From an uncultured Candidatus Saccharibacteria bacterium (GTDB taxonomy: Bacteria > Patescibacteriota > Minisyncoccia > Phycocordibacterales > CAYZPE01), in contig CAZVFV010000001.1 of the NCBI GenBank assembly GCA_964626625.1, forward strand, positions 1 through 43,220: a stretch of DNA of 43,220 nt, in the 5' to 3' direction. The notes below the pieces were generated by a model that saw only the letters and a program-made list of their open reading frames with translations, had not been told where the DNA came from and searched no databases. The position numbers were made by a program, and so were the translations under genes. This document shows positions 1 through 43,220 of this stretch, piece after piece; position 1 is the stretch's first letter, and each line of letters starts with the position of its first letter.

Positions 1-187
<187 letters not shown>

Positions 188-320
188 TTATTAAAATGTC
201 TATATTACATACCTTTTTACACACCGTCAGATTAGATTTAAATTCAAGCTAAATGAATTTCTAACGGAACAGGTGCTAAAAGACAGATACACATTCTAAC
301 AAAAAAATGGTTAATTTAGC

Positions 321-351
321 AAAACAGCGCGACCATTGGTCGCGCTGTTTT
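321..351 (-). terminator. GC-rich hairpin downstream of the 380..979 gene
   Basis: The arms aaaacagcgcgacc and ggtcgcgctgtttt form a near-perfect stem, immediately 3' of the minus-strand ORF that ends at 380. Confidence 0.6.
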
Positions 352-379
352 GAAAGCTACATGTTCTATGTTACATGTT

Positions 380-979
380 TCAAGTTTTAACTTCTGAAGT
401 TTGAGCTACGTCGCCTTCATCTTTCACAATCCTTACTTGCTGATGTTGCTCAGCAACCTTATGATGCTGATTAAAGATCACCTTCTTAGCAACTTCTGGA
501 TATGCTGCGTGTCGAATAAAAAATCCTTTACTGTCTTCAGAAGCAGTTTGAACATGAATATCACCAAAATCAAAAAAGGTTGCAACAATACCCTTGACCT
601 CAACAGAAACATCTTGAATTTTATCGAAACGAATATTTGAAATTTGACGATGAAAAATTCCTTTTTGATCAATGTCGATAATACGCTTATTTGTCACATA
701 CCATACATCGAGATAATAATTCGTCCATTGAACAAAAAACAAGACCCAAAGTAACAAGACCCAAAGAGTGTAGACAAAAAGAGCAAGAAAGAGAGCTGAG
801 TTTTCTAATACAAAATGTAACTGTTCTGGCAAAAGAGAGCTGTTCCAAATGCCGTACGCAAGAGGGGGAAATATAACACCTCCGATAAAAGCAAGGATTG
901 CTGACAAAAACACAAACCAGTGTTTACGTACTTCAAGTAGTATCTTTTCTCCTTGATCAAGGTTTAATACTTCTGCCAT
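380..979 (-). CDS. Membrane protein with a bacterial PH (YdbS/YdbT-like, bPH_2) domain
   Basis: 199 aa. Two N-terminal hydrophobic helices are followed by WYVTNKRIIDIDQKGIFHRQISNIRFDKIQDV, typical of membrane-anchored bacterial PH domains. Confidence 0.7.
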   Translation of the reverse strand: MAEVLNLDQGEKILLEVRKHWFVFLSAILAFIGGVIFPPLAYGIWNSSLLPEQLHFVLENSALFLALFVYTLWVLLLWVLFFVQWTNYYLDVWYVTNKRIIDIDQKGIFHRQISNIRFDKIQDVSVEVKGIVATFFDFGDIHVQTASEDSKGFFIRHAAYPEVAKKVIFNQHHKVAEQHQQVRIVKDEGDVAQTSEVKT

Positions 980-985
980 ACAATA

Positions 986-1237
986 TTAAATAAGAATAAT
1001 AAATATAATCGCAAGAACAAATAAAGAAATAGAAATTGTAAAATAAAATACTTCTGCCTTAAGAATTAGACGACTACCCATACCATATGTTCTCCAGTGA
1101 TATGCCAAAACTGCACTTACAATAGCGTATATAAAAAATACAAAGCCGAGCACATACCACAAAGCTTTTGGATTCTGAACAAAAGCAACGAGATTATTTG
1201 GATTGAAAAAGTTACTTATAGATTGAAGAAAATCCAT
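986..1237 (-). CDS. Small integral membrane protein, function unknown
   Basis: 83 aa with two clear hydrophobic helices. It is co-oriented with the 380..979 gene and only 6 nt upstream of it. Confidence 0.5.
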   Translation of the reverse strand: MDFLQSISNFFNPNNLVAFVQNPKALWYVLGFVFFIYAIVSAVLAYHWRTYGMGSRLILKAEVFYFTISISLFVLAIIFIILI

Positions 1238-1262
1238 ATATTAAGTATATCAATAAAAATCA

Positions 1263-1300
1263 AAATCCCCACAGGCTCGCATGCGAGCCTGTGGGGATTT
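1263..1300 (-). terminator. Intrinsic terminator of the 64-aa ORF
   Basis: Perfect 18-bp palindrome aaatccccacaggctcgc/gcgagcctgtggggattt, followed on the minus strand by ttttgattttt. It begins 3 nt after the TGA stop at 1303-1305. Confidence 0.75.
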
Positions 1301-1302
1301 CT

Positions 1303-1497
1303 TCACCCTGCATTTCCTACCGACAGATTGATCTGATTGAGCTTACTCAATACCAACCTTTTTTGCACAAGAGGAGTGTTTCGATTCCTCAATACCTCCT
1401 CAATGAGACATTTGGTCAAAACACACCCCATAAGATCTTCTGCTGCTCTTTCTATCAATGAATCAGAAACTGCCTCCTGAATAGTAATCTGTCCCAT
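1303..1497 (-). CDS. Hypothetical 64-aa protein in a self-contained transcription unit
   Basis: The ORF has its own TTGACT-17-TACTAT promoter, an AAAGGA SD-like element 7 nt before the ATG, and a perfect terminator. No family was recognised. Confidence 0.55.
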   Translation of the reverse strand: MGQITIQEAVSDSLIERAAEDLMGCVLTKCLIEEVLRNRNTPLVQKRLVLSKLNQINLSVGNAG

Positions 1498-1548
1498 AAA
1501 CCCATCCTTTCACAAAAGGTGCAATCAAGAATTGAAAACCTATTTTCA

Positions 1549-1577
1549 ATAGTAGGACATTTTTAAAGTAAAGTCAA
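1549..1577 (-). promoter_or_regulatory. Sigma-70-type promoter for the 64-aa ORF
   Basis: On the minus strand, TTGACT (1577-1572), a 17-nt spacer, then TACTAT (1554-1549). The 5' UTR contains the hairpin attgaaaa-tagg-ttttcaat. Confidence 0.5.
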
Positions 1578-1632
1578 TTTACTAATCCATACCCTACATA
1601 TGAAGTTTGCCTAAGTCTAATATTAGCAAATC

Positions 1633-2388
1633 CTACTTAAAGACAGTCTGACTATCCTTAATGTTAAAATCTCCGATAGAAACCCTCTTTATGCGCAAAG
1701 CTAAAGCGTGTGTTTGTAGCTTCTTTGCTATGCGTTGTACCAAAGACCTTATATATGTACCACTTGAACAAGAGACCTTGAGAGAAGAAATGCTGTAGTT
1801 AATGTTCTCAATCAAAACACTCTCCCACTGCTTGATAATTTCCACCTGTCTAAAATCACCCTTCACTTTTTTAAGTGAATTAACAATATCTTCTTTTAAA
1901 AGACCTCCTTGGATATTTACATCTTGTGTATGCTCTAGTTTAAAAATCTCTATTTCCTTTGTGGGAATATTAATTGTATTTAACACACCTTCTCGTGCCC
2001 ACATAAAAAGAGGCTTACCTAAAACAGTTTTTGATGAGTATGGTGGATATTCCTGAGTGTACTTACCAACAAAAGAAGATACTGCACCTGAAACACCTTT
2101 CGGTAACTCTACAGAAGTGATATATGTAATCAAACCTAGTGCGTCATAGGTATCTGTTTCAAAACCCCATAGTACTTCAAATTCATATACCTTAGGAAGT
2201 TTAGTAAACTCATCTTTTTTGTATACATCTTCTCCAGTAAGAATAATGAGTAGGCCTTCTGCCATAGGATCAAGCCTTCCTGCATAGGTAACAGAAACAT
2301 CTTTGTACGAAGAATTGCTTTGTATAAAACGCTCCACACATTCGAGTGGCGTTTCCCCTCTTTGTTTGTATAAAGATATAACACTCAT
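1633..2388 (-). CDS. truB: tRNA pseudouridine synthase, TruB family
   Basis: 251 aa. It carries the catalytic-Asp motif AGRLDPMAEGLL and has TruB-like N-terminal architecture. Confidence 0.85.
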   Translation of the reverse strand: MSVISLYKQRGETPLECVERFIQSNSSYKDVSVTYAGRLDPMAEGLLIILTGEDVYKKDEFTKLPKVYEFEVLWGFETDTYDALGLITYITSVELPKGVSGAVSSFVGKYTQEYPPYSSKTVLGKPLFMWAREGVLNTINIPTKEIEIFKLEHTQDVNIQGGLLKEDIVNSLKKVKGDFRQVEIIKQWESVLIENINYSISSLKVSCSSGTYIRSLVQRIAKKLQTHALALRIKRVSIGDFNIKDSQTVFK

Positions 2389-2429
2389 TCCTTGTTCAAA
2401 ACCCTCTGTTTCGATACAATGTCATAATC

Positions 2430-3734
2430 ATGACCAAAAAACAAATGGTTTCTAAAAAACTCTCCACTGAAAGCTATAAAGGTGTTCGTGACTTCTTTCC
2501 AGAAGAAATGCGACTCCAAAAACACATCTTTTCTGTTATGAGAGAATCTGTAGAGCTCTATGGATACGAAGAGTACAATGCTTCGATTTTAGAGCCAGCA
2601 GAACTCTATGAAGCAAAAAGTGGAGAAGAAATCGTAAAAGAACAAACTTATACCTTTACTGATCGAGGTGGTAGAAAAGTAACTCTACGACCTGAAATGA
2701 CACCGACCGTCGCCCGCATGATTGCATCACGAAGCAAAAGTATGCCACTTCCTGCTCGCTGGTATTCAATACCAAACCTTTTTAGATACGAACAACCACA
2801 AAAAGGAAGACTTCGTGAACACTTTCAATTAAATGTTGATTTGTTTGGAGTAAAAGACATATCAGGTGATATTGAAATTATTTCACTTGCTCATTTTCTT
2901 ATGCAAGCATATGGCGCGAAGCAAAGTGACTATGTTATAAAAATCAATAACAGAAAAATTACCGAAAGTCTTTATAAGCACTATGGAATTGCTGAAGAAG
3001 AAGCCTACAAACTTTCAAAACTTATAGATAAGAAAAACAAAATAAGTGCAGATACTTTTGATACAGGACTTGAACTACTTGTACCCAAAAAGGCGTCTGA
3101 ATTTAAAGCTGTTCTTTCTTCGAATAAAGTTGTTATCGAAACTTTAGGAGAAGACAACGAAGGTGTAATTGAACTCCTCCAAACAATAGAAGGCTTAAAG
3201 AAACTTGGTATTGAAAATGTTATCTTCGACCAAACACTTATGCGTGGCTTTGACTACTATACAGGAATTGTTTTTGAAATTTTTGACACTCACCCAGACA
3301 ATATGAGATCACTTTTTGGTGGAGGACGTTATGATGATTTAATAGATCTTTTTGGTGGAAAAGATATGCCTGCAGTCGGTTTTGGCACAGGAGATGTAAC
3401 CATAAAAGATTTTCTAGAAATACACAATTTACTTCCGAACCTAGAAAAGAAAGCTGATGTCTATATAGTACGACCAGACAAAACTTCTATTATTGAATCT
3501 ATGAAAATTGCAGATGGCTTAAGACTTGCCGGACTTGAAGTGCTCGTAGATCTTGGAACTAAAAAAGTTGCCGACCAAATTAAACAAGCAGAAAAGTCTG
3601 GCGCATCGTTTGTACTTTTTATTGGAGAAGAAGAACTCAAAACTAATATCTTTACCCTTAAACACCTCGCCTCAAAAGAAGAAATTAAAAAAAGCATTAC
3701 TGACATACAAACACTTCTCTTAGAGAAAAAATAA
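2430..3734 (+). CDS. hisS: Histidine--tRNA ligase
   Basis: 434 aa with GVRDFFPEE, class II aaRS motifs (RPEMTPTVAR, YRYEQPQKGRLREHFQ, GGGRYD) and a C-terminal anticodon-binding domain. Confidence 0.93.
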   Translation: MTKKQMVSKKLSTESYKGVRDFFPEEMRLQKHIFSVMRESVELYGYEEYNASILEPAELYEAKSGEEIVKEQTYTFTDRGGRKVTLRPEMTPTVARMIASRSKSMPLPARWYSIPNLFRYEQPQKGRLREHFQLNVDLFGVKDISGDIEIISLAHFLMQAYGAKQSDYVIKINNRKITESLYKHYGIAEEEAYKLSKLIDKKNKISADTFDTGLELLVPKKASEFKAVLSSNKVVIETLGEDNEGVIELLQTIEGLKKLGIENVIFDQTLMRGFDYYTGIVFEIFDTHPDNMRSLFGGGRYDDLIDLFGGKDMPAVGFGTGDVTIKDFLEIHNLLPNLEKKADVYIVRPDKTSIIESMKIADGLRLAGLEVLVDLGTKKVADQIKQAEKSGASFVLFIGEEELKTNIFTLKHLASKEEIKKSITDIQTLLLEKK

Positions 3735-3752
3735 AAAACACCACCCCACTAC

Positions 3753-4328
3753 ATGAAAAAAATTGTTTTTGACATTGAAACTAAAAATACGTTCCAAGAA
3801 GTTGGTTCGACAGAATCAACAGCCCTCGATATTTCGCTCGTTGGGATTTATGAATCAGAAAAAGATTTATACTCTTCATTTCTTGAAGATGAATTAAATA
3901 AATTGTGGCCAATCTTAGAATCTGCAGACATGATTATTGGTTACAATTCAGAACACTTCGACTTGCCTCTCCTCAACAAGTATTATCACGGAGACCTTTC
4001 TCATATTAAACACGTAGATATTTTGAAAGAAATTAAAAATTCTATCGGTAGACGTATGCGACTCGATCAAGTTGCAGAAGGTACACTTGGACTTAAAAAG
4101 TCAGGACACGGTCTTCAAGCAATCACGTGGTGGAGACAAGGTGAAATAGAAAAAATTCGTAAATACTGTCTTGATGATGTAAGACTTACCAAAGATCTTT
4201 ATGAATATGCACTCAAAAATAAAGCTCTTAAATTCAAAGAAGGACCTTCTATTATCGATATCAAACTAGACACAGCAAACTGGGAGAAAGCTGAAGAAAG
4301 TGGACTAACATTTTCACTACCTTTTTAA
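3753..4328 (+). CDS. DEDD-type 3'-5' exonuclease (RNase H-like fold)
   Basis: 191 aa with an Exo I motif FDIET, Exo II YNSEHFDLPLL and Exo III YCLDDVRLT. Confidence 0.7.
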   Translation: MKKIVFDIETKNTFQEVGSTESTALDISLVGIYESEKDLYSSFLEDELNKLWPILESADMIIGYNSEHFDLPLLNKYYHGDLSHIKHVDILKEIKNSIGRRMRLDQVAEGTLGLKKSGHGLQAITWWRQGEIEKIRKYCLDDVRLTKDLYEYALKNKALKFKEGPSIIDIKLDTANWEKAEESGLTFSLPF

Positions 4329-4331
4329 TTT

Positions 4332-5132
4332 TTATAAAAATATCAGTATCAATACCGCGAGAATAACTCGGTACCAAATAAATAATTTTAAAGTTCTATT
4401 TTTTAAGAAAATCACAAGAAAATGTATAGCAAGCAATCCTACTGCAAAAGCAGTTATACCTCCCGCGAGCACTGGGAGAAAAGATACTCCACTTGCTGTT
4501 CCTAAACTAAACAGACCCTTAAGAGCAGCTCCAAAAATAATCGGTACCGAAAGAAGAAAACTAAAACGAACTGCTTTATCACGAGAAAGCCCTACTAACA
4601 TACCTCCAGAAATTGTTGCGCCAGATCGAGACATACCTGGAATTAAAGCAAGTGACTGAAATAAGCCAATATAAAGAGATTTTTTATAAGAAGGAAAGGT
4701 GTCACTTATTTCCTGCTTTTTATACATGTACTCGGCAATATACATTAAAACAGAACCGAGAATAAGAGCGAAAGCAATCATTGTTGAAGACCTAAAGGTA
4801 TTTTCAAAGAAACCAGAAAATAAAAAGCCTAGTATCACAGCAGGCATAGTTGCAAGAGTTATCATTGCAACAAACTCCTGCTCTGCCCTAACAGCCTTCC
4901 GTCTCACAACTCTATAAGTTGATGTGACGAGAGCTTTTACATCAGACCAAAAATATACAAGTACTGCACACAGTGTTCCCACATGAAGAAAAATATCAAA
5001 AAGAAGCGTACCTGTTATGTTTATTCCAAGAAAATCTCTGACGATGACCAAATGCCCCGAAGAAGAAACTGGAATAAATTCAGAAATACCCTGAACAAAT
5101 CCTAATACAATACTAGAAAATAATTCGTTCAT
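4332..5132 (-). CDS. uppP: Undecaprenyl-diphosphate phosphatase
   Basis: 266 aa polytopic membrane protein with the BacA/UppP signatures EFIPVSSSGHL and PGMSRSGATI. Confidence 0.92.
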   Translation of the reverse strand: MNELFSSIVLGFVQGISEFIPVSSSGHLVIVRDFLGINITGTLLFDIFLHVGTLCAVLVYFWSDVKALVTSTYRVVRRKAVRAEQEFVAMITLATMPAVILGFLFSGFFENTFRSSTMIAFALILGSVLMYIAEYMYKKQEISDTFPSYKKSLYIGLFQSLALIPGMSRSGATISGGMLVGLSRDKAVRFSFLLSVPIIFGAALKGLFSLGTASGVSFLPVLAGGITAFAVGLLAIHFLVIFLKNRTLKLFIWYRVILAVLILIFL

Positions 5133-5138
5133 ATAATT

Positions 5139-5897
5139 TTATTCAAAAAACACCAAAGAAAACATTAGGAAAACTCCAAGTATAATAGCTACAAACTGAA
5201 TAAGTGAGTGTTTAAAACTTGGAAATTTATGTAACTCAGGAACAAGGTCACTTCCAGCAATATAAATAAATCCACCTGCTGTAAATGCAAGCATTATATT
5301 TGCAAAATTATCAACAGATCCAGAAAGAAGAAAAGCAATTCCTACACCAACAAAAGCAGAAAGTGCTGAAAGAAAATTATAAAAAAGTGCCTTACCTCGA
5401 CTAAGACCTGAATGCACCAACACACCAAAATTACCTACTTCTTGAGGAATTTCATGAAAAATAACAGCGAGAGTGGTAGCTACCCCAACTGGAATACTTA
5501 TCATATATGAAGCAGTAATAAGCATGCCATCAATCAGGTTATGAATACCGTCTCCAAATATAACCATAGACCGAAGTGTTTGATGTTGAACTTCTGGATG
5601 ATGATGACATTCGTCCGACTCACCATGAGAATGACGCCAATGTAAAAATTTTTCAAAAACAAAAAACATGAGTATTCCTGCGAGGATCAAAAACGAAGCA
5701 ACCTGAGGGTCAAGAACAGTAAAAACTTCTGGAATAATATGAATAAAAACATCTCCAAATAAAACACCCACAGAAAGACTTACGAGAACAAATACAATTC
5801 GAGATAGAAAACGAGTAGAAAAAACAAGTGTCAAAACACCAACAAGTGAGATAAGACTCACTATAAGTACACTTATAAGAGAATACAAAATAGCCAT
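5139..5897 (-). CDS. ZIP-family divalent metal (zinc) transporter
   Basis: 252 aa polytopic membrane protein with a His-rich loop (HSHGESDECHHH) and the ZIP signature HEIPQEVGNFGVL. Confidence 0.85.
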   Translation of the reverse strand: MAILYSLISVLIVSLISLVGVLTLVFSTRFLSRIVFVLVSLSVGVLFGDVFIHIIPEVFTVLDPQVASFLILAGILMFFVFEKFLHWRHSHGESDECHHHPEVQHQTLRSMVIFGDGIHNLIDGMLITASYMISIPVGVATTLAVIFHEIPQEVGNFGVLVHSGLSRGKALFYNFLSALSAFVGVGIAFLLSGSVDNFANIMLAFTAGGFIYIAGSDLVPELHKFPSFKHSLIQFVAIILGVFLMFSLVFFE

Positions 5898-6029
5898 GGA
5901 ATAACGCTACCATAAAAACAGGCTATTTTATAGCGTAGAAAGCAACACAATCCCTAAAAAACAAGTATATACAGGAGTCTCTATTTTTCCTATAATACAA
6001 AGACTTTTTATTTAATTAATAAATCTTTT

Positions 6030-6815
6030 ATGGAACAACAATCAAACAAACTCGCTCTCCCGATCGCAATTCTTATCGCTGGCGGACTCATAGCATTTTC
6101 TGTTTTTGCCACTCGAAATAAAACAGAGGTGCCTAACCTACAACAGAATGAGGGTTCAGAAATAGGAGTAGTTGATTTAAGAACAATTGACTCAACAGAT
6201 CATATTTTAGGAAGTCCAAATGCTCCAATTATTTTTGTTGAGTATTCTGATACTGAGTGTCCATTCTGTAAACTTTTCCATGAAACAATGAATAAACTTA
6301 CTGACACATACGGAAAAGATGGAAGTGTCGCTTGGGTCTATAGAAACTTTCCTATTGTCCAACTTCATGCAAAAGCTCCCAAAGAAGCCGAAGCACTTGA
6401 GTGTGCAGCAGAACTTGGTGGAAATACAGCATTCTGGAAATACACAAATAGAATTTATTCAGTAACCCCAGCAAATGACGGACTTGATCCAAGTGAGTTA
6501 CCAAAAATAGCAGAGTTTGTAGGGCTAGATAAAACAGCATTTACTACTTGTCTTTCAAGTGGAAGGTACACTTCAAAAGTAGCAAGTAGCGTCGAAGAAG
6601 CAGTAAAAGCAGGAGCTCGTGGCACACCCTACAGTGTAATTGTACTTAAAAACAAAGCTGGAGCAGAAGTTAAGTCTTTTCTTGAAAGTGCAACGATACA
6701 ACTTAGACTTCCTCCTGGAACACTTGGACTTTCAAGTGATGGTAAGAAAATCGTCGTAAGTGGTAACATGCCTTATGAACTTCTAGAGCAGTTAGTTGAT
6801 TTGTTGAAGAAATAA
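6030..6815 (+). CDS. DsbA-family thiol:disulfide oxidoreductase, membrane-anchored
   Basis: 261 aa with an N-terminal TM helix and the thioredoxin-fold active site CPFC in YSDTECPFCKLFH. Confidence 0.8.
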   Translation: MEQQSNKLALPIAILIAGGLIAFSVFATRNKTEVPNLQQNEGSEIGVVDLRTIDSTDHILGSPNAPIIFVEYSDTECPFCKLFHETMNKLTDTYGKDGSVAWVYRNFPIVQLHAKAPKEAEALECAAELGGNTAFWKYTNRIYSVTPANDGLDPSELPKIAEFVGLDKTAFTTCLSSGRYTSKVASSVEEAVKAGARGTPYSVIVLKNKAGAEVKSFLESATIQLRLPPGTLGLSSDGKKIVVSGNMPYELLEQLVDLLKK

Positions 6816-6818
6816 ACT

Positions 6819-6846
6819 AGCTGTTAGGTTTTAGCTTTTAGATAGA
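6819..6846 (+). repeat. Phased heptamer array: agctgtt aggtttt agctttt agataga
   Basis: 7-nt periodic AGCT-led units lie directly after the dsbA-like stop and abut the terminator stem. The same family occurs at 22210, 28304 and 35467. Confidence 0.5.
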
Positions 6847-6878
6847 GCTCCGGTTCGCTTTGCGAACCGGAGCTCTAT
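6842..6878. terminator. 17-bp hairpin between the convergent dsbA-like and helicase genes
   Basis: atagagctccggttcgc-ttt-gcgaaccggagctctat forms a perfect stem. There is no clear U-tract on either strand. Confidence 0.65.
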
Positions 6879-6893
6879 TGGTAAAACTTAAAT

Positions 6894-6998
6894 TTACCCT
6901 CCTACTTGGAAGTAATACTTCCGAGTAGTAAAGTTTTACCTCGTCCTATTCTCGTTGCACGCAGACGAGGTATTAGGCGAGGTAACGGGGAAAACTTT
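6894..6998. ncRNA. Candidate structured RNA motif, copy 1 (strand unresolved)
   Basis: The leader ttaccctcct and a variable hairpin precede a 69-nt core (6930-6998). The core is about 85% identical to 21031-21098 and has the nested stems aaagtttt/aaaacttt and acctcgtc/gacgaggt. Confidence 0.45.
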
Positions 6999-7033
6999 AT
7001 AGAATGTCCAACATTTGGTGTTGGACATTCTAT
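6999..7033 (-). terminator. 15-bp hairpin 3' of the helicase gene
   Basis: atagaatgtccaaca-tttgg-tgttggacattctat forms a perfect stem, 27 nt downstream of the helicase stop at 7060. Confidence 0.5.
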
Positions 7034-7059
7034 GTATTACAGATTACATGCTACCTGTT

Positions 7060-10047
7060 TTATCTCTTCAACATCTTTGCCAGAATACAATACTCACACT
7101 TTTTATCGTCACATGTTTTATCCCAAAATGAGAGCTCGAGTATTTCATTACCTACCATTTCGATTGTTTCAATTAAATCATCAGTATCATCTTTTGTTAC
7201 CGTAAACTTTTCCTTTACATACTTTCCTCTTTCATTAGGTTCAACAAAATCAATTTCCCCTGAAACCATATCGTACATACCACCTTTAAATCTATCGAGT
7301 AGAATTTTATAAAAAACAATTTGTCTAAAAATGTTTCCTTCTGAATCTTTTGTATCACCTGTAATTTGATTTCGTGTTTTAGGTTTGCCAGTTTTATAAT
7401 CAATAACATTAACTTCTCTCTCACTTAAAAACTCTAATTTATCAAGCTTACCCGTCAAAATAATTTCTGAAGTTAAAGCGATATTTCTTACGGCAAATTC
7501 ATTGAGAGTTTGAGTTATCCATCGTGAACTATATTCATCAAACCAACCAGAAAGTGCTTTTTCACCTCTTTCTTTATAGACAAGAAAATCACTTTCTTTA
7601 AAGGGCTGTGTTTGTAAAGTAGAAACAAAGGCTTGTACTGTATTTTCCTTTGAAAAATCTTCTTCAATACGAAGTTTATTAAAAAGAGTATTGAGGGCTT
7701 CATGAATAGCAGTACCGTACATTAAATGAGCTTCATCAGCCTGAGGAAGCCTAATGAGGTTTCTATAGAAGTATTTCCATGGACATGAAAGATAGTTATT
7801 AAGAGCTGATACAGACATCCCTTGGGCTGTAAAAAGGCTTTTAATATAAGCTTTGTCATGGAGACCTCCTCCAGATTGCCCTTCTGCTTTAACGTATATA
7901 TGAGACCTTTTTTCTTCAAACTCATTTTCTAAAGAAGTGGTATCAACTAAAGTAGTAAGTTTAGAATCAATCTCTTGAATGAATTGACTCGGAAGTTGTT
8001 CTCTACCGTCTTCACCGTGACGTGAAAAAGAAAGTGTTACATGTTTTTTAGCCCGAGTTAAAGCAACATACAAAAGACGTCTCTCATCGTCGAGAGAACT
8101 TCCTTGTGTATTTTTTTGAAGTAGAGAATATACTTCTGGCAATAATTTCAAAGACTCTATCTTTCTTTTATTTCCCCACTTACCGTCATATACATGAACA
8201 ATAAAAACGTATTCAAATTCAAGCCCTTTTGACTTATGCGTAGTCATAAGACGAACAAACCCTTCTCTTCCACCTCTCTTTTTTTTCTTTGGAGAAAGAC
8301 TGTGGTTTTCAAGAGTATTCAAATGCTCTAAAAAATCTTTTAAATTTCCCTTTGGTGACATGCGAACAAAATCTCTTATTTCCTCAAAAAATAAATCAAT
8401 TGCATCAAGTGTTTCTTGTGCACCATCCTCACCAAGCACACTATTTAAAAGTCCTGACTCCCTCAATATTTCTTCAAAAAAATCAACAAGTCCTTTGTTA
8501 TGAGATTCTTTTACAAAGTACGAAAGAATTGAAAAAGCATTCAGAATAGTAGTCTTATTTTCAAGTTCCACATCGTCGAGTAATTTCTTTTGAGAAATAA
8601 CATCATAGAGTGAATACTTTCTTTTTTGACCTGCTGACCTGATAAGCTTGAATAAATCCAGAGGAACAACGTCCCATAAAGGTAGGTGAAAATAGTCGGC
8701 AAGTTTTCTGTCATCTCCAAAATTATTAGCTGCCTCTGCAATTGAGAGCAGTTTTCTCACAGCAGAATGAGAAAAGATACTTTCCTCTGACTCAATAGTA
8801 TGCGGTATGTTTACTTTTTTAAAATAAGAAGAAAGTTCTTCTGCATCTTTGTTATCTCGATATAAAACTGCAATTTCATGAGGATGAACACCTTCATCTA
8901 AGAGCTTTTTAATGTCTTGTCCAATTCCATAATATTCATGTTCTTTTTTTGTAAATGCATATACAGAAATAGGTTTTATGCTTGCCTTACCTTGCGATTT
9001 TAAAACAACATCAGATGGTATCATGCTGTGAGCACTATCCAGAATAGATTGAGTTGAACGATAGTTCTCTGTCAGCTTCACAAGTTTTGTTTCTGGATAC
9101 AACTCTTTGAAATAGAGAAAATTTTCAAGACTCGCTCCTTGAAAACGAAAAATTGCTTGCTTTTCATCACCAACCACAAAAAGATTCGGTCGTGGTGCAA
9201 AGTGACTTGCTAATCGCTCGAGTATTTTATTTTGAGCATTATTAGTATCTTGATGTTCATCAACTAAAATATATTGATAATTTTCTTGTAAACGAAGGAG
9301 GAGGTCTTCATTTTTTGTGAGAACTTTCAGAACCTCGATAATCATATCGCTATAGTCATAGAGCTTCTGCTCTCTCAAAGAAACTTCATATACATCGTAA
9401 ACCTTCAAAAGCTCTTCGTTTTTTGAAATTTGTTTTTCAAGATCTTTATAAACCCCCTTCATTTTTCCTTTATGAACACCCTTCTCATGATATACGTCAG
9501 GAGTTACCTCAAAATCTTTACGTGCTTTTGTGATAATGTCTTTGAAAGCTTTCGTATCAACTCCTTCTCTTTTTAAGTTATTAATTCCTGATAAAATTGG
9601 TTTTACAAAATAAGAAGGATCACCGTGAGGTTTTAAAAATTCAAAACTTTCTTTCTCAATAATAGCCTCTATAATCTTTATTTGTTCAATATCAGTAATA
9701 CTCCTTGAACCAATAATATGAGGAAATTCTTCTGGGTTCTGCTGGATTATCTCATTTGCAAAACCATGAAATGTGTTTATGTGTACCCGATATGCAGAGG
9801 TTTTTATAATATTCAAAAGCCTCTTTCTCATACTTGAAACACCAGATTCAGTAAATGTGAGAGCTAAAATATTTTCTGGAGCAGTGTCTGTTTTAAGAAG
9901 AATGTTTGCAATACGGAGTGTTAAAATCTGGGTCTTGCCAGTACCTGGTCCTGCCACAACCATAACTGGACCATCGATAGAATCAACAGCCTCTTTTTGG
10001 TCTTTATTTAAAGCTTTATATAGTTTCTTAAATTCTAAACTTTCCAT
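7060..10047 (-). CDS. UvrD/PcrA-type SF1 helicase fused to a C-terminal PD-(D/E)XK (RecB/Cas4-like) nuclease with a four-Cys cluster
   Basis: 995 aa. The helicase part has Walker A GPGTGKTQ, DEHQDT and TTHKSKGLEF. The C-terminus has YLSCPWKYF, VIDYKTGK, RQIVFYK (QxxxY) and CDDKKCEYC. Confidence 0.85.
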   Translation of the reverse strand: MESLEFKKLYKALNKDQKEAVDSIDGPVMVVAGPGTGKTQILTLRIANILLKTDTAPENILALTFTESGVSSMRKRLLNIIKTSAYRVHINTFHGFANEIIQQNPEEFPHIIGSRSITDIEQIKIIEAIIEKESFEFLKPHGDPSYFVKPILSGINNLKREGVDTKAFKDIITKARKDFEVTPDVYHEKGVHKGKMKGVYKDLEKQISKNEELLKVYDVYEVSLREQKLYDYSDMIIEVLKVLTKNEDLLLRLQENYQYILVDEHQDTNNAQNKILERLASHFAPRPNLFVVGDEKQAIFRFQGASLENFLYFKELYPETKLVKLTENYRSTQSILDSAHSMIPSDVVLKSQGKASIKPISVYAFTKKEHEYYGIGQDIKKLLDEGVHPHEIAVLYRDNKDAEELSSYFKKVNIPHTIESEESIFSHSAVRKLLSIAEAANNFGDDRKLADYFHLPLWDVVPLDLFKLIRSAGQKRKYSLYDVISQKKLLDDVELENKTTILNAFSILSYFVKESHNKGLVDFFEEILRESGLLNSVLGEDGAQETLDAIDLFFEEIRDFVRMSPKGNLKDFLEHLNTLENHSLSPKKKKRGGREGFVRLMTTHKSKGLEFEYVFIVHVYDGKWGNKRKIESLKLLPEVYSLLQKNTQGSSLDDERRLLYVALTRAKKHVTLSFSRHGEDGREQLPSQFIQEIDSKLTTLVDTTSLENEFEEKRSHIYVKAEGQSGGGLHDKAYIKSLFTAQGMSVSALNNYLSCPWKYFYRNLIRLPQADEAHLMYGTAIHEALNTLFNKLRIEEDFSKENTVQAFVSTLQTQPFKESDFLVYKERGEKALSGWFDEYSSRWITQTLNEFAVRNIALTSEIILTGKLDKLEFLSEREVNVIDYKTGKPKTRNQITGDTKDSEGNIFRQIVFYKILLDRFKGGMYDMVSGEIDFVEPNERGKYVKEKFTVTKDDTDDLIETIEMVGNEILELSFWDKTCDDKKCEYCILAKMLKR

Positions 10048-10169
10048 ATCCTAAGTGTAGCGAACTCAACAGGATTTAGAAATAGAACATAGGAACAAAA
10101 ATCAGTATTGTACGGCACATCGTATAATACTGATTTTTGTTAACTTCTATTTAATATATAAAAAGTTAA

Positions 10170-10200
10170 GAAATAAAAACCCTGGACTGATGTCCAGGGT
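10170..10200 (-). terminator. Intrinsic terminator of the second sigma gene
   Basis: accctggac-tgat-gtccagggt, followed on the minus strand by ttttatttc. Confidence 0.7.
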
Positions 10201-10224
10201 GAGAGTGAGATTCTTGTTTCAACT

Positions 10225-10893
10225 TCAACTTGAGAGTTCTTGAGCAAAACACTTACGAAGCTTATTAAGTGCCCTTATTTCAATTTGACGAACTGCTTCT
10301 TGAGTTATTCCTAGGACCTGACCCAACTCTCTTCTTGTTAATAACTCTTTTTTGTCAAGTCCGTATCTACAAGAAAGAATTCGCCTCTCCCTTTCATCTT
10401 TAAGTGATAGAAAAACTCGATTAAGTTTGTCGAACATATCAGTATTGTAAAACTCCTTATTACTTCCTTGGAACAATATAGCACGTCTCGCAATAACAAA
10501 AGGACGCTTCCGCTCACTCCTTTCTTTAGAAGCAGCCTGAATCATTCGCCTCTTTATAGCAACGTACGCATACGTACTAAATTGAAATCCACGCCCAGGA
10601 TCAAATCCTCTAATGGCATCGAACAGACTTTCATTGCCAACAGAAAGCAGTTCTTCACAGTCCACTTGGCCACGAATTTTCTTTACCAAAAACTTAATAA
10701 TTCCTTGATTACCTAATGCAATTTGATTTTGTAATCGACCGACCTCCAACTTCAATGTACTAGTGCAAGTATGTGGAAGATTTTGTTCCTTAGCTTCCAT
10801 AGCAACCTTAAGATTATTTTCGATAGCACGGAGCTCAATAAAGCAGTCTTTACACTGAGGCCACCCCATTACCTGTGACGATCTATTGATCAT
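10225..10893 (-). CDS. Sigma-70 family RNA polymerase sigma factor (short, alternative type)
   Basis: 222 aa. Region 2 is FDPGRGFQFSTYAYVAIKRRM and the region 4 HTH is TRRELGQVLGITQEAVRQIEIRALNKLR. The Cys-containing N-terminal roughly 70 aa has no recognised family. Confidence 0.8.
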   Translation of the reverse strand: MINRSSQVMGWPQCKDCFIELRAIENNLKVAMEAKEQNLPHTCTSTLKLEVGRLQNQIALGNQGIIKFLVKKIRGQVDCEELLSVGNESLFDAIRGFDPGRGFQFSTYAYVAIKRRMIQAASKERSERKRPFVIARRAILFQGSNKEFYNTDMFDKLNRVFLSLKDERERRILSCRYGLDKKELLTRRELGQVLGITQEAVRQIEIRALNKLRKCFAQELSS

Positions 10894-10978
10894 ACGTTTC
10901 CCTTTCGTAAGTTAAGATTGAAAAATGACAAAAAAACAAACCAGATAATACAGTAACACATAAAATCATATTTTCAAG

Positions 10979-11003
10979 TAAACAAAAACCACCCGAAGGT
11001 GGT
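10979..11003 (-). terminator. Intrinsic terminator after rpoD
   Basis: accacc-cgaa-ggtggt, followed on the minus strand by tttttgttt, 10 nt after the rpoD stop. Confidence 0.7.
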
Positions 11004-11012
11004 CTTTTACTT

Positions 11013-12275
11013 TTAATAATAGTTTCGAAGCCTATTTGCTTTGTCGTGCTGGCGAATTTTTTCAAGCGCCTTTGCTTCAATTTGTCGAATACGCTCACGA
11101 GTCACTCCAAATTCCTTACCTACCTCTTCAAGAGTGTGAGTAATACCGTCAACGAGACCATGTCTCATTTCTAAAATTTTCCTTTCTTTTTCTGGTAAAT
11201 CATCCAGAATTTCCTTTACTTGGTCAGCAATAATTCTACGTGATGATTCTTGATCAGGAGAAAGGATTTTGTCATCAGCAATAAAGTCTCCTAGTACAGA
11301 CTTATCATCTCCTTCATCTCCAACCGGATTTTCCAAAGAGACAGTACTTTGGTCGATTTTTTCAATTTGATAAATCTTATCAACATCGAGACCCATCTCA
11401 ACAGCAATTTCTTCTGGGAGCGGGTCTCTACCAAGATCTTGTGAAAGTCTTCGAAAAACCTGTTTATATTTAGCAATAGTTTCAACCATATGTACCGGTA
11501 CTCGAATAGTACGTGACTGATCAGCAAGCGCTCGTGTGATCGCCTGACGAATCCACCATGTTGCATATGTTGAAAACTTAAAACCTTTTGTCCAATCAAA
11601 TTTATCAACGGCACGGAAAAGTCCTAAATTTCCTTCCTGAATAAGATCGAGGAGAGTAAGATCGGGACTACGACCTACGTATTTTTTAGCAATAGAAACC
11701 ACTAAACGTAGGTTTGATCGGGCAAGAATATTTTTTGCCTCATCATCCCCCGCTTCAATCCGTCGAGCTAATTCTTTTTCTAGTGCACCAGAAATAAGTG
11801 GGTACTGCCCAATTTCTTTAAGATACATCTGAATTGAATCATAACTTCCTTCTCCAGCACCTTTTATATATTGTGACTTTTCATTGTTCTGTGGGTCTTC
11901 AAGGAGACCTCCACCATCAAGAACATCAACACCAGATGACTTTAATTTGTCATATAGATTTTCAAGAAAAAGAACATCTTCTTCAATAGTTGGAAATTCT
12001 TTCAAAATCTCATCGTACGTAACAAACCCCCTTTCTTTTCCACGGGAAATAAGAAGACTCATTTTATCACCCCATTCATTTGCCTTATTTTTTTTACTTG
12101 CCTTTTTTGTATTTTTTTCTTTTGCTGTGTGTGCATGCTTAAAAGCAGCTCTCTTAATATTCTTCTTTGCTTGCCTTTTTGCTGTAACCTTTCTCTTCTT
12201 CACTTCTTTTTCTTTAGTATCCTTCTTTGTTACTTTTTTAACCTTTTTTATTTTTGTTTCTTTTTTTCTTGGCAT
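11013..12275 (-). CDS. rpoD: Primary RNA polymerase sigma factor
   Basis: 420 aa with a Lys-rich N-terminal tail, then regions 1.2 to 4 ([55 protein letters not shown]). Confidence 0.93.
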
Positions 12276-12280
12276 ATATA

Positions 12281-13975
12281 TTATGATGTTTTTTTAATTA
12301 AATTATTGTATTCAATAAGAAGTTTTTGGGCAGTTCCACCATCTCCAGAAGATTCTGCTTTCCGTATAGCGTGAGTTAATTTCTCTAACTCTTTTTTTAT
12401 AAATATGTCTCCTATACGCTGTATTAAATCTAGAAAAGATTCTTCGTCCAATCCTTGAGGAAATAATTTTTCTGCTTCAAATAATACCCTATCTTTAATA
12501 CCTTCAACTTCTTTAAATACATCTTCGTACCCCTCGTCTCCAACTATTTTTTTTAAAAAAACCTCAATCTTTTCAACATAACCACTACCCCTAGCTTTCT
12601 CAGAAAATAAAACACCTATCAGAGAATGCAAGGGGGAGATAGTATCTTGAGGAGGTGGCAGTGAATGTTTCAGAGTTCCTTCTTCTTCTTTTTTTACAAC
12701 AGAAACTTTTTTTAAATCTTGCCATAGAGCTTCTTCCGATAGATTAAACATATCACGAACCTTACCAATAAAGTGTGCCTTTTCAAGTTCACTTGCAAGA
12801 CCCTGGATCAAGGGAAGAATTCTTCCTTGAACTTCTTCAATAGTTTTGCGTGGAGGTAACTGCTCTTGCATAATATGCTCTAGTTGAAAATCAATAATAT
12901 GTTTAGATTCTGAAACTACTTTTTTCCATCTCACAATATCTTTTTGAATTAAATCTGCTGGATCTAACCCTTGAGGCAAGATACCGAGTTTAACTTCCAT
13001 TCCTAAAGACATAGCAAGACTTGCTGCTCTACCCGATGCATTAAACCCTGCTTCATCTCCATCAAAAATCATAAGTATCTTATGAGAAAGTGAAGAAAGT
13101 CTTTCGATATGTTTTTGAGTTAGGGCTGTACCAGATGTTGCAACAGCATTACCAAAACCCGCCTGATGACACATAAGCAAGTCCATTTGACCTTCAACCA
13201 AAATAGAGTAATTCTTTTTCCTTATAGCAACTTTTGCTTTGTGTAATCCATACAACACATCTGATTTTTTGAAGAGAAATGTGTCTGGACTATTTAAATA
13301 TTTTGGCTGACTATTATCACCTTCTTTTGGTGAAACGGCATATATTCTACCTGAAAATGCGATAACTCTTCCTGATATATCAAAAATTGGAAATATGATT
13401 CTTGACCTGAATACATCATACGAACCCTTATCACTTTTTTTAATAAGTCCCGCTTTTAACATGTCCTCATCTTTATATCCTTTTGATGTTAAATATGCCT
13501 TAAGCTCTCGCCACTCATCTGGAGCATAACCTATTTTCCAATTTTCAATAGATTTTTTGGTAAGCCCTCTTCCTTGTATGTACTCCAAAGCTTTTGGATT
13601 TTTTGAAAGCTCTTGAGCAAAATACTCCATTGCTTTTTCAAGTATTTCATACAACTTACTTTTTTCTCTATCTTCAGCTGTATTTTGAGAAAATGCTTCA
13701 AGAGATATTCCTGCTTTCTCAGCAAGAATCTTTAAGGCACCCTTAAAATCTACTCCCTCAAAATGTTCAACAAAACTAAAAATGTCTCCTTTTTCTCCAC
13801 AACCAAAACAATAGTAACTTCCTCGTGAAGGCGAGATGAAAAAGGAAGGTGTCTTTTCATTATGAAATGGACACTTTGCCTTAAAATTAATTCCCGTTCT
13901 TTCGAGCTTGACGTAAGAACCGATTACTTCCGCGACAGACAATTTTTCTTTTATTGTTTCTACGGCGGAGGACAT
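12281..13975 (-). CDS. dnaG: DNA primase
   Basis: 564 aa with the zinc ribbon [30 protein letters not shown] and a TOPRIM region ([16 protein letters not shown]). Confidence 0.93.
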
Positions 13976-14028
13976 TGTTATATGTTGGCATTTGTACGGA
14001 ATGCCACCGTTATGAAGTTCTACAAAAT

Positions 14029-17000
14029 CTATTCTTCCTTAAGTTGTGTATGAAGCTTAGCTATCATATCTGCCTTTTCACTTCCTTTGAAACCAGTACC
14101 AGCAGGTACGAGACGTCCAACAATAACGTTCTCTTTCAGACCAATAAGATCATCTTCATAACCACGAAGTGCACTATTTATAAGCACTCGAGTTGTGTGT
14201 TGGAAAGAAGCGGCGGAAAGTACACTACGTCTTGAAAGGGCAACTTCAGCAATACCCATCACCACTGCCTCAGCAGTTGCAATTTCACCTCCTGCTTCCT
14301 TAATTGTTGCATTCACTTTCTTAAGTTCTGCGAGTTCAACAATATCTCCTCGAGAGAATGAAGTATCTCCCGCAACAAGAATCCTTCTTCGGGAGAACAT
14401 CTGCTTGATGATAATTTCTATATGCTTACGAGATACTGTTTCTCCTTGAAGCTCATAAAGCTTACTGATTTCACGAATGATGTAATTTTCTGTCTTTTCT
14501 TTACCAGCATACCTAAAGAGCTCTTCAATATTTGCTGAACCATCTGTAAGGAAATCTCCCTTTTTAACCTTATCTCCAACCTTAACAAGAACTGTTCGGT
14601 GAAAGTTAACTGGATACTCAATATCAAGCACAGGCTTTCCTTTTGAACCTTCATCAGGAAGAAGTGTAACTATTTTTTCACGTCCTTCTGTTTTTATATC
14701 TGAGATCATTCCATCAACATGAGCAATAACAGCAGGATTTTTTGGTTTTCGTTTTTCAAATATTTCTTCAGCACGAGGGAGACCGGCTGTAATGTCTCCA
14801 CCAACAGATGCGGTACCTCCAGCATGGAATGTACGCATAGTAAGCTGTGTTCCTGGTTCACCAATAGATTGAGCTGCTACAGTACCCACCGCCTCTCCAA
14901 GATCGATAATTCTATTCTTTCCAAGATCAGATCCGTAACATTTGATACACACACCTCGTAATGTCTCACACGTAAGTGGTGATCGAACAAAAACTTCAGA
15001 CACCCCAGCTTTTTCAATAACAAGAGCATCTTGTTTGGTTACAAAATGATCTCTCTTGAATAAAGTCTTACCGTCTGCGTCAACAATCTCTTTTGCCAAG
15101 AAACGACCCTTAACTATTTTTGAAATTGCAATCTCAATACCAGAAGCACTTTCTTTTCGAAGAGTAATACCTTCTTTCGTAGCACAATCATTTTCAAGTA
15201 CAACAACGTCCTGTGCAACATCGAAAAGTTTTCGAGTAAGATAACCTGCCTTTGCTGTATTAAGAGCTGTGTCAGTTAGACCTTTACGAGACCCGTGAGT
15301 TGTAATGAAGTACTCAATAGGAGTTAGACCTTCCTTACTACATGAAAGAATTGGAAACTCAATTGTTTCTCCTGCGGTATTTTGAATAAGACCTTTCATA
15401 CCAACCATTTGAGTAATCTGAGAAAGAGAACCTCGGGCACCTGACTTAACCATGTCATGAACAGAATCTCTAATACCTAGAGTTGCAGGAATAAGTTTTT
15501 CTACATCGCCCTTAGCAGCATGCCAAATTTCAATATTCTTTCTCATTCTTTCATCTTCAGAAAGAAGTCCTGAATTATATTGCTCTAATACTTCAGATGC
15601 TTTTACTTGAGCCTTCTTTATAACTTCATATTTACCTTGAGGGATTTTAACATCGTCAATACCCCATGTTACCCCTGAATATGTTGTGTATTTGAAACCA
15701 AACTCTTTAATCTTGTCGAGAATTGCTGGAATACTATCAATACCATATTTTTCAAAAAGCTCATCAATAAGGAAGGCCATTTTCTTTCGCTCTATTTCAC
15801 TATTTACAAATTGATAGTCAGCAGGAAAAACATCATTGAAAATAAGTCTTCCAACGGATGTCTCAATAACCTTTCCAGCGAACTCACCGAATTTGGGTGT
15901 ATTTGGAGCAAGTACCTTAATGTTTGCTCGGAAACTTACTACACCGAAATCTCTTGCAAGAACTGCTTCTTGTGGAGATGTAAATATTTTTCCTTCACCT
16001 TTTTCATCAGGCAAAATTCGTGTCATCCAGTAACATCCCAAAATAATATCGAGCATTTTTGCAGCAATAATAGGATCTCCTGAACCTGGCTTAAGAAGGT
16101 TTTTATTAGCAGCCATAATTTCCTTAGCTTCTAATTGAGCCTCTTTAGAAAGAGGAACATGCACCGCCATTTGATCGCCATCGAAGTCAGCATTAAACGC
16201 TGAACACACAAGTGGATGAACCTGAATAGCGTTTCCTTCAATAAGAATAGGTCTGAAAGCTTGAATACCAAGTCGGTGAAGTGTTGGAGCACGGTTTAGA
16301 AGTACGTATTTACCATTAATAACATCTTCGAGAATTGCCCACACTTCTGGAATACCGTCATCGATAAGTTTTCCTGCACCACGAATGTTGTATGCTAATT
16401 CTTTATTTAAAAGTTCTGAAATAACAAATGGTCTAAAGAGTTCTAGCGCCATATGTTTTGGTAAACCACATTGGTCAAGCTTAAGATCAGGACCAACAAC
16501 AATTACCGATCGTCCTGAGTAGTCAACACGCTTACCAAGAAGATTTCCTCGAAGTAACCCTCTCTTTCCTTTGAGGTTATCCGCAAGAGACTTGAGGGAT
16601 CGTCGTTGAGATTGTGGTCCTTGAGCTGGAGTTGCATTTCCGTGACGAATAGAATTATCAATAAGCGCATCAATAGCTTCTTGAAGGATTCTTTTTTCGT
16701 TACGTAAAATTACATCAGGAGCCATAATCTCCTTAAGTTTCTTTAGACGATTGTTTCGATTGATTACACGTCGATACAAATCGTTTACATCTGATGTTGC
16801 ATATCGTCCTCCATCAAGAGCGACCATAGGACGAAGAGCTGGTGGGATAATTGGAACTCGCGTAAGAAACATCCATTCAGGACGAATACTGTTTTTAATC
16901 ATTCCTCGAATAAGAGAGAGTCTTTTGTTTATCTTGTCGATATCGATGGAGCTCGCCTTTTCAAGTTGAGCATCGAGAGTTTCTGCAAGCTTAACAAGGT

Positions 17001-17685
17001 CAAGATTTTTAAAAATATTAAAAATCGCTTCAGCGCCAATACCTGCCTCAAATAATGTTGAATACTTTACTGAATATGAGTGATACTGAATTTCATCAAG
17101 AACGGTACCTTCTTGAATACTCTCAATTTCTTTTTTAGTAGAAAGCAATAGTTCCTTAAGCTTTTCTTTATCAGCCTCATTAGTAAGAGACTTTATTTTT
17201 GTTTTAAATTCAGAATCAAGATCTCTTAAGATTCGTGTACGTTCATCTTCATTAGCAAGAGTAATGATATATCCTGCAAAGTAGACAACTTTTTCAACAT
17301 CTCCAGCAGGAACACCAAGAACAAGTGCTATTCGAGAAGGCACACTTCGAAGAAACCAAATATGAGAAACTGGTGCTGCAAGATCAATATGTCCCATGCG
17401 ATCGCGACGAACAATTGATCGTGTTATTTCAACTCCACATTTTTCACACTCAATTCCCTTATAACGAATACCTCTATATTTTCCACAGTAACATTCATAA
17501 TCTTTGTCTGGACCGAAGATTTTTTCATCAAATAAACCACTTTTTTCACTTCGTTGAGTTCGATAGTTAATAGTTTCTGGTTTTGTAACTTCTCCGTGGG
17601 ACCATTCCTTTATTCGATCAGGAGATGCAAGACGAATAGATATTGTCTCAAAATTATGTAGTGTTGATGTAATATTTTTTTTCAT
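14029..17685 (-). CDS. rpoC: DNA-directed RNA polymerase subunit beta'
   Basis: 1218 aa with the catalytic [12 protein letters not shown] motif and zinc-binding Cys motifs (CYCGKY...CEKCGVE). Confidence 0.97.
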
Positions 17686-17703
17686 AATATGTATCTTAAG
17701 GAA

Positions 17704-20700
17704 TTATTTAGCTTCTTCTACTTCTTCTTCGGTCGACCCTTCTTTTCGAGTTAAGTTAACATCGAGAGCAAGTCCTTTAAGATTGTTTAAGAGAACACTA
17801 AATGATGCTGGTGAATTAATCTCACTTATATCCTGACCTTTCACAATTGAATCAAAAGCTGCTGAACGTCCGATAATATCATCAGACTTTATCGTAAGTA
17901 CTTCACGTAAGTTATACGCAGCACCATGTCCAAGAAGAGCCCACACTTCCATTTCTCCGAATCGCTGACCTCCACCTTGAGCCTTTCCTCCAAGTGGTTG
18001 CTGTGTAATAAGAGAGTACGGACCGATTGATCGCATATGAAGCTTGTCCTCAACCATATGGTGAAGTTTAAGAATATACATGTATCCAATAGCAATCTTT
18101 TGATCAAAAGCTTCTCCTGTTCGTCCATCAAAAAGCACAGTTTTACCGTCTTCTGCAAAACCAGCTTTCTTTAATTCTTCCTTAATTTCACTGTCAGTTG
18201 CCCCAGCAAATGGTGGAACAATAGCTTGATAATTTAATGTATGAGCAGCAAGACCTAAGTGGAGTTCAAGAATTTGACCAAGGTTCATACGAGAAGGAAC
18301 ACCAAGTGGTGTAAGAATCACGTCAATCGGAGTTCCGTCTGGCATATATGGCATATCTTCTTGAGGTAGCACCTTAGAGATAACACCTTTATTTCCGTGT
18401 CGTCCCGCAAGCTTATCTCCAACCGAAAGAGCTCGAAGTTGAGCAATTTCAATATGAATACGCTTTATAATACCGCTTTCAAGCTTGTCTCCTTTCTCAC
18501 GAGAAAACACCTGAACCTTAACAATACGTCCTCGCTTTCCGTTCTCCATTCTCTTTGAAGTATCTTTTACATCACGAGCTTTTTCACCAAACAAAGACCG
18601 AAGAAGTCTCTCTTCTGGAGTAAGTTGTGTTTCACCTTTTGGAGTAATTTTTCCAACAAGAATATCTCCTGGTCGAACCTCTGCTCCTACACGAATAATT
18701 CCATCTTCATCAAGATTTTTAAGTTTAACTTCACCAACGTTTGGAATATCACATGTTGTTACTTCGGGACCAAGTTTTGTATCACGAACATTAACTACAA
18801 ATTCCTCGATGTGAATTGAAGTAAATTTACTATTTTTAACGAGTCGCTCTGAAACGATAATCGCATCTTCGTAGTTTGCTCCTGACCATGACATAAATGC
18901 AACAAGAACGTTTTGACCAAGTGCCATTTCTCCCTTATCACTTGATGATGTGTCAGCAAGCAAACTTCCCTTTTTAACTTTCTCTCCAACGCTTACTACT
19001 GGACGTTGATGAAATGCAGTAAAACCGTTTGTTCGTGAGAACGTTACCAAACTATATGTATGATATTTTCCTTTAGCATTTTTAACAACAATTTTCTTTC
19101 CATCAACATGAGTTACAGTTCCTTCTTCAAGACAAACCACAATGCGTCCAGTATCAACTACAGCGTGCTCAACACCAGTTGCAACGAGTGGAGCTTCTGG
19201 AATAATGCACGGTGTTGCTTGTTTTTGCATGTTTGAACCCATGAGCGCTCGGTTAGCATCGTCATGGTTAAGAAATGGAATCATAGAAGTTGCTACAGAA
19301 AATGCCTGGTTTGAAGCAACATCAATATAATTAATTTCTTCTCGAGCAACGATAGTTGGCTCACCGTTTACACGCACCTCAACTCTTTCTTCAAGAATTT
19401 TACCTTCCTTATCATAGACAGTCGCTGCATGAGCAATTTTAAAGTTTTCTTCTTCAAGAGCATTAAGATAGTCAATCTCACCTGAAAGCTTACCGTTTTT
19501 CACCTTTGCATACGGAGTCTCGATCATTCCAAATGTATTTACTCGTGCGTATACAGAAAGATGCAAAATAAGTCCAATGTTTGCACCTTCAGGAGTATGA
19601 ATAGGACAAAGTCTTCCATAGTGAGATGGATGTACGTCACGCACTTCAAAACCAGCTCGGTTTCGATTGAGTCCTCCAGGACCAAGAGCAGACACTGTTC
19701 GCAAATGTTCAAGTTCTGCCAAAGCATTTTCTTGAGCCATAAACTGTGAAAGCTGGTTTGTTGCGAAAAATTCTTTAATTCGAGCTTGAAGTGGTTTTGG
19801 ACTTATAAGCTGAACAGGGAGAGCAACACTTGTCTCAATAGTAGACATTCTGTTTTGAATGTTTCTCTTGATTTGAGACATACCAACACGAATTTTTTGT
19901 TGAAGAAGTTCCCCAACGAAACGAACTCGTCGCGATCCAAGGTGATCAATATCATCTGGAATAGAATCTGGAGTGTTATTAAGGTGTGCTATATGCTTCA
20001 AAATAGTAACAAGATCGTCAAGAGAAAGTGTTTTTCGTTCACTTTCTTTCTTATCAAGACTCTTACTAAATCGCTTATTAAAACGAAAACGACCAACCTT
20101 TGAAAGGTCATATCGCTCTTTATCAAATAAAACTGTAACGAAATCACGAGCATTTTGAGCTGTTGCTAAGTCACCATCTCGAAGTTTCTTGTGAATATCA
20201 ATATATGATTCATCAGCTGTCTTAGCTGTATCTTTAGCAAGAGTTTTTTCTATAGCTACTCGAGTATGTTCATCACCATCAAAAAGAGCTAGAATTTGCT
20301 CTGGTGTTACCGCTCCGAAAACTCGAAGAAGTGAAGTTACTGCAAATTTTCGCTTTTTATCAATTCGAACATAGAATACCCCTTCAACATCTGTTTCTAT
20401 TTCAATCCAAACTCCACGAGCTGGGATAATTTTTGCACCAAAATGTTTTCTATTTCGTACTTCTTGTGCAGTAAAGAAAGCACCAAATGAACGAGCGAGC
20501 TGTGGAACAATAACGCGCTCAATACCACCAATAATGAATGTTCCGTGGTTTGTCATGAGTGGAAAATCAGCGATGAATATTTCCTGCTCTTTCTCTGAAT
20601 TAAGTGTGTGGTTTTGTAAACGTACTCTTACTTTAAGGGGAGCTTCGTAAGACATCTTGTTTTCCTTGGCATAGTATTCATCATACTTAGGGAGACCAAG

Positions 20701-20922
20701 TTCAAAACCGGTAAAATCAAGAGTGAATTTTTTACCTGAATAATCTTTTATTAAAGAAAACTCTTGAAACACTTCTTTGAGACCTTCTTTCATGATCCAT
20801 TCATATGAATCAGTCTGCATCTCAACCAAGTTAGGCATATCAACAAGAGACTCTTTGAAGCGACCGAAAAACTTCTTTTCTAATTTACCTGAAACAACTC
20901 TTCTTTTTGTTGGTACTCCCAT
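17704..20922 (-). CDS. rpoB: DNA-directed RNA polymerase subunit beta
   Basis: 1072 aa with GDKLAGRHGNKGVISK, conserved rifampicin-region blocks and RFGEMEVWAL. Confidence 0.97.
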   Translation of the reverse strand: MGVPTKRRVVSGKLEKKFFGRFKESLVDMPNLVEMQTDSYEWIMKEGLKEVFQEFSLIKDYSGKKFTLDFTGFELGLPKYDEYYAKENKMSYEAPLKVRVRLQNHTLNSEKEQEIFIADFPLMTNHGTFIIGGIERVIVPQLARSFGAFFTAQEVRNRKHFGAKIIPARGVWIEIETDVEGVFYVRIDKKRKFAVTSLLRVFGAVTPEQILALFDGDEHTRVAIEKTLAKDTAKTADESYIDIHKKLRDGDLATAQNARDFVTVLFDKERYDLSKVGRFRFNKRFSKSLDKKESERKTLSLDDLVTILKHIAHLNNTPDSIPDDIDHLGSRRVRFVGELLQQKIRVGMSQIKRNIQNRMSTIETSVALPVQLISPKPLQARIKEFFATNQLSQFMAQENALAELEHLRTVSALGPGGLNRNRAGFEVRDVHPSHYGRLCPIHTPEGANIGLILHLSVYARVNTFGMIETPYAKVKNGKLSGEIDYLNALEEENFKIAHAATVYDKEGKILEERVEVRVNGEPTIVAREEINYIDVASNQAFSVATSMIPFLNHDDANRALMGSNMQKQATPCIIPEAPLVATGVEHAVVDTGRIVVCLEEGTVTHVDGKKIVVKNAKGKYHTYSLVTFSRTNGFTAFHQRPVVSVGEKVKKGSLLADTSSSDKGEMALGQNVLVAFMSWSGANYEDAIIVSERLVKNSKFTSIHIEEFVVNVRDTKLGPEVTTCDIPNVGEVKLKNLDEDGIIRVGAEVRPGDILVGKITPKGETQLTPEERLLRSLFGEKARDVKDTSKRMENGKRGRIVKVQVFSREKGDKLESGIIKRIHIEIAQLRALSVGDKLAGRHGNKGVISKVLPQEDMPYMPDGTPIDVILTPLGVPSRMNLGQILELHLGLAAHTLNYQAIVPPFAGATDSEIKEELKKAGFAEDGKTVLFDGRTGEAFDQKIAIGYMYILKLHHMVEDKLHMRSIGPYSLITQQPLGGKAQGGGQRFGEMEVWALLGHGAAYNLREVLTIKSDDIIGRSAAFDSIVKGQDISEINSPASFSVLLNNLKGLALDVNLTRKEGSTEEEVEEAK

Positions 20923-20967
20923 AATATAAAAATAGTTAGCAAGATTTATAATAAAGTATTAGAAACG

Positions 20968-21098
20968 TTACCCTCCTCGGTTCAGAAATGAAAAAGTTTT
21001 TCCATTTCCTCACCCTACGTCGGCAGTAATAAAGTTTTACCTCGTCCTATCCTCACTACAATAGACGAGGTGTCAGGCGAAACAACAGGGAAAACTTT
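20968..21098. ncRNA. Candidate structured RNA motif, copy 2, inside the rpoB upstream region
   Basis: ttaccctcct and a variable hairpin precede a 68-nt core (21031-21098) with the same nested stems as copy 1. If transcribed with rpoB it lies in the 5' leader. Confidence 0.45.
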
Positions 21099-21332
21099 GT
21101 TGGATATGTATCGGCTCCGCCGACTCTTTTTGTATGTGCTGATCGAACTCCGAAGCAGAGCTTCGGAGTATACTCCGCAATCGCAACAAACAAAAAATGT
21201 GCCTTATCTCCATAAGACATACAACAAAATTTTTTTCTTTATTTATACCGAGTTAGCAAGTGAAACGTAGCTACAAACACTAAAAATACCCTTTCTGGGC
21301 TACCTTAACTCAATCTTGCAATAGCGAAGATA

Positions 21333-21360
21333 AGTATACCTATAACTAAAAAGCTGTCAA
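21333..21360 (-). promoter_or_regulatory. Candidate rpoB operon promoter
   Basis: On the minus strand, TTGACA (21360-21355), a 16-nt spacer, then TATACT (21338-21333). This implies a roughly 400-nt leader before the rpoB ATG at 20922. Confidence 0.5.
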
Positions 21361-21389
21361 CCAAATAAAATAAGATATGTGGATAAGTA

Positions 21390-22076
21390 TTATTTCCCTT
21401 CTTTTCGCCATTCTTCTATTTTTTTGTGATCTCCCGACAAAAGCACTTTTGGTACTTTATATTTCTTGCCTTTATATTCTAAAATTTCTGGACGAGTGTA
21501 TACACGAGGAGATGCAATTCGAAGTTCTTCTAGTGAATTAATATCTCCTAATACACCCGAAACCTGCCGTGACATAACATCCATAATAAGCATGGCGGGG
21601 AGCTCTCCTCCTGTAAGCACAAAGGGTCCAACGGAAATATCTTCAGTTTTAAAAACTTTTTTTACGCGATCATCAATACCTTCATATCGTCCACACACAA
21701 TAATAATATCTGTATATTTTTTTACAGCTTTTTTAGCATAGTTATTTGAAAATTCCTTACCTGATGGAGAAAGCCAGATAATCTTAATAGTAGTCTTTTT
21801 AGTTTTTTCTTTGATATTGGAAATTGGTAATTGGAAATTACGAGCAGTATCAACAGCTTTCTCAATAGCTCTAATCGTCGGCTCTGCCCGTATCACCATT
21901 CCTGGACCACCCCCATACGGTTTATCATCTAGACGTTTCTTAGAATCAGCCTCATACTCTTTTGGGTCATAGAAAAAAACTCGAATCTTTTCATCTTCAA
22001 TCGCTCTCTTTAATATTGACTCTCCAAGATACGAAGTGAATGCATCTGGGAAAAGTGTGATTATATGAAAATTCAT
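21390..22076 (-). CDS. trmD: tRNA (guanine37-N1)-methyltransferase
   Basis: The start is moved to M18 of the track ORF (MNFHIITLFPDAF, the canonical TrmD N-terminus). The 17 upstream codons read through the inverted-repeat element. Confidence 0.9.
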   Translation of the reverse strand: MNFHIITLFPDAFTSYLGESILKRAIEDEKIRVFFYDPKEYEADSKKRLDDKPYGGGPGMVIRAEPTIRAIEKAVDTARNFQLPISNIKEKTKKTTIKIIWLSPSGKEFSNNYAKKAVKKYTDIIIVCGRYEGIDDRVKKVFKTEDISVGPFVLTGGELPAMLIMDVMSRQVSGVLGDINSLEELRIASPRVYTRPEILEYKGKKYKVPKVLLSGDHKKIEEWRKEGK

Positions 22077-22200
22077 CCCGTTAGAGATAGGTCGAGGTCT
22101 TTTATTTTGGAGCTTTCTGTTTAACATGTTTCTAATTATAATTTTACACCATTAAAATCATTGCTTCTACTACAGGTGCGACTGCGATCTCTAACGGGAT
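22075..22200 (-). mobile_element. Miniature ORF-less copy of the inverted-repeat element (MITE-like)
   Basis: The perfect 14-bp arms atcccgttagagat (22075-22088) and atctctaacgggat (22187-22200) are 98 nt apart. They are identical to the arms around the GIY-YIG ORF, and ATGA flanks both ends. Confidence 0.5.
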
Positions 22201-22209
22201 TCATTGTAT

Positions 22210-22244
22210 AGCTTTGAGCTATTAGCTTATAGCTTATAGGAAAA
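22210..22244 (+). repeat. Phased heptamer array: agctttg agctatt agcttat agcttat aggaaaa
   Basis: Five in-phase 7-nt units lie between the KH-gene terminator and the inverted-repeat element. Confidence 0.55.
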
Positions 22245-22256
22245 AAAATCAAAAAA

Positions 22257-22282
22257 TAAAACCACCCTTTAAGGTGGTTTTA
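22257..22282 (-). terminator. Intrinsic terminator after the KH-domain gene
   Basis: aaaaccacc-ctttaa-ggtggtttt, followed on the minus strand by a long U-tract. Confidence 0.75.
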
Positions 22283-22295
22283 TTTTTTGGTTTTT

Positions 22296-22610
22296 TTAGA
22301 TCTTTAAGTCTGCCATCGCTTCATCAACAGTTTTCGTTGCTGACTCAGGTCGCTTTCCTCCTTCTGGTTCATTGATCTTGAGATTAACGCGAGCGTTATT
22401 CTTCATACCAACCACTCGAAGAAGAGTTCTGATAGCTTTTGCGGTGTTACCTGATCGGCCAATAATTTTACCCATATCAGCTGGGTTAACATCAAGACTC
22501 ATTAAAACGCCCATCTCATCAACTGTTCGATTGACCTTTACGTCATCTGGATTATCAACGAGAGATCGTACTACAAAGTCCAAAAACTGCTTATCTTGTT
22601 CAGTAGACAT
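22296..22610 (-). CDS. KH-domain RNA-binding protein (YlqC/UPF0109 type)
   Basis: 104 aa with the GxxG KH motif in GKIIGRSGNTAKAIRTLL, in the conserved position between rpsP and trmD. Confidence 0.85.
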   Translation of the reverse strand: MSTEQDKQFLDFVVRSLVDNPDDVKVNRTVDEMGVLMSLDVNPADMGKIIGRSGNTAKAIRTLLRVVGMKNNARVNLKINEPEGGKRPESATKTVDEAMADLKI

Positions 22611-22714
22611 TGATTTTTTCTATGTGTATAGCTAATTTTCTGCAGTAGTTCGACCCGTGGCGGTTATCCGCGAACTACGGTTACTGCTCAATAAAGTGTA
22701 ACAAAAATCTAAGT

Positions 22715-23137
22715 TTAAGCAACCGGAGTTTCAGCTTTTTTTTCTTCTACCTTAAGTACTTCTTCAGCTTTTACCTCTTCCTTAACAGGAGTCTCTGTTT
22801 TTACTTCTTCTTTTGGAGCTTGAGATTGTTCAGATTTTTCGGGAGCTACTTCTTCCTTCTTTGGTACAGTTTTCTTTGGAAGAACGTTTATTTTCTTACC
22901 TGTAATAATCTTCTTTTCAATAAAAAGGTTATGGAGAGTTCCTGATGGTTGAGCACCGACTGAAATCCAATATTTAACTCGATCAGCCTTTATTTCCTCA
23001 GTTGTTTTACGAGGATCATAGTTTCCAAGCACCTCTAAGTACTTACCACTTTTAGTTGCATTTTGAGAATCAGTTAAAACAATACGAAATGTTGTTTCGT
23101 GTTTTCTTCCTGTTCGCTGTAATCTTATTTTTAACAT
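22715..23137 (-). CDS. rpsP: 30S ribosomal protein S16 with a Lys/Glu-rich C-terminal extension
   Basis: 140 aa. MLKIRLQRTGRKHETTFRIVLTDS...LGNYDP is the canonical bS16 core. The tail has repeated EEVK/KEEV units. Confidence 0.93.
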   Translation of the reverse strand: MLKIRLQRTGRKHETTFRIVLTDSQNATKSGKYLEVLGNYDPRKTTEEIKADRVKYWISVGAQPSGTLHNLFIEKKIITGKKINVLPKKTVPKKEEVAPEKSEQSQAPKEEVKTETPVKEEVKAEEVLKVEEKKAETPVA

Positions 23138-23417
23138 GTGTCCCGTTGCATAATCAGCCTTTCAGCTGAAATGTTTAATTTAAAAAATAAATACCCTCGA
23201 AGACTAATTTTATCCCACTAAAAAAGCGGATTAAAATTATGCTTCGGGATGGGCAACATAGTAACAAAACTTCTAAAAAAAGTAAAATCTGTGTACTGAT
23301 AATACAGAACTGTCTCCACCAACCAAAAGACTTTTATATCCTCAAAAAGTACAACAAATACTTACAACACAACTATTAAATCGTTGCAATATAGCCATAT
23401 TCTGTTATAGTTTCTAC

Positions 23418-25406
23418 ATGCAAAATACTTCTGACACAAACAAACAAGGTAACAATTCAAATACAGAACAAAAAACAGAAAACCATTCTGGAATCATTTC
23501 AATCTCCTCTCGAGGTATTGGTTATATTGAAATAGATGAACAAGAAGATGATATTGAAATTCAAAATGAAAACCTTAAGACTGCTCTCAATCGTGACGAA
23601 GTAAGTATTGTATTACTTTCTCAAAAAATACAAGGGAGAACCCAGGGAAAAGTTGTTTCTATTATTCACCGAGCAAAAATGGAATTTGTTGGCACAGTAA
23701 CTAAAAAAAATAATAAAACTCTTGTTGTTTCTGATGATAAAAGAATGTATGCCGAAATCGAACTCTCACAAGATGAATCAAAAAACCTACAGGAAAGAGA
23801 TAAGGTATTAGTTAAAATAGTTGAATGGAAAGACCAAACTTCTTCTCCACAAGGAAAACTTATAAAAAATATTGGTGTTAAAGGTGAGCATAATGCAGAA
23901 ATTGAATCAATTGTTCTTGATAAAGGATTCGATATTGAATTTCCTTCCGAAGTCGAAGCCGAGGCTGACAAACTAAAAGAAGAGAGTGAACATCCTGAAT
24001 ACTGGAACACTGAAGCAAAGAAGCGCAAAGACATGAGAGGAACACTTACCTTCACTATCGACCCAGCTGATGCGAAGGATTTTGACGACGCTATTTCAAT
24101 CAAGAAAACAGCTACTGATACATTTGAAATCGGCGTACATATTGCTGATGTGTCTCATTATGTAACTGAAGGATCAGAACTCAATAAAGAGGCTCGCAAA
24201 CGCGGAACTTCTGTATATCTTGTTGATCGAACAATTCCAATGCTTCCAGAAATACTTTCAAACAACTTATGTAGTTTAAATCCAAATGTCGACAGACTCA
24301 CCTTCTCAAGTATTTTTGTTATTGAGTACAAGGATGGCAAGGTTACTATCAAAGATCGTTGGTTTGGAAAAACTGTCATCAATTCCGATACACGTTTTTC
24401 ATATGAAGATGCTCAGAAGGTACTCAATGAAAAACAAGGTCTTCATAGAGAGGAGCTACAAACTCTCTGGGGTATTGCTCAAATTTTACGTGCAGAAAAA
24501 TTCAAACTCGGTGCGATAGACTTTGAAGCAGATGAAGTTAAATTTGTACTTGATGAAAAAGGTCATCCGATTCGAGTCTATAAAAAAGAACGCCTTGATA
24601 CTCACAAGCTTGTTGAAGAATTCATGCTTCTTGCTAACCGTGAAGTTGCGGAGTTTTTCTTCAAAGAACAAGTGAAACACAAACTCCCTCTTTCATTTCT
24701 CTATCGTATTCACGACAAACCAGATCCAGAAAAACTAACCAATCTTTCAATCTTTTTAAAAGCGCTTGGGTATGAACTCAAAGTTACAGATAAAATTACT
24801 TCTAAAGATATTTCTGCTGTTCTAAAGAAAATTGAAGGTAAAGCAGAAGAATCCCTTATTAAAACAGCGACCATTCGTTCAATGTCTAAAGCTGTTTATT
24901 CAACTGGAAATATTGGACACTTTGGTCTTGCATTTCAATACTACACACACTTCACCTCTCCAATCCGTCGCTACCCTGACCTTATTGTTCACCGAGTACT
25001 ATTCCAATACCTTACCAACGGCACCGTAGGAAAATCAGAACTTGCTCAATATAAAAAAATCGGTGAAGAAGCATCTAACAATGAAGTTCGAGCGGCTGAA
25101 GCTGAACGAGCAAGTATTAAATTGAAACAAGTTGAATACATGAAAGACAAAGTTGGTGAAATATTTGATGGAATTATTTCTGGCGTTACTGAATGGGGTA
25201 TATATGTCGAGGAAACAAATACTCGATGCGAAGGCATGATAAAACTCCGAGACCTCGGTGGAGACTTCTACACACTCGATCAAAAAAACTACGCTATAAT
25301 CGGTCAAAAAACTAAGAAGAAATATTCTCTTGGAGACAAGGTTAAGTTTAAGGTTGTAAGTGGAGACTTAGAAAGACGAACGCTTGATTATGTTTTAGCA
25401 AACTAA
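23418..25406 (+). CDS. rnr: Ribonuclease R (RNase II/VacB family 3'-5' exoribonuclease)
   Basis: 662 aa with RNB catalytic motifs ([37 protein letters not shown]) and a C-terminal S1 domain. Confidence 0.92.
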
Positions 25407-25450
25407 AATATAATTAAGAATTTCAAATATCTAATGACAAATTTCAAATT

Positions 25451-25496
25451 GCTGTCGCTACATAATCTTGCTTTAAGCAGATTATTTAGCGACAGC
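25451..25496. terminator. Long imperfect hairpin between convergent rnr and smc
   Basis: The outer stem gctgtcgcta/tagcgacagc and inner stem ataatcttgc/gcagattat overlap the last five smc codons. There is no strong U-tract. Confidence 0.4.
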
Positions 25497-27737
25497 TACC
25501 GCCTCTTCAAACTGAATTGAAAGGAGTTTTGAAATTCCACCAGAACCCATAGTGATTCCATAAATAACACCCGCTCGAGACATTGTTTCTCTATTATGAG
25601 TAATCAAAATAAGCTGAGAGTGTTTTGAAAGACTTGCTACCATATCTCCGTATTTTTTAGAATTTGCTTCATCGAGCGCCGCATCTGTTTCATCAAGAAT
25701 AATAAATGGTGGTGGATTAACCTGTGACACAGCAAAAAGAAGTGCTATCGAGGTAAGTGCTCGCTCCCCACCAGAGAGCATCATGAGGCCTTTTGTTTTC
25801 TTGCGAGGAAGTGACACATCAATATCAATTCCCTCTTCTGTTTCTTCTTCATCGAGAGTACCTTCACCTGTCTCATCTCCTATATCTTCAATTACTGACC
25901 GTCTGCGCTTTTTTTGTTTTATAACCGAAAGCTTTGCATTTCCTCCACCAAACATAAGAGCGAAGAAGTCTTGAAATTGTGAGTTTATTTTCTCAACACC
26001 TTCTTTAAATTGTATTTCAAGTTTTTCTTGAAGCTCAAGAATAATTGTTTTAAGAGAAGCTGAAGACACCTCCAGATCTCCAAGCTCTTTCTCAAGAAAA
26101 GCATCGCGATCTGTGACTTCAGTAAATTCTTTCATTATTTCCTCCGACGATCCGCCACCCGCTTCTTCAAGTCTTATTTTTGTTTTTTCTACCTGACGCT
26201 TTCTTTCCTCCTGTACGTGGCGAACTTCTTTTAAAATCTCTTCTCGAGAAATTTGAAATTCTTTATATTGCAAAACAGAGTGCCCAATAAGAGCTCCTCC
26301 CTCAGCAAGTTCACGTTTAAATTCATCATCAATAAGTTTAATTTGTGCTTGAGCAACAGAAAGTTCCCTCAAGAGAGCGTGAACAGTATTTTGTTCTGCC
26401 ATAATTCTAAACACTGCCTTTTCTGCATCTCTATTTGAATCCTTTTCTCTTTCAATTTCTTTTTGAAGACGGACATGTCTGTCTGAAGCATCTTTTTCTT
26501 TATGCGAAACCTCCTTTATTTTTTCTTCAAGATCAGTTTTGTGTTTCTTTATCTCTCCTATTTCTTGCTCGTATTCTTTGACCACATCATTCGTTTCAGT
26601 TTTTTTATTCTTAGAAACAAAGGACTTAAGTGTCTCGCGAATACCAAGAAGAACTTTTTTTACATATTCAATATCTCCCGACTTCTCTACTTCAATCAAA
26701 CGGTCTTCAAGATCAGAAATAAAAATCTCAACTTCTTTAAAAGAAACATTTGCCTCAGTTGCATCGGGGGTAGAAACAATTTTTTTAAGCATACGCTCTT
26801 GCGAAGCAATCTCACCTTCAAGACGCCCCATATCTCGAGACATGTTTTCTTTTTCAATACGTAGTAACCGAAGCTCTTGCTCAAGAGAAATGAGCTCTTC
26901 ACTTTTTTTATCTTTTTCAGCACCAGCAAGTAGGGTGTTTTTTGCCTCAGCCAACTCTTTTTCTAACTCCACAGATTTTTCCTGTGGTTCTTTAATGTCT
27001 CGTTCAACACGAGTTTTTTCTGCTTCTATATACTCAGATTCGCGTTTTAAATATTCTTTATAAAGCTTCTCTAATTCCTCTCGTAGACTACGAGCTTTTT
27101 CAACTTTCTCTACCTGCTTTTTTAAAAACTTAATATGGGGTGCAATTTCTTTTCGAAGTGAAATAACCTGCTTAATATTTTCGTCTGTCTTTAAAAGCTT
27201 TCTTTCACTCTCTTCTCTTTTGTATTGATAAATTTTAAGACCGAGCGCATCCTCAATCATTACTCTTCTCTCTTTTATATTTGCATTCAAAATCCTATCT
27301 GCTTCTCCTTGAGAAATAATATGATGTCCTGATGGACCAATATGTGCTCCAGCCAAAAGCTCCAAGATATCCTTGAGTCGAACCTTACTTCCATTGATGA
27401 AATACTCATTTATTCCATCACGATACACAGACCGTTCAATACTTACTTCATCAAAATCAACATTGAGAAATCGTTTAGTGTTGTCGAAAATAATCTTGGC
27501 ACCTGCTCTGTTTCCTCGAGGAGCTTCTGCTGTGCCATTGAAAATAAGATCTTCACCTTTTTTACCACGAAGTGATTTCAGAGACTGTTCACCAAGTACA
27601 AACCTAAATGATTCAGCAATGTTTGATTTACCAGAACCATTAGGACCGACAATCGATGTGATTGCAGATGTAAATTGCAAAACACTCTTTTTTGCAAAAG
27701 ATTTAAAACCAGTAAGTTCAAGACTCTTGAGGTACAT
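25482..27737 (-). CDS. smc: SMC-family chromosome partition ATPase, unusually short with no recognisable hinge
   Basis: 751 aa. The N-terminal head is FKSFAKK...GPNGSGKSN...GEQSLKSLRG. The C-terminal head is LSGGERALTSIALLFA and FIILDETDAALD. Continuous coiled-coil-like sequence lies between them. Confidence 0.85.
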   Translation of the reverse strand: MYLKSLELTGFKSFAKKSVLQFTSAITSIVGPNGSGKSNIAESFRFVLGEQSLKSLRGKKGEDLIFNGTAEAPRGNRAGAKIIFDNTKRFLNVDFDEVSIERSVYRDGINEYFINGSKVRLKDILELLAGAHIGPSGHHIISQGEADRILNANIKERRVMIEDALGLKIYQYKREESERKLLKTDENIKQVISLRKEIAPHIKFLKKQVEKVEKARSLREELEKLYKEYLKRESEYIEAEKTRVERDIKEPQEKSVELEKELAEAKNTLLAGAEKDKKSEELISLEQELRLLRIEKENMSRDMGRLEGEIASQERMLKKIVSTPDATEANVSFKEVEIFISDLEDRLIEVEKSGDIEYVKKVLLGIRETLKSFVSKNKKTETNDVVKEYEQEIGEIKKHKTDLEEKIKEVSHKEKDASDRHVRLQKEIEREKDSNRDAEKAVFRIMAEQNTVHALLRELSVAQAQIKLIDDEFKRELAEGGALIGHSVLQYKEFQISREEILKEVRHVQEERKRQVEKTKIRLEEAGGGSSEEIMKEFTEVTDRDAFLEKELGDLEVSSASLKTIILELQEKLEIQFKEGVEKINSQFQDFFALMFGGGNAKLSVIKQKKRRRSVIEDIGDETGEGTLDEEETEEGIDIDVSLPRKKTKGLMMLSGGERALTSIALLFAVSQVNPPPFIILDETDAALDEANSKKYGDMVASLSKHSQLILITHNRETMSRAGVIYGITMGSGGISKLLSIQFEEAVAVAK

Positions 27738-27913
27738 GAGAAAGTTTAAAAATTAAAACGCAAAGTTAAAACTGAAAATTACTTATATAGATTATATAAC
27801 ACATAACTTGTAACATGTAGCGTCTAAGCTCAAGATAAAAAATAAAATTAGACCACATTAAAAATCCTTTAAGGAGAGTCCTTAAAGTTAAGGTTTCGTA
27901 ATCTAAAAAATTG

Positions 27914-27942
27914 TTGACATGTTTATTCAGTAATGTTAATTT
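27914..27942 (+). promoter_or_regulatory. Sigma-70-type promoter for the small basic protein gene
   Basis: TTGACA (27914-27919), a 17-nt spacer, then TAATTT (27937-27942). Confidence 0.55.
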
Positions 27943-28007
27943 AGTAAAAGAAAGTCTTGTATGCATGTCGTATACAAGCAAGATCAGAGTTCTTTCAGGA
28001 GAGTCCC

Positions 28008-28199
28008 ATGCTTGAGTTTTCCCGTAATCAGAAAAAGTCGGATGACAAAAAACCCAAACAAAAGGTGAAAGGTCGGGATTCGAAATACGAACAGCAGTTC
28101 GCTCGGACCAAAGCGAACAAGCGCAAAAATGTTTTCGGTTCCAGTCATGGCAAATACGAGACCCCTGAAGGCATGAGGAGCCACCAACCCGGACAGTGA
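28008..28199 (+). CDS. Hypothetical 63-aa highly basic, hydrophilic protein
   Basis: The start is taken at the internal ATG preceded by AGGAGAG (27997-28003). The sequence is MLEFSRNQKKSDDKKPKQKVKGRDSKYEQQFARTKANKRKNVFGSSHGKYETPEGMRSHQPGQ. It is the only plus-strand gene in a minus-strand block and has its own promoter and terminator. Confidence 0.6.
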   Translation: MLEFSRNQKKSDDKKPKQKVKGRDSKYEQQFARTKANKRKNVFGSSHGKYETPEGMRSHQPGQ

Positions 28200-28204
28200 A
28201 AAAC

Positions 28205-28238
28205 AAAAACCCAGCCGTTTACGGCTGGGTTTTTTCTT
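28205..28238 (+). terminator. Intrinsic terminator of the small basic protein gene
   Basis: acccagccg-ttta-cggctgggt, followed by tttttc and starting 6 nt after the stop codon. Confidence 0.85.
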
Positions 28239-28303
28239 GCCCACTTAAGTTTTTATAAACCTGCCTGCCGGTAGGTAGGATAAAAATTTTGGCGGGTTTT
28301 TTT

Positions 28304-28331
28304 ATAAGCTAACAACTAAAAGCTAAAAGCT
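28304..28331 (-). repeat. Phased heptamer array (minus-strand reading: agctttt agctttt agttgtt agcttat)
   Basis: Four in-phase 7-nt units lie immediately 3' of the rnc stop at 28343. Confidence 0.5.
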
Positions 28332-28342
28332 TTTAAAAGACC

Positions 28343-29032
28343 CTACGCCCAGTCTTTATTTTCCAAACCCTTCCTCGCTGCCTCCTGCTCCGCATCCTGT
28401 TTTGATCTTCCTTGACCGACACCGATCTGCTCATTTCCCAAAAACACTCCTACAGAAAATTCCTTATCGTGATCAGGACCAACTTCTTTAAGTGTTTTAT
28501 ACAAAGGAGTAATTCCCGTAATCTCCTGTGCTCTCTCTTGAAACTTACTTTTAGAATCCACCCACAAACCATTTTTTACAATTTCTTCTGTAAGCGGAGT
28601 AATACTCATATCAATAAACTTTTTCGCAGCATCATACCCTTGATCTAAATAAATCGCACCAATCACAGCCTCAAGAGTGTTTGCTAAAATATATTGTCGC
28701 GCACGACCAGTATCTTTTGTTTCACCTCGAGAAAGAAGTAGAAAATCATTAAGATTCAATTTTTCTGCAACTTTAGAACAGGTGTCAGCATTTACTAATG
28801 CAGACCTGTACGAAGTCATGTCGCCTTCTGTTTTATGTGGGTACGCAACATACAGATGATGCGTTATTACAAGCTCAAGAACTGCATCTCCTAGAAATTC
28901 CAATCTCTCATTATGCTCTAGTCCTAAATTTTTGTTTTCATTTATATATGAACGATGAACAAAGGCCTGCTTAAGCAAGTTTTTGTTTGTAAACACAACA
29001 TCAAGTTTCTTTTCTATTTCTTCGAAATTCAT
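28343..29032 (-). CDS. rnc: Ribonuclease III
   Basis: 229 aa with the signature ERLEFLGDAVLELV and a C-terminal dsRBD. Confidence 0.93.
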   Translation of the reverse strand: MNFEEIEKKLDVVFTNKNLLKQAFVHRSYINENKNLGLEHNERLEFLGDAVLELVITHHLYVAYPHKTEGDMTSYRSALVNADTCSKVAEKLNLNDFLLLSRGETKDTGRARQYILANTLEAVIGAIYLDQGYDAAKKFIDMSITPLTEEIVKNGLWVDSKSKFQERAQEITGITPLYKTLKEVGPDHDKEFSVGVFLGNEQIGVGQGRSKQDAEQEAARKGLENKDWA

Positions 29033-29256
29033 ATTCGTATATTGACCAGATAATAATAATGTAGGTAGAAAATCAAGAATTATGAATCAAGAGACTTCAT
29101 TAATAATTCTTAACTCCACAAAACCAACGACCCCGAAAAACTTTTTATATGAGTGCAATTCAAGGCACAAGCGAGTATTACGACTAAGATGTAGCTAAAT
29201 CTACTGCGCGGAAGCAAACGGAGCTTATAACGAAGAAGTGTGCCGGATAAAAAGTT

Positions 29257-30153
29257 TTACGACTTTAGCAGTATATTAATCGCTTTAGTCACAATAGGTA
29301 AGATATCATTATAAAAATTAAGGTCAATGATGTCAGCGAGTTTGAACCAACGCGCATCATCAAGTCCTCCACTTTTACCAAGCTTCAATTCTTGAAAAAC
29401 TGCTTGAGCTAAAAAGTAATTTACACGCTTTCGTATCTTACCTTTTTCAGGATCATGAGCAATATAGGTATTTTCTCCAAGCTTTTCTCGTATTTCAATA
29501 TCAATACCAAGCTCTTCTTTGATTTCTCGAACAGTAGCTTCTTCGATATTTTCCCCTTCTTCTACATGACCTTTTGATAACGTCCAATGACCAAAAATAT
29601 CATGGACCAATGCAAGATATACCTCACCTTTTTCTTTTGCATACACAACAGCACCACCCAAATGCTCAATCGGAGTCTTTTCATCAGGAATATTTGCAAA
29701 CTTCTTTTTCTTTGATTGTTCTTCCTTTCCAGGCTCGCCTATTTCTTTATACACAGCACCAAGAACACCGTTTACAAATTTTCCAGATGTCTCTCCACCG
29801 AACGTTTTTGCAAGTTCAATCGATTCATTAATAGCAACTTTTGGAGGGACCTGTGTCCTATCAGAAAACAGAAGCTCGTAGAGGCCTATACGCAAAATAT
29901 TCCTGTCTACGACAGAAATTTTTTCAATAGGCCAATCTGGTGCAGCCTTTGCAATAACAACATCAAGATCTTTCCTTTTTGAAAGAACGCCTCGGAGGAG
30001 ATCTTCCATAAAAATATCATCACTCGTTCCAGGAGCAAACTCTGTAACATTTCGTTTGAAGACTTCTATAGCTTGAACATCATCCTTGTTAGTAAAATCA
30101 CACTCAAAGAGTGTTTGCATAACAACTGATCTGGAAAGGTGCCTATTAGCCAT
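29257..30153 (-). CDS. nusB: NusB antitermination factor fused to a C-terminal NUDIX hydrolase domain
   Basis: 298 aa. Residues 1 to about 140 are NusB-like (DRNILRIGLYELLF, AINESIELAKTFGGETSGKFVNGVLG). Residues from about 165 carry a NUDIX box, GHVEEGENIEEATVREIKEELGI. Confidence 0.85.
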   Translation of the reverse strand: MANRHLSRSVVMQTLFECDFTNKDDVQAIEVFKRNVTEFAPGTSDDIFMEDLLRGVLSKRKDLDVVIAKAAPDWPIEKISVVDRNILRIGLYELLFSDRTQVPPKVAINESIELAKTFGGETSGKFVNGVLGAVYKEIGEPGKEEQSKKKKFANIPDEKTPIEHLGGAVVYAKEKGEVYLALVHDIFGHWTLSKGHVEEGENIEEATVREIKEELGIDIEIREKLGENTYIAHDPEKGKIRKRVNYFLAQAVFQELKLGKSGGLDDARWFKLADIIDLNFYNDILPIVTKAINILLKS

Positions 30154-30206
30154 AATGGATACTTCAACGAACAGGACAAATGTCCTCTACAAACTATTAA
30201 AAGAGT

Positions 30207-30437
30207 TTACTTAGACTTCACAAGACCTGTCTCTTTTGCTTTCTTTTCCTTCTTTAAGACTTTAGCAGAAGTATCAACTACTTTACGTCCATTATACATA
30301 CCACAATTTGCACACATCGTGTGTCGCAACTTCGCTGTGCCACAATTTGCACATGCAGAAGAACCCTTAGCTTTAAGGGCGTGGTGGGAACGTCGATTTC
30401 CCGTATGTGAACGCGTAGATCTCATTCGTACTACCAT
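30207..30437 (-). CDS. rpmF: 50S ribosomal protein L32 with a Lys-rich C-terminal tail
   Basis: 76 aa with RRSHHALK and the zinc ribbon CANCG...CANCG. Confidence 0.9.
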   Translation of the reverse strand: MVVRMRSTRSHTGNRRSHHALKAKGSSACANCGTAKLRHTMCANCGMYNGRKVVDTSAKVLKKEKKAKETGLVKSK

Positions 30438-30476
30438 GAAGGCTATATTACTTTATTTTATAAAAAAAGGCAATCC

Positions 30477-30582
30477 AGCACTTATTTTTTGAAAAGATTT
30501 GCTAGCAAGTCTGATTTTTCGTGTGGAAATACACCTATCTTAATTATCTATTAAAAAGTTTTAATTTCAAAAAATAAGTGCT
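30477..30582. repeat. 18-bp perfect inverted repeat enclosing two small hairpins, upstream of rpmF
   Basis: agcacttattttttgaaa (30477-30494) pairs with tttcaaaaaataagtgct (30565-30582). The interior holds the hairpins agatttgc-ta-gcaagtct and gtgt-ggaaat-acac. Confidence 0.45.
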
Positions 30583-30584
30583 AG

Positions 30585-30622
30585 ATAAAAAAATAGCCCG
30601 GGCGCGCGTATGCGCCCGAGCT
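30585..30622 (-). terminator. Intrinsic terminator after the stand-alone NUDIX gene
   Basis: In the agcccgggcgc/gcgcccgagct stem, the single non-Watson-Crick position is G-U on the minus strand. It is followed on the minus strand by tattttttta. Confidence 0.7.
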
Positions 30623-30670
30623 TTATCGACATCTCAGATTTCAAAGAGAAAGAGCTGAGAATCAAAGACT

Positions 30671-31165
30671 CTATTTCTTACTTCGTTGTTCTTCAATGAA
30701 CTTCTTGATCTTGGGAAGAAGATCAATAAGAACCTTCCGATGAGGAGGAAACATCTCCTCCAAAAGTTGAGCTGCTGAAACCCACATCGGTGGCCCAAGA
30801 CGTTCAGGCGGACGTCCAGCTTCGATTTCAGTCTTCACCTCCGTTCGAAGCTTACCTGAGTAATCCCCCGGATCGAGAACGAAAAAATGCTGTGTGTGAT
30901 CCGGTCCTTTGGGAATACTGAACATAGGCTCATCTCGACCTTGTTCAACAACAAGATAAGTCTCTTCTTCAAATTCCCGAAGAAGAGTTTGGAGTGGAGT
31001 CTCTGTCAGATTCTTTCGATTCGTTCCTCCGGGAAACTTGATGTGGACACCACCCCTTCCTTCTTCAGAGTACTGAATAACAAGGAAGTGCAAAGTGTTG
31101 TCGGTGATCGGTTGACCATATTCAATCTTCCAACAAACAGCAGCTGCGAAAATACTCTTGGGCAT
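30671..31165 (-). CDS. NUDIX-fold protein with a divergent NUDIX box
   Basis: The start is moved to M17 (MPKSIF), which is preceded by AGAGGAGGG at 6-nt spacing. The NUDIX-like box is GGTNRKNLTETPLQTLLREFEEETYL. The region is visibly GC-richer than its surroundings. Confidence 0.65.
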   Translation of the reverse strand: MPKSIFAAAVCWKIEYGQPITDNTLHFLVIQYSEEGRGGVHIKFPGGTNRKNLTETPLQTLLREFEEETYLVVEQGRDEPMFSIPKGPDHTQHFFVLDPGDYSGKLRTEVKTEIEAGRPPERLGPPMWVSAAQLLEEMFPPHRKVLIDLLPKIKKFIEEQRSKK

Positions 31166-31266
31166 TGTAAGCCCTCCTCTTATTTCAAAGTTTTCCGTTC
31201 TAAAGCCACACACAGTGTATGACCCTGAACTCCGATAACAATATTATCACAGATTTACAAAAAGTC

Positions 31267-31316
31267 AATCCCGTTAGAAGTCACAGTCTCTTACGAAACT
31301 TGCCTCTAACGGGATT
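31267..31316. repeat. Solo hairpin copy of the inverted-repeat family
   Basis: aatcccgttaga (31267-31278) pairs with tctaacgggatt (31305-31316) across a 26-nt loop. It has the same core sequence as the arms at 22075/22187 and 42886/43153. Confidence 0.55.
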
Positions 31317-31323
31317 ATTTTCT

Positions 31324-31557
31324 TCAAACCACTGAGATATCATCAGGAAGCTCGATCTGCACAAATTCTGTAAGTGACACTCTTTCAAACTTAAGACCCA
31401 AACATTCAAAACAGTTCTTTTCTCCAGCTCGGGTGGTGAGATCTTTTCTATACAAAATCCCCTTCCACCAAAACAGACTTCCATCAGGAAGATTCAGAAA
31501 ACAAACTTCAGCCACCTTAACCTTCTGAGGTTTATCGGGAACCATTAAGAAAGGCAT
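31324..31557 (-). CDS. Hypothetical 77-aa protein
   Basis: The ATG is preceded by AAAGGAGG at 4-nt spacing, and a candidate TTGAAT-18-TATAGA promoter lies upstream. It is GC-rich and no family was recognised. The overlapping 31281..31484 ORF is treated as a shadow. Confidence 0.55.
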   Translation of the reverse strand: MPFLMVPDKPQKVKVAEVCFLNLPDGSLFWWKGILYRKDLTTRAGEKNCFECLGLKFERVSLTEFVQIELPDDISVV

Positions 31558-31613
31558 GGTGCCTCCTTTCTAAAAGAGTACTTTCTATATGTAAGAATAC
31601 ACCGATTATTCAA

Positions 31614-32225
31614 TCACTTCAAATTAAAATTTTTCAAAAAAGAAGCCCGATGAAACGGAGATGTGCCGTATTTTTTCAAAGCTTGCCTGTGAATTTTTGT
31701 TCCATAGCCTTTATGAACATCAAACATATATTTTGGAAAAAGTTTTGCCTTACGAACCATGTATTTATCTCTTATAACTTTCGCCATAATTGAGGCACAA
31801 CCAATAACAGGTTCTTTCATATCCCCTTTTATAATTGTTTTTTGAAACATAAACTCACCAGACGCTTTTAAAGATCCATCCAAAAGTATGAGAGTTTTTT
31901 TAGGATTAAGACCTAGTTGACCAAGACACTTCTTAATACCAAGTTTAATTGCATATGAAATCCCTTTTGTATCAATAATAGAATTACTTACGAGAACCAC
32001 TTTATACTGAACCCTTCCTTCTTTATGTATTGTGCGAATTTTTGTAAACCAAAGTTCACGATTCTTTTCACTCAGCTTTTTTGAATCCATTACTTTTATA
32101 AAAAACTTGCGATCAAAATTGACTGGAATACAAAACGCCCCCACAGCAACAGGTCCTGCTAAAGGCCCCCTGCCCGCTTCATCGATACCGACAATATGAG
32201 TTATGTATGGAGGAAATTTTCTCAC
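31614..32225 (-). CDS. rnhB: Ribonuclease HII
   Basis: It has the GIDEAGRGPLAGPV active-site motif. The start is placed at the in-frame GTG (32225), because the track ATG at 32309 would overlap the divergent dnaE start by 21 nt. The start call is uncertain. Confidence 0.85.
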   Translation of the reverse strand: MRKFPPYITHIVGIDEAGRGPLAGPVAVGAFCIPVNFDRKFFIKVMDSKKLSEKNRELWFTKIRTIHKEGRVQYKVVLVSNSIIDTKGISYAIKLGIKKCLGQLGLNPKKTLILLDGSLKASGEFMFQKTIIKGDMKEPVIGCASIMAKVIRDKYMVRKAKLFPKYMFDVHKGYGTKIHRQALKKYGTSPFHRASFLKNFNLK

Positions 32226-32288
32226 GTAGATATTATAGCTTATAGGAAAATATTGGGATCTTAACTTAAAATCAAGTAAACTTATCTG

Positions 32289-35200
32289 ATGTCGAGCAAA
32301 TTCATCCACTTACATACCCACTCCCACTATTCCCTTCTTCAGGCATTACCTAAAATTCCCGAGCTCATAGAAGAAGCAAAGAAAAACAATATGTCCGCTC
32401 TTGCTCTTACTGACAATGGAAATCTCTATGGAGCAATCGAATTTTATAAATCCTGCAAAAAAGCTGACATCAAACCTATTATTGGTATTGATGCATACGT
32501 CTCAGCGCGAACACGTAACGACAAAGAACACGGACTTGATAGCTCTCAAACCCGCCTTGTACTCCTCGCAAAAGATATTATTGGATATAAAAACCTTATC
32601 AAGCTTGTTACTCATTCTTATCTTGAAGGTTTTTACTACAAACCTCGTATCGATAAAGAACTTATAGAAAAACATCACGAAGGACTTATTTGCATATCAC
32701 CTTCTTTTGGTGGAAGTATTGCCCTTGCTTGCGCTCAAGAAGATTTTGAAAAAGCTAAAGAATTAATTTCGTGGCATAAAAAAGTATATGGCGAAGAAAA
32801 TTTCTTTATTGAAATAACTCACCATCCAGAAGTTGAAGGTCATGAAGTAAAAATGGAAGCTCTAAAAAAAATTGCAAAAGAAACAAACACTCCTCTTGTA
32901 GCTGCGCAAGATGTCTATTATTTAAAACCGGAAGACCATAGGGCTCGTGAAGTTATGGTTGCAATTCAAAGCGGGACTTCAGTTGGTGAAAATGAAGGAA
33001 GTTTCAATGGCGCCCAAGAAAACTTCTCTTTTATATCAAGCGAAAAAGCAGAGAAACTATTCAAGAAAGAACCTGAAGCACTCGAAAATACTCTCAAAAT
33101 TGCTGATATGTGCAACCTTGAACTCAAGCTTGGGTCATGGGTATTTCCTGATTACAAAATTCCCGAAGGAAGAAGTTATGACGATGAATTGAGAGATCTT
33201 GCATATAAAGGAATAGAAAAACACGAATTAACTGAAACCCCAGAATTAAAAGAACGCCTCGAATACGAACTTAAGGTTATTAAAGACAAAGGTTATGCTC
33301 CGTACTTCCTTACTGTAGGAGACCTCCTTAAACATGCTCACGAAAAAGAAATCCTCACTACTATTAGAGGTTCGGTTGCAGGATCACTCACCACCTACCT
33401 TGCAGGTATTACAAACGTAAACCCGCTCGAGTATAAACTGCCTTTTGAACGATTCTTAAATCCTGAACGTCCTTCTGCTCCCGATATTGATATGGATTAC
33501 GCCGATAATCGTCGAGATGAAATGCTTCAGTATGCCAAAGAAAAATATGGAGAAGATAAAGTAGCTCAGATAGGTACATTCGGTACGATGATGGCACGAG
33601 GCGCTGTGCGTGACGTTGCTCGTGCTCTTGGATATTCCTACGGCACAGGTGACAGAATTTCAAAACTGATTCCTATGGGCTCCCAAGGTTTCCCGATGAC
33701 AATCAAAAAGGCTCTCGAGATAGAACCTGAGCTCAAGAAGATGTACAAAAGTGACGCGGATACAAAATCAATCCTTGATATGGCACAGAAGATTGAGGGA
33801 TGCGCTCGACACATTTCTGTTCATGCTGCGGGTGTGGTTATTTCTCCTACCCCGCTTACTGATTTTGTACCACTCCAGCTTGATCCAAAAGGTGGCAAAA
33901 TAATTACCCAGTTTGATATGCACTCCGTTGAAGATGCTGGTCTTTTGAAATTCGACTTCCTTGGTATTAAAAACCTAGCAATCCTAGCTGATGCTGTGAA
34001 GTTAGTAAAAAAAATCCGTGGAGTAGATGTTGATATAGAAAATGTTCCGATTGAAGATACAAAAACATTTGAAATGCTTGCTAAAGGAGAAACTGTCGGA
34101 CTCTTCCAATTGAACGGTGCTGGTATGACTCGATACCTCAAAGAACTTCAGCCAAGCACCATTCATGATATTAACGCCATGGTTGCTCTCTATCGACCAG
34201 GACCTATGGAATCTATTCCTCAATATATCGAACGTAAACACGACAACTCAAAGGTCCGCTATCTTGATCCGCGTATGAAAGACATTCTTGATCGATCATG
34301 GGGTGTTATCACCTATCAGGACGACGTTATGATGATCGCTATTAAACTTGCCGGATACTCTTGGCTTGAAGCGGACAAACTCCGAAAAGCGATGGGTAAG
34401 AAAATTCCAAAAGAAATGGAAGAGCAAAAAGGAAAACTCCGAGATGGTTTACTTAAAAACGGTATGTCTGAGAAAAAAGCAGACCAGCTCTGGAAACTCA
34501 TCGAACCATTCGCCGCTTATGGATTCAACAAAGCGCATGCAGCGAGCTATGGTCGTGTGGCGTACCAGACTGCTTATATGAAAGCGAATTTCCCTGTGAT
34601 CTATATGTCAGCTGTCCTTACTGCTGATTCTGGAGATGTAGAGGAAATTTCAAAAATTGTAAGTGAATGTAAACGTATGGGTATTCCTGTTCTTCCACCA
34701 GATATCAATGAAAGTTTTGGGGGTTTTACAGTCGTGACTGATTCAAAAAAAGGAGAATCTATTCGTTTTGGCCTCTTTACTGTTAAAAACTTTGGTGAAG
34801 GTATTGGAACAAGTATCATTGAAGAAAGAAAGAACGGAGGAAAATTTATTTCAATCGCTAATTTCCTTGAAAGAATCAAAGATAGAAATTTAAATAAAAA
34901 ATCTCTTGAATCTCTTATTAAGTGTGGAGCAATGGACGAACTTGGAGAAAGAGGACTTCTTTTGGCAAATCTCGAAAACTTACTTGGACATAACAAAGAA
35001 AAACAAAATGCTCCTGACCATCAAGCTTCCCTCTTTGGTCTTATGGAAGACACTTCAACAATACCTGGACTCAAACTCCAACCTGCCGCTGACGCAACCA
35101 TGGATGCAAAACTTTTTTGGGAAAAAGAACTTCTTGGTTTATATATTTCTGGACACCCTCTTGATAAATTTAAAGAAAAACTTGAAAAGCAAGAAATGAC

Positions 35201-35477
35201 GATAGCAAAAGCCCGAGAAACTGCACAGGAAAACTCAACTATTATTCTCGGTGGAATCATAGAAGAAGCAAAACCTATTATTACAAAAAAGGGCGATCAT
35301 ATGATGTTTCTTAAAATCGCTGATTTAACAGGAGATATTGAAGCTGTGGTTTTTCCAAAAACATATGCGGAATTTAAAGATATTCTCGTACAGGAACAAT
35401 GTGTGGCCATTAAAGGAAAGTTTTCCAAAAGAAATGACGAGCTGAGTATTATTATTGATAAAGTTAAGAAGCTTTAA
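32289..35477 (+). CDS. dnaE: DNA polymerase III alpha subunit
   Basis: 1062 aa with an N-terminal PHP domain (HLHTHSHYSLL), palm/fingers motifs (PDIDMDY, FNKAHAASY) and a C-terminal OB fold. Confidence 0.96.
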   Translation: MSSKFIHLHTHSHYSLLQALPKIPELIEEAKKNNMSALALTDNGNLYGAIEFYKSCKKADIKPIIGIDAYVSARTRNDKEHGLDSSQTRLVLLAKDIIGYKNLIKLVTHSYLEGFYYKPRIDKELIEKHHEGLICISPSFGGSIALACAQEDFEKAKELISWHKKVYGEENFFIEITHHPEVEGHEVKMEALKKIAKETNTPLVAAQDVYYLKPEDHRAREVMVAIQSGTSVGENEGSFNGAQENFSFISSEKAEKLFKKEPEALENTLKIADMCNLELKLGSWVFPDYKIPEGRSYDDELRDLAYKGIEKHELTETPELKERLEYELKVIKDKGYAPYFLTVGDLLKHAHEKEILTTIRGSVAGSLTTYLAGITNVNPLEYKLPFERFLNPERPSAPDIDMDYADNRRDEMLQYAKEKYGEDKVAQIGTFGTMMARGAVRDVARALGYSYGTGDRISKLIPMGSQGFPMTIKKALEIEPELKKMYKSDADTKSILDMAQKIEGCARHISVHAAGVVISPTPLTDFVPLQLDPKGGKIITQFDMHSVEDAGLLKFDFLGIKNLAILADAVKLVKKIRGVDVDIENVPIEDTKTFEMLAKGETVGLFQLNGAGMTRYLKELQPSTIHDINAMVALYRPGPMESIPQYIERKHDNSKVRYLDPRMKDILDRSWGVITYQDDVMMIAIKLAGYSWLEADKLRKAMGKKIPKEMEEQKGKLRDGLLKNGMSEKKADQLWKLIEPFAAYGFNKAHAASYGRVAYQTAYMKANFPVIYMSAVLTADSGDVEEISKIVSECKRMGIPVLPPDINESFGGFTVVTDSKKGESIRFGLFTVKNFGEGIGTSIIEERKNGGKFISIANFLERIKDRNLNKKSLESLIKCGAMDELGERGLLLANLENLLGHNKEKQNAPDHQASLFGLMEDTSTIPGLKLQPAADATMDAKLFWEKELLGLYISGHPLDKFKEKLEKQEMTIAKARETAQENSTIILGGIIEEAKPIITKKGDHMMFLKIADLTGDIEAVVFPKTYAEFKDILVQEQCVAIKGKFSKRNDELSIIIDKVKKL

Positions 35478-35501
35478 GCTTTAAGCTTTAAGCTATAAGC
35501 C
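35467..35501 (-). repeat. Phased heptamer array (minus-strand reading: ggcttat agcttaa agcttaa agcttaa agcttct)
   Basis: Five in-phase 7-nt units overlap the dnaE stop codon. Three consecutive identical units create tandem HindIII-like aagctt sites. Confidence 0.55.
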
Positions 35502-35536
35502 AGAAGGTAGAATACAGAAATTAGAATTTAGATAAC

Positions 35537-35573
35537 AAAAAAGCCGAAGTGCGCTCCGCGCACTTCGGCTTTT
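35537..35573. terminator. Bidirectional intrinsic terminator between dnaE and the 172-aa ORF
   Basis: aagccgaagtgcgc-tcc-gcgcacttcggctt forms a perfect 14-bp stem flanked by an A-run and a T-run. Confidence 0.8.
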
Positions 35574-35580
35574 GATCTAC

Positions 35581-36099
35581 TTATTTTTTTGCATATCGAA
35601 TTTCTTTTGGATCCTCACATATTAAGGAGTTGAACTTGCCCACAATCCGAGCAACCCTAAGGATCTTTTTCGAATCAAACTTGTTGTGTGCCAACATAAG
35701 CAACAACCCTTCAAATATGTGTTTTGATCGCGAAAAAACATATCTATCAAAAATATCTAATGAGTCATGCGCATTCTGAACAGAACGTAAAAGAATCGGC
35801 AGGAGAGAAATGCAGAAATCCGCCTTACGAGAAGTAAAACTTTTTTCAAGCTTACAAAACCTGTCATCCACAAAAAGAACAACGTCTTGAACGCTTGCCT
35901 CCAGCAAAAGACTTTTACGTAAACGGCGTATCTTAGGTGCAGAAACACTTCTTACCAAAGTAAGTGCTTCTTCTGGAATAGCATCAAAAATATCACGAAT
36001 CCCTTCATGAGCGTCAAAATCTGACGGCCCGTCCATTTTTAGAAGACCTTTGGGGCCAGAACCATGTTTAATCAGAGGACCATTGTGTGATATCGCCAT
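35581..36099 (-). CDS. Hypothetical 172-aa protein
   Basis: The ORF has an AGGAG SD 7 nt upstream of the ATG and its own terminator. No family was recognised. Confidence 0.6.
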   Translation of the reverse strand: MAISHNGPLIKHGSGPKGLLKMDGPSDFDAHEGIRDIFDAIPEEALTLVRSVSAPKIRRLRKSLLLEASVQDVVLFVDDRFCKLEKSFTSRKADFCISLLPILLRSVQNAHDSLDIFDRYVFSRSKHIFEGLLLMLAHNKFDSKKILRVARIVGKFNSLICEDPKEIRYAKK

Positions 36100-36188
36100 T
36101 GTATAGCTCCTAAAAAAGGTTCAATTCTGTTTCTGATATTAACTCTTTATCTTTTGCTCCACAAGCGTAAACTTGCTATTATTTTCCA

Positions 36189-37985
36189 ATGCAACATAGC
36201 GAACAATTAGCTCACAAAAGACACTCTTTAGCACACCTTTTAGCTGCTGCGGTTTTAAAATTTCACCCTGATGCAAATCCTACCCTTGGCCCTGCAGTAG
36301 ATAATGGTTTTTATTATGACTTCGAATTTAAAACTCCTATTTCTGAAAAAGATCTTCCTAAAATAGAAAAAGAAATGCGAAAGATTTTGAAAACATGGAC
36401 TGCGTTTACACACGAAGAGGTTTCTCCGATACAAGCACGAGAAGTATATAAAAATAATCCCTACAAACTAGAGTTAATAAACGAAATTGAGGGTAAGGGC
36501 GAAAAAATAACCCTATATCATTCTGGACCTAAAAGCTCACAGCCTACCTCCTCGGCAGACGGGTCAAAAGCTGAAAGCTCTTTTACTGATTTGTGTCGTG
36601 GTGGACATGTTGAAAATCCAAGTAAAGACATCAACCCAGAATCATTTAAGCTTTCTCATATAGCTGGAGCATACTGGCGTGGAGATGAAAAAAATACCAT
36701 GCTTACTCGTATTTACGGTCTTGCTTTTGATACCAAAGAAGAACTCGAAACATACGTAACTCAAATTGAAGAAGCTAAAAAAAGAGATCATCGTAAACTA
36801 GGAAAAGAACTTCAGCTTTACACTATTATTGATGAAATAGGACCTGGACTTCCTTTATTTTATCCAAAAGGAGCAATCCTAAGACGAATTGTTGAAAATT
36901 ATATTATCGATGAACAAGAAAAACGTGGTTATCAGCCAATTTGGATTCCGCATATTACCAAAGGAAAACTATATGAAATCTCAGGACATCTTGATAAGTA
37001 TGACGCCATGTACAGCCCAATGGTTGTAGATAAGGAAAACTATTATTTAAAGCCGATGAATTGTCCGCATTTCATGATGCTTTATAAAACACTTCCACAC
37101 TCATACAAAGAACTTCCTCTTCGATATACATGCACTACAACAAACTATAGATACGAAAAATCTGGTGAACTCTCTGGTCTCACTCGAGTAAGATCTCTTA
37201 CACAAGACGACTGTCATGTTTTTGCAACAAAAGAAACGATTGAATCAGAAATAGACCTTATGCTTGAAATGATAAAAGATGTCTATGCAAGTTTTGGTTT
37301 TAATGAATTTTATGTTCGCGTGTCGCTTCGTGATTCAAAAAACAAAGACAAGTACATTGGCAGTGATGAAGTTTGGGAAACTGCAGAGAATGCCTTAAGG
37401 AGCGTTGTAAAAAAGACAGGTTGGAAATACGAAGAAGCTGAAGATGAGGCTGCTTTTTATGGCCCTAAGCTCGACTTTATGATGAAAGATGTTTTAGGTC
37501 GCGAATGGCAACTCTCTACAATACAACTAGACTTTAATCTTCCTGAACGATTTGAACTTGAATACACAGACAGTGAAGGAAAAAAGGTTCGTCCAATCGT
37601 AATCCATCGTGCAATTCTAGGATCAACAGAACGCTTCCTCGGTATTCTTATTGAACACACTGCTGGTAATTTCCCTCTGTGGCTTTCACCTGTGCAGATT
37701 AAAATTCTCCCTATTTCTGAAAACCACCTTGAATTTGCAAAAGAAATATCTAAAAAACTTAAAGATGCGGGCATACGAGCAGAGCTTGATAATTCTGACA
37801 ATGGTCTTGGTAAAAAAGTTAGAAATGCAAAGGTAGAAAAAGTTCCGTACTTCCTTGTTGTTGGTGATAAAGAAATTGAATCAAAACAAATTTCTCTTGA
37901 GAATAGAGATGGCAAACCTACACAAACACTTAAACCAGATGAACTCCTCGAAAAATTAAGTATAGAAATCAGAGACAAGAAATAA
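36189..37985 (+). CDS. thrS: Threonine--tRNA ligase (starts at the editing/second-additional domain; no N-terminal TGS domain)
   Basis: 598 aa with HSLAHLLAAAV, class II motifs and a C-terminal anticodon-binding domain. Confidence 0.95.
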   Translation: MQHSEQLAHKRHSLAHLLAAAVLKFHPDANPTLGPAVDNGFYYDFEFKTPISEKDLPKIEKEMRKILKTWTAFTHEEVSPIQAREVYKNNPYKLELINEIEGKGEKITLYHSGPKSSQPTSSADGSKAESSFTDLCRGGHVENPSKDINPESFKLSHIAGAYWRGDEKNTMLTRIYGLAFDTKEELETYVTQIEEAKKRDHRKLGKELQLYTIIDEIGPGLPLFYPKGAILRRIVENYIIDEQEKRGYQPIWIPHITKGKLYEISGHLDKYDAMYSPMVVDKENYYLKPMNCPHFMMLYKTLPHSYKELPLRYTCTTTNYRYEKSGELSGLTRVRSLTQDDCHVFATKETIESEIDLMLEMIKDVYASFGFNEFYVRVSLRDSKNKDKYIGSDEVWETAENALRSVVKKTGWKYEEAEDEAAFYGPKLDFMMKDVLGREWQLSTIQLDFNLPERFELEYTDSEGKKVRPIVIHRAILGSTERFLGILIEHTAGNFPLWLSPVQIKILPISENHLEFAKEISKKLKDAGIRAELDNSDNGLGKKVRNAKVEKVPYFLVVGDKEIESKQISLENRDGKPTQTLKPDELLEKLSIEIRDKK

Positions 37986-37996
37986 TTTCTACATAC

Positions 37997-38030
37997 AAAA
38001 ACCGCGCACCTGTACAGGTGCGCGGTTTTT
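37997..38030. terminator. Bidirectional intrinsic terminator between thrS and gyrB
   Basis: accgcgcacctg-ta-caggtgcgcggt, flanked by aaaaa and ttttt. Confidence 0.8.
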
Positions 38031-38070
38031 GTATTAAAAGCATTACAAAATTATCTACTTTCAACAATTC

Positions 38071-38097
38071 AATACTATACATCGTATAGTATTTTTT
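38071..38097 (+). terminator. Second AT-rich hairpin with a U-tract
   Basis: aatactatac-atc-gtatagtatt, followed by ttttatt. Confidence 0.45.
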
Positions 38098-38202
38098 ATT
38101 TAGACCTATTTACTATTTTGAGTAGAATTTCTTTATGCGTGCTCTCCTGCTTTACTGACAAATGTGCATTTTTTTATTTTCTCTTTTTCATCTTTACTCT
38201 CT

Positions 38203-40260
38203 CTAGATATCAATATTTGCTCTTCGTGCATTTGATTGAATAAATGCCTTACGAGCTGGAACATCAGTTCCCATAAGTATCTCAAACACCTTATCTGCTT
38301 CTTGACCATCTGCAATAGTGACCTGCTTCAAAATACGTCTCTCTGGATCCATGGTTGTTTCCCACAACTCTTCTGAGTTCATCTCTCCCAAACCTTTATA
38401 TCGTTGTATAGAAGCCTTAATCTTTGCTTTCTTGTCTACTACCTTAACAGGCTCTATGTCTTCATTTTCCTCTGAAGGTTCTCCTAAACCTTCGTCAACT
38501 TCAGTGTCACCAAGAATTTTAGTTTTTTCTTCATCTGAATATGCATAAAATATCTCTCTGCCTTTTTTAATCTTATAGAGTGGCGGTTGAGCAATGTAGA
38601 TAAATCCTCCATCAATAAGTGGTCGAAGAAAACGATAAAAAAGTGTAAGAAGAAGTGTTCTAATGTGCGCACCGTCAACGTCAGCATCGGTTGCAATAAT
38701 AACTTTATGATAACGAAGTTTAGCGATATCAAATGTATCTCCAATAGCAGCACCAAGTGCGACCACAAGATTCTTGATCTGTTCTGAAGTAAGTGCCTTG
38801 TCTAATCGAGCTCGTTCAATGTTTAAAATTTTTCCTCGTAATGGAAGAACAGCTTGGATCCTTCGGTCTCGTCCACTTTTTGCCGTACCTCCCGCAGAAT
38901 CCCCCTCCACAATAAATATTTCCGACTCTTCTGAGCTCTTTGACTGACAGTCCGCAAGTTTACCTGGTAAGGTCATTCCTTCTAAGATTCCTTTTCGAAG
39001 TACACTATCCTTTGCAGCTTTCGCAGCTTTACGAGCACGGAGCGCAAGTATCGCTTTACTTATAATCGCTCGGGCATCTTCTGGGTTCTCTTCAAGGAAC
39101 ATTTCAAAAGCTTCAGAGAAAACTGACTCCACCATACCTCGAGCCTCAACACTTCCAAGCTTTGCTTTTGTTTGACCTTCGAATTGAATTTCTCTAAGTT
39201 TAATTGAAATAGCAACAGTCAGTCCTTCAAGAACATCATCTCCAGTAAAGTTTTCTTCACTATCTTTAATAAGACCATTCTTGCGTCCATACGCATTAAT
39301 AATTCTTGTAAGAGCTGTTTTAAAACCGGTAACATGTGTTCCTCCTTCAGAGTTATAAATATTATTCGCAAAAGGAATAATACGAGACGTTAAGTCATCT
39401 ATATACTGAAGAGCAACTTCTACTGTTTCATATTCGCTCGTATTTTTTTCAACATAAAAAATATTTTTATGTACTGACTTGAAGAGTTGATTATAAAACG
39501 TAATGAGAGAAACCAAACCTCCTTCAAAATAAAAAGAAGTCGAAGGAATTTCTAACTGTAAATCATTGAGATAGAAAACATCTTCTGTTGGAATGTCGTT
39601 TTTGTACTCTCGTGCATCAAGCACAGTGATACGAAGACCTTTTACTAAATAAGCTTGCTGACGAAGATGGCTCACTATCTTTTCCCATGTAAAATAAATT
39701 TCTTTAAAAATAGAAATATCTGGCTCAAATGTCACAATTGTTCCATTTAGTTTTGATGGACCAACTTTTTTAACTGCCTGCTTTTTCTTTCCACATGAAT
39801 ACTCCTGAAAGAAATGTCCTCCATCACGGTACACATCAACACGAGTATAAACAGAAAGAGCATTTACCACAGATGCACCTACACCGTGTAAACCTCCAGA
39901 CACTTTATATCCATCACCACCAAATTTTCCTCCGGCATGGAGTGTTGTCATAATAGTTTCCAGAGCAGAAACTTTTGACTGCTTATGCATATCAACAGGG
40001 ATACCTCGACCGTTATCTACTACTCGTATACGGTTACCCGGAAGAAGTGCGACTTCAATATTGTTAGCAAAATTACCCATCGCTTCATCGCGAGAGTTAT
40101 CAAAAATTTCCCAAATAAGATGATGAAGTCCATCAGTACCTGTTGTACCGATATACATACCTGGACGCTTTCTTACAGGCTCAAGACCCTCAAGGACAGT
40201 AATGTCCTCAGCGCTATATGCTCCTTTTTTTACCTTTTTATCTTCTTTTTCTTTGGCCAT
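38203..40260 (-). CDS. gyrB: DNA gyrase subunit B
   Basis: 685 aa with the GHKL ATPase (LEGLEPVRKRPGMYIG, GGLHGVG), TOPRIM (EIFIVEGDSAGG) and IATDADVDGAHI. Confidence 0.97.
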   Translation of the reverse strand: MAKEKEDKKVKKGAYSAEDITVLEGLEPVRKRPGMYIGTTGTDGLHHLIWEIFDNSRDEAMGNFANNIEVALLPGNRIRVVDNGRGIPVDMHKQSKVSALETIMTTLHAGGKFGGDGYKVSGGLHGVGASVVNALSVYTRVDVYRDGGHFFQEYSCGKKKQAVKKVGPSKLNGTIVTFEPDISIFKEIYFTWEKIVSHLRQQAYLVKGLRITVLDAREYKNDIPTEDVFYLNDLQLEIPSTSFYFEGGLVSLITFYNQLFKSVHKNIFYVEKNTSEYETVEVALQYIDDLTSRIIPFANNIYNSEGGTHVTGFKTALTRIINAYGRKNGLIKDSEENFTGDDVLEGLTVAISIKLREIQFEGQTKAKLGSVEARGMVESVFSEAFEMFLEENPEDARAIISKAILALRARKAAKAAKDSVLRKGILEGMTLPGKLADCQSKSSEESEIFIVEGDSAGGTAKSGRDRRIQAVLPLRGKILNIERARLDKALTSEQIKNLVVALGAAIGDTFDIAKLRYHKVIIATDADVDGAHIRTLLLTLFYRFLRPLIDGGFIYIAQPPLYKIKKGREIFYAYSDEEKTKILGDTEVDEGLGEPSEENEDIEPVKVVDKKAKIKASIQRYKGLGEMNSEELWETTMDPERRILKQVTIADGQEADKVFEILMGTDVPARKAFIQSNARRANIDI

Positions 40261-40291
40261 AATTAAAAAAGCATATGCTTTTAGTTGAGTT

Positions 40292-40319
40292 ATTATAGCA
40301 AATTAACCCCTACAAACAA
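40292..40319 (-). promoter_or_regulatory. Candidate gyrB promoter
   Basis: On the minus strand, TTGTTT (40319-40314), a 16-nt spacer, then TATAAT (40297-40292). The 16-nt palindrome aaaagcatatgctttt (40267-40282) lies in the short 5' UTR. Confidence 0.45.
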
Positions 40320-40376
40320 AGGAAAATTGGGGATTTTAAAGGTGCTGTTTTAGGTAAAAAAACACGCCTTTTTTGA

Positions 40377-40405
40377 TTGACTTTTTTAGTTAAGTGTGAT
40401 AGTAT
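40377..40405 (+). promoter_or_regulatory. Sigma-70-type promoter with an extended -10, driving the orphan sRNA
   Basis: TTGACT (40377-40382), a 17-nt spacer ending in TGA, then TAGTAT (40400-40405). Confidence 0.6.
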
Positions 40406-40411
40406 ATATAC

Positions 40412-40538
40412 AGAGACGATCAGGGGAGGTTATCTATGTAGATACCTCAAGAATCGTCTGAATTCAATTCATGTTGCTCGCCGCCTAAAGCGAGCAACAT
40501 GCAAAACCCCTCACACAGTTATGTGTGAGGGGTTTTTT
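40412..40538 (+). ncRNA. Candidate roughly 125-nt small RNA with three hairpins (unknown family)
   Basis: Hairpin 1 is agacgat/atcgtct, enclosing gaggttatcta/tagatacctc. Hairpin 2 is the perfect 12-bp stem catgttgctcgc/gcgagcaacatg. Hairpin 3 is the terminator cccctcacaca-gtta-tgtgtgagggg plus T6. It lies antisense to the flanking pheT and gyrB genes and has no plausible ORF. Confidence 0.6.
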
Positions 40539-40583
40539 CATTCCTCCCTTTTCTAAAAGCTGATTTTTATATTGAAAAAATCA

Positions 40584-40626
40584 CGTCGAAAATTTCTAAT
40601 AACATCGTTATTAGAAATTTTCGACG
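40584..40626 (-). terminator. Intrinsic terminator after pheT
   Basis: Perfect 20-bp stem cgtcgaaaatttctaataac-atc-gttattagaaattttcgacg, followed on the minus strand by tgattttttc. Confidence 0.8.
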
Positions 40627-40646
40627 CAGAACCTAACAGTCAACAG

Positions 40647-42887
40647 CTACCTCACTGTCCACCCCTTCTTCTCAACCTCCCCTACTATTTGCTCCATTAC
40701 CTTGTTTATCTCTTCATCTGAAAGAGTTTTATCTTGAGACTGAAATACAAGTCTGAATGCATACGAAGTTTTTCCATCTTTTTCAAAGACATCAAATAAT
40801 GATATCTTCACAAGTAATTTCCCTGCATGTATTCGTATAAGCTTTTCTGTCTCCTTATCAGTTACCTCTTTTGGTACCCACAGAGCAATATCTCGTAGTA
40901 TAAACGGATAAACTGATATGTTTGTATATGTTTTCTTTTTTTGATTCAACTCCATACCATGCTCGCTAGCATCTCGAAGTTTTTCTATAATTTCTTCTAA
41001 ATTACATTCTATAGTCGAATCCTTTGTCATAAGATCAATACTCAATTCTTTTCTTAATATATTTAAAACATCCTGCAGAGTGTCTACCTCCCCCTCCTTC
41101 TTCCAACCCTTAGTATTTTTAACCGATATACATAAAGACACGTGTTCTTCACCATCTTTAGTAAACACTGTTCCAATTTCAAAAACTTTAATCTGGTTTA
41201 GACCCAAAAGTGGTGCATTGTATTCATTGAGTTTATGACTCTCTAAAACACCACGAGTTAAATTTTCCCGTACATATTTTTTATCTAAAGCGATAGGGTT
41301 TGCTATTTCCACCTTCCCTTCATTTCTAAATGAATATGTTTTTATTTCTGAGAATCCTTGTTTAGAAAGAAGATCTGTAATACGAAGTATGTAGTAGAAA
41401 AGTTTATTTACTTTTGGACTTACATTACTTTCTGGAAGTGCAACAGGAGCGACGTTATCGTATCCATGAATACGCCCAACTTCTTCGATAATGTTTTCTT
41501 TTAGATTTAGGTCGAGACGTCTGTATGGTGGAATTACCTTAAGCACATCTTTCTCGATACATACCTCACACTCAAGTGCTGTAAGAATCTTTTGTGCAGA
41601 AGTTAAAGAAATATGTATTCCAAGAACCCTTTTTATATCTTCTTGTCTAAGAGATATTTCCTTTTTTATGTGTGGCGATGGATATGTATCGCTCAAACCT
41701 TCATCTTTAGCTCCTGCAAGCTCCTCTAAAAGAGAAACTGCTCTCATAAGCCCTTCATGAACAAGCTCTGGAGATAATTCCTTTTCGAAACGAACACTTG
41801 ATTCAGTTCGAAGTTTTAAAGCCTGTGAAGTAAGTCTAGTTTGTACAGGATCGAAATTTGCAGACTCGAGCAGTATATCTGTTGTTTTCTCTGTAATAGA
41901 ACTTGCTTTACCACCTTTTATTCCGCCAATACCTAGAACCACATTAGTTTGCTTGTCTGTAATAAGAAGTGCAGAAGAAGGTAATTTATACTCAACATCA
42001 TCAAGGCCTATAAATTGCTCTCCTTCTGTGGCACCTCTTACATGCACATGACGCACACCTTCTTTTTCAAAAATATGAGAAAGGTCAAAAGCATGCAGTG
42101 GCTGTCCCATGTCCTGCATAACAAAATTTGTTATATCAACAACATTATTTATTGGTTTTTGACCAATTGATAGCAATCTCTCTTTAAGCCATTTTGGACT
42201 TTGACCAACCTTAACATTACGTAGAATTACAGCGCTGTATCGTGGAACAAGTTTTGGATTTTCAATTGATATTTGGAGTGTAGAACTCTTTTGCAGTTCT
42301 TTAGCTTGAACTTTTTTATTTAAAGGAATATCTAATATGGCACCGACTTCTCGAGCAATACCCTCATGAGAAAGACAGTCATGTGCTCTGTCTGGTAAAA
42401 CTTTAATATCAAAAATAGAATCTGTTTCTATATGTAAAAATTCCTTAAGTGGAGTTCCGACTTTAACTTCTTTTTCTATCACCCAAATCCCTTCGGCTTC
42501 TTTAGTAAAACCAAGCTCTTTTTCGGAACAAATCATTCCATTTGATTCAACACCTCGAATCTTTGAAACTTTAATCTCAAAATTACCTGGCAAAACTGCA
42601 CCCGGAAGCGCTACCGCAACAGTTTGTCCCTCTGCAACATTTACCGCTCCACAGACAATCTCTCGTCCCCCATCGCCAACATCCACTGTACAAATATGTA
42701 AACGATCAGCATTTGGATGTTTTTCTTTTTTGAGAACTTTACCAATAACAACATTATTAAAATGCCCACCCACTTCTTCGAGGCTCTCAATTTCAAATGC
42801 ATGAAAAGTAATCTTCTCTGCAATTAAAGCCGGAGAAGGCAATTTACTTTCGAAATAATCTTGAAGCCACTTATAGGAAATTTTCAT
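40647..42887 (-). CDS. pheT: Phenylalanine--tRNA ligase beta subunit
   Basis: 746 aa with MKISYKWLQDY, a tRNA-binding OB domain (HPNADRL), and B3/4, B5 and FDX-ACB-like C-terminal regions. Confidence 0.95.
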   Translation of the reverse strand: MKISYKWLQDYFESKLPSPALIAEKITFHAFEIESLEEVGGHFNNVVIGKVLKKEKHPNADRLHICTVDVGDGGREIVCGAVNVAEGQTVAVALPGAVLPGNFEIKVSKIRGVESNGMICSEKELGFTKEAEGIWVIEKEVKVGTPLKEFLHIETDSIFDIKVLPDRAHDCLSHEGIAREVGAILDIPLNKKVQAKELQKSSTLQISIENPKLVPRYSAVILRNVKVGQSPKWLKERLLSIGQKPINNVVDITNFVMQDMGQPLHAFDLSHIFEKEGVRHVHVRGATEGEQFIGLDDVEYKLPSSALLITDKQTNVVLGIGGIKGGKASSITEKTTDILLESANFDPVQTRLTSQALKLRTESSVRFEKELSPELVHEGLMRAVSLLEELAGAKDEGLSDTYPSPHIKKEISLRQEDIKRVLGIHISLTSAQKILTALECEVCIEKDVLKVIPPYRRLDLNLKENIIEEVGRIHGYDNVAPVALPESNVSPKVNKLFYYILRITDLLSKQGFSEIKTYSFRNEGKVEIANPIALDKKYVRENLTRGVLESHKLNEYNAPLLGLNQIKVFEIGTVFTKDGEEHVSLCISVKNTKGWKKEGEVDTLQDVLNILRKELSIDLMTKDSTIECNLEEIIEKLRDASEHGMELNQKKKTYTNISVYPFILRDIALWVPKEVTDKETEKLIRIHAGKLLVKISLFDVFEKDGKTSYAFRLVFQSQDKTLSDEEINKVMEQIVGEVEKKGWTVR

Positions 42888-43144
42888 CCCGTTAGAGATA
42901 GGAAACGCTTAATTCTGTTCTTAATAAAACGTTTTCCCATACCAGATTTTAAATATAATTCTCTCGACCGAGCATCGCCTTCATTAAGACATGCTTCATA
43001 GTAAATAAGTGTAAACGGTCCACGCTCTTTTGTATATGGAGACTTTCCATTATTATGTTGCCACAAGCGTTTCCGTAAGTTACTTGAGTATCCAGTATAG
43101 AATCCACTCGTCTTTTTACTTTTGATTATGTATGTGTAATGCAT
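42884..43144 (-). CDS. GIY-YIG nuclease superfamily protein (single-domain, 86 aa)
   Basis: YIIKSKKTSGFYTGYSSNLRKRLWQHN matches the GIY...YxG...R...H/N core. Its TGA stop overlaps the pheT ATG (ATGA). Confidence 0.85.
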   Translation of the reverse strand: MHYTYIIKSKKTSGFYTGYSSNLRKRLWQHNNGKSPYTKERGPFTLIYYEACLNEGDARSRELYLKSGMGKRFIKNRIKRFLSLTG

Positions 43145-43167
43145 AACTAAGGATCTCTAACGGGATC
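42884..43167 (-). mobile_element. GIY-YIG ORF cassette bounded by 14-bp perfect inverted repeats, inserted at the pheS-pheT junction
   Basis: The arms are atcccgttagagat (42886-42899) and atctctaacgggat (43153-43166). ATGA lies directly outside both ends on the coding (minus) strand. The ORF fills the space between the arms. Confidence 0.6.
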
Positions 43168-43170
43168 ATA

Positions 43171-43220
43171 TTAAAACTGATTTACAAGCCTCAGATCTCC
43201 GTTATACAGCATGCGCACAT
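43171..43220 (-). CDS. pheS: Phenylalanine--tRNA ligase alpha subunit, C-terminal fragment
   Basis: The reverse-strand frame reads VRMLYNGDLRLVNQF-stop, which matches the conserved PheS C-terminus (D[IV]R..Y.NDLRFL.QF). It runs off the window edge. Confidence 0.8.
   Translation of the reverse strand, partial: VRMLYNGDLRLVNQF

Follow-up and report, generated by a model that had tools for sequence, protein, structure and literature searches.

Two copies of a structured, non-coding element in the window (the whole 43,220-nt stretch of DNA analysed here) probably belong to a lineage-restricted, non-autonomous interspersed repeat of BOX/MITE-like kind, which is passively transcribed as structured RNA and affects its neighbours only incidentally. 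This reading follows from diverged copies in unrelated positions, orthologous sites that are empty in relatives, a variable set of modules, and copies that carry neither a promoter nor an open reading frame (ORF). The element is modular and hairpin-rich, and 70–245 nt in size. An earlier, sequence-only reading had described it as a structured RNA and had connected one copy with rpoB. The first part of that description stands, in that the element is real, non-coding, structured and conserved; the regulatory tie to rpoB does not.

Copies, modules and distribution

The cores of the two window copies lie at 6930–6998 (copy A) and 21031–21098 (copy B), exactly where they were first reported. Their identity had been given as about 85%; the homology is confirmed, but global identity is 56/69, or 81%. 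The exact 20-mer AAAGTTTTACCTCGTCCTAT occurs at 6930 and 21031, with no other site in the window at three or fewer mismatches, and its chance expectation in the window is 0.02. Both stems that had been claimed, the outer AAAGTTTT/AAAACTTT and the inner ACCTCGTC/GACGAGGT, are present in each copy. Each core is also accompanied, as described, by TTACCCTCCT, which has exact matches at 6894 and 20968 only, window-wide, and by a variable hairpin after it (6902–6928 vs 20985–21008) that differs between the copies in both length and sequence. Copy B does lie upstream of rpoB, a minus-strand ORF at 17704–20922 with its ATG at 20922, and is flanked on the other side by the trmD stop (21390). Copy A sits between the stops of a DsbA-like gene (6815, plus strand) and a UvrD/PD-(D/E)XK helicase gene (7060, minus strand), gene assignments on these two sides drawing on Pfam domains for the helicase.

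A metagenome scan for the outer stem returned 13 loci, among which only L047 and L052 were real. These are one new contig, present in two samples of the window's JGI series. Window positions 21027–21194 align with L047 6845–7014, giving ~170 nt of homology, and a second copy lies at L047 760–929. There are thus four distinct copies (winA and winB, which are copies A and B, plus L047a and L047b), 105–245 nt long and with a mutual identity of 73–87%. Their contexts are unrelated, as had been proposed from the first two: one is in the rpoB leader, one in the UvrD/DsbA spacer, and the L047 pair lies on either side of a 23S-tRNA-5S operon. L047 is probably from the same population as the window, on the basis of the shared samples and of GC content (37.2% in the non-rRNA part of L047, 36.7% in the window and 41% in the relatives).

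The two L047 copies are direct-orientation repeats that bracket the 23S-tRNA-tRNA-5S operon (1077–5381). The 23S gene of this operon carries a group I intron at 1917–2123 and has no linked 16S gene. The ~1.4 kb between the upstream copy and the 5' end of the 23S gene contains short, doubtful ORFs only.

Three modules make up the complete unit: module I, of ~85 nt; module II, which is the 70-nt core; and module III, in which a variable hairpin is combined with AGGAGGGTAA on the minus strand. The nested-stem motif that had been seen twice is only module II of this larger modular repeat. Copy B has modules I, II and III, copy A has modules II and III, and L047a and L047b each have modules I and II.

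In copy B, module II (21027–21102, minus strand) is a long imperfect hairpin with outer, middle and apical stems, and scores 95 bits (E=2.6e-20) with the covariance model (CM) R1. Module I (21103–21186, minus strand) comprises a long P1/P2 hairpin, CTCCGAAGC-TCT-GCTTCGGAG, and a short P3, GTCGGC-GGA-GCCGAT. It is 73–79% identical to L047 838–921 and L047 6923–7007, and falls beyond the coordinates first given for copy B, which were too short, homology continuing ~85 nt further to about 21186. Module III (20962–21026, minus strand) has its variable hairpin at 20985–21008, then AGGAGGGTAA at 20968–20977, and is flanked by 13-nt direct repeats, TAATAAAGT(A/T)TTA, at 20949–20961 and 21027–21039. 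In copy A, the core (6926–7002, minus strand; CM R1 99 bits, E=2.5e-21) lacks module I and directly abuts the uvrD-side hairpin. Its module III (6890–6925, minus strand) comprises the hairpin at 6902–6928, which overlaps the module border, followed by AGGAGGGTAA at 6894–6903. Beside copy A, GGTAAAACTT at 6880–6889 forms a third copy of the outer-stem arm.

The repeat is confined to one Parcubacteria/Paceibacteria lineage, the names being taken from RpoB matches. Neither CM R1 (module II) nor sensitive blastn (modules I and III) found a single copy in ~140 kb of relatives' DNA, and plasmid and phage collections gave no blastn match to the element. An exact-pattern scan for the stems across 185,579 species genomes returned only 37 matches, occurring singly and spread over unrelated phyla; judged on the pattern match alone, they look like chance. 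Scans of viral contigs gave three 17-mer matches that the CM did not support, and none with a longer pattern. Two other candidates, L053 and L054, reached 38–39 bits with the CM and were rejected, since they match within a conserved ~100-aa ORF and owe their score to the pattern by which they were picked.

The earlier statement that the element fits no known family also holds. Rfam 15 gave no match at gathering thresholds across the whole window; relaxing the cut-off to E up to 10 for the elements with their flanks brought up only spurious miRNA and sRNA matches, far under threshold and mostly on neighbouring terminator hairpins. ARAGORN found no tRNA or tmRNA, and no consistent ORF is shared across the copies. 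No sigma-70-like promoter was found inside or just upstream of any of the four copies, on either strand. Lacking a promoter or ORF of its own, the element is most likely transcribed only passively.

Structure and the constrained strand

Module II is best drawn as a single long hairpin. Its middle stem pairs (G/A)YYUCGCCU(A/G) with (A/U)AGG-ACGAGGU, and its apical stem pairs CCUCGU with GYGAGG and includes one U-A to C-G double change. The sequence-only reading had recognised a 'conserved 3' bulge', which is no bulge: on the minus strand, this segment pairs with the 3' arm of the inner stem to give one longer hairpin. The inner stem as first drawn uses this 3' arm in a competing pairing. GACGAGGT has two mutually exclusive partners, ACCTCGTC or (A/G)YYTCGCC. 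The triplet that varies within the supposed bulge (ACC or GUU, minus strand) finds its partner in the GGU of GACGAGGU.

The element had been described on the plus strand. Constraint acts instead on the minus strand, which is also that of rpoB, as indicated by substitutions that keep G·U pairs. Pairing-preserving substitutions are mainly G·U on this strand. In P3, GUCGGC-GGA-GCCGAU of copy B becomes GUUGGU-GGA-GUUGAU in L047a, through four C-to-U changes, each of which leaves a G·U pair on the minus strand; read on the plus strand they are A·C mismatches, and the P3 of L047a is destroyed there. For the same helices, 148/156 cells are paired on the minus strand vs 128/156 on the plus strand, a difference partly biased by the structure having been predicted on the minus strand. 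Folding energies did not separate the strands.

The choice of strand bears on the possibility that the copies are paralogous trans-acting small RNAs, in which the C-rich TTACCCTCCT of the plus strand would serve as a seed against purine-rich targets. There are several paralogues with strong folds (z = -5.8 for copy A, plus strand) and a C-rich single-stranded 5' segment, and a bidirectional terminator follows L047b on the plus strand. However, this explanation appears highly improbable given that the G·U evidence favours the minus strand, that plus-strand P3 is destroyed in L047a, and that TTACCCTCCT is missing from the L047 copies. A promoter is present on neither strand at any copy, so that no promoter and terminator delimit a discrete transcript; copy A directly abuts the preceding hairpin, and copy B lies inside the rpoB leader. 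Moreover, the genome barely uses Shine–Dalgarno (SD) sequences, and an anti-SD seed would therefore have few targets.

This scarcity of SD sequences is apparent throughout the window: among 30 gene starts, almost none has an upstream SD (for example, 20923–20962 before rpoB). The description of TTACCCTCCT as 'anti-SD' therefore carries little weight. For the same reason, the two perfect AGGAGGGTAA 10-mers of module III are striking, and an AGGAGGG lies ~45 nt from the rpoB ATG. No expression platform could be recognised, as copy A lies between convergent genes and has no gene downstream, and window starts almost never have an SD. Several window starts lie right after TATA(A/C)T-like boxes and are possibly leaderless.

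Two coding or leader functions considered at individual copies were rejected. At L047a, an ATG at ideal SD spacing after GGACAAGGTAAAAC opens a 256-codon ORF, which would fit an SD-sequestering leader; orthologues, however, start 13–15 codons downstream, behind their own TATACT box, and SD is hardly used. A type I toxin was considered for a 40-aa hydrophobic ORF after L047b, and no equivalent ORF follows the other copies.

The sequence-only reading had held that a structured RNA should have further homologues with compensatory stem changes. More copies do exist, and most substitutions in their stems keep pairing. Stems are much better conserved than loops, and 95–97% of stem cells still pair despite the 13–27% divergence of the copies. 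Double changes occur in about five pairs (3–4 sequences), the remainder being mostly wobble-compatible single changes, and shuffle controls are uninformative at this depth. The preservation of stems in old copies suggests selection on structure beyond simple decay.

Such selection would be expected if the element were a cis-acting RNA module kept by its host behind terminators and in leaders, having spread by duplication and then been retained. It might stabilise transcript ends, provide a processing site, serve as a back-up terminator or insulator, or be a translational leader in which GACGAGG/AGGAGGG is masked or unmasked by alternative pairing. The conservation of stems far above that of loops, the structure-preserving nature of most stem changes on one strand, and a degree of stem preservation better than neutral decay would suggest at this divergence all favour a module of this kind, as do the mutually exclusive pairings of GACGAGGT. 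The AGGAGGGTAA 10-mer, conspicuous in a genome otherwise without SD, points in the same direction, but SD masking has little meaning where SD is unused, and double compensatory changes are confined to the few pairs given above.

Terminator feet, empty sites and the rpoB leader

All four copies (4/4) begin 0–12 nt after a strong hairpin, and the sequences of these hairpins are all different. They comprise the rpoB-leader terminator, the post-helicase hairpin, a post-5S terminator, and a terminator after the gene for a 232-aa membrane protein. At the rpoB site, the terminator (21185–21220, minus strand) consists of a hairpin at 21197–21220 and a T-run; copy B begins right at its 3' side, read on the minus strand. 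Copy A starts at the foot of a perfect 15-bp hairpin (6999–7033, minus strand) that follows the helicase stop, and is bounded on its other side by a perfect 17-bp hairpin (6842–6878, no strand assigned) after the DsbA-like gene. The orientation of the copies matches the upstream gene in 4/4 cases.

The rpoB site can be compared with that of five relatives, whose RpoB proteins are about 77–88% identical to that of the window (L057 88%, L059 81%, L075–L077 78–79%). Upstream of rpoB, all five have a TTGAC-N-17-TATA(A/C)T promoter, a leader with GCAAGATTGAGT, a terminator hairpin with a T-run, and an ATG within 5–40 nt. The gene trmD is kept upstream of rpoB in four of them, and the L059 contig ends ~300 nt upstream of rpoB. 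In the window, the rpoB promoter and leader lie outside the repeat (21221–21360, minus strand), with TTGACA-16-TATACT at 21360–21333 and a ~130-nt leader containing GCAAGATTGAGT. The window leader therefore has the layout of the relatives plus modules I–III (~245 nt) between the T-run and the ATG, which makes the element an extra sequence within a conserved rpoB leader.

The recurrence of homologues upstream of rpoB had been put forward as a check. The element is absent there in L057, L059, L075, L076 and L077 (5/5), where the CM finds none, and the terminator hairpin is present and followed by the rpoB ATG. An RNA dedicated to rpoB regulation is thus contradicted by five relatives that keep the promoter, leader and terminator without the element. 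Similarly, the UvrD-DsbA spacers of L060 and L062, whose helicases are 75% and 66% identical to that of the window, are of the same length, but are unrelated in sequence and contain no element. Since none of the relatives examined has the element at these loci, neither rpoB nor the other genes need it. Loss in the relatives, instead of gain in this lineage, would need several independent events.

These empty sites weigh against the host-kept cis-acting module, even though the orientation of the copies always follows local transcription and copy B occupies the rpoB 5' leader. Neighbouring genes have no common function, copy A has nothing downstream to regulate between its two convergent genes, and at L047a the gene is served by a TATACT -10 box of its own and, as its orthologues indicate, starts downstream of the element. 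A retained regulatory module therefore appears unlikely, despite the quality of its stems. An internal promoter that would let rpoB bypass the attenuator was also considered, and none was found.

Under the interspersed-repeat reading, copies would have been added to intergenic DNA within this lineage, by transposition or recombination. The insertion point would lie directly downstream of an existing intrinsic-terminator hairpin, with the copy co-oriented with the upstream gene. Copy B would then be transcribed together with the rest of the rpoB 5' leader, and read-through past the terminator would account for transcription of copy A and of the two L047 copies. The minus-strand transcript is predicted to fold into several stable hairpins, which may be maintained for the sake of a single-stranded form, either RNA or single-stranded DNA during mobilisation. 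Effects on neighbours, such as changed transcript stability, extra termination or insulation, or a longer rpoB leader, would be incidental. Mobility of the repeat, the importance of its single-stranded form and the incidental nature of these effects are what we infer from the arrangement of the copies.

The conserved rpoB leader beside the repeat is the more promising regulatory candidate. It spans 21195–21360 (minus strand) in the window, 9790–9975 in L057 and 66–232 in L059, and takes up the last ~190 nt ahead of rpoB in L075–L077. It contains a near-invariant block, (T/C)(T/G)GCAAGATTGAGT(T/C)A.GG, and an A/T-rich spacer, and a downstream CTTGC can pair with GCAAG. The window leader (21195–21360) has no Rfam match, and a consensus fold of six rpoB leaders predicted no pairs, the MAFFT alignment being too poor. 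The leader resembles an attenuator-type regulator for the rpoBC genes of Paceibacteria.

A 10-mer, AGTTAGCAAG (CTTGCTAACT on the minus strand), occurs at 20934–20943 and 21251–21260, 317 nt apart. The two copies bracket the terminator and the repeat: one is ~10 nt upstream of the rpoB ATG, and the other is in the rpoB leader, where relatives have a single CTTGC...TAA. The pair could be a duplication linked to insertion.

In the UvrD-DsbA spacer of L060, the relative with 75% helicase identity, positions 7547–7778 contain a consensus promoter (TTGACA-17-TATACT), then an AAGGAGG and a 7-codon ORF (MSRFCGE) within a short transcript, and a strong terminator. This segment may be an independent small RNA or peptide gene.

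Relationship to known repeats and mobile elements

The element is small, non-coding and dispersed in four copies, as are MITEs (transposable elements of the miniature inverted-repeat type), and its orthologous sites are found both occupied and empty (five relatives lack it at the rpoB site, two at the UvrD-DsbA site). It has no terminal inverted repeats: there is no complementarity between its ends (TTGCGATTGCGGAG... against ...GGTAAAAC or ...AGGAGGGTAA), and inverted repeats are all internal. As for possible target-site duplications, TTTATT is repeated exactly at the L047b ends, at 5/6 positions at winB and not at all at L047a, in a T-rich context that makes chance matches likely. No transposase, reverse transcriptase or parent element was found in the 43-kb window or in the L047 and L052 contigs, and the gene content of the window is housekeeping only. 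Since the classical hallmarks of MITEs are not demonstrable, the repeat is filed as BOX/MITE-like in kind, outside any named family. The sequence-only reading had allowed that a match to an insertion sequence or MITE terminus would make the motif mobile-DNA debris. There is no such sequence match, and a reclassification close to this one rests instead on the distribution of the element.

Alternatively, a larger mobile element that targets terminators or hairpins, with an autonomous copy elsewhere in the genome, could have left the copies as debris or as its subterminal ends. Candidates are a degenerate group IIC intron and elements of the IS200/IS605 or REP/RAYT type, which act on hairpins in single-stranded DNA. 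IS200/IS605 and REP/RAYT elements lack terminal inverted repeats and target-site duplications, and have subterminal, strand-specific hairpins. The element, with no terminal inverted repeats and no consistent target-site duplication, resembles them, as it does in its subterminal hairpins and in the integrity of these hairpins on one strand. As with REP/BIME/REPIN sequences and IS200/IS605 palindromes, its copies are extragenic imperfect palindromes near gene 3' ends, and copy A, with three GG(T/G)AAAACTT arms, resembles a REP mosaic with shared arms. Unlike REPs (20–40 nt), however, its units are longer and more complex, no RAYT/TnpA was seen, and there is no conserved GTAG-type head.

Group IIC introns are reported to insert after terminators in sense orientation (Robart, Seo and Zimmerly 2007). 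The position of the repeat recalls this habit, as 4/4 copies lie in sense orientation just 3' of a terminator hairpin and T-run. In contrast, at 70–245 nt the element is far below the size of a group II ribozyme (at least ~600 nt), has no reverse transcriptase or domain V/VI, and gives no Rfam Intron_gpII or D1D4 match at E up to 10. Group II intron domains aside, IS605/HEARO-type RNAs were equally without an Rfam match at this threshold. The two end hairpins are unrelated to one another, and the contigs examined contain no Y1 transposase or reverse transcriptase gene. An origin as debris of a larger element is therefore decidedly unlikely.

The interspersed-repeat reading has its closest likeness in the BOX element of pneumococcus, which is modular, with lone modules, forms RNA stem-loops, is limited to the species and its nearest relative, and is co-transcribed with its neighbours (PMC3049150). 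Like BOX (boxA-boxB-boxC), the element described here is short, intergenic, non-coding and lineage-restricted, with variable module combinations and extended predicted stem-loops. The likeness is one of kind only, as the host belongs to a different phylum (Patescibacteria) and nothing points to sequence homology. BOX, for its part, has terminal inverted repeats and target-site duplications, of which nothing consistent was found here, and is not specifically tied to the terminator foot. SPRITE, another pneumococcal interspersed repeat, is enriched near gene 3' ends and associated with termination (PMC3049150). It shares with our repeat a position close to gene 3' ends, but is itself terminator-like, whereas our repeat comes after a terminator that was already there and is not itself repeated, and no U-tract follows it.

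Bacterial MITEs have been reviewed and include Correia/NEMIS, ERIC, RUP and RPE (PMC2229807). In common with these, the repeat is <300 bp, multi-copy and non-autonomous, forms a hairpin when transcribed, shows presence or absence at orthologous sites, and can occupy 5' or 3' untranslated regions. Classical MITEs, however, have terminal inverted repeats, target-site duplications and a cognate insertion sequence, none of which is demonstrable here, where palindromes are internal to the modules.

Little has been recorded about interspersed repeats in the very small genomes of Patescibacteria/CPR, and a literature search on MITEs in this group found nothing relevant. A repeat at terminator feet, and even in the rpoB leader, indicates that streamlined genomes tolerate such elements. 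It could be used as a strain or lineage marker in the source metagenomes, and terminator targeting, if confirmed genome-wide, would be a mechanism worth knowing. It also serves as a caution that repeated hairpin motifs should not be read as riboswitch-like regulators.

A more speculative pair of readings is that the repeat is an ultra-small mobile or replicative CPR element that homes to terminator feet, or a domesticated 'post-terminator' RNA module that controls read-through; we regard this as a long shot. The first would imply a ~170-nt structured RNA or single-stranded DNA with no encoded protein and targeting like that of group IIC introns. The second would imply that the cell places such a module after strong terminators, among them the rpoB attenuator and those on either side of an rRNA operon. 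If this were true, the strand-specific keeping of four hairpins at 13–27% divergence would reflect function, not recent spread.

Two minor observations concern the ends of the window. At its left end (1–379), contigs L067–L071, from five samples, all stop inside a partial ORF no more than a few hundred bases from that end, which suggests an assembly-breaking repeat or a strain-variable region. At the right contig edge, 42884–43144 encodes a free-standing 86-aa GIY-YIG nuclease-domain ORF directly upstream of pheT, whose start it overlaps by 4 nt.

Follow-up and report, generated by a model that had tools for sequence, protein, structure and literature searches.

A probable MITE-like member of a family of very small mobile elements at the trmD start codon of a Candidatus Saccharibacteria bacterium, with termini shared by a GIY-YIG nuclease element

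The Correia elements of Neisseria and the ERIC/IRU elements of enterobacteria are examples of bacterial MITEs. MITEs are short, contain no gene and have terminal inverted repeats with a brief duplication of the target on either side; their copies are numerous and similar in length, are transcribed together with neighbouring genes, form RNA hairpins and share their termini with a gene-carrying form, and all of these properties are found in the short elements described here. Genes for free-standing GIY-YIG homing endonucleases (the Seg genes of phage T4 and I-TevI, for instance) resemble the longer element described here in being selfish nuclease genes placed between operon genes and patchily distributed among relatives. 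REP/REPIN-RAYT systems also contain dispersed hairpin repeats of about 100 nt, together with a nuclease gene that is flanked by the repeats and often present in a single copy. The ultra-small elements MPME1 and MPME2 of mycobacteriophages (about 440 bp) possess short inverted repeats and a single small ORF, as our element does. We know of no GIY-YIG enzyme for which a transposition chemistry has been established. No description of mini elements linked to a GIY-YIG gene, or of a GIY-YIG transposase, was found in the literature, the coverage of which was incomplete; the element family has apparently not been described before, and its novelty is unproven.

In our study, the window, that is, the whole stretch of 43,220 nucleotides analysed (contig CAZVFV010000001.1 of an uncultured Candidatus Saccharibacteria bacterium), was found to contain one mini element, one micro copy and one full copy of such a family; these 43 kb are all that was examined for this organism. 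No tRNA or tmRNA genes were found in the window. The mini element is situated at the start of trmD, where the following features were found.

21390 to 22076, minus strand: trmD, 228 amino acids, with the true start ATG at 22074-22076 (Pfam PF01746, E 1.9e-32).
22071 to 22076, minus strand: downstream ATGAAT copy, forming trmD codons 1-2 (M N).
22075 to 22088, minus strand: 3' arm, ATCTCTAACGGGAT, the final two bases of which are the A and T of the trmD ATG.
22077 to 22198, minus strand: mini-element core, 122 nt, CCCGTTAGAGAT ... ATCTCTAACGGG, absent from the orthologous site of L008 and L012, with termini that match the family consensus.
22089 to 22099, minus strand: 3' half of the inner stem with a bulge, GACCTCGACCT, one substitution from the family consensus GWYCGCGWYCT.
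22136 to 22204, minus strand: uORF, MNPVRDRSRTCSRSNDFNGVKL followed by a stop, which begins at the old start codon and runs through the 5' arm.
22178 to 22186, minus strand: 5' half of the inner stem, CGCAGTCGC, one substitution from the family consensus CGCGRWCGC.
22187 to 22200, minus strand: 5' arm (in the direction of transcription), ATCCCGTTAGAGAT.
22199 to 22204, minus strand: upstream ATGAAT copy, the former trmD start codon, which now heads the 22-codon uORF; relatives have a single copy.
22242 to 22297, minus strand: terminator-like hairpin, 3' of a KH-domain gene and upstream of the mini element; host sequence, conserved in position in relatives.

A first-pass annotation of the window had described identical 14-bp arms that enclose 98 nt without an ORF, and both the coordinates and the content were confirmed: the arm ATCCCGTTAGAGAT was perfect at 22075-22088 (plus strand) and 22187-22200 (minus strand), as well as at 42886-42899 and 43153-43166, and the gene-less interior spans 22089-22186. 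No ORF of at least 40 amino acids was found inside the mini element, the only coding content being the 22-codon uORF, which enters the core from outside, and a 17-codon in-frame extension of trmD. This extension, already suspected to be spurious, is indeed so: both TrmD homologues and P0121, the gene call of JGI for this organism, begin at the true start given above, with MNFHII. A proposed 20-nt identity between the right ends of the mini element and of a GIY-YIG element, ttcatcccgttagagatagg on the plus strand and cctatctctaacgggatgaa on the minus strand, was located at 22072-22091 and 42883-42902, and the further suggestion that the right end supplies the downstream ATG also held, since the 3' arm gives the A and T of the trmD ATG and likewise of the pheT ATG. 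The ATGAAT reported on both sides of the block was present on the minus strand at 22199-22204 and 22071-22076. The trmD leader is now 128 nt longer, with the AUG in the base of a 14-bp stem; on folding, which had been put forward as a check, the arms paired (-32.6 kcal/mol, z = -3.8). A scan for the sigma-70 consensus revealed no promoter inside or upstream of the mini element.

The same annotation had recommended an alignment of trmD upstream regions, to see whether a 112-nt block is missing from relatives. In two groups of relatives (L008, L012) the site was found to be empty, reading ...ATGAATTTTCA... with a single ATGAAT; the missing block was, however, 128 nt and not 112 nt long, and consisted of the 122-nt core and the second ATGAAT. 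An empty site in the window-type strain would be expected to read CAATGAATTTTCAT. The ATGAAT of trmD is, on the evidence of this alignment, the entry point of the element in this lineage. L007 was considered as an empty site from within the species and rejected, as its sequence switches from L008-like to window-like exactly at the ATG, which probably marks it as a chimera of the assembly. When empty sites were reconstructed from the retrieved loci and used in BLAST, the trmD case alone was recovered. A separate search found the pheS-pheT junction to be empty in L226 and L227, which identifies the GIY-YIG copy as a second insertion, 282 nt long. This full copy, together with the micro copy, has the following layout.

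40647 to 42887, minus strand: pheT, whose start codon the full element rebuilds with its right end.
42884 to 43144, minus strand: GIY-YIG nuclease ORF, 86 amino acids (Pfam PF01541, E 8.5e-16); its end codons (S L T G) form the 3' arm, and the stop codon TGA is shared in part with the pheT ATG.
42888 to 43164, minus strand: full-length element core of 277 nt, which has the termini of the mini element and lies between the pheS stop and the pheT start.
31270 to 31313, no strand assigned: degenerate micro copy, 44 nt, arms CCCGTTAGAAGT and GCCTCTAACGGG; a tight hairpin with no adjoining start codon and no duplication.

The exact GIY-YIG protein of this organism was found only at pheS-pheT, in 13 contigs, and there is thus no sign of a recent spread of the full copy here.

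The family was found to contain hundreds of members and is defined by the termini Y-CCCGTTAGA...TCTAACGGG-R, the terminal 12-13 bp being conserved throughout. About 70 loci, retrieved by similarity to the GIY-YIG protein alone, almost always contained exact CCCGTTAGAG and CTCTAACGGG sequences, 271-285 nt apart, and among the oriented full copies, 68 in number and drawn from the genomes of several phyla, nearly all were bracketed by CCCGTTAGAG...CTCTAACGGG. The full-length form is about 275-280 nt long and its single gene encodes the 86-amino-acid GIY-YIG nuclease. Among the oriented copies, the base before CCCG was complementary to the base after CGGG in 63/68, the right flank opened with a start codon in 48/68 and the flanking TGA was the stop codon of the nuclease in 52/68. 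The nuclease ORF contains no stop codon within the element and ends on the duplicated target TGA, which accounts for its ATGA overlap with the host gene. The junctions contained a direct repeat of 4 nt in 28/68 and of 3 nt in 15/68; about a third of the full copies had no recognisable duplication, and its length was 3 or 4 nt elsewhere.

Gene-less short copies with the same termini numbered more than 130; 40 were within the loci retrieved by the GIY-YIG protein, and 92 complete ones came from the metagenome scan. Most of the latter (79/92) were 110-119 nt long and 80/92 adjoined a start codon in one orientation, with about one of the 92 reversed; 64/92 preceded an ORF of at least 60 codons. 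A 4-nt duplication, usually TGAA, was present in 62/92 minis of the scan and in 29/40 of those in the GIY-YIG loci. The genes behind the insertions were unrelated housekeeping genes (map, dnaX, rplI, ssb, ruvX, rnhA and others), and uORFs equivalent to that of trmD (MNPVR...) were found in 86 minis. The minis form a size-constrained subfamily of about 113-119 nt, which folds as a double-stemmed hairpin and contains an inner stem, CGCGRWCGC / GWYCGCGWYCT, that is missing from the full element; they also often differ from a co-resident full copy at arm positions 10-12. The link between the mini and full forms therefore rests on the shared 9-13-nt termini, the structure of the junctions and co-occurrence on contigs.

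Both forms were found at RTGAA, usually the start codon and the next two bases, oriented with the gene and flanked by a duplication of 3-4 nt (TGAA or TGA). The terminal R of the element and the duplicated TG rebuild the start codon, and the host gene consequently stays intact. Overlapping stop and start codons had earlier been suggested as the target, which the data contradict, both empty sites being without such an overlap; the target is the start-codon context RTGAA. Insertions at gene starts were about 3-4 times commoner than expected under a random choice among non-coding and start-site RTGAA (background of 155 gene-start and 583 other non-coding sites). A model with a 6-nt duplication (ATGAAT) was rejected, as any base (A, G, C or T) may stand at the sixth position of the right flank and the base before CCCG always complements the one directly after CGGG. 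The junctions are best described by a 13-bp terminus Y...R and a duplication of 4 nt, sometimes 3 nt.

We read the trmD block as MITE-like and non-autonomous, one of a family of mobile elements of very small size, with a probability of roughly 0.8. The trmD copy is a slightly decayed member of the mini family; two substitutions in its inner stem are unpaired, and it may be immobile. The relationship of a gene-less and a gene-carrying copy, which had been suggested to be that of a non-autonomous and an autonomous partner in the window, is upheld at the level of the family by the common termini. It does not extend to descent from the neighbour: to judge from its sequence, the trmD mini is not a shrunken form of the neighbouring GIY-YIG copy and belongs to the mini subfamily, and alignment of its interior with the GIY-YIG gene revealed nothing convincing beyond the ends. 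The mobilisation of minis by the Slx1/UPF0213-like nuclease is inferred and has not been shown.

In the mechanism that we propose, the nuclease would recognise the invariant 9-nt termini on a stem or cruciform and would cut there and/or at RTGAA targets. Host repair would finish the insertion, perhaps with priming by the ATGAA microhomology found on the flanks of each donor copy, and the minis would be moved in trans. An excision product or circle junction would be expected to read ...CTAACGGG joined to CCCGTTAG.... Translation that begins at the old trmD AUG may unfold the stem and so make the rebuilt AUG accessible for initiation, an effect for which no expression data are available.

The nuclease was found to have 1688 homologues, and the positions of the catalytic Tyr, Arg and Glu were invariant in the alignment. 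Its dN/dS of about 0.14 indicates purifying selection, and the third codon positions were additionally conserved where the ORF overlaps the arm. The protein consists of the catalytic domain and one basic helix; the absence of a separate DNA-binding domain counts against mobilisation. Among solved structures it is closest to UPF0213 BH0048, with the structure-specific nuclease Slx1 next: the profile matched 1zg2 (E 2.5e-11) and 1ywl (5e-5), and Foldseek placed 1zg2 first, followed by Slx1 structures, with TM(query) of 0.61-0.65. Branched and stem-loop DNA are substrates of Slx1, and a hairpin substrate would be in line with this. No NCBIfam model matched the 86-amino-acid protein. Carriage of the element by phages was considered and rejected, as the viral contigs contained a single distant relative of the nuclease (41% identity) and no close one, and a PHROGs search gave no hit. 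The nucleases of different phyla were 61-80% identical, which indicates horizontal spread. GIY-YIG genes are among those passed from Patescibacteria to other bacteria (PMC12455944).

Beyond the trmD block itself, it is possible, although we hold this only tentatively and would not yet favour it, that the family represents an unrecognised class of prokaryotic transposable element. Such an element would have an 86-residue Slx1/UPF0213-like nuclease as its only protein, which acts on hairpin or cruciform termini; it would home to RTGAA start codons, where it does no harm by borrowing the host start, ending its ORF on the duplicated TGA and rebuilding the start codon, and it would have spawned abundant hairpin MITEs of 113-119 nt across Patescibacteria and several other phyla.

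An alternative that we consider unlikely is that the mini is a host-domesticated hairpin repeat, analogous to REP/REPIN-RAYT and kept for tuning mRNA stability or translation at gene starts, with the nuclease as a host-maintained partner, which spreads or preserves the repeats, and not a selfish transposase. The stems of the minis show strong covariation at a fixed size, and this covariation supports our main reading too: 97.7-98.4% of cells were paired, with compensatory changes in 56-58 cells against about 20 in shuffles, and 0/500 shuffles matched. The strict orientation with the gene, the stop codons in two frames that the 3' arm places beside the rebuilt start, the enrichment at gene starts beyond the RTGAA background and the single nuclease locus seen in this organism would also suit such a repeat. 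Against it, relatives do not share the element at one and the same gene, the genes that carry it are unrelated to one another, the identity of 61-80% between nucleases of different phyla points to horizontal spread, and tandem copies (a mini pair in L127) and decayed copies accumulate at the same sites. It is also quite improbable that a full GIY-YIG element at trmD lost its gene in place by internal deletion, so that the mini never moved itself. The termini and 20 nt of the right end do match the neighbouring full copy, and the 3' inner region (GCG..CCT) resembles the nuclease-end codons K-R-F-L; this reading is opposed by the architecture of a discrete mini family (the inner stem, and 79/92 at 110-119 nt), the many unrelated genes that carry minis, the near-identical minis at two loci of one contig (L085, 11767 and 13937) and an interior without residual similarity to the nuclease gene.

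It is very improbable that the trmD block acts in cis as a regulatory leader RNA, for example as an attenuator or translational operator. The stable fold with its hidden AUG and the terminator-like hairpin directly upstream would be in keeping with one, but the orthologous leader lacks the element in two groups of relatives, the element precedes dozens of unrelated genes and no Rfam family matches: Rfam 15 gave no match at gathering score in the whole window and none for the element at E <=1 over 20930-22330, the only sub-threshold matches being to the neighbouring terminator hairpin. An inverted repeat that arose by chance or through faulty assembly, for which only the short length of the arms speaks, can be set aside in view of the 7 arm matches with up to 2 mismatches in the window (0.32 expected; 0/100 shuffles gave 7), the identical block in an independent assembly (L006) and the hundreds of family members.

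Should the nuclease move the elements, GIY-YIG enzymes would be added to the few classes that power prokaryotic transposition, and the unit of about 280 bp would be among the smallest self-contained ones known. The targeting and rebuilding of start codons, if true, would be a distinct parasite lifestyle in bacteria of the Candidate Phyla Radiation (CPR), the genomes of which are tiny and densely packed with genes. Transfer of genes between these bacteria and other phyla of groundwater or sediment may be traceable through the family, and the hairpin leaders on essential genes offer a testable case of translation with a sequestered start codon. These elements also cause systematic errors of gene calling, both as N-terminal extensions of host genes (trmD) and as miscalls of the nuclease, which was found with spurious extensions such as 'MNPVRD...' and under the label 'excinuclease ABC subunit C'.

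Among the known systems, UPF0213/Slx1-like proteins are matched by the nuclease in sequence and in fold to solved members, but UPF0213 (YhbQ/BH0048) and Slx1 are not known as mobile or as flanked by inverted repeats. MPME1 and MPME2 differ in having another protein of unknown fold and phage hosts, and start-codon targeting has not been reported for them. An integron attC site was rejected, as the order of the core sites in our element is the reverse of that in attC (GTTAGAG ... CTCTAAC vs RYYYAAC ... GTTRRRY) and no integrase is adjacent. Of the properties of GIY-YIG homing genes, the catalytic domain is present (PF01541, E 8.5e-16), whereas the separate DNA-binding domain and long cognate site are not, the protein having 86 amino acids and the insertion sites only RTGAA, about 5 nt, in common. 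Homing endonucleases possess such a domain, recognise long and specific sites and are propagated when recombination carries them into the cognate allele, and they have no inverted repeats, target duplication or gene-less derivatives; the fold of our nuclease is also nearer to Slx1/UPF0213 than to I-TevI. REP/REPIN-RAYT systems share the dispersed, covarying hairpins, but RAYT is an HUH (Y1) enzyme and only a GIY-YIG nuclease is associated here. REPINs, unlike this family, are mostly 3' of genes and have no target duplications, and they are inherited vertically, whereas this nuclease is shared across phyla. Of the features of MITEs, the trmD copy has terminal inverted repeats, a duplication with an empty site in relatives and a small gene-less core, and its family occurs in multiple copies of uniform size; the termini are common to the mini and the GIY-YIG element, the role of which as the autonomous, mobilising partner is inferred. 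The differences from known MITEs are that the partner is a GIY-YIG nuclease and not a DDE, HUH, serine or tyrosine transposase, that the family inserts at start codons (RTGAA) in one orientation and rebuilds them, and that the duplication is TGAA and not TA; Correia and ERIC elements have no sequence similarity to it. We would place the family with MITEs that have an autonomous partner, the enzyme inferred to move it being one without precedent in this role.

The block at the trmD start codon was found to be an insertion. On the minus strand the region read ...CAATGAAT-CCCGTTAGAGAT-(98 nt)-ATCTCTAACGGG-ATGAATTTTCAT..., and the following copies of the element family were located in the window:

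22075-22088 and 22187-22200: perfect 14-nt arm ATCCCGTTAGAGAT, enclosing the trmD mini, a gene-less hairpin element
42886-42899 and 43153-43166: second perfect pair of the arm ATCCCGTTAGAGAT, belonging to the full copy between pheS and pheT
42884-43144, minus strand: ORF of an 86-aa GIY-YIG nuclease (PF01541, E 8.5e-16)
31268-31315: micro copy of 44-48 nt, a degenerate arm pair with the same termini and two mismatches per arm

Arm matches with at most two mismatches numbered 7 in the window against 0.32 expected, and no shuffle reached 7. The trmD block contained no gene, only a 22-codon uORF beginning at the upstream ATGAAT and a 17-codon in-frame trmD "extension". TrmD homologues with 78-79% identity were placed on their contigs. 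Judged from the names that homologues bear, the organism belongs to Parcubacteria/Paceibacterota (CPR). The relatives L008-L011 and L012-L014 shared with the window the gene order rpsP, KH-domain gene, trmD and rpoB, and also a terminator-like hairpin 3' of the KH gene. In these relatives the region upstream of trmD led directly to ...ATGAATTTTCAC..., with one ATGAAT and no block, as the first-pass annotation had anticipated. The extra bases in the window and in L006, an assembly of this organism made independently, were exactly 128 (a 122-nt core plus a second ATGAAT); the 112 nt given earlier was a miscount. The homologues and the JGI gene call P0121 (228 aa) started at MNFHII; therefore the upstream ATG at 22127 was not the trmD start and the extension was spurious, as the first-pass annotation had called it. 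The empty sites, together with the many unrelated target genes, excluded a regulatory RNA specific to trmD.

L007 (JGI Ga0163146_10136756) contained the trmD of the window (99.9% identical) behind an empty, L008-like upstream region. The changeover was exactly at the ATG, and the contig was left out as a probable assembly chimera, probably formed at shared sequence beside the repeat; it could also be a natural recombinant. A block of AAGCT repeats (CTATAAGCTATAAGCTAATAGCTCAAAGCTATACA, minus strand) at 22205-22240 adjoined the original trmD start on its upstream side and was kept in L008 and L012. It may act as a promoter or in regulation; a sigma-70 consensus was not detected. A sequence of about 80 nt was present in two copies, at 6924-7005 and, in the intergenic gap from trmD to rpoB, at 21025-21105 (93% identity over 30 nt, 79% over 43 nt). 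Support for its nested hairpin fold was weak (z -1 to -2.7) and Rfam gave no match; a small structured RNA or a leader motif is possible.

A second empty site was provided by the PheT relatives L226 and L227 (62% identity), in which the pheS stop was followed by 3 nt and then by ATGAAAATTTC. Compared with these, the window contained 282 extra bases with ATGA at either side. Neither empty site had a stop/start overlap, which disagreed with the target proposed in the first-pass annotation. In another relative, L229 (777-1148), the pheS-pheT gap contained a small PF05635 gene (23S rRNA-intervening sequence protein) and no GIY-YIG element; the junction seems prone to gaining small selfish genes. 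In two contigs of the window organism reaching past the window end (L216 1-1106 and L218 1-1178), a Cas1 gene was present just upstream of pheS, adjoining a gene with an IS605 OrfB/TnpB-type HTH domain.

The nuclease had 1688 homologues at E <=1e-5, the majority exactly 86 aa long, with a conserved C-terminus ...RFLSLTG. The final codons of the window ORF, S-L-T-G, formed the 3' arm, and its TGA overlapped the pheT ATG. Miscalled N-terminal extensions ("MNPVRD") occurred because the 5' arm was translated. The gene was under purifying selection (dN/dS about 0.14), and third codon positions were additionally conserved where ORF and arm overlapped. When one genome was scanned for each species, at least 560 relatives were found; those among the matches listed were mostly from Patescibacteria, the other hosts listed, with 61-80% identity, being MAGs labelled Omnitrophota, Planctomycetota, Thermodesulfobacteriota, Syntrophales and Clostridia. 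The full-copy loci were picked only for similarity of the protein; among the matches listed, exact copies of CCCGTTAGAG and CTCTAACGGG flanked the gene almost always, 271-285 nt apart.

Junction statistics were obtained from 68 oriented full copies. The bases before CCCG and after CGGG were complementary (T with A, or C with G) in 63. A start codon opened the right flank in 48, and an ORF of at least 60 codons began there in 37. Direct repeats of 4 nt, in most cases TGAA, surrounded 28 copies, and those of 3 nt (TGA) surrounded 15 more. The flanking TGA was the nuclease stop in 52 of the 68; the stop therefore lies outside the repeat, within the duplicated target. A 6-nt duplication model was rejected, the sixth right-hand base being free. 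All classes were fitted by an element Y-CCCGTTAGA...TCTAACGGG-R with the target (R)TGAA and a duplication of 4 nt (sometimes 3); the new start codon consists of the terminal R of the element plus the duplicated TG. As this model predicts, several copies with C...G termini had ATGAAC as the left flank and GTGAAT as the right one, converting an ATG start to GTG. The right-end junction recreates the target, and the rebuilt junction is itself a preferred target; hence the tandem arrays, full to mini or mini to mini (L069 5262-5661, L070, L127 6132-6366 and the left flanks of L022 and L026), and the remnants of earlier 3' arms (..ACGGGATGAAT) just upstream of many copies. On the same contigs RTGAA occurred 155 times at called gene starts and 583 times in other non-coding sequence, a rough count based on crude gene calls. 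Random insertion with loss of intragenic copies would thus give about 21% at starts, against the observed 70-87%. On these counts, starts are favoured either by mechanism or by selection.

The loci with full copies also contained, among the matches listed, 40 short gene-less arm pairs (minis), of which 29 had a 4-nt repeat and 23 were precisely where an ORF of at least 60 codons starts. A metagenome scan with the mini-typical 5' end CCCGTTAGARRYCGCRRWCGC gave at least 120 loci, and 92 complete copies were analysed. Among the matches listed, 79 of the 92 were 110-119 nt long, a start codon adjoined 80, an ORF of at least 60 codons followed 64, a 4-nt repeat surrounded 62, and only about one was opposite to the gene. 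Among the genes that directly followed mini and full copies in a sample were those for methionine aminopeptidase, dnaX, ribosomal protein L9, ssb, ruvX and RNase H.

The minis contained an outer 12-bp stem, an inner stem of CGCGRWC paired with GWYCGCG, and a variable, AT-rich interior of about 70 nt; a WYCT bulge on the 3' side permitted a second pairing register. Pairing in both registers was 97.7-98.4%, against 34-44% in slid controls, and compensatory cells numbered 56-58 against about 20 in shuffles (0 of 500 as high). Arm nucleotides 1-9 were the sole invariant part; positions 10-12 and the inner stem varied freely while pairing was kept, and were often unlike the full copy on the same contig. 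This points to a short terminal sequence on a stem, and not a long duplex repeat, as the feature that may be recognised.

The window trmD mini (122 nt), with inner stem CGCAGTCGC and GACCTCGACCT carrying one non-compensating substitution on each side, belongs to this subfamily as a slightly decayed copy. The first-pass annotation had called it a miniature copy; it is gene-less with the same arms, but its architecture is not that of a shortened neighbouring GIY-YIG copy. That the block decayed in place from a longer element is unlikely in view of the discrete mini architecture and of the multiplication of minis as minis, shown by contig L085, with near-identical minis at separate loci, and by a tandem pair in L127. 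The stretch GCG..CCT in the 3' inner region was similar to the terminal K-R-F-L codons of the nuclease gene, which suggests an origin of minis from the 3' end of a full copy; the stretch is too short for proof.

The micro copy at 31268-31315, some 55 nt upstream of a Nudix gene, folded as a tight hairpin (-29.9 kcal/mol, z = -8); it was not located at a start codon and lacked a duplication. Comparable micro copies of 43-66 nt were present in L045, L071, L080, L087 and L037. An unrelated inverted repeat at 30473-30586 (22-nt arms, 95% complementary, 70 nt apart), the sole such pair in the window, was located in the gap that separates an L32-like ORF from the Nudix gene and could belong to another MITE-like family or be a bidirectional terminator. 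Perfect palindromes at 1263-1300, 37993-38034 and 40584-40626 (19-21-nt arms, 0-3 nt spacing) are probably terminators.

Insertion with duplication, the rebuilt start codon and the gene-following orientation are regarded as established, as is an abundant family with conserved termini, covarying stems and a nuclease under selection. That the nuclease is the mobilising enzyme is inferred. Its closest solved relatives were UPF0213 BH0048 (E 2.5e-11) and then Slx1, I-TevI being far more distant (structure model pLDDT 89.5). Slx1 cuts branched and stem-loop DNA, which would suit a cruciform or hairpin substrate. No GIY-YIG enzyme is known to join DNA, so host repair, itself inferred, is a more plausible way of completion than true strand transfer. 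ATGAA was present at both sides of every donor copy; speculatively, a cut RTGAA target would prime copying through this microhomology, which would also explain the variable duplication length.

In the folded trmD leader, a check proposed earlier, the arms were paired with the AUG within the stem (-32.6 kcal/mol, z = -3.8). The uORF from the old AUG (MNPVRD...) ran through the 5' arm. Across 86 minis the uORF never read into the downstream gene, and in 24 it stopped at a TAA that preceded the rebuilt start by 4 nt or at an overlapping TGA, both encoded within the 3' arm. Translation from the old start could thus open the stem for initiation or re-initiation at the rebuilt start, which is a prediction only.

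A domesticated REP/RAYT-like system cannot be excluded: the window organism had only one nuclease locus in 13 contigs, and orientation and size were tightly constrained. However, presence at a given site was not conserved among relatives, and the nuclease was common to several phyla.

There is a substantial chance that the element family is a new class of transposable element. No match was found in Rfam, NCBIfam or PHROGs, no close relative of the nuclease was found in viral contigs, and a literature search found no description of such elements; GIY-YIG genes were merely listed among transfers from Patescibacteria to other bacteria (PMC12455944). In behaviour the family is like a MITE with an autonomous partner. 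Free-standing GIY-YIG homing genes are nearest by enzyme, but these have a long homing site and a DNA-binding domain, and the family is without both. REPIN/RAYT is nearest by the logic of a hairpin plus a single nuclease, whereas its defining HUH enzyme is absent from the family.

Follow-up and report, generated by a model that had tools for sequence, protein, structure and literature searches.

A small transcription unit lying between gyrB and pheT in a Candidatus Saccharibacteria genome is very probably the remnant shell of a small protein gene, left behind after a deletion of 181 nt. In our proposal, the intact gene would consist of an extended -10 promoter, a first hairpin, an SD sequence with its ATG, an ORF of 59-61 codons, a second hairpin around the stop codon, and an intrinsic terminator; in this strain, the deletion would have brought hairpin 1 almost into contact with hairpin 2 and the terminator. 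The first-pass annotation had described the unit as a stand-alone, sRNA-like gene. Part of that description holds, as the unit is an independent plus-strand transcription unit and not a UTR of gyrB or pheT; it is not, however, a dedicated sRNA gene, as what it contains is the 5' UTR of the deleted gene together with its final five codons and its terminator.

The stretch of DNA that was analysed (the window, 43,220 nt) is contig C1 of a MAG of 737 kb in 67 contigs that is 97.5% complete, has a G+C content of 40.6%, and lacks a 16S gene. The features that matter for the argument are as follows.

38203-40260, minus strand: gyrB.
40293-40301, minus strand: putative extended -10 promoter of gyrB (TGcTATAAT), back to back with the small-gene promoter.
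40377-40405, plus strand: promoter of the small gene, with -35 TTGACT (40377-82), a 17-nt spacer ending TGa (TG at 40397-98), and -10 TAGTAT (40400-05).
40414-40459, plus strand: hairpin 1, with a 7-bp outer stem (AGACGAU/AUCGUCU), an internal loop (CAGGG / AAGA), a 9-bp inner stem, and the apical loop AUGU.
40423-40441, plus strand, inside hairpin 1: the SD-like tract GGGGAGG (40423-29), 6 nt, then ATG (40436-38) and TAG (40439-41).
40469-40471, plus strand: deletion junction, with CA at 40470-71.
40470-40501, plus strand: hairpin 2, with a 12-bp stem; it holds the codons ATG TTG CTC GCC GCC (40471-85), and the TAA stop (40486-88) lies in its loop.
40503-40538, plus strand: intrinsic terminator, in which hairpin 3 (40503-40533), AAAACCCCUCACACA-GUUA-UGUGUGAGGGGUUUU, is followed by T6 ending at 40538.
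40582-40628, minus strand: terminator of pheT itself, a 20-bp A+T-rich stem followed by a T run.
40647-42887, minus strand: pheT.

Much of the original description of this unit is borne out. The flanking genes are both antisense to it and have their own signals, namely the pheT terminator and the putative extended -10 of gyrB, the region of which is kept across alleles as an attatagca block in the alignment. Copies of the pheT terminator, 80-89% identical, are also present elsewhere in the genomes of two congeners, G001 and G002. The reported TTGACT, 17-nt spacer with TG, and TAGTAT were all located. Taken alone, such a match is not above chance in an AT-rich region (5 found vs 6.1 expected); despite this, the promoter is credible because four diverged lineages (the window type, G002, G001, and the more distant L044) keep the same architecture, that is TTGAC(A/T), 16 or 17 nt, TGn and the -10, and then 8 nt to the base of hairpin 1, and they keep it within sequence that is unalignable between lineages. 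Judging from the position of this promoter, transcription would start at about 40412. Folding confirms that three successive hairpins follow: the minimum free energy of the 131-nt stretch is -64.1 kcal/mol, compared with -29.4 +/- 3.7 kcal/mol for dinucleotide shuffles (z -9.5), and none of 200 shuffles folds as well. The 11-bp GC-rich stem attributed to the terminator proves to be the G+C core of a 15-bp stem that also includes A-U pairs, and the T6 is present as reported. This terminator, which carries compensatory changes in G001 and L044, is partly bidirectional, with the same stem preceding only UUUUG on the minus strand. The view that no known RNA family is represented here was upheld by Rfam, which gave no match at the gathering threshold anywhere in the window; even with permissive E-values on 40200-40700, there were only sub-threshold matches (best 34.3 bits vs a gathering score of 54), to the PyrR binding site, the trpB motif, RUF4 and the Phe leader, all of which cover only generic hairpin-plus-terminator parts.

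The identity of the unit emerges from its relatives. In a DNA search of 60 relatives, the unit was found split in two in the congeneric G002: one match spans query bases 38-92, with hairpin 1, and the other 94-164, with hairpin 2 and the terminator; each is 98-99% identical, and they are separated by 181 nt more than in the window. The order in G002 is a consensus-like promoter, an identical hairpin 1, AGGAGG, 6 nt, the ATG of a 61-codon ORF, hairpin 2, and the same terminator, all in a genome whose gyrB is only 79% identical to that of the window at the DNA level. The ORF is also present within the window's own species, where the conspecific L031/L045 carries it next to a gyrB (left) flank that is 99.87% identical to the window over 2986 nt. 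L032 carries it next to a pheT flank that is 99.8% identical over 2751 nt; further whole copies are found in L026/L030, L027/L033, and L034. These intact loci are on metagenome contigs and were found by protein-based scans; scans with exact patterns of hairpin 1 gave no match in the metagenome and genome contigs, from which records close to the window's genome appear to have been withheld. In G001, a third species of the genus (gyrB 81%, pheT 65% identical), the site is occupied by the complete arrangement in a diverged form, and L044, a contig from a single sequencing run, shares both the gyrB/pheT synteny and the gene, with a protein that is 44% identical. In all four lineages, an SD (AGGAGG, AAGGAGG, GGAGA or GGAGG) stands at a working distance from the start, and every allele has the ATG and an open frame of 59-61 codons. 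Of 401 genomes of the order, only those of the other two genus members contain the ORF, and there is no second copy in the window's genome; from this distribution, the small-protein gene would seem to be restricted to one genus plus the distant lineage L044. A dedicated sRNA gene should have ORF-free orthologues; what we find instead is an SD-led ORF of 59-61 codons at every orthologous locus outside the species and at several within it. The converse doubt, that the region might be unconserved spacer, is likewise not supported, as the hairpins are conserved, albeit as parts of an mRNA.

Alignment of the window with the intact alleles shows that exactly 181 nt are missing, comprising the SD AGGAGG, the ATG, and codons 1-56. 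At the junction, the window reads tgaattcaattCAtgttg, with tgaattcaatt to the left of the join and CAtgttg to the right, and the corresponding allele of L034 reads tgaattcaattCAggagg...ggccgCAtgttg; the CA of the junction is a 2-nt microhomology, as the L034-type allele has this dinucleotide at either end of the segment that was lost. An identical junction is present in two JGI contigs from sibling samples, L046 and L047 (Ga0163149_10051537 and Ga0163151_10066113), of which the former is identical to the window over all 386 nt of the intergenic region and the latter differs from it by one SNP. Because independent assemblies share this junction, the gap is a real segregating allele and not an assembly artefact. 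Whole copies of the gene were recovered from Ga0163144, Ga0163150, Ga0226658, and an ENA contig titled 'microbial mat metagenome', and the deleted form from Ga0163149 and Ga0163151; both forms therefore occur across related samples, which appear to represent one microbial-mat system. No ORF-less locus was seen outside the window's species. Since G001 and L044 carry the full arrangement in the corresponding position, the ORF-bearing state is the ancestral one and that of the window is a recent loss. The part of the coding region that survived lies in hairpin 2, the equivalent of which in G001 again has the TAA stop in its loop, with a different inner stem (CCGCAGC/GCUGCGG). The sole polymorphic site of hairpin 2, A/G at 40497, changes a U-A pair to U.G.

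What was the lost product? The pattern of substitution indicates that the ORF codes for a protein and that this protein is under purifying selection: in 15/15 pairs, pN/pS is lower in the sense frame (0.26-0.64) than in any of the other five, the fully open antisense frame has a pN/pS near 1, and SD, ATG and ORF length are still conserved where protein identity between lineages has fallen to 44-64%. An antisense ORF of 77 aa, which the gene caller chose in L045, was considered and rejected, as its pN/pS is ~0.6-1.2 and it contains stops in G001 and L044. Public annotation often misses the small gene or calls the wrong strand. A search with the family profile matches large multi-repeat TPR_10/TPR_12 proteins (Pfam PF13374, PF13424) at E 2e-8 to 1e-3 through residues ~25-56 (LGNH.DA.SLLNEAILIQ.YH.G), and AlphaFold2 predicts a two-helix hairpin with a mean pLDDT of 80. 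The Pfam models give no TPR match to the 61-residue protein itself, even at E <= 1, and for this reason we describe it as TPR-like and not as a member of the family. Foldseek against the PDB returned only generic helical-hairpin and TPR matches, all at E >= 1; Pfam, PHROGs and PADLOC gave nothing significant; and no relatives were found on viral contigs. As modelled, then, the lost protein is a small TPR-like helical hairpin, the second half of which resembles a TPR repeat. DGR-type hypermutation of the ORF was also considered and dropped, as the changes, judged by eye and uncounted, look like mostly ordinary transitions and not like changes confined to adenines.

Hairpin 1 is a conserved stem-loop of the small gene's 5' UTR. 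It is identical in all close alleles in the alignment, and three distinct versions of it (window type, G001 and L044) have the same shape, in which the 7-bp outer stem leads through an internal loop into an inner stem of ~9 bp, different in sequence in G001 and L044, that is capped by a variable apical loop. A search of homologues for covariation had been suggested at the outset; run with RNAalifold, it supports a conserved structure of 16 pairs, 4 of which show compensatory (double) changes, although with only three distinct sequences the statistics are thin. A covariance model built from hairpin 1 detects it exactly once in each of the 3 genus members and nowhere else among the 401 genomes of the order; the window's genome has no second copy. 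A guanidine-II-like ACGR loop was entertained for L044 and dropped, as the loop there is the 5-nt ACGUC and that of the window is AUGU. In all four lineages, the base of the stem follows the extended -10 by 8 nt, which would place it ~1-2 nt from the predicted start site, and hairpin 1 would therefore lie at the very 5' end of the transcript.

The placement of hairpin 1 invites a question about function. 5'-terminal stem-loops are established stabilisers of mRNA, and SD-like leader sequences of the STAB-SD type form another, equally established class (Emory 1992 and Agaisse & Lereclus 1996, both cited in PMC7509114); in decay of the Bacillus type, as outlined in PMC7509114 (see also PMC5737220), 5' structures or bound ribosomes block 5'-to-3' degradation. 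The window's genome encodes RNase J (497 bits, above the cut-off) and RNase Y (591 bits, likewise) and lacks RNase E/G. In a host with such an inventory, hairpin 1 would protect the intact mRNA from 5'-end-dependent decay. Geometry, covariation and the RNases encoded thus lead us to suggest, tentatively and with slightly less than even confidence, that hairpin 1 might stabilise the mRNA of the intact gene from its 5' terminus or serve there as a recognition stem-loop. The sequence conservation of the internal-loop bases CAGGG / AAGA goes beyond the needs of a simple stabiliser; it hints at specific recognition and leaves room for a specific binding partner.

How, then, did the unit reach its present state, and is anything still made from it? 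From the 2-nt microhomology and the folding propensity of the region, we hypothesize that the deletion would have arisen by replication slippage across coding DNA that is very rich in hairpins. As the promoter is intact, an ORF-less transcript of ~127 nt, consisting of hairpin 1, a 10-nt linker, hairpin 2, and the terminator, is probably still produced. This RNA is most likely a functionless by-product of gene loss. Neither the promoter nor any of the three structured elements was touched by the deletion, and the unit shows no additional mutations of decay; this fits a very recent deletion, and it also fits an RNA that has retained a function.

The second of these options deserves a closer look. 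In this alternative, the intact transcript would be dual-function, a string of selected hairpins that also encodes the TPR-like protein, or the locus would be giving rise to a nascent sRNA: the ORF-less allele would keep a job at the RNA level, for example through binding of a protein or target by the internal loop of hairpin 1, and only the protein would have been dropped. The deletion removed nothing but the SD and the ORF, and the resulting allele is present in three assemblies, with a shared polymorphism. Additionally, ORF alleles differ from each other at pS 0.10-0.33, with clustered changes, amid near-identical flanks, and hairpins 1 and 2 and the terminator are 98-100% identical among the same alleles. 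The intact mRNA is itself unusually structured, folding far better than its shuffles in four versions (z -12.8, -11.4, -8.5 and -7.1, with -12.8, -8.5 and -7.1 representing three lineages), and the GC3 of its ORF is 0.67-0.75 in a genome of 40.6% G+C; for comparison, another SD-led small gene in the window, at 27948-28236, has a z of only -3.3. These features of the intact gene keep the dual-function reading alive as an outside chance. The spacer down to pheT is, however, just as invariant, and the contrast with the ORF thus reflects a fast-diverging ORF and not specially protected hairpins. Further points against an RNA-level role are that the ORF-less locus is confined to one species and that, other than the internal loop, there is no evident unpaired, conserved 'seed'. 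On balance, we regard a retained RNA function as unlikely and prefer recent gene loss.

The feature that first drew attention to hairpin 1, GGGGAGG, 6 nt, and an ATG-TAG pair with its AUG in the apical loop, is indeed present, and it had been proposed that this start-stop frame could act as a ribosome or anti-SD decoy. A stand-alone sRNA with such a motif at the tip of hairpin 1 would trap 30S subunits or mimic SD/anti-SD pairing, and several observations favour it. SD sequences are rarely used by core genes in this genome, as had been claimed: a 4-mer of the SD core is found at -18..-5 in 11.9% of 672 long ORFs, compared with 8.2% at random positions, an approximate survey in that starts were taken as the first ATG. 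Most CPR lineages, except a Parcubacteria subgroup, retain the anti-SD motif (PMC9297842), and STAB-SD, as cited in PMC7509114, shows that an SD without a gene can stabilise RNA. The decoy idea fails, however, because the motif is unconserved in the diverged lineages and the tract is predicted to be base-paired. The leader of G001 (AGGGUUAGGGGC...AUGGUAG) has no GGAGG and its AUG GUA GGU opens an 8-codon frame, whereas that of L044 (GGGUGGGUU...ACGUC) has neither AUG nor UAG in its loop and again no GGAGG; in other words, the GGAGG core and the AUG-UAG pair are limited to window-type alleles. In both the MFE and centroid folds, GAGGU of the tract is predicted to pair with ACCUC in the inner stem. 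Moreover, hairpin 1 precedes a real SD-led ORF in all relatives. The frames that are left in the ORF-less RNA are ATG-TAG, MLLAA followed by a stop, and a 9-codon frame in the terminator, and none of these has a free SD. A ribosome trap is accordingly a very improbable explanation, and the shell of a protein gene is again the reading that we carry forward.

The longer form could be turned around, so that it becomes a structured ncRNA of ~310 nt in which the 61-codon frame is incidental, and the window becomes a shorter isoform. The interior of the ORF does fold strongly by itself (z -5.5 to -6.5 in three lineages), one internal hairpin stays paired through two double substitutions in G001, and the antisense frame is open in some alleles, to the point that the gene caller preferred it in L045. 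The remaining internal hairpins shift position between lineages, however, and the overall covariation term of the consensus fold is unfavourable (+3.6). The sense frame is, as described above, the one under the strongest constraint in every pair; SD, ATG and ORF length have outlasted extensive divergence of the protein; and the ORF resembles a TPR_10/12 motif. We therefore give little credence to the frame being incidental. Scarcely credible is the notion that the ORF form is derived, by insertion of 181 nt into an ancestral sRNA gene, or that the gap was created in assembly: presence and absence alone would give no direction without an outgroup, and several contigs do break next to the cassette, but the ORF sits at this very site in each of G002, G001 and L044, which are progressively more distant, hairpin 2 incorporates the final five codons and the stop such that an insert would need an in-frame fusion, the ORF-less form is confined to one species, and one junction recurs in three separate assemblies.

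Several messages follow from the gene-loss reading. One is a caution for the annotation of reduced genomes such as those of Saccharibacteria, where a promoter, hairpins and a terminator in a clean, ORF-less unit can be all that is left of a small gene after a recent deletion, which is revealed only by comparison with sister strains. Another is the gene itself: the analysis defines a genus-restricted small-protein gene whose 5' stem-loop is conserved and whose coding region is unusually rich in hairpins, and documents its presence/absence polymorphism across related samples. Should the ORF-less RNA turn out to be functional, it would illustrate, with a date attached, how an mRNA can give rise to an sRNA, and should the dual-function reading be true, the sister samples with their two alleles would be a natural experiment that separates the role of the RNA from that of the protein.

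Among known systems, the closest parallel is with the gene remnants that internal deletions leave behind during reductive decay of accessory genes in host-dependent bacteria. Like these, the window's unit has an intact orthologue at the same site in sister strains, defined breakpoints and a short microhomology, and it has lost the SD, the start codon and most codons and been left with its regulatory flanks. Unlike them, it has kept a complete promoter, 5' stem-loop and terminator, with the result that it mimics an sRNA gene, and both alleles still occur. Hairpin 1 can be compared with the 5'-terminal stem-loop stabilisers of the E. coli ompA 5' UTR and the B. subtilis aprE and ermC leaders: the stem-loop would begin ~1-2 nt from the predicted 5' end, it shows compensatory changes, RNase J and RNase Y are both encoded by the host, and there is a terminator hairpin at the 3' end. 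It differs from these leaders in that the bases of its internal loop are conserved in sequence, and it has no sequence homology to them. GGGGAGG in a 5' leader, away from the real start and followed by ATG-TAG, is reminiscent of STAB-SD (the Bacillus thuringiensis cryIIIA leader) and of start-stop ORFs; membership in either class was rejected, as the tract is predicted to be base-paired and is unconserved in G001 and L044, and the ATG-TAG frame is unconserved or absent there. The lost protein, at 61 residues, amounts to only about one and a half repeats of the TPR_10 and TPR_12 proteins that it resembles. Finally, an RNA running from promoter to terminator and built from former UTR parts is the raw material of leader-derived sRNAs, such as the riboswitch-derived SreA/SreB of Listeria, and the intact form, in which a high degree of RNA structure is combined with the coding of a small protein, is like the dual-function RNAs SgrS/SgrT, RNAIII/hld, and SR1/SR1P. 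By analogy with these systems, a leader-derived or dual-function sRNA is a possibility for the RNA of the window.

What distinguishes the small gene between gyrB and pheT in its intact, undeleted form of 59-61 codons is a coding region that is exceptionally hairpin-rich, as found in the following copies:

L026:357-542, intact gene
L022:2757-2942, intact gene
L041:949-1134, minus strand, intact gene
L044:787-966, intact gene of a more distant lineage

The interior of the ORF taken alone has a folding energy with z of -5.5 to -6.5 relative to shuffled sequences, and within the ORF lie perfect palindromes of 12-14 bp, for example GCTTCGTTGAGG-AAGT-CCTCAACGAAGC. GC3 of the gene is 0.67-0.75 against a genome G+C of 40.6%, and the positions of the coding-region hairpins shift in part from lineage to lineage.

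How do the alleles diverge? In an alignment of L026, L027, L034 and L022, the ORFs differ in clustered patches with a synonymous divergence (pS) of 0.10-0.33, whereas identity among the same alleles is 98-100% in hairpins 1 and 2, in the terminator and in the spacer that leads to pheT. Additionally, the L026 allele is nearer to that of a second species of the genus (G002) than to the L027 allele. Together, these observations suggest that alleles are exchanged, that balancing selection is at work or that palindromes template mutations. On a larger scale, comparison with window 38200-43220 reveals that L032, L034, L022, L029 and L031 are mosaic around the small-gene cassette: pheT-side identity to the window is constant at 97-99.8%, whereas gyrB-side identity is 79%, 83%, 89% or 99.9%. 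Three of these five contigs end just past the small-gene terminator. The mosaicism reflects either a recombination junction common to co-occurring species or assembler breaks or chimeras.

Between the cassette and pheT lies the pheT terminator region:

Window 40549-40640, A+T-rich stem of 20 bp

Copies that are 80-89% identical occur at unrelated sites in G002 and in G001, a further species of the genus, and contig C12 of the window's genome holds a 30-nt partial match; the region may represent a small repeat, either a terminator or a palindromic element. Immediately upstream of pheT is an 86-residue GIY-YIG ORF (window 42884-43144; Pfam PF01541, E 8.5e-16).

The small-gene family is mis-annotated or missed in public data: for the intact allele carried by Ga0163144_10083295 (L045), the gene called publicly is a 77-residue antisense frame (L045:46-279) instead of the 61-codon sense ORF, and in G001 the annotated product of the sense ORF begins at an internal start codon and is 54 aa long.

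The window contains a second small-gene unit:

Window 27917-28236, plus strand, between minus-strand core genes

Its promoter (TTGACA-17-TAATTT) is followed by a 5' hairpin, an SD (GGAGA), a basic 63-codon ORF and a strong terminator, which is the build of the intact gyrB-pheT gene, but it is far less structured (z -3.3).

As for RNA turnover, the window's genome encodes both RNase J and RNase Y (contigs C14:9847-11502 and C51:1962-3452) and lacks RNase E/G; its RNA decay machinery is thus of the Bacillus type.

Follow-up and report, generated by a model that had tools for sequence, protein, structure and literature searches.

The window analysed here is a stretch of 43,220 nt from contig CAZVFV010000001.1 (assembly GCA_964626625.1), read on the forward strand. 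Near its right end, the minus strand carries the 3' end of pheS followed by pheT, and between these genes lies a 279-nt insert with an ORF for an 86-aa GIY-YIG nuclease (Table 1). As stated in the original prediction, the ORF is bracketed by a perfect 14-nt inverted repeat, ATCCCGTTAGAGAT, at 42886-42899 and 43153-43166, and it reads through the right arm to take its TGA stop from an ATGA that overlaps the start of pheT. The same prediction regarded the ATGA found on both flanks (43166-43169 and 42884-42887) as a target-site duplication. Both ATGA copies are present and the duplication is real, but its length had to be revised: judging from sequence, the boundaries are best set as TCCCG...CGGGA, because a family-wide comparison shows those limits, and the duplication at this site is then the 3-bp TGA. 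The alternative split into ATGA plus TCCCG...CGGG describes the same bases. The final A of the right terminal inverted repeat is also the A of the pheT ATG. When the window was searched with a profile of long elements (nhmmer), the insert was recovered at E = 1.4e-73. With up to three mismatches allowed, the window contains 10 matches to the arm (2.96 expected), a count reached in 0 of 100 shuffles.

Table 1. Positions of the element, its parts, its host genes and the further copies in the window.
Feature	Position	Strand	Remarks
Complete ORF-bearing element, 279 nt, TCCCGTTAGAGAT...ATCTCTAACGGGA	42887..43165	minus	on pheT start codon
Left terminal inverted repeat, TCCCGTTAGAGAT	43153..43165	minus	with A43166, the 14-mer originally predicted
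Right terminal inverted repeat, ATCTCTAACGGGA	42887..42899	minus	codes for the nuclease C-terminus, ...SLTG
Left copy of target duplication, TGA	43166..43168	minus	with A43169, the original ATGA of the pheS-pheT junction
Right copy of target duplication, TGA	42884..42886	minus	stop of nuclease ORF; bases 2-4 of the pheT ATGA
86-aa GIY-YIG nuclease ORF, Slx1-like/UPF0213 lineage (predicted)	42884..43144	minus	internal ATG start (architecture b)
Inner stem, 5' strand (GGAAACGCTT)	43065..43074	minus	inside codons for L-R-K-R-L
Inner stem, 3' strand (AAGCGTTTCC)	42901..42910	minus	immediately internal to right arm
pheT, host gene with targeted start codon	40647..42887	minus	Pfam tRNA_bind, B3_4, B5, FDX-ACB
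pheS, 3' end	43171..43220	minus	stop TAA 43171-43173; truncated by window edge
ORF-less copy, 124 nt, perfect arms	22076..22199	minus	on start codon of trmD (21390-22076)
Degenerate relic, 46 nt, arms with 1-2 mismatches, 20-nt loop	31269..31314	minus	intergenic
Degenerate relic, 101 nt, 3 mismatches per arm	169..269	minus	

Empty sites and mobility

The empty junction that had been predicted (…TTTTAATATGAAAATT…; CAGTTTTAATATGAAAATTTCC) exists in contig L140. There the element is absent and the sequence reads TAATATGAAAATT, as compared to TAATATGA[element]TGAAAATT at the filled site, a difference of exactly the element plus TGA. Over 2,076 nt, the pheT genes of L140 and of the filled strain show 99.1% identity, and L140 and a filled contig were both recovered from one metagenome, JGI sample Ga0163150. 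A second empty site, in contig L220, is the counterpart of the ORF-less copy at trmD, and the TrmD encoded there is identical. Homologues of the nuclease with 74-78% identity and the same arms are located at unrelated junctions (ScpA|ScpB, DUF268|methyltransferase and YqeY|holin-like). An exact-protein look-up found the identical nuclease only at pheS|pheT, with no identical paralogues. In a PheT-based metagenome scan, relatives outside the same species were at most 50% identical; in general, their pheS and pheT overlap by ATGA or are a few nt apart, and the junctions have no arms.

Terminal inverted repeats, target duplications that vary with the site, insertion at non-homologous sites and empty sites, all of them features of transposable elements of the IS/MITE type, were found. 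The element is mobile, and the original proposal to this effect is supported by the L140 allele, by a match of the protein to PF01541 and by the recurrence of the arm, which occurs in both orientations in the window and at more than 100 loci in other genomes, with co-varying direct repeats. In the general description of Slx1-like proteins of prokaryotes, these are inherited vertically and have a presumed function in repair (PMC1564403). The ORF might accordingly be a non-mobile housekeeping gene of the YhbQ type, accompanied by a conserved hairpin with a regulatory role. We find this scarcely conceivable, as it is refuted by the empty alleles and varied insertion sites, and as target duplications and ORF-less copies are present. 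Nor is the gene one that always occupies this position without repeats, given the 74-78% homologues with the same arms elsewhere; vertical inheritance at a stable locus, as generally described for the Slx1-like lineage, is not what the nuclease of the element displays.

That one population is polymorphic for presence of the insert at a single locus would also be expected of a free-standing homing endonuclease gene, which cuts the empty allele only and is copied by homologous repair, with the repeats and the ATGA being incidental. The insertion is intergenic and embedded in an operon, as are those of the phage Seg and Mob genes, and GIY-YIG enzymes are the classical homing endonucleases (PMC1564403). 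However, homing makes no target duplication and needs no terminal repeats, whereas the duplications here co-vary with the site. Insertions are found at many non-homologous sites, the ORF-less derivatives are polymorphic too, and the protein is a bare 86-aa catalytic domain that lacks the DNA-binding modules of homing enzymes and is placed in the Slx1-like rather than the homing-endonuclease/UvrC lineage. Homing is therefore a very improbable explanation.

A family of elements on start codons

The 17-mer of the right arm, used as a query against species-representative genomes, matched at least 119 stretches, nearly all of them from Patescibacteria. At least 136 copies were delimited, at loci from at least 67 Patescibacteria species genomes, and their 13-nt ends (TCCCGTTAGAGAT) show no variation in the consensus drawn from 93 short, 14 mid-size and 24 long copies. 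Among the copies listed, the target duplication is an exact 4 bp in 82 of 136, mostly TGAA; its length is 3 bp in 14 copies and 5 bp in 3. The duplications co-vary between both flanks across loci, with flanks that match over 4 bp or more in 85 of 135 copies as opposed to a mean of 18.8 (maximum 28) after random re-pairing of left and right flanks. Lengths of 3, 4 and 5 bp side by side are unusual for a single defined staggered cut.

About one fifth of the copies listed have the nuclease ORF, with ORF-less copies exceeding ORF copies by ∼4:1, proportions that are approximate as the genome scan was seeded on one arm sequence. The order of the element is left arm, ∼75 nt, 5' strand of an inner stem, loop B, 3' strand of the inner stem, one T and right arm. 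ORF-less derivatives are 100-200 bp long, in classes of ∼120 and ∼190 bp, and keep the ends and the co-varying inner stem; they differ from the ORF form solely in missing most of loop B (the ORF), as would result from deletions within that form. An exact inner-stem complement of at least 6 nt occurs in 58 of 78 short, 10 of 13 mid-size and 24 of 24 long copies, compared to 2-8% in shuffled interiors, and the stem is formed by many different compensating sequences across the family. The many ORF-less derivatives, this second co-varying stem and the start codon as the target itself go beyond what had been noticed in the original prediction.

At two loci, no more than 20 kb separate ORF-less from ORF-bearing copies, and 240 kb of distant relatives contain essentially no ORF-less copies. 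At another locus, two lone arm remnants flank a proA-like gene. The arm has no match in viral contigs, and phage and plasmid records contain only distant GIY-YIG genes (<45% identity) and no element. No description of such a family was found in open-access papers and preprints, in agreement with the earlier suspicion of an undescribed class of small mobile element. This GIY-YIG element family is widespread in Patescibacteria and apparently undescribed.

In 115 of the 136 copies listed (85%), an ORF of at least 60 aa begins at the terminal A plus TG, compared with 26% at control ATGAA sites, and the target logo of 70 reconstructed empty sites is A(69/70)-T-G-A/G-A/G. The target of the family is 5'-A|TGAA-3', that is, the start codon and the next two bases, with duplication of 4 bp (3-5 bp in some copies). 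Since the terminal A of the element restores the ATG, the host gene retains its start codon; at two loci, newer copies have inserted on an ATGAA regenerated by older ones. The enrichment at start codons could largely reflect selection against insertions within genes, rather than specificity of the enzyme.

The nuclease ORF is co-directional with the host gene in all 19 long copies with callable orientation and host gene, and at two further loci; none is reversed. ORF copies come in three start/stop architectures. Translation begins either at the original ATG of the host, in which case the left arm is read as MNPVRD, or, as in the window, at an ATG within the element. The stop is either a TGA that overlaps the restored ATG or a TAA within the right arm. 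Identical arm DNA is translated in either of two frames, as ...KRFLSLTG* or ...GASYL*. With this arrangement, the nuclease ORF would borrow the translation signals of the host gene and pass ribosomes on to it by termination-reinitiation. Such a hand-over leaves host expression behind ORF-less copies unexplained, because the frame from the original ATG ends early in 66 of 81 of these, and Shine-Dalgarno-like motifs lie upstream in just 17 of 78. General translational coupling was rejected for ORF-less copies on the first count, and bridging of a Shine-Dalgarno motif by the hairpin on the second. Stops at the arm TAA are ∼5-fold enriched over shuffles in ORF-less copies, yet account for a minority.

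Could the stems have been selected in RNA? The arms and the inner stem would then fold in the mRNA and loop the insert out, keeping the host gene translatable, and the fold would not be a DNA substrate of the nuclease. The predicted folds are more stable than those of shuffled sequences (z = -3.8 as RNA, z = -3.0 as DNA), the inner stem co-varies freely, like the helices of structural RNAs, and the right arm contains stop codons in two frames and none in that of the host gene. In addition, 92% of the ORF-less copies (78 vs 7) have one orientation relative to the host gene and its transcription; as the termini are symmetric, this bias requires either strand-specific insertion or selection. However, the outer arms never co-vary and have the same sequence in over 100 genomes, which suggests that a protein recognises them rather than that they merely pair. 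Mismatches of the G.U type are not clearly favoured over A.C (G.T vs A.C, 16 vs 10, compatible with folding of either RNA or DNA), no Rfam family matched at gathering score anywhere in the window, and the scarcity of Shine-Dalgarno-like motifs leaves the hairpin little to bring nearer to the start codon. We consider selection in RNA possible but doubtful. Because it is compatible with mobility, it competes only with the role proposed for the stems: pairing of the arms in the mRNA may accompany mobility and spare the host gene, but is no substitute for it.

The nuclease and a proposed mechanism

As anticipated, the 86-aa protein matches the PF01541 profile; its score is 58.5 bits (E = 8.5e-16), and the curated cut-off is 22.6. 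Among 36 homologues Y3, Y5, R24, R26, H30 and E50 do not vary and Y16 hardly does, and the AlphaFold2 model (pLDDT 89) has the elements E2-9, E15-20, H23-31, E44-52 and H55-66; the protein thus combines the catalytic-type residues of GIY-YIG enzymes, namely the Tyr of GIY, the Tyr of YIG, Arg, His and Glu, with their beta-beta-alpha-beta-alpha fold. No NCBIfam model matches it, and Pfam shows neither a transposase nor an HUH domain in the window ORF. In phmmer searches against structures it matches only 1ZG2 (E = 1.3e-7) and 1YWL, and Foldseek ranks the UPF0213 protein 1ZG2 first and then Slx1 (TM 0.62-0.65), above I-TevI (1LN0, TM 0.49) and UvrC. On sequence and predicted structure the nuclease is assigned to the Slx1-like (UPF0213) lineage of structure-specific nucleases, as defined in PMC1564403, by virtue of its stand-alone minimal domain and its closeness to 1ZG2, 1YWL and Slx1; a C-terminal Asn region is characteristic of the other, UvrC+ lineage. 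Across the family it has 84-95 aa and is the sole ORF of the element. Its median dN/dS of about 0.16 indicates purifying selection, and third-position identity is 47% in the ORF core vs 100% identity in the arms.

DDE transposases normally give rise to MITEs with end repeats and target duplications, and no strand transfer is possible for a lone hydrolytic nuclease. The elements could accordingly be an ordinary MITE family mobilised in trans by a conventional transposase whose gene lies elsewhere, the GIY-YIG ORF being a passenger, such as a homing or addiction gene in one MITE lineage. The excess of ORF-less copies would fit this, as would the IS605-type OrfB near pheS in some strains, which indicates that other mobile-element enzymes are present in the genome; IS605-type (IS200/IS605) elements and REPINs, for their part, have no terminal inverted repeats and no target duplications. 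On the other hand, no larger arm-bounded element with another transposase occurs among the 119 loci listed. The ORF is integrated with both arms, shares the direction of the host gene and is under purifying selection, it retains identical arms across lineages that are saturated at synonymous sites, and the short copies share the architecture of the long ones minus loop B. We therefore think it unlikely that the ORF is a passenger.

With a probability of roughly two in three, we read the feature as a very small mobile element, present here in an autonomous copy that the nuclease of its own ORF would move. According to this model, the nuclease would recognise the invariant arms and cut the base of their hairpin or cruciform, and/or make a staggered cut at TGAA, after which host ligation and gap filling would finish the move and produce the target duplication. 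The joining step is assigned to host functions because a hydrolytic GIY-YIG nuclease alone cannot join DNA. The inner stem and outer hairpin may also fold in the mRNA, lessening the harm to translation of the host gene. One may speculate further, though here we are evenly divided, that these elements form a new class of transposable element in prokaryotes and are smaller, at ∼280 bp, than any other autonomous one known. An 84-95-aa Slx1-like nuclease would then act on the folded ends of the element and on A|TGAA while host enzymes join; the element would land on start codons, rebuild the ATG, take over the translation start of the host and return ribosomes via the overlapping stop/start. At 279 bp, the copy at pheT could be the smallest self-contained transposable element known.

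If the nuclease does move the element, it would add a new enzyme class to the few routes of DNA transposition in prokaryotes and set a new lower size limit for autonomous mobile elements. The Slx1-like branch of GIY-YIG proteins, considered vertically inherited repair enzymes, would then include selfish members. Self-repair of the ATG, together with overlapping stops and starts, makes for a compact, nearly harmless parasite in genomes almost without intergenic space. So small a nuclease, recognising a defined sequence in DNA, may appeal to tool builders as well.

Known systems and further copies in the window

The nuclease resembles the Slx1-like/UPF0213 proteins (YhbQ, YazA, BH0048, EF2693) in being a minimal GIY-YIG domain, of 86-107 aa, without an auxiliary domain. 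Unlike them, its gene is bracketed by inverted repeats, flanked by duplications, polymorphic and present at many sites; the selfish GIY-YIG enzymes known come from the UvrC+ and not the Slx1-like lineage (PMC1564403). Free-standing GIY-YIG homing genes (T4 Seg, I-TevI family) share the fold, the selfish insertion between host genes and the presence/absence polymorphism. Their products, however, have DNA-binding modules, are ∼200 aa or longer and belong to a different GIY-YIG lineage, and the genes have no terminal repeats, duplication or non-coding derivatives. Homing enzymes also move into the cognate allele only (PMC1564403).

With insertion sequences and their MITE derivatives (IS630/Tc1-type MITEs, the Correia/NEMIS elements of Neisseria) the family shares terminal inverted repeats, a short target duplication, many short non-coding derivatives beside fewer coding copies, and empty and filled alleles. 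Correia elements adjoin gene starts and are co-transcribed, a further likeness. The family differs from all of these in that its sole ORF is a hydrolytic nuclease and not a DDE, DEDD, HUH, serine, tyrosine or Cas1 transposase, in that it targets and rebuilds a start codon, and in its strong orientation bias relative to the host gene. The smallest insertion sequences known to us are roughly 600-700 bp, against ∼280 bp for the coding element.

REP/REPIN-RAYT (HUH) systems and IS200/IS605 likewise have hairpin repeats around a small gene, commoner gene-less hairpins that are dispersed, a short specific target and folded single-stranded DNA as a plausible substrate. The present family has GIY-YIG instead of HUH/Y1, true terminal inverted repeats and target duplications, and it sits at start codons rather than in intergenic clusters as REPs do. 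Penelope-like retroelements integrate by means of a GIY-YIG nuclease (PMC8557442) and are, to our knowledge, the only class of transposable element to do so. They are eukaryotic, dependent on reverse transcriptase and kilobases long, with an RNA intermediate. Integron attC sites were also considered and rejected. They have the consensus RYYYAAC ... GTTRRRY and lie in cassette arrays beside an integrase, whereas our arms have GTTAGAG ... CTCTAAC, the opposite order, and the copies are dispersed on start codons without cassette arrays.

Insertion of these elements has placed hairpins at hundreds of Patescibacteria 5' ends, and the elements could be used as strain-level markers. They also affect the annotation of Patescibacteria, by displacing called gene starts and adding short upstream ORFs. 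The window contains one ORF copy, one ORF-less copy and two relics. In the ORF-less copy, which is duplicated at TGAA (TTCA on the plus strand; 22072-22075 and 22200-22203) and has a predicted RNA fold of -32.6 kcal/mol (z = -3.8), an ATG within the element turns the 228-aa TrmD into a 245-aa ORF. The 46-nt relic follows a 77-aa ORF at 31324-31557. The terminal base of the 101-nt relic is the A of an ATG (169-167, minus strand), and the gene behind it, from its translation after this ATG as read by eye, we take to be enolase-like.

The pheT copy and its empty allele

The minus strand of the window's final stretch reads ...CAGTTTTAA T ATGA TCCCGTTAGAGATCC ... CCTATCTCTAACGGG ATGA AAATTTCC, with the left ATGA 2 nt downstream of the pheS stop. 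As the original prediction had claimed, perfect inverted repeats surround a GIY-YIG ORF here, and the ORF crosses the right arm to end at a TGA overlapping the pheT ATG. When up to three mismatches are allowed, the window contains 10 matches to the arm; 2.96 would be expected, and no shuffle out of 100 had as many as 10. The recurrence of the arm is therefore not due to chance. The matches pair up as four inverted pairs. In three of the four copies in the window the element's final base supplies the A of a downstream ATG, belonging to pheT, trmD and a gene next to the 101-nt relic that we take to be enolase-like.

Coordinates of the elements and of neighbouring features in the window and in contigs of related genomes and metagenomes
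Feature	Sequence	Coordinates	Strand	Remarks
14-nt inverted repeat ATCCCGTTAGAGAT	window	42886-42899, 43153-43166		perfect
GIY-YIG ORF	window	42884-43144	minus	86 aa; PF01541, E = 8.5e-16
Inner stem of pheS-pheT copy	window	43065-43074, 42901-42910		
Right arm CCTATCTCTAACGGGATGA	window	42884-42903	minus	
pheT	window	40647-42887	minus	746 aa
ORF-less copy	window	22076-22199		124 nt; perfect arms; on trmD start
Relic	window	31269-31314		46 nt
Relic	window	169-269		101 nt
Longest trmD ORF	window	21390-22127	minus	245 aa
Short repeats and hairpin	window	22204-22285		
IS605-OrfB/Cas1-like gene pair	L001	152-2173		
IS605-OrfB/Cas1-like gene pair	L003	190-2211		
Different 86-aa ORF	L011	3751-4011		
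Different 86-aa ORF	L013	7389-7649		
Different 86-aa ORF	L014	5150-5410		
Nested or tandem copies	L021	about 4715-5014		
Nested or tandem copies	L104	about 150-445		
Nested or tandem copies	L094	278-484		two 101-nt copies, 3 nt between
Lone arm remnants	L092	5923 and 7561		

The insertion between pheS and pheT amounts to 282 bp, that is, the 279-bp element plus TGA. The empty site that had been predicted, TTTTAATATGAAAATTTCC, is matched exactly in contig L140, which reads ...CAGTTTTAATATGAAAATTTCC... and comes from the same JGI sample (Ga0163150) as the filled contig L004. The identity of L140 to the window is 100% over the 55 nt of pheS that they share and 99.1% over 2,076 nt of pheT. Filled and empty alleles are both present in mat metagenomes such as JGI 3300020195 and 3300020219. 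An empty trmD site is found in contig L220 (...AAATATGAATTTTCAC...), where the window and contig L219 read CAATGAA[124 nt]TGAATTTTCAT, and all 228 residues of the L220 TrmD are identical. Since point substitutions separate both empty contigs from the filled strain, they represent real alleles rather than collapsed assemblies. There is hardly any doubt that the element is mobile, and the interpretation proposed from the sequence was correct in this respect.

The trmD copy also illustrates how members of this family can mislead the annotation of start codons: the longest trmD ORF begins at an ATG within the ORF-less element, while the true start, the ATG rebuilt at 22076, gives the 228-aa protein predicted in L219 and L220. 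Short repeats of the AGCTTAT/AGCTAT type and, after them, a terminator-like hairpin (aaaaccacccttaaggtggtttt) separate this copy from the KH-domain gene. The stretch immediately preceding pheS, which lies outside the window, holds in some strains (L001 and L003) an IS605-OrfB (TnpB)-like gene of 419 aa and then a Cas1-like gene of 232 aa; others (L002 and L004) have different genes there, so that the region adjoining the element is strain-variable.

A lineage-wide family on start codons

The finding reaches well beyond a single locus: miniature elements that target start codons, with a Slx1-like GIY-YIG nuclease as their lone protein, form a family that extends across the lineage. The identical 86-aa protein occurs solely between pheS and pheT, on about 13 metagenome contigs of one species. 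Homologues of 86 aa at 70-84% identity gave 1,688 matches, whose named sources are Paceibacteria-type Patescibacteria such as Lloyd-, Zambryski-, Taylor-, Giovannoni- and Terrybacteria. On long contigs, three homologues reside in unrelated junctions (ScpA-ScpB, DUF268-methyltransferase and YqeY-holin-like), with identical geometry and arm DNA despite a protein difference of about 25%. The right-arm 17-mer, with the following bases left free, matched at least 119 stretches in a species-representative genome collection; 80 of these matches represent at least 67 distinct assemblies, nearly all of them Patescibacteria. Essentially no copies were present in 240 kb of distant relatives. From the 17-mer loci and the window, 136 elements were delimited.

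Two minor observations belong here. In L092, a contig of a MAG labelled Elusimicrobia, a proA-like gene has a lone arm remnant on either side, reflecting either cross-phylum spread or a mis-binned contig. A different 86-aa ORF lies between a TrpRS-like gene and an AspRS gene in three contigs (L011, L013 and L014); it has no Pfam match and no arms, and is not GIY-YIG.

All size classes have a common layout, in which an invariant left arm of 13 nt and a stretch of about 75 nt precede an inner stem, whose 5' strand lies at position 86-92; then come a loop (loop B), the 3' strand of the stem, one T and an invariant right arm of 13 nt. Loop B spans 3-6 nt in the short ORF-less copies, which form the majority (about 84-133 nt, peaking at 117-123), about 70 nt in the mid-size ORF-less copies (about 169-205 nt), and about 150 nt, with most of the ORF inside, in the 24 long copies (276-283 nt). 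Four remnants measure 45-51 nt. Because the layout is the same and only loop B is reduced, the short copies are loop-B deletion derivatives of the coding form. ORF-less copies also occur near ORF-bearing ones in the same genome, as in L015, where one long and three short copies lie within 20 kb. The sequences of the inner stem differ between copies (GATTTCC, GGCGACC, CGCACTTCC, AAGCGTTTCC, AGGCGCTTCC and more), each being matched by a perfectly complementary strand; in 58 of 78 short, 10 of 13 mid-size and all 24 long copies the complement is exact over 6 nt or more, against 2-8% with the interior shuffled. A minority of short copies (L039, L060, L074, L098, L125 and L137) have the complement of the sub-terminal segment directly after the left arm, at position ~16, and form one simple long hairpin rather than the usual asymmetric two-stem layout.

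With the element defined symmetrically as TCCCG...CGGGA, exact direct repeats flank most of the 136 elements, being 4 bp long in 82, 3 bp in 14 and 5 bp in 3. Their sequences are TGAA (30) or its complement TTCA (26), TGGA/TCCA (8 and 4), TGAG/CTCA (3 and 3), and others. In 85 of 135 copies the two flanks match over at least 4 bp; when left flanks were re-paired at random with right ones, 18.8 copies did so on average and 28 at most. That the terminal A is the element's own and not part of the duplication is shown by cases such as GTGGA[element]ATGGA. An ORF of at least 60 aa begins exactly at this A plus TG in 115 of 136 elements, several of the exceptions being at locus ends, as compared with 26% of the ATGAA sites taken from these loci as controls. 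The 70 reconstructed empty sites read A (69/70), T, G, A55/G12, A62/G7, with no further strong signal. This enrichment at start codons may in part reflect selection, as insertions within genes get lost. The preference for TGAA and the repeated insertions on regenerated sites argue for a real sequence specificity as well: in L021 and L104, newer copies were inserted on the ATGAA regenerated by older ones. Nested or tandem copies are seen in these two loci and in L094.

Orientation relative to the host gene is strongly biased in ORF-less copies (78:7), and in every callable long copy (19, plus L033 and L044) the ORF is co-directional with the host gene, none being reversed.

The nuclease and its relatives

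The ORF takes three forms. In one (94-95 aa), it starts at the host's original ATG, in the left copy of the duplication, runs through the left arm as MNPVRD and ends at the TGA that overlaps the rebuilt ATG; the window form (86 aa) has the same stop and an internal ATG as its start; and the third (84 or 92 aa) starts at an internal ATG or the host ATG and stops at a TAA within the right arm (...GASYL-stop). Five of seven sampled copies of the third form are at hosts whose second codon starts with a base other than A, so that no ATGA stop is available to them. As the invariant arm DNA is read in two frames, the constraint on it acts on nucleotides. The right arm, for example that in the window, holds stops in two frames (TAA in the arm, TGA with the host ATGA) and is open in the third, that of the host gene; a ribosome arriving from upstream thus terminates beside the host ATG or continues into the host protein. 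The nuclease itself is under purifying selection (median dN/dS of 0.16 over 135 non-saturated pairs), and the arms are 100% identical at third positions, as against 73% for the inner-stem codons and 47% for the core.

In the PDB, a sequence search retrieved two proteins only, both of UPF0213: 1ZG2 (E = 1.3e-7) and 1YWL. The structure predicted for the nuclease is confident (pLDDT 89), and the model best fits 1ZG2, then eukaryotic Slx1 (TM 0.62-0.65), both ahead of I-TevI and UvrC; its RMSD to 7CQ3 is 1.6 Å over 72 columns. In a 2006 survey of the superfamily, 1ZG2 and 1YWL were assigned to a prokaryotic Slx1-like lineage whose members are described as minimal, as passed on mostly by vertical descent and as presumed repair enzymes, while the known selfish GIY-YIG enzymes derive from the other (UvrC+) lineage (PMC1564403). 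The protein studied here belongs to the Slx1-like lineage, but its genomic behaviour is unlike the descriptions of that lineage. Slx1 is a structure-specific endonuclease that cuts branched DNA (PMC1564403), and by analogy such an activity would suit an enzyme acting on the arm hairpin or a cruciform.

Comparison with known systems and a possible mode of movement

Terminal repeats, target duplication, many sites and empty alleles liken the family to an insertion sequence with MITE derivatives; the difference is that it encodes no known transposase class, and no larger arm-bounded element was found among the loci listed. A homing endonuclease gene is ruled out by the duplications, the non-homologous sites and the absence of a DNA-binding module. 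REP/RAYT or IS200/IS605 elements are ruled out as well, for there is no HUH enzyme, and terminal repeats and duplications are present. Curated RNA families had no match in the whole window. In open-access papers and preprints we found no description of such an element; one paper on Patescibacteria mentions a GIY-YIG protein merely in a list of horizontally transferred genes. We could find no counterpart for the start-codon design, for a size of 280 bp, or for the chemistry implied, in which a hydrolytic nuclease acts alone and the host does the joining.

What is established comprises inverted repeats at the termini, duplications of 3-5 bp that depend on the site, alleles lacking the element, a start-codon target whose ATG is regenerated by the last base of the element, co-orientation of the ORF and its stop/start overlap, ORF-less deletion derivatives and a conserved, co-varying inner stem. 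The explanation that accounts best for these features, to which we assign a probability of about two in three, is an autonomous tiny mobile element that targets start codons and is moved by its nuclease with joining by the host. On balance the nuclease is probably the mobilising enzyme. The arms, unlike the inner stem, never co-vary, which points to their recognition by a protein rather than to mere pairing, and this protein may be the nuclease. The enzyme would then cut at the base of the stem, make a staggered cut at TGAA, or both. Host ligase and polymerase would complete the move, the joining being assigned to the host because a hydrolytic nuclease is unable to join DNA.

In ORF-bearing copies, the nuclease may be translated from the initiation region of the host gene or from an internal ATG, and ribosomes would be handed to the host gene at the ATGA overlap. 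In copies that lack the ORF, reading from the original ATG mostly runs into a stop after ~14 codons (66 of 81), and Shine-Dalgarno-like motifs upstream are rare (17 of 78); folding of the insert in the mRNA of these copies, as modelled (z = -3.8), is plausible.
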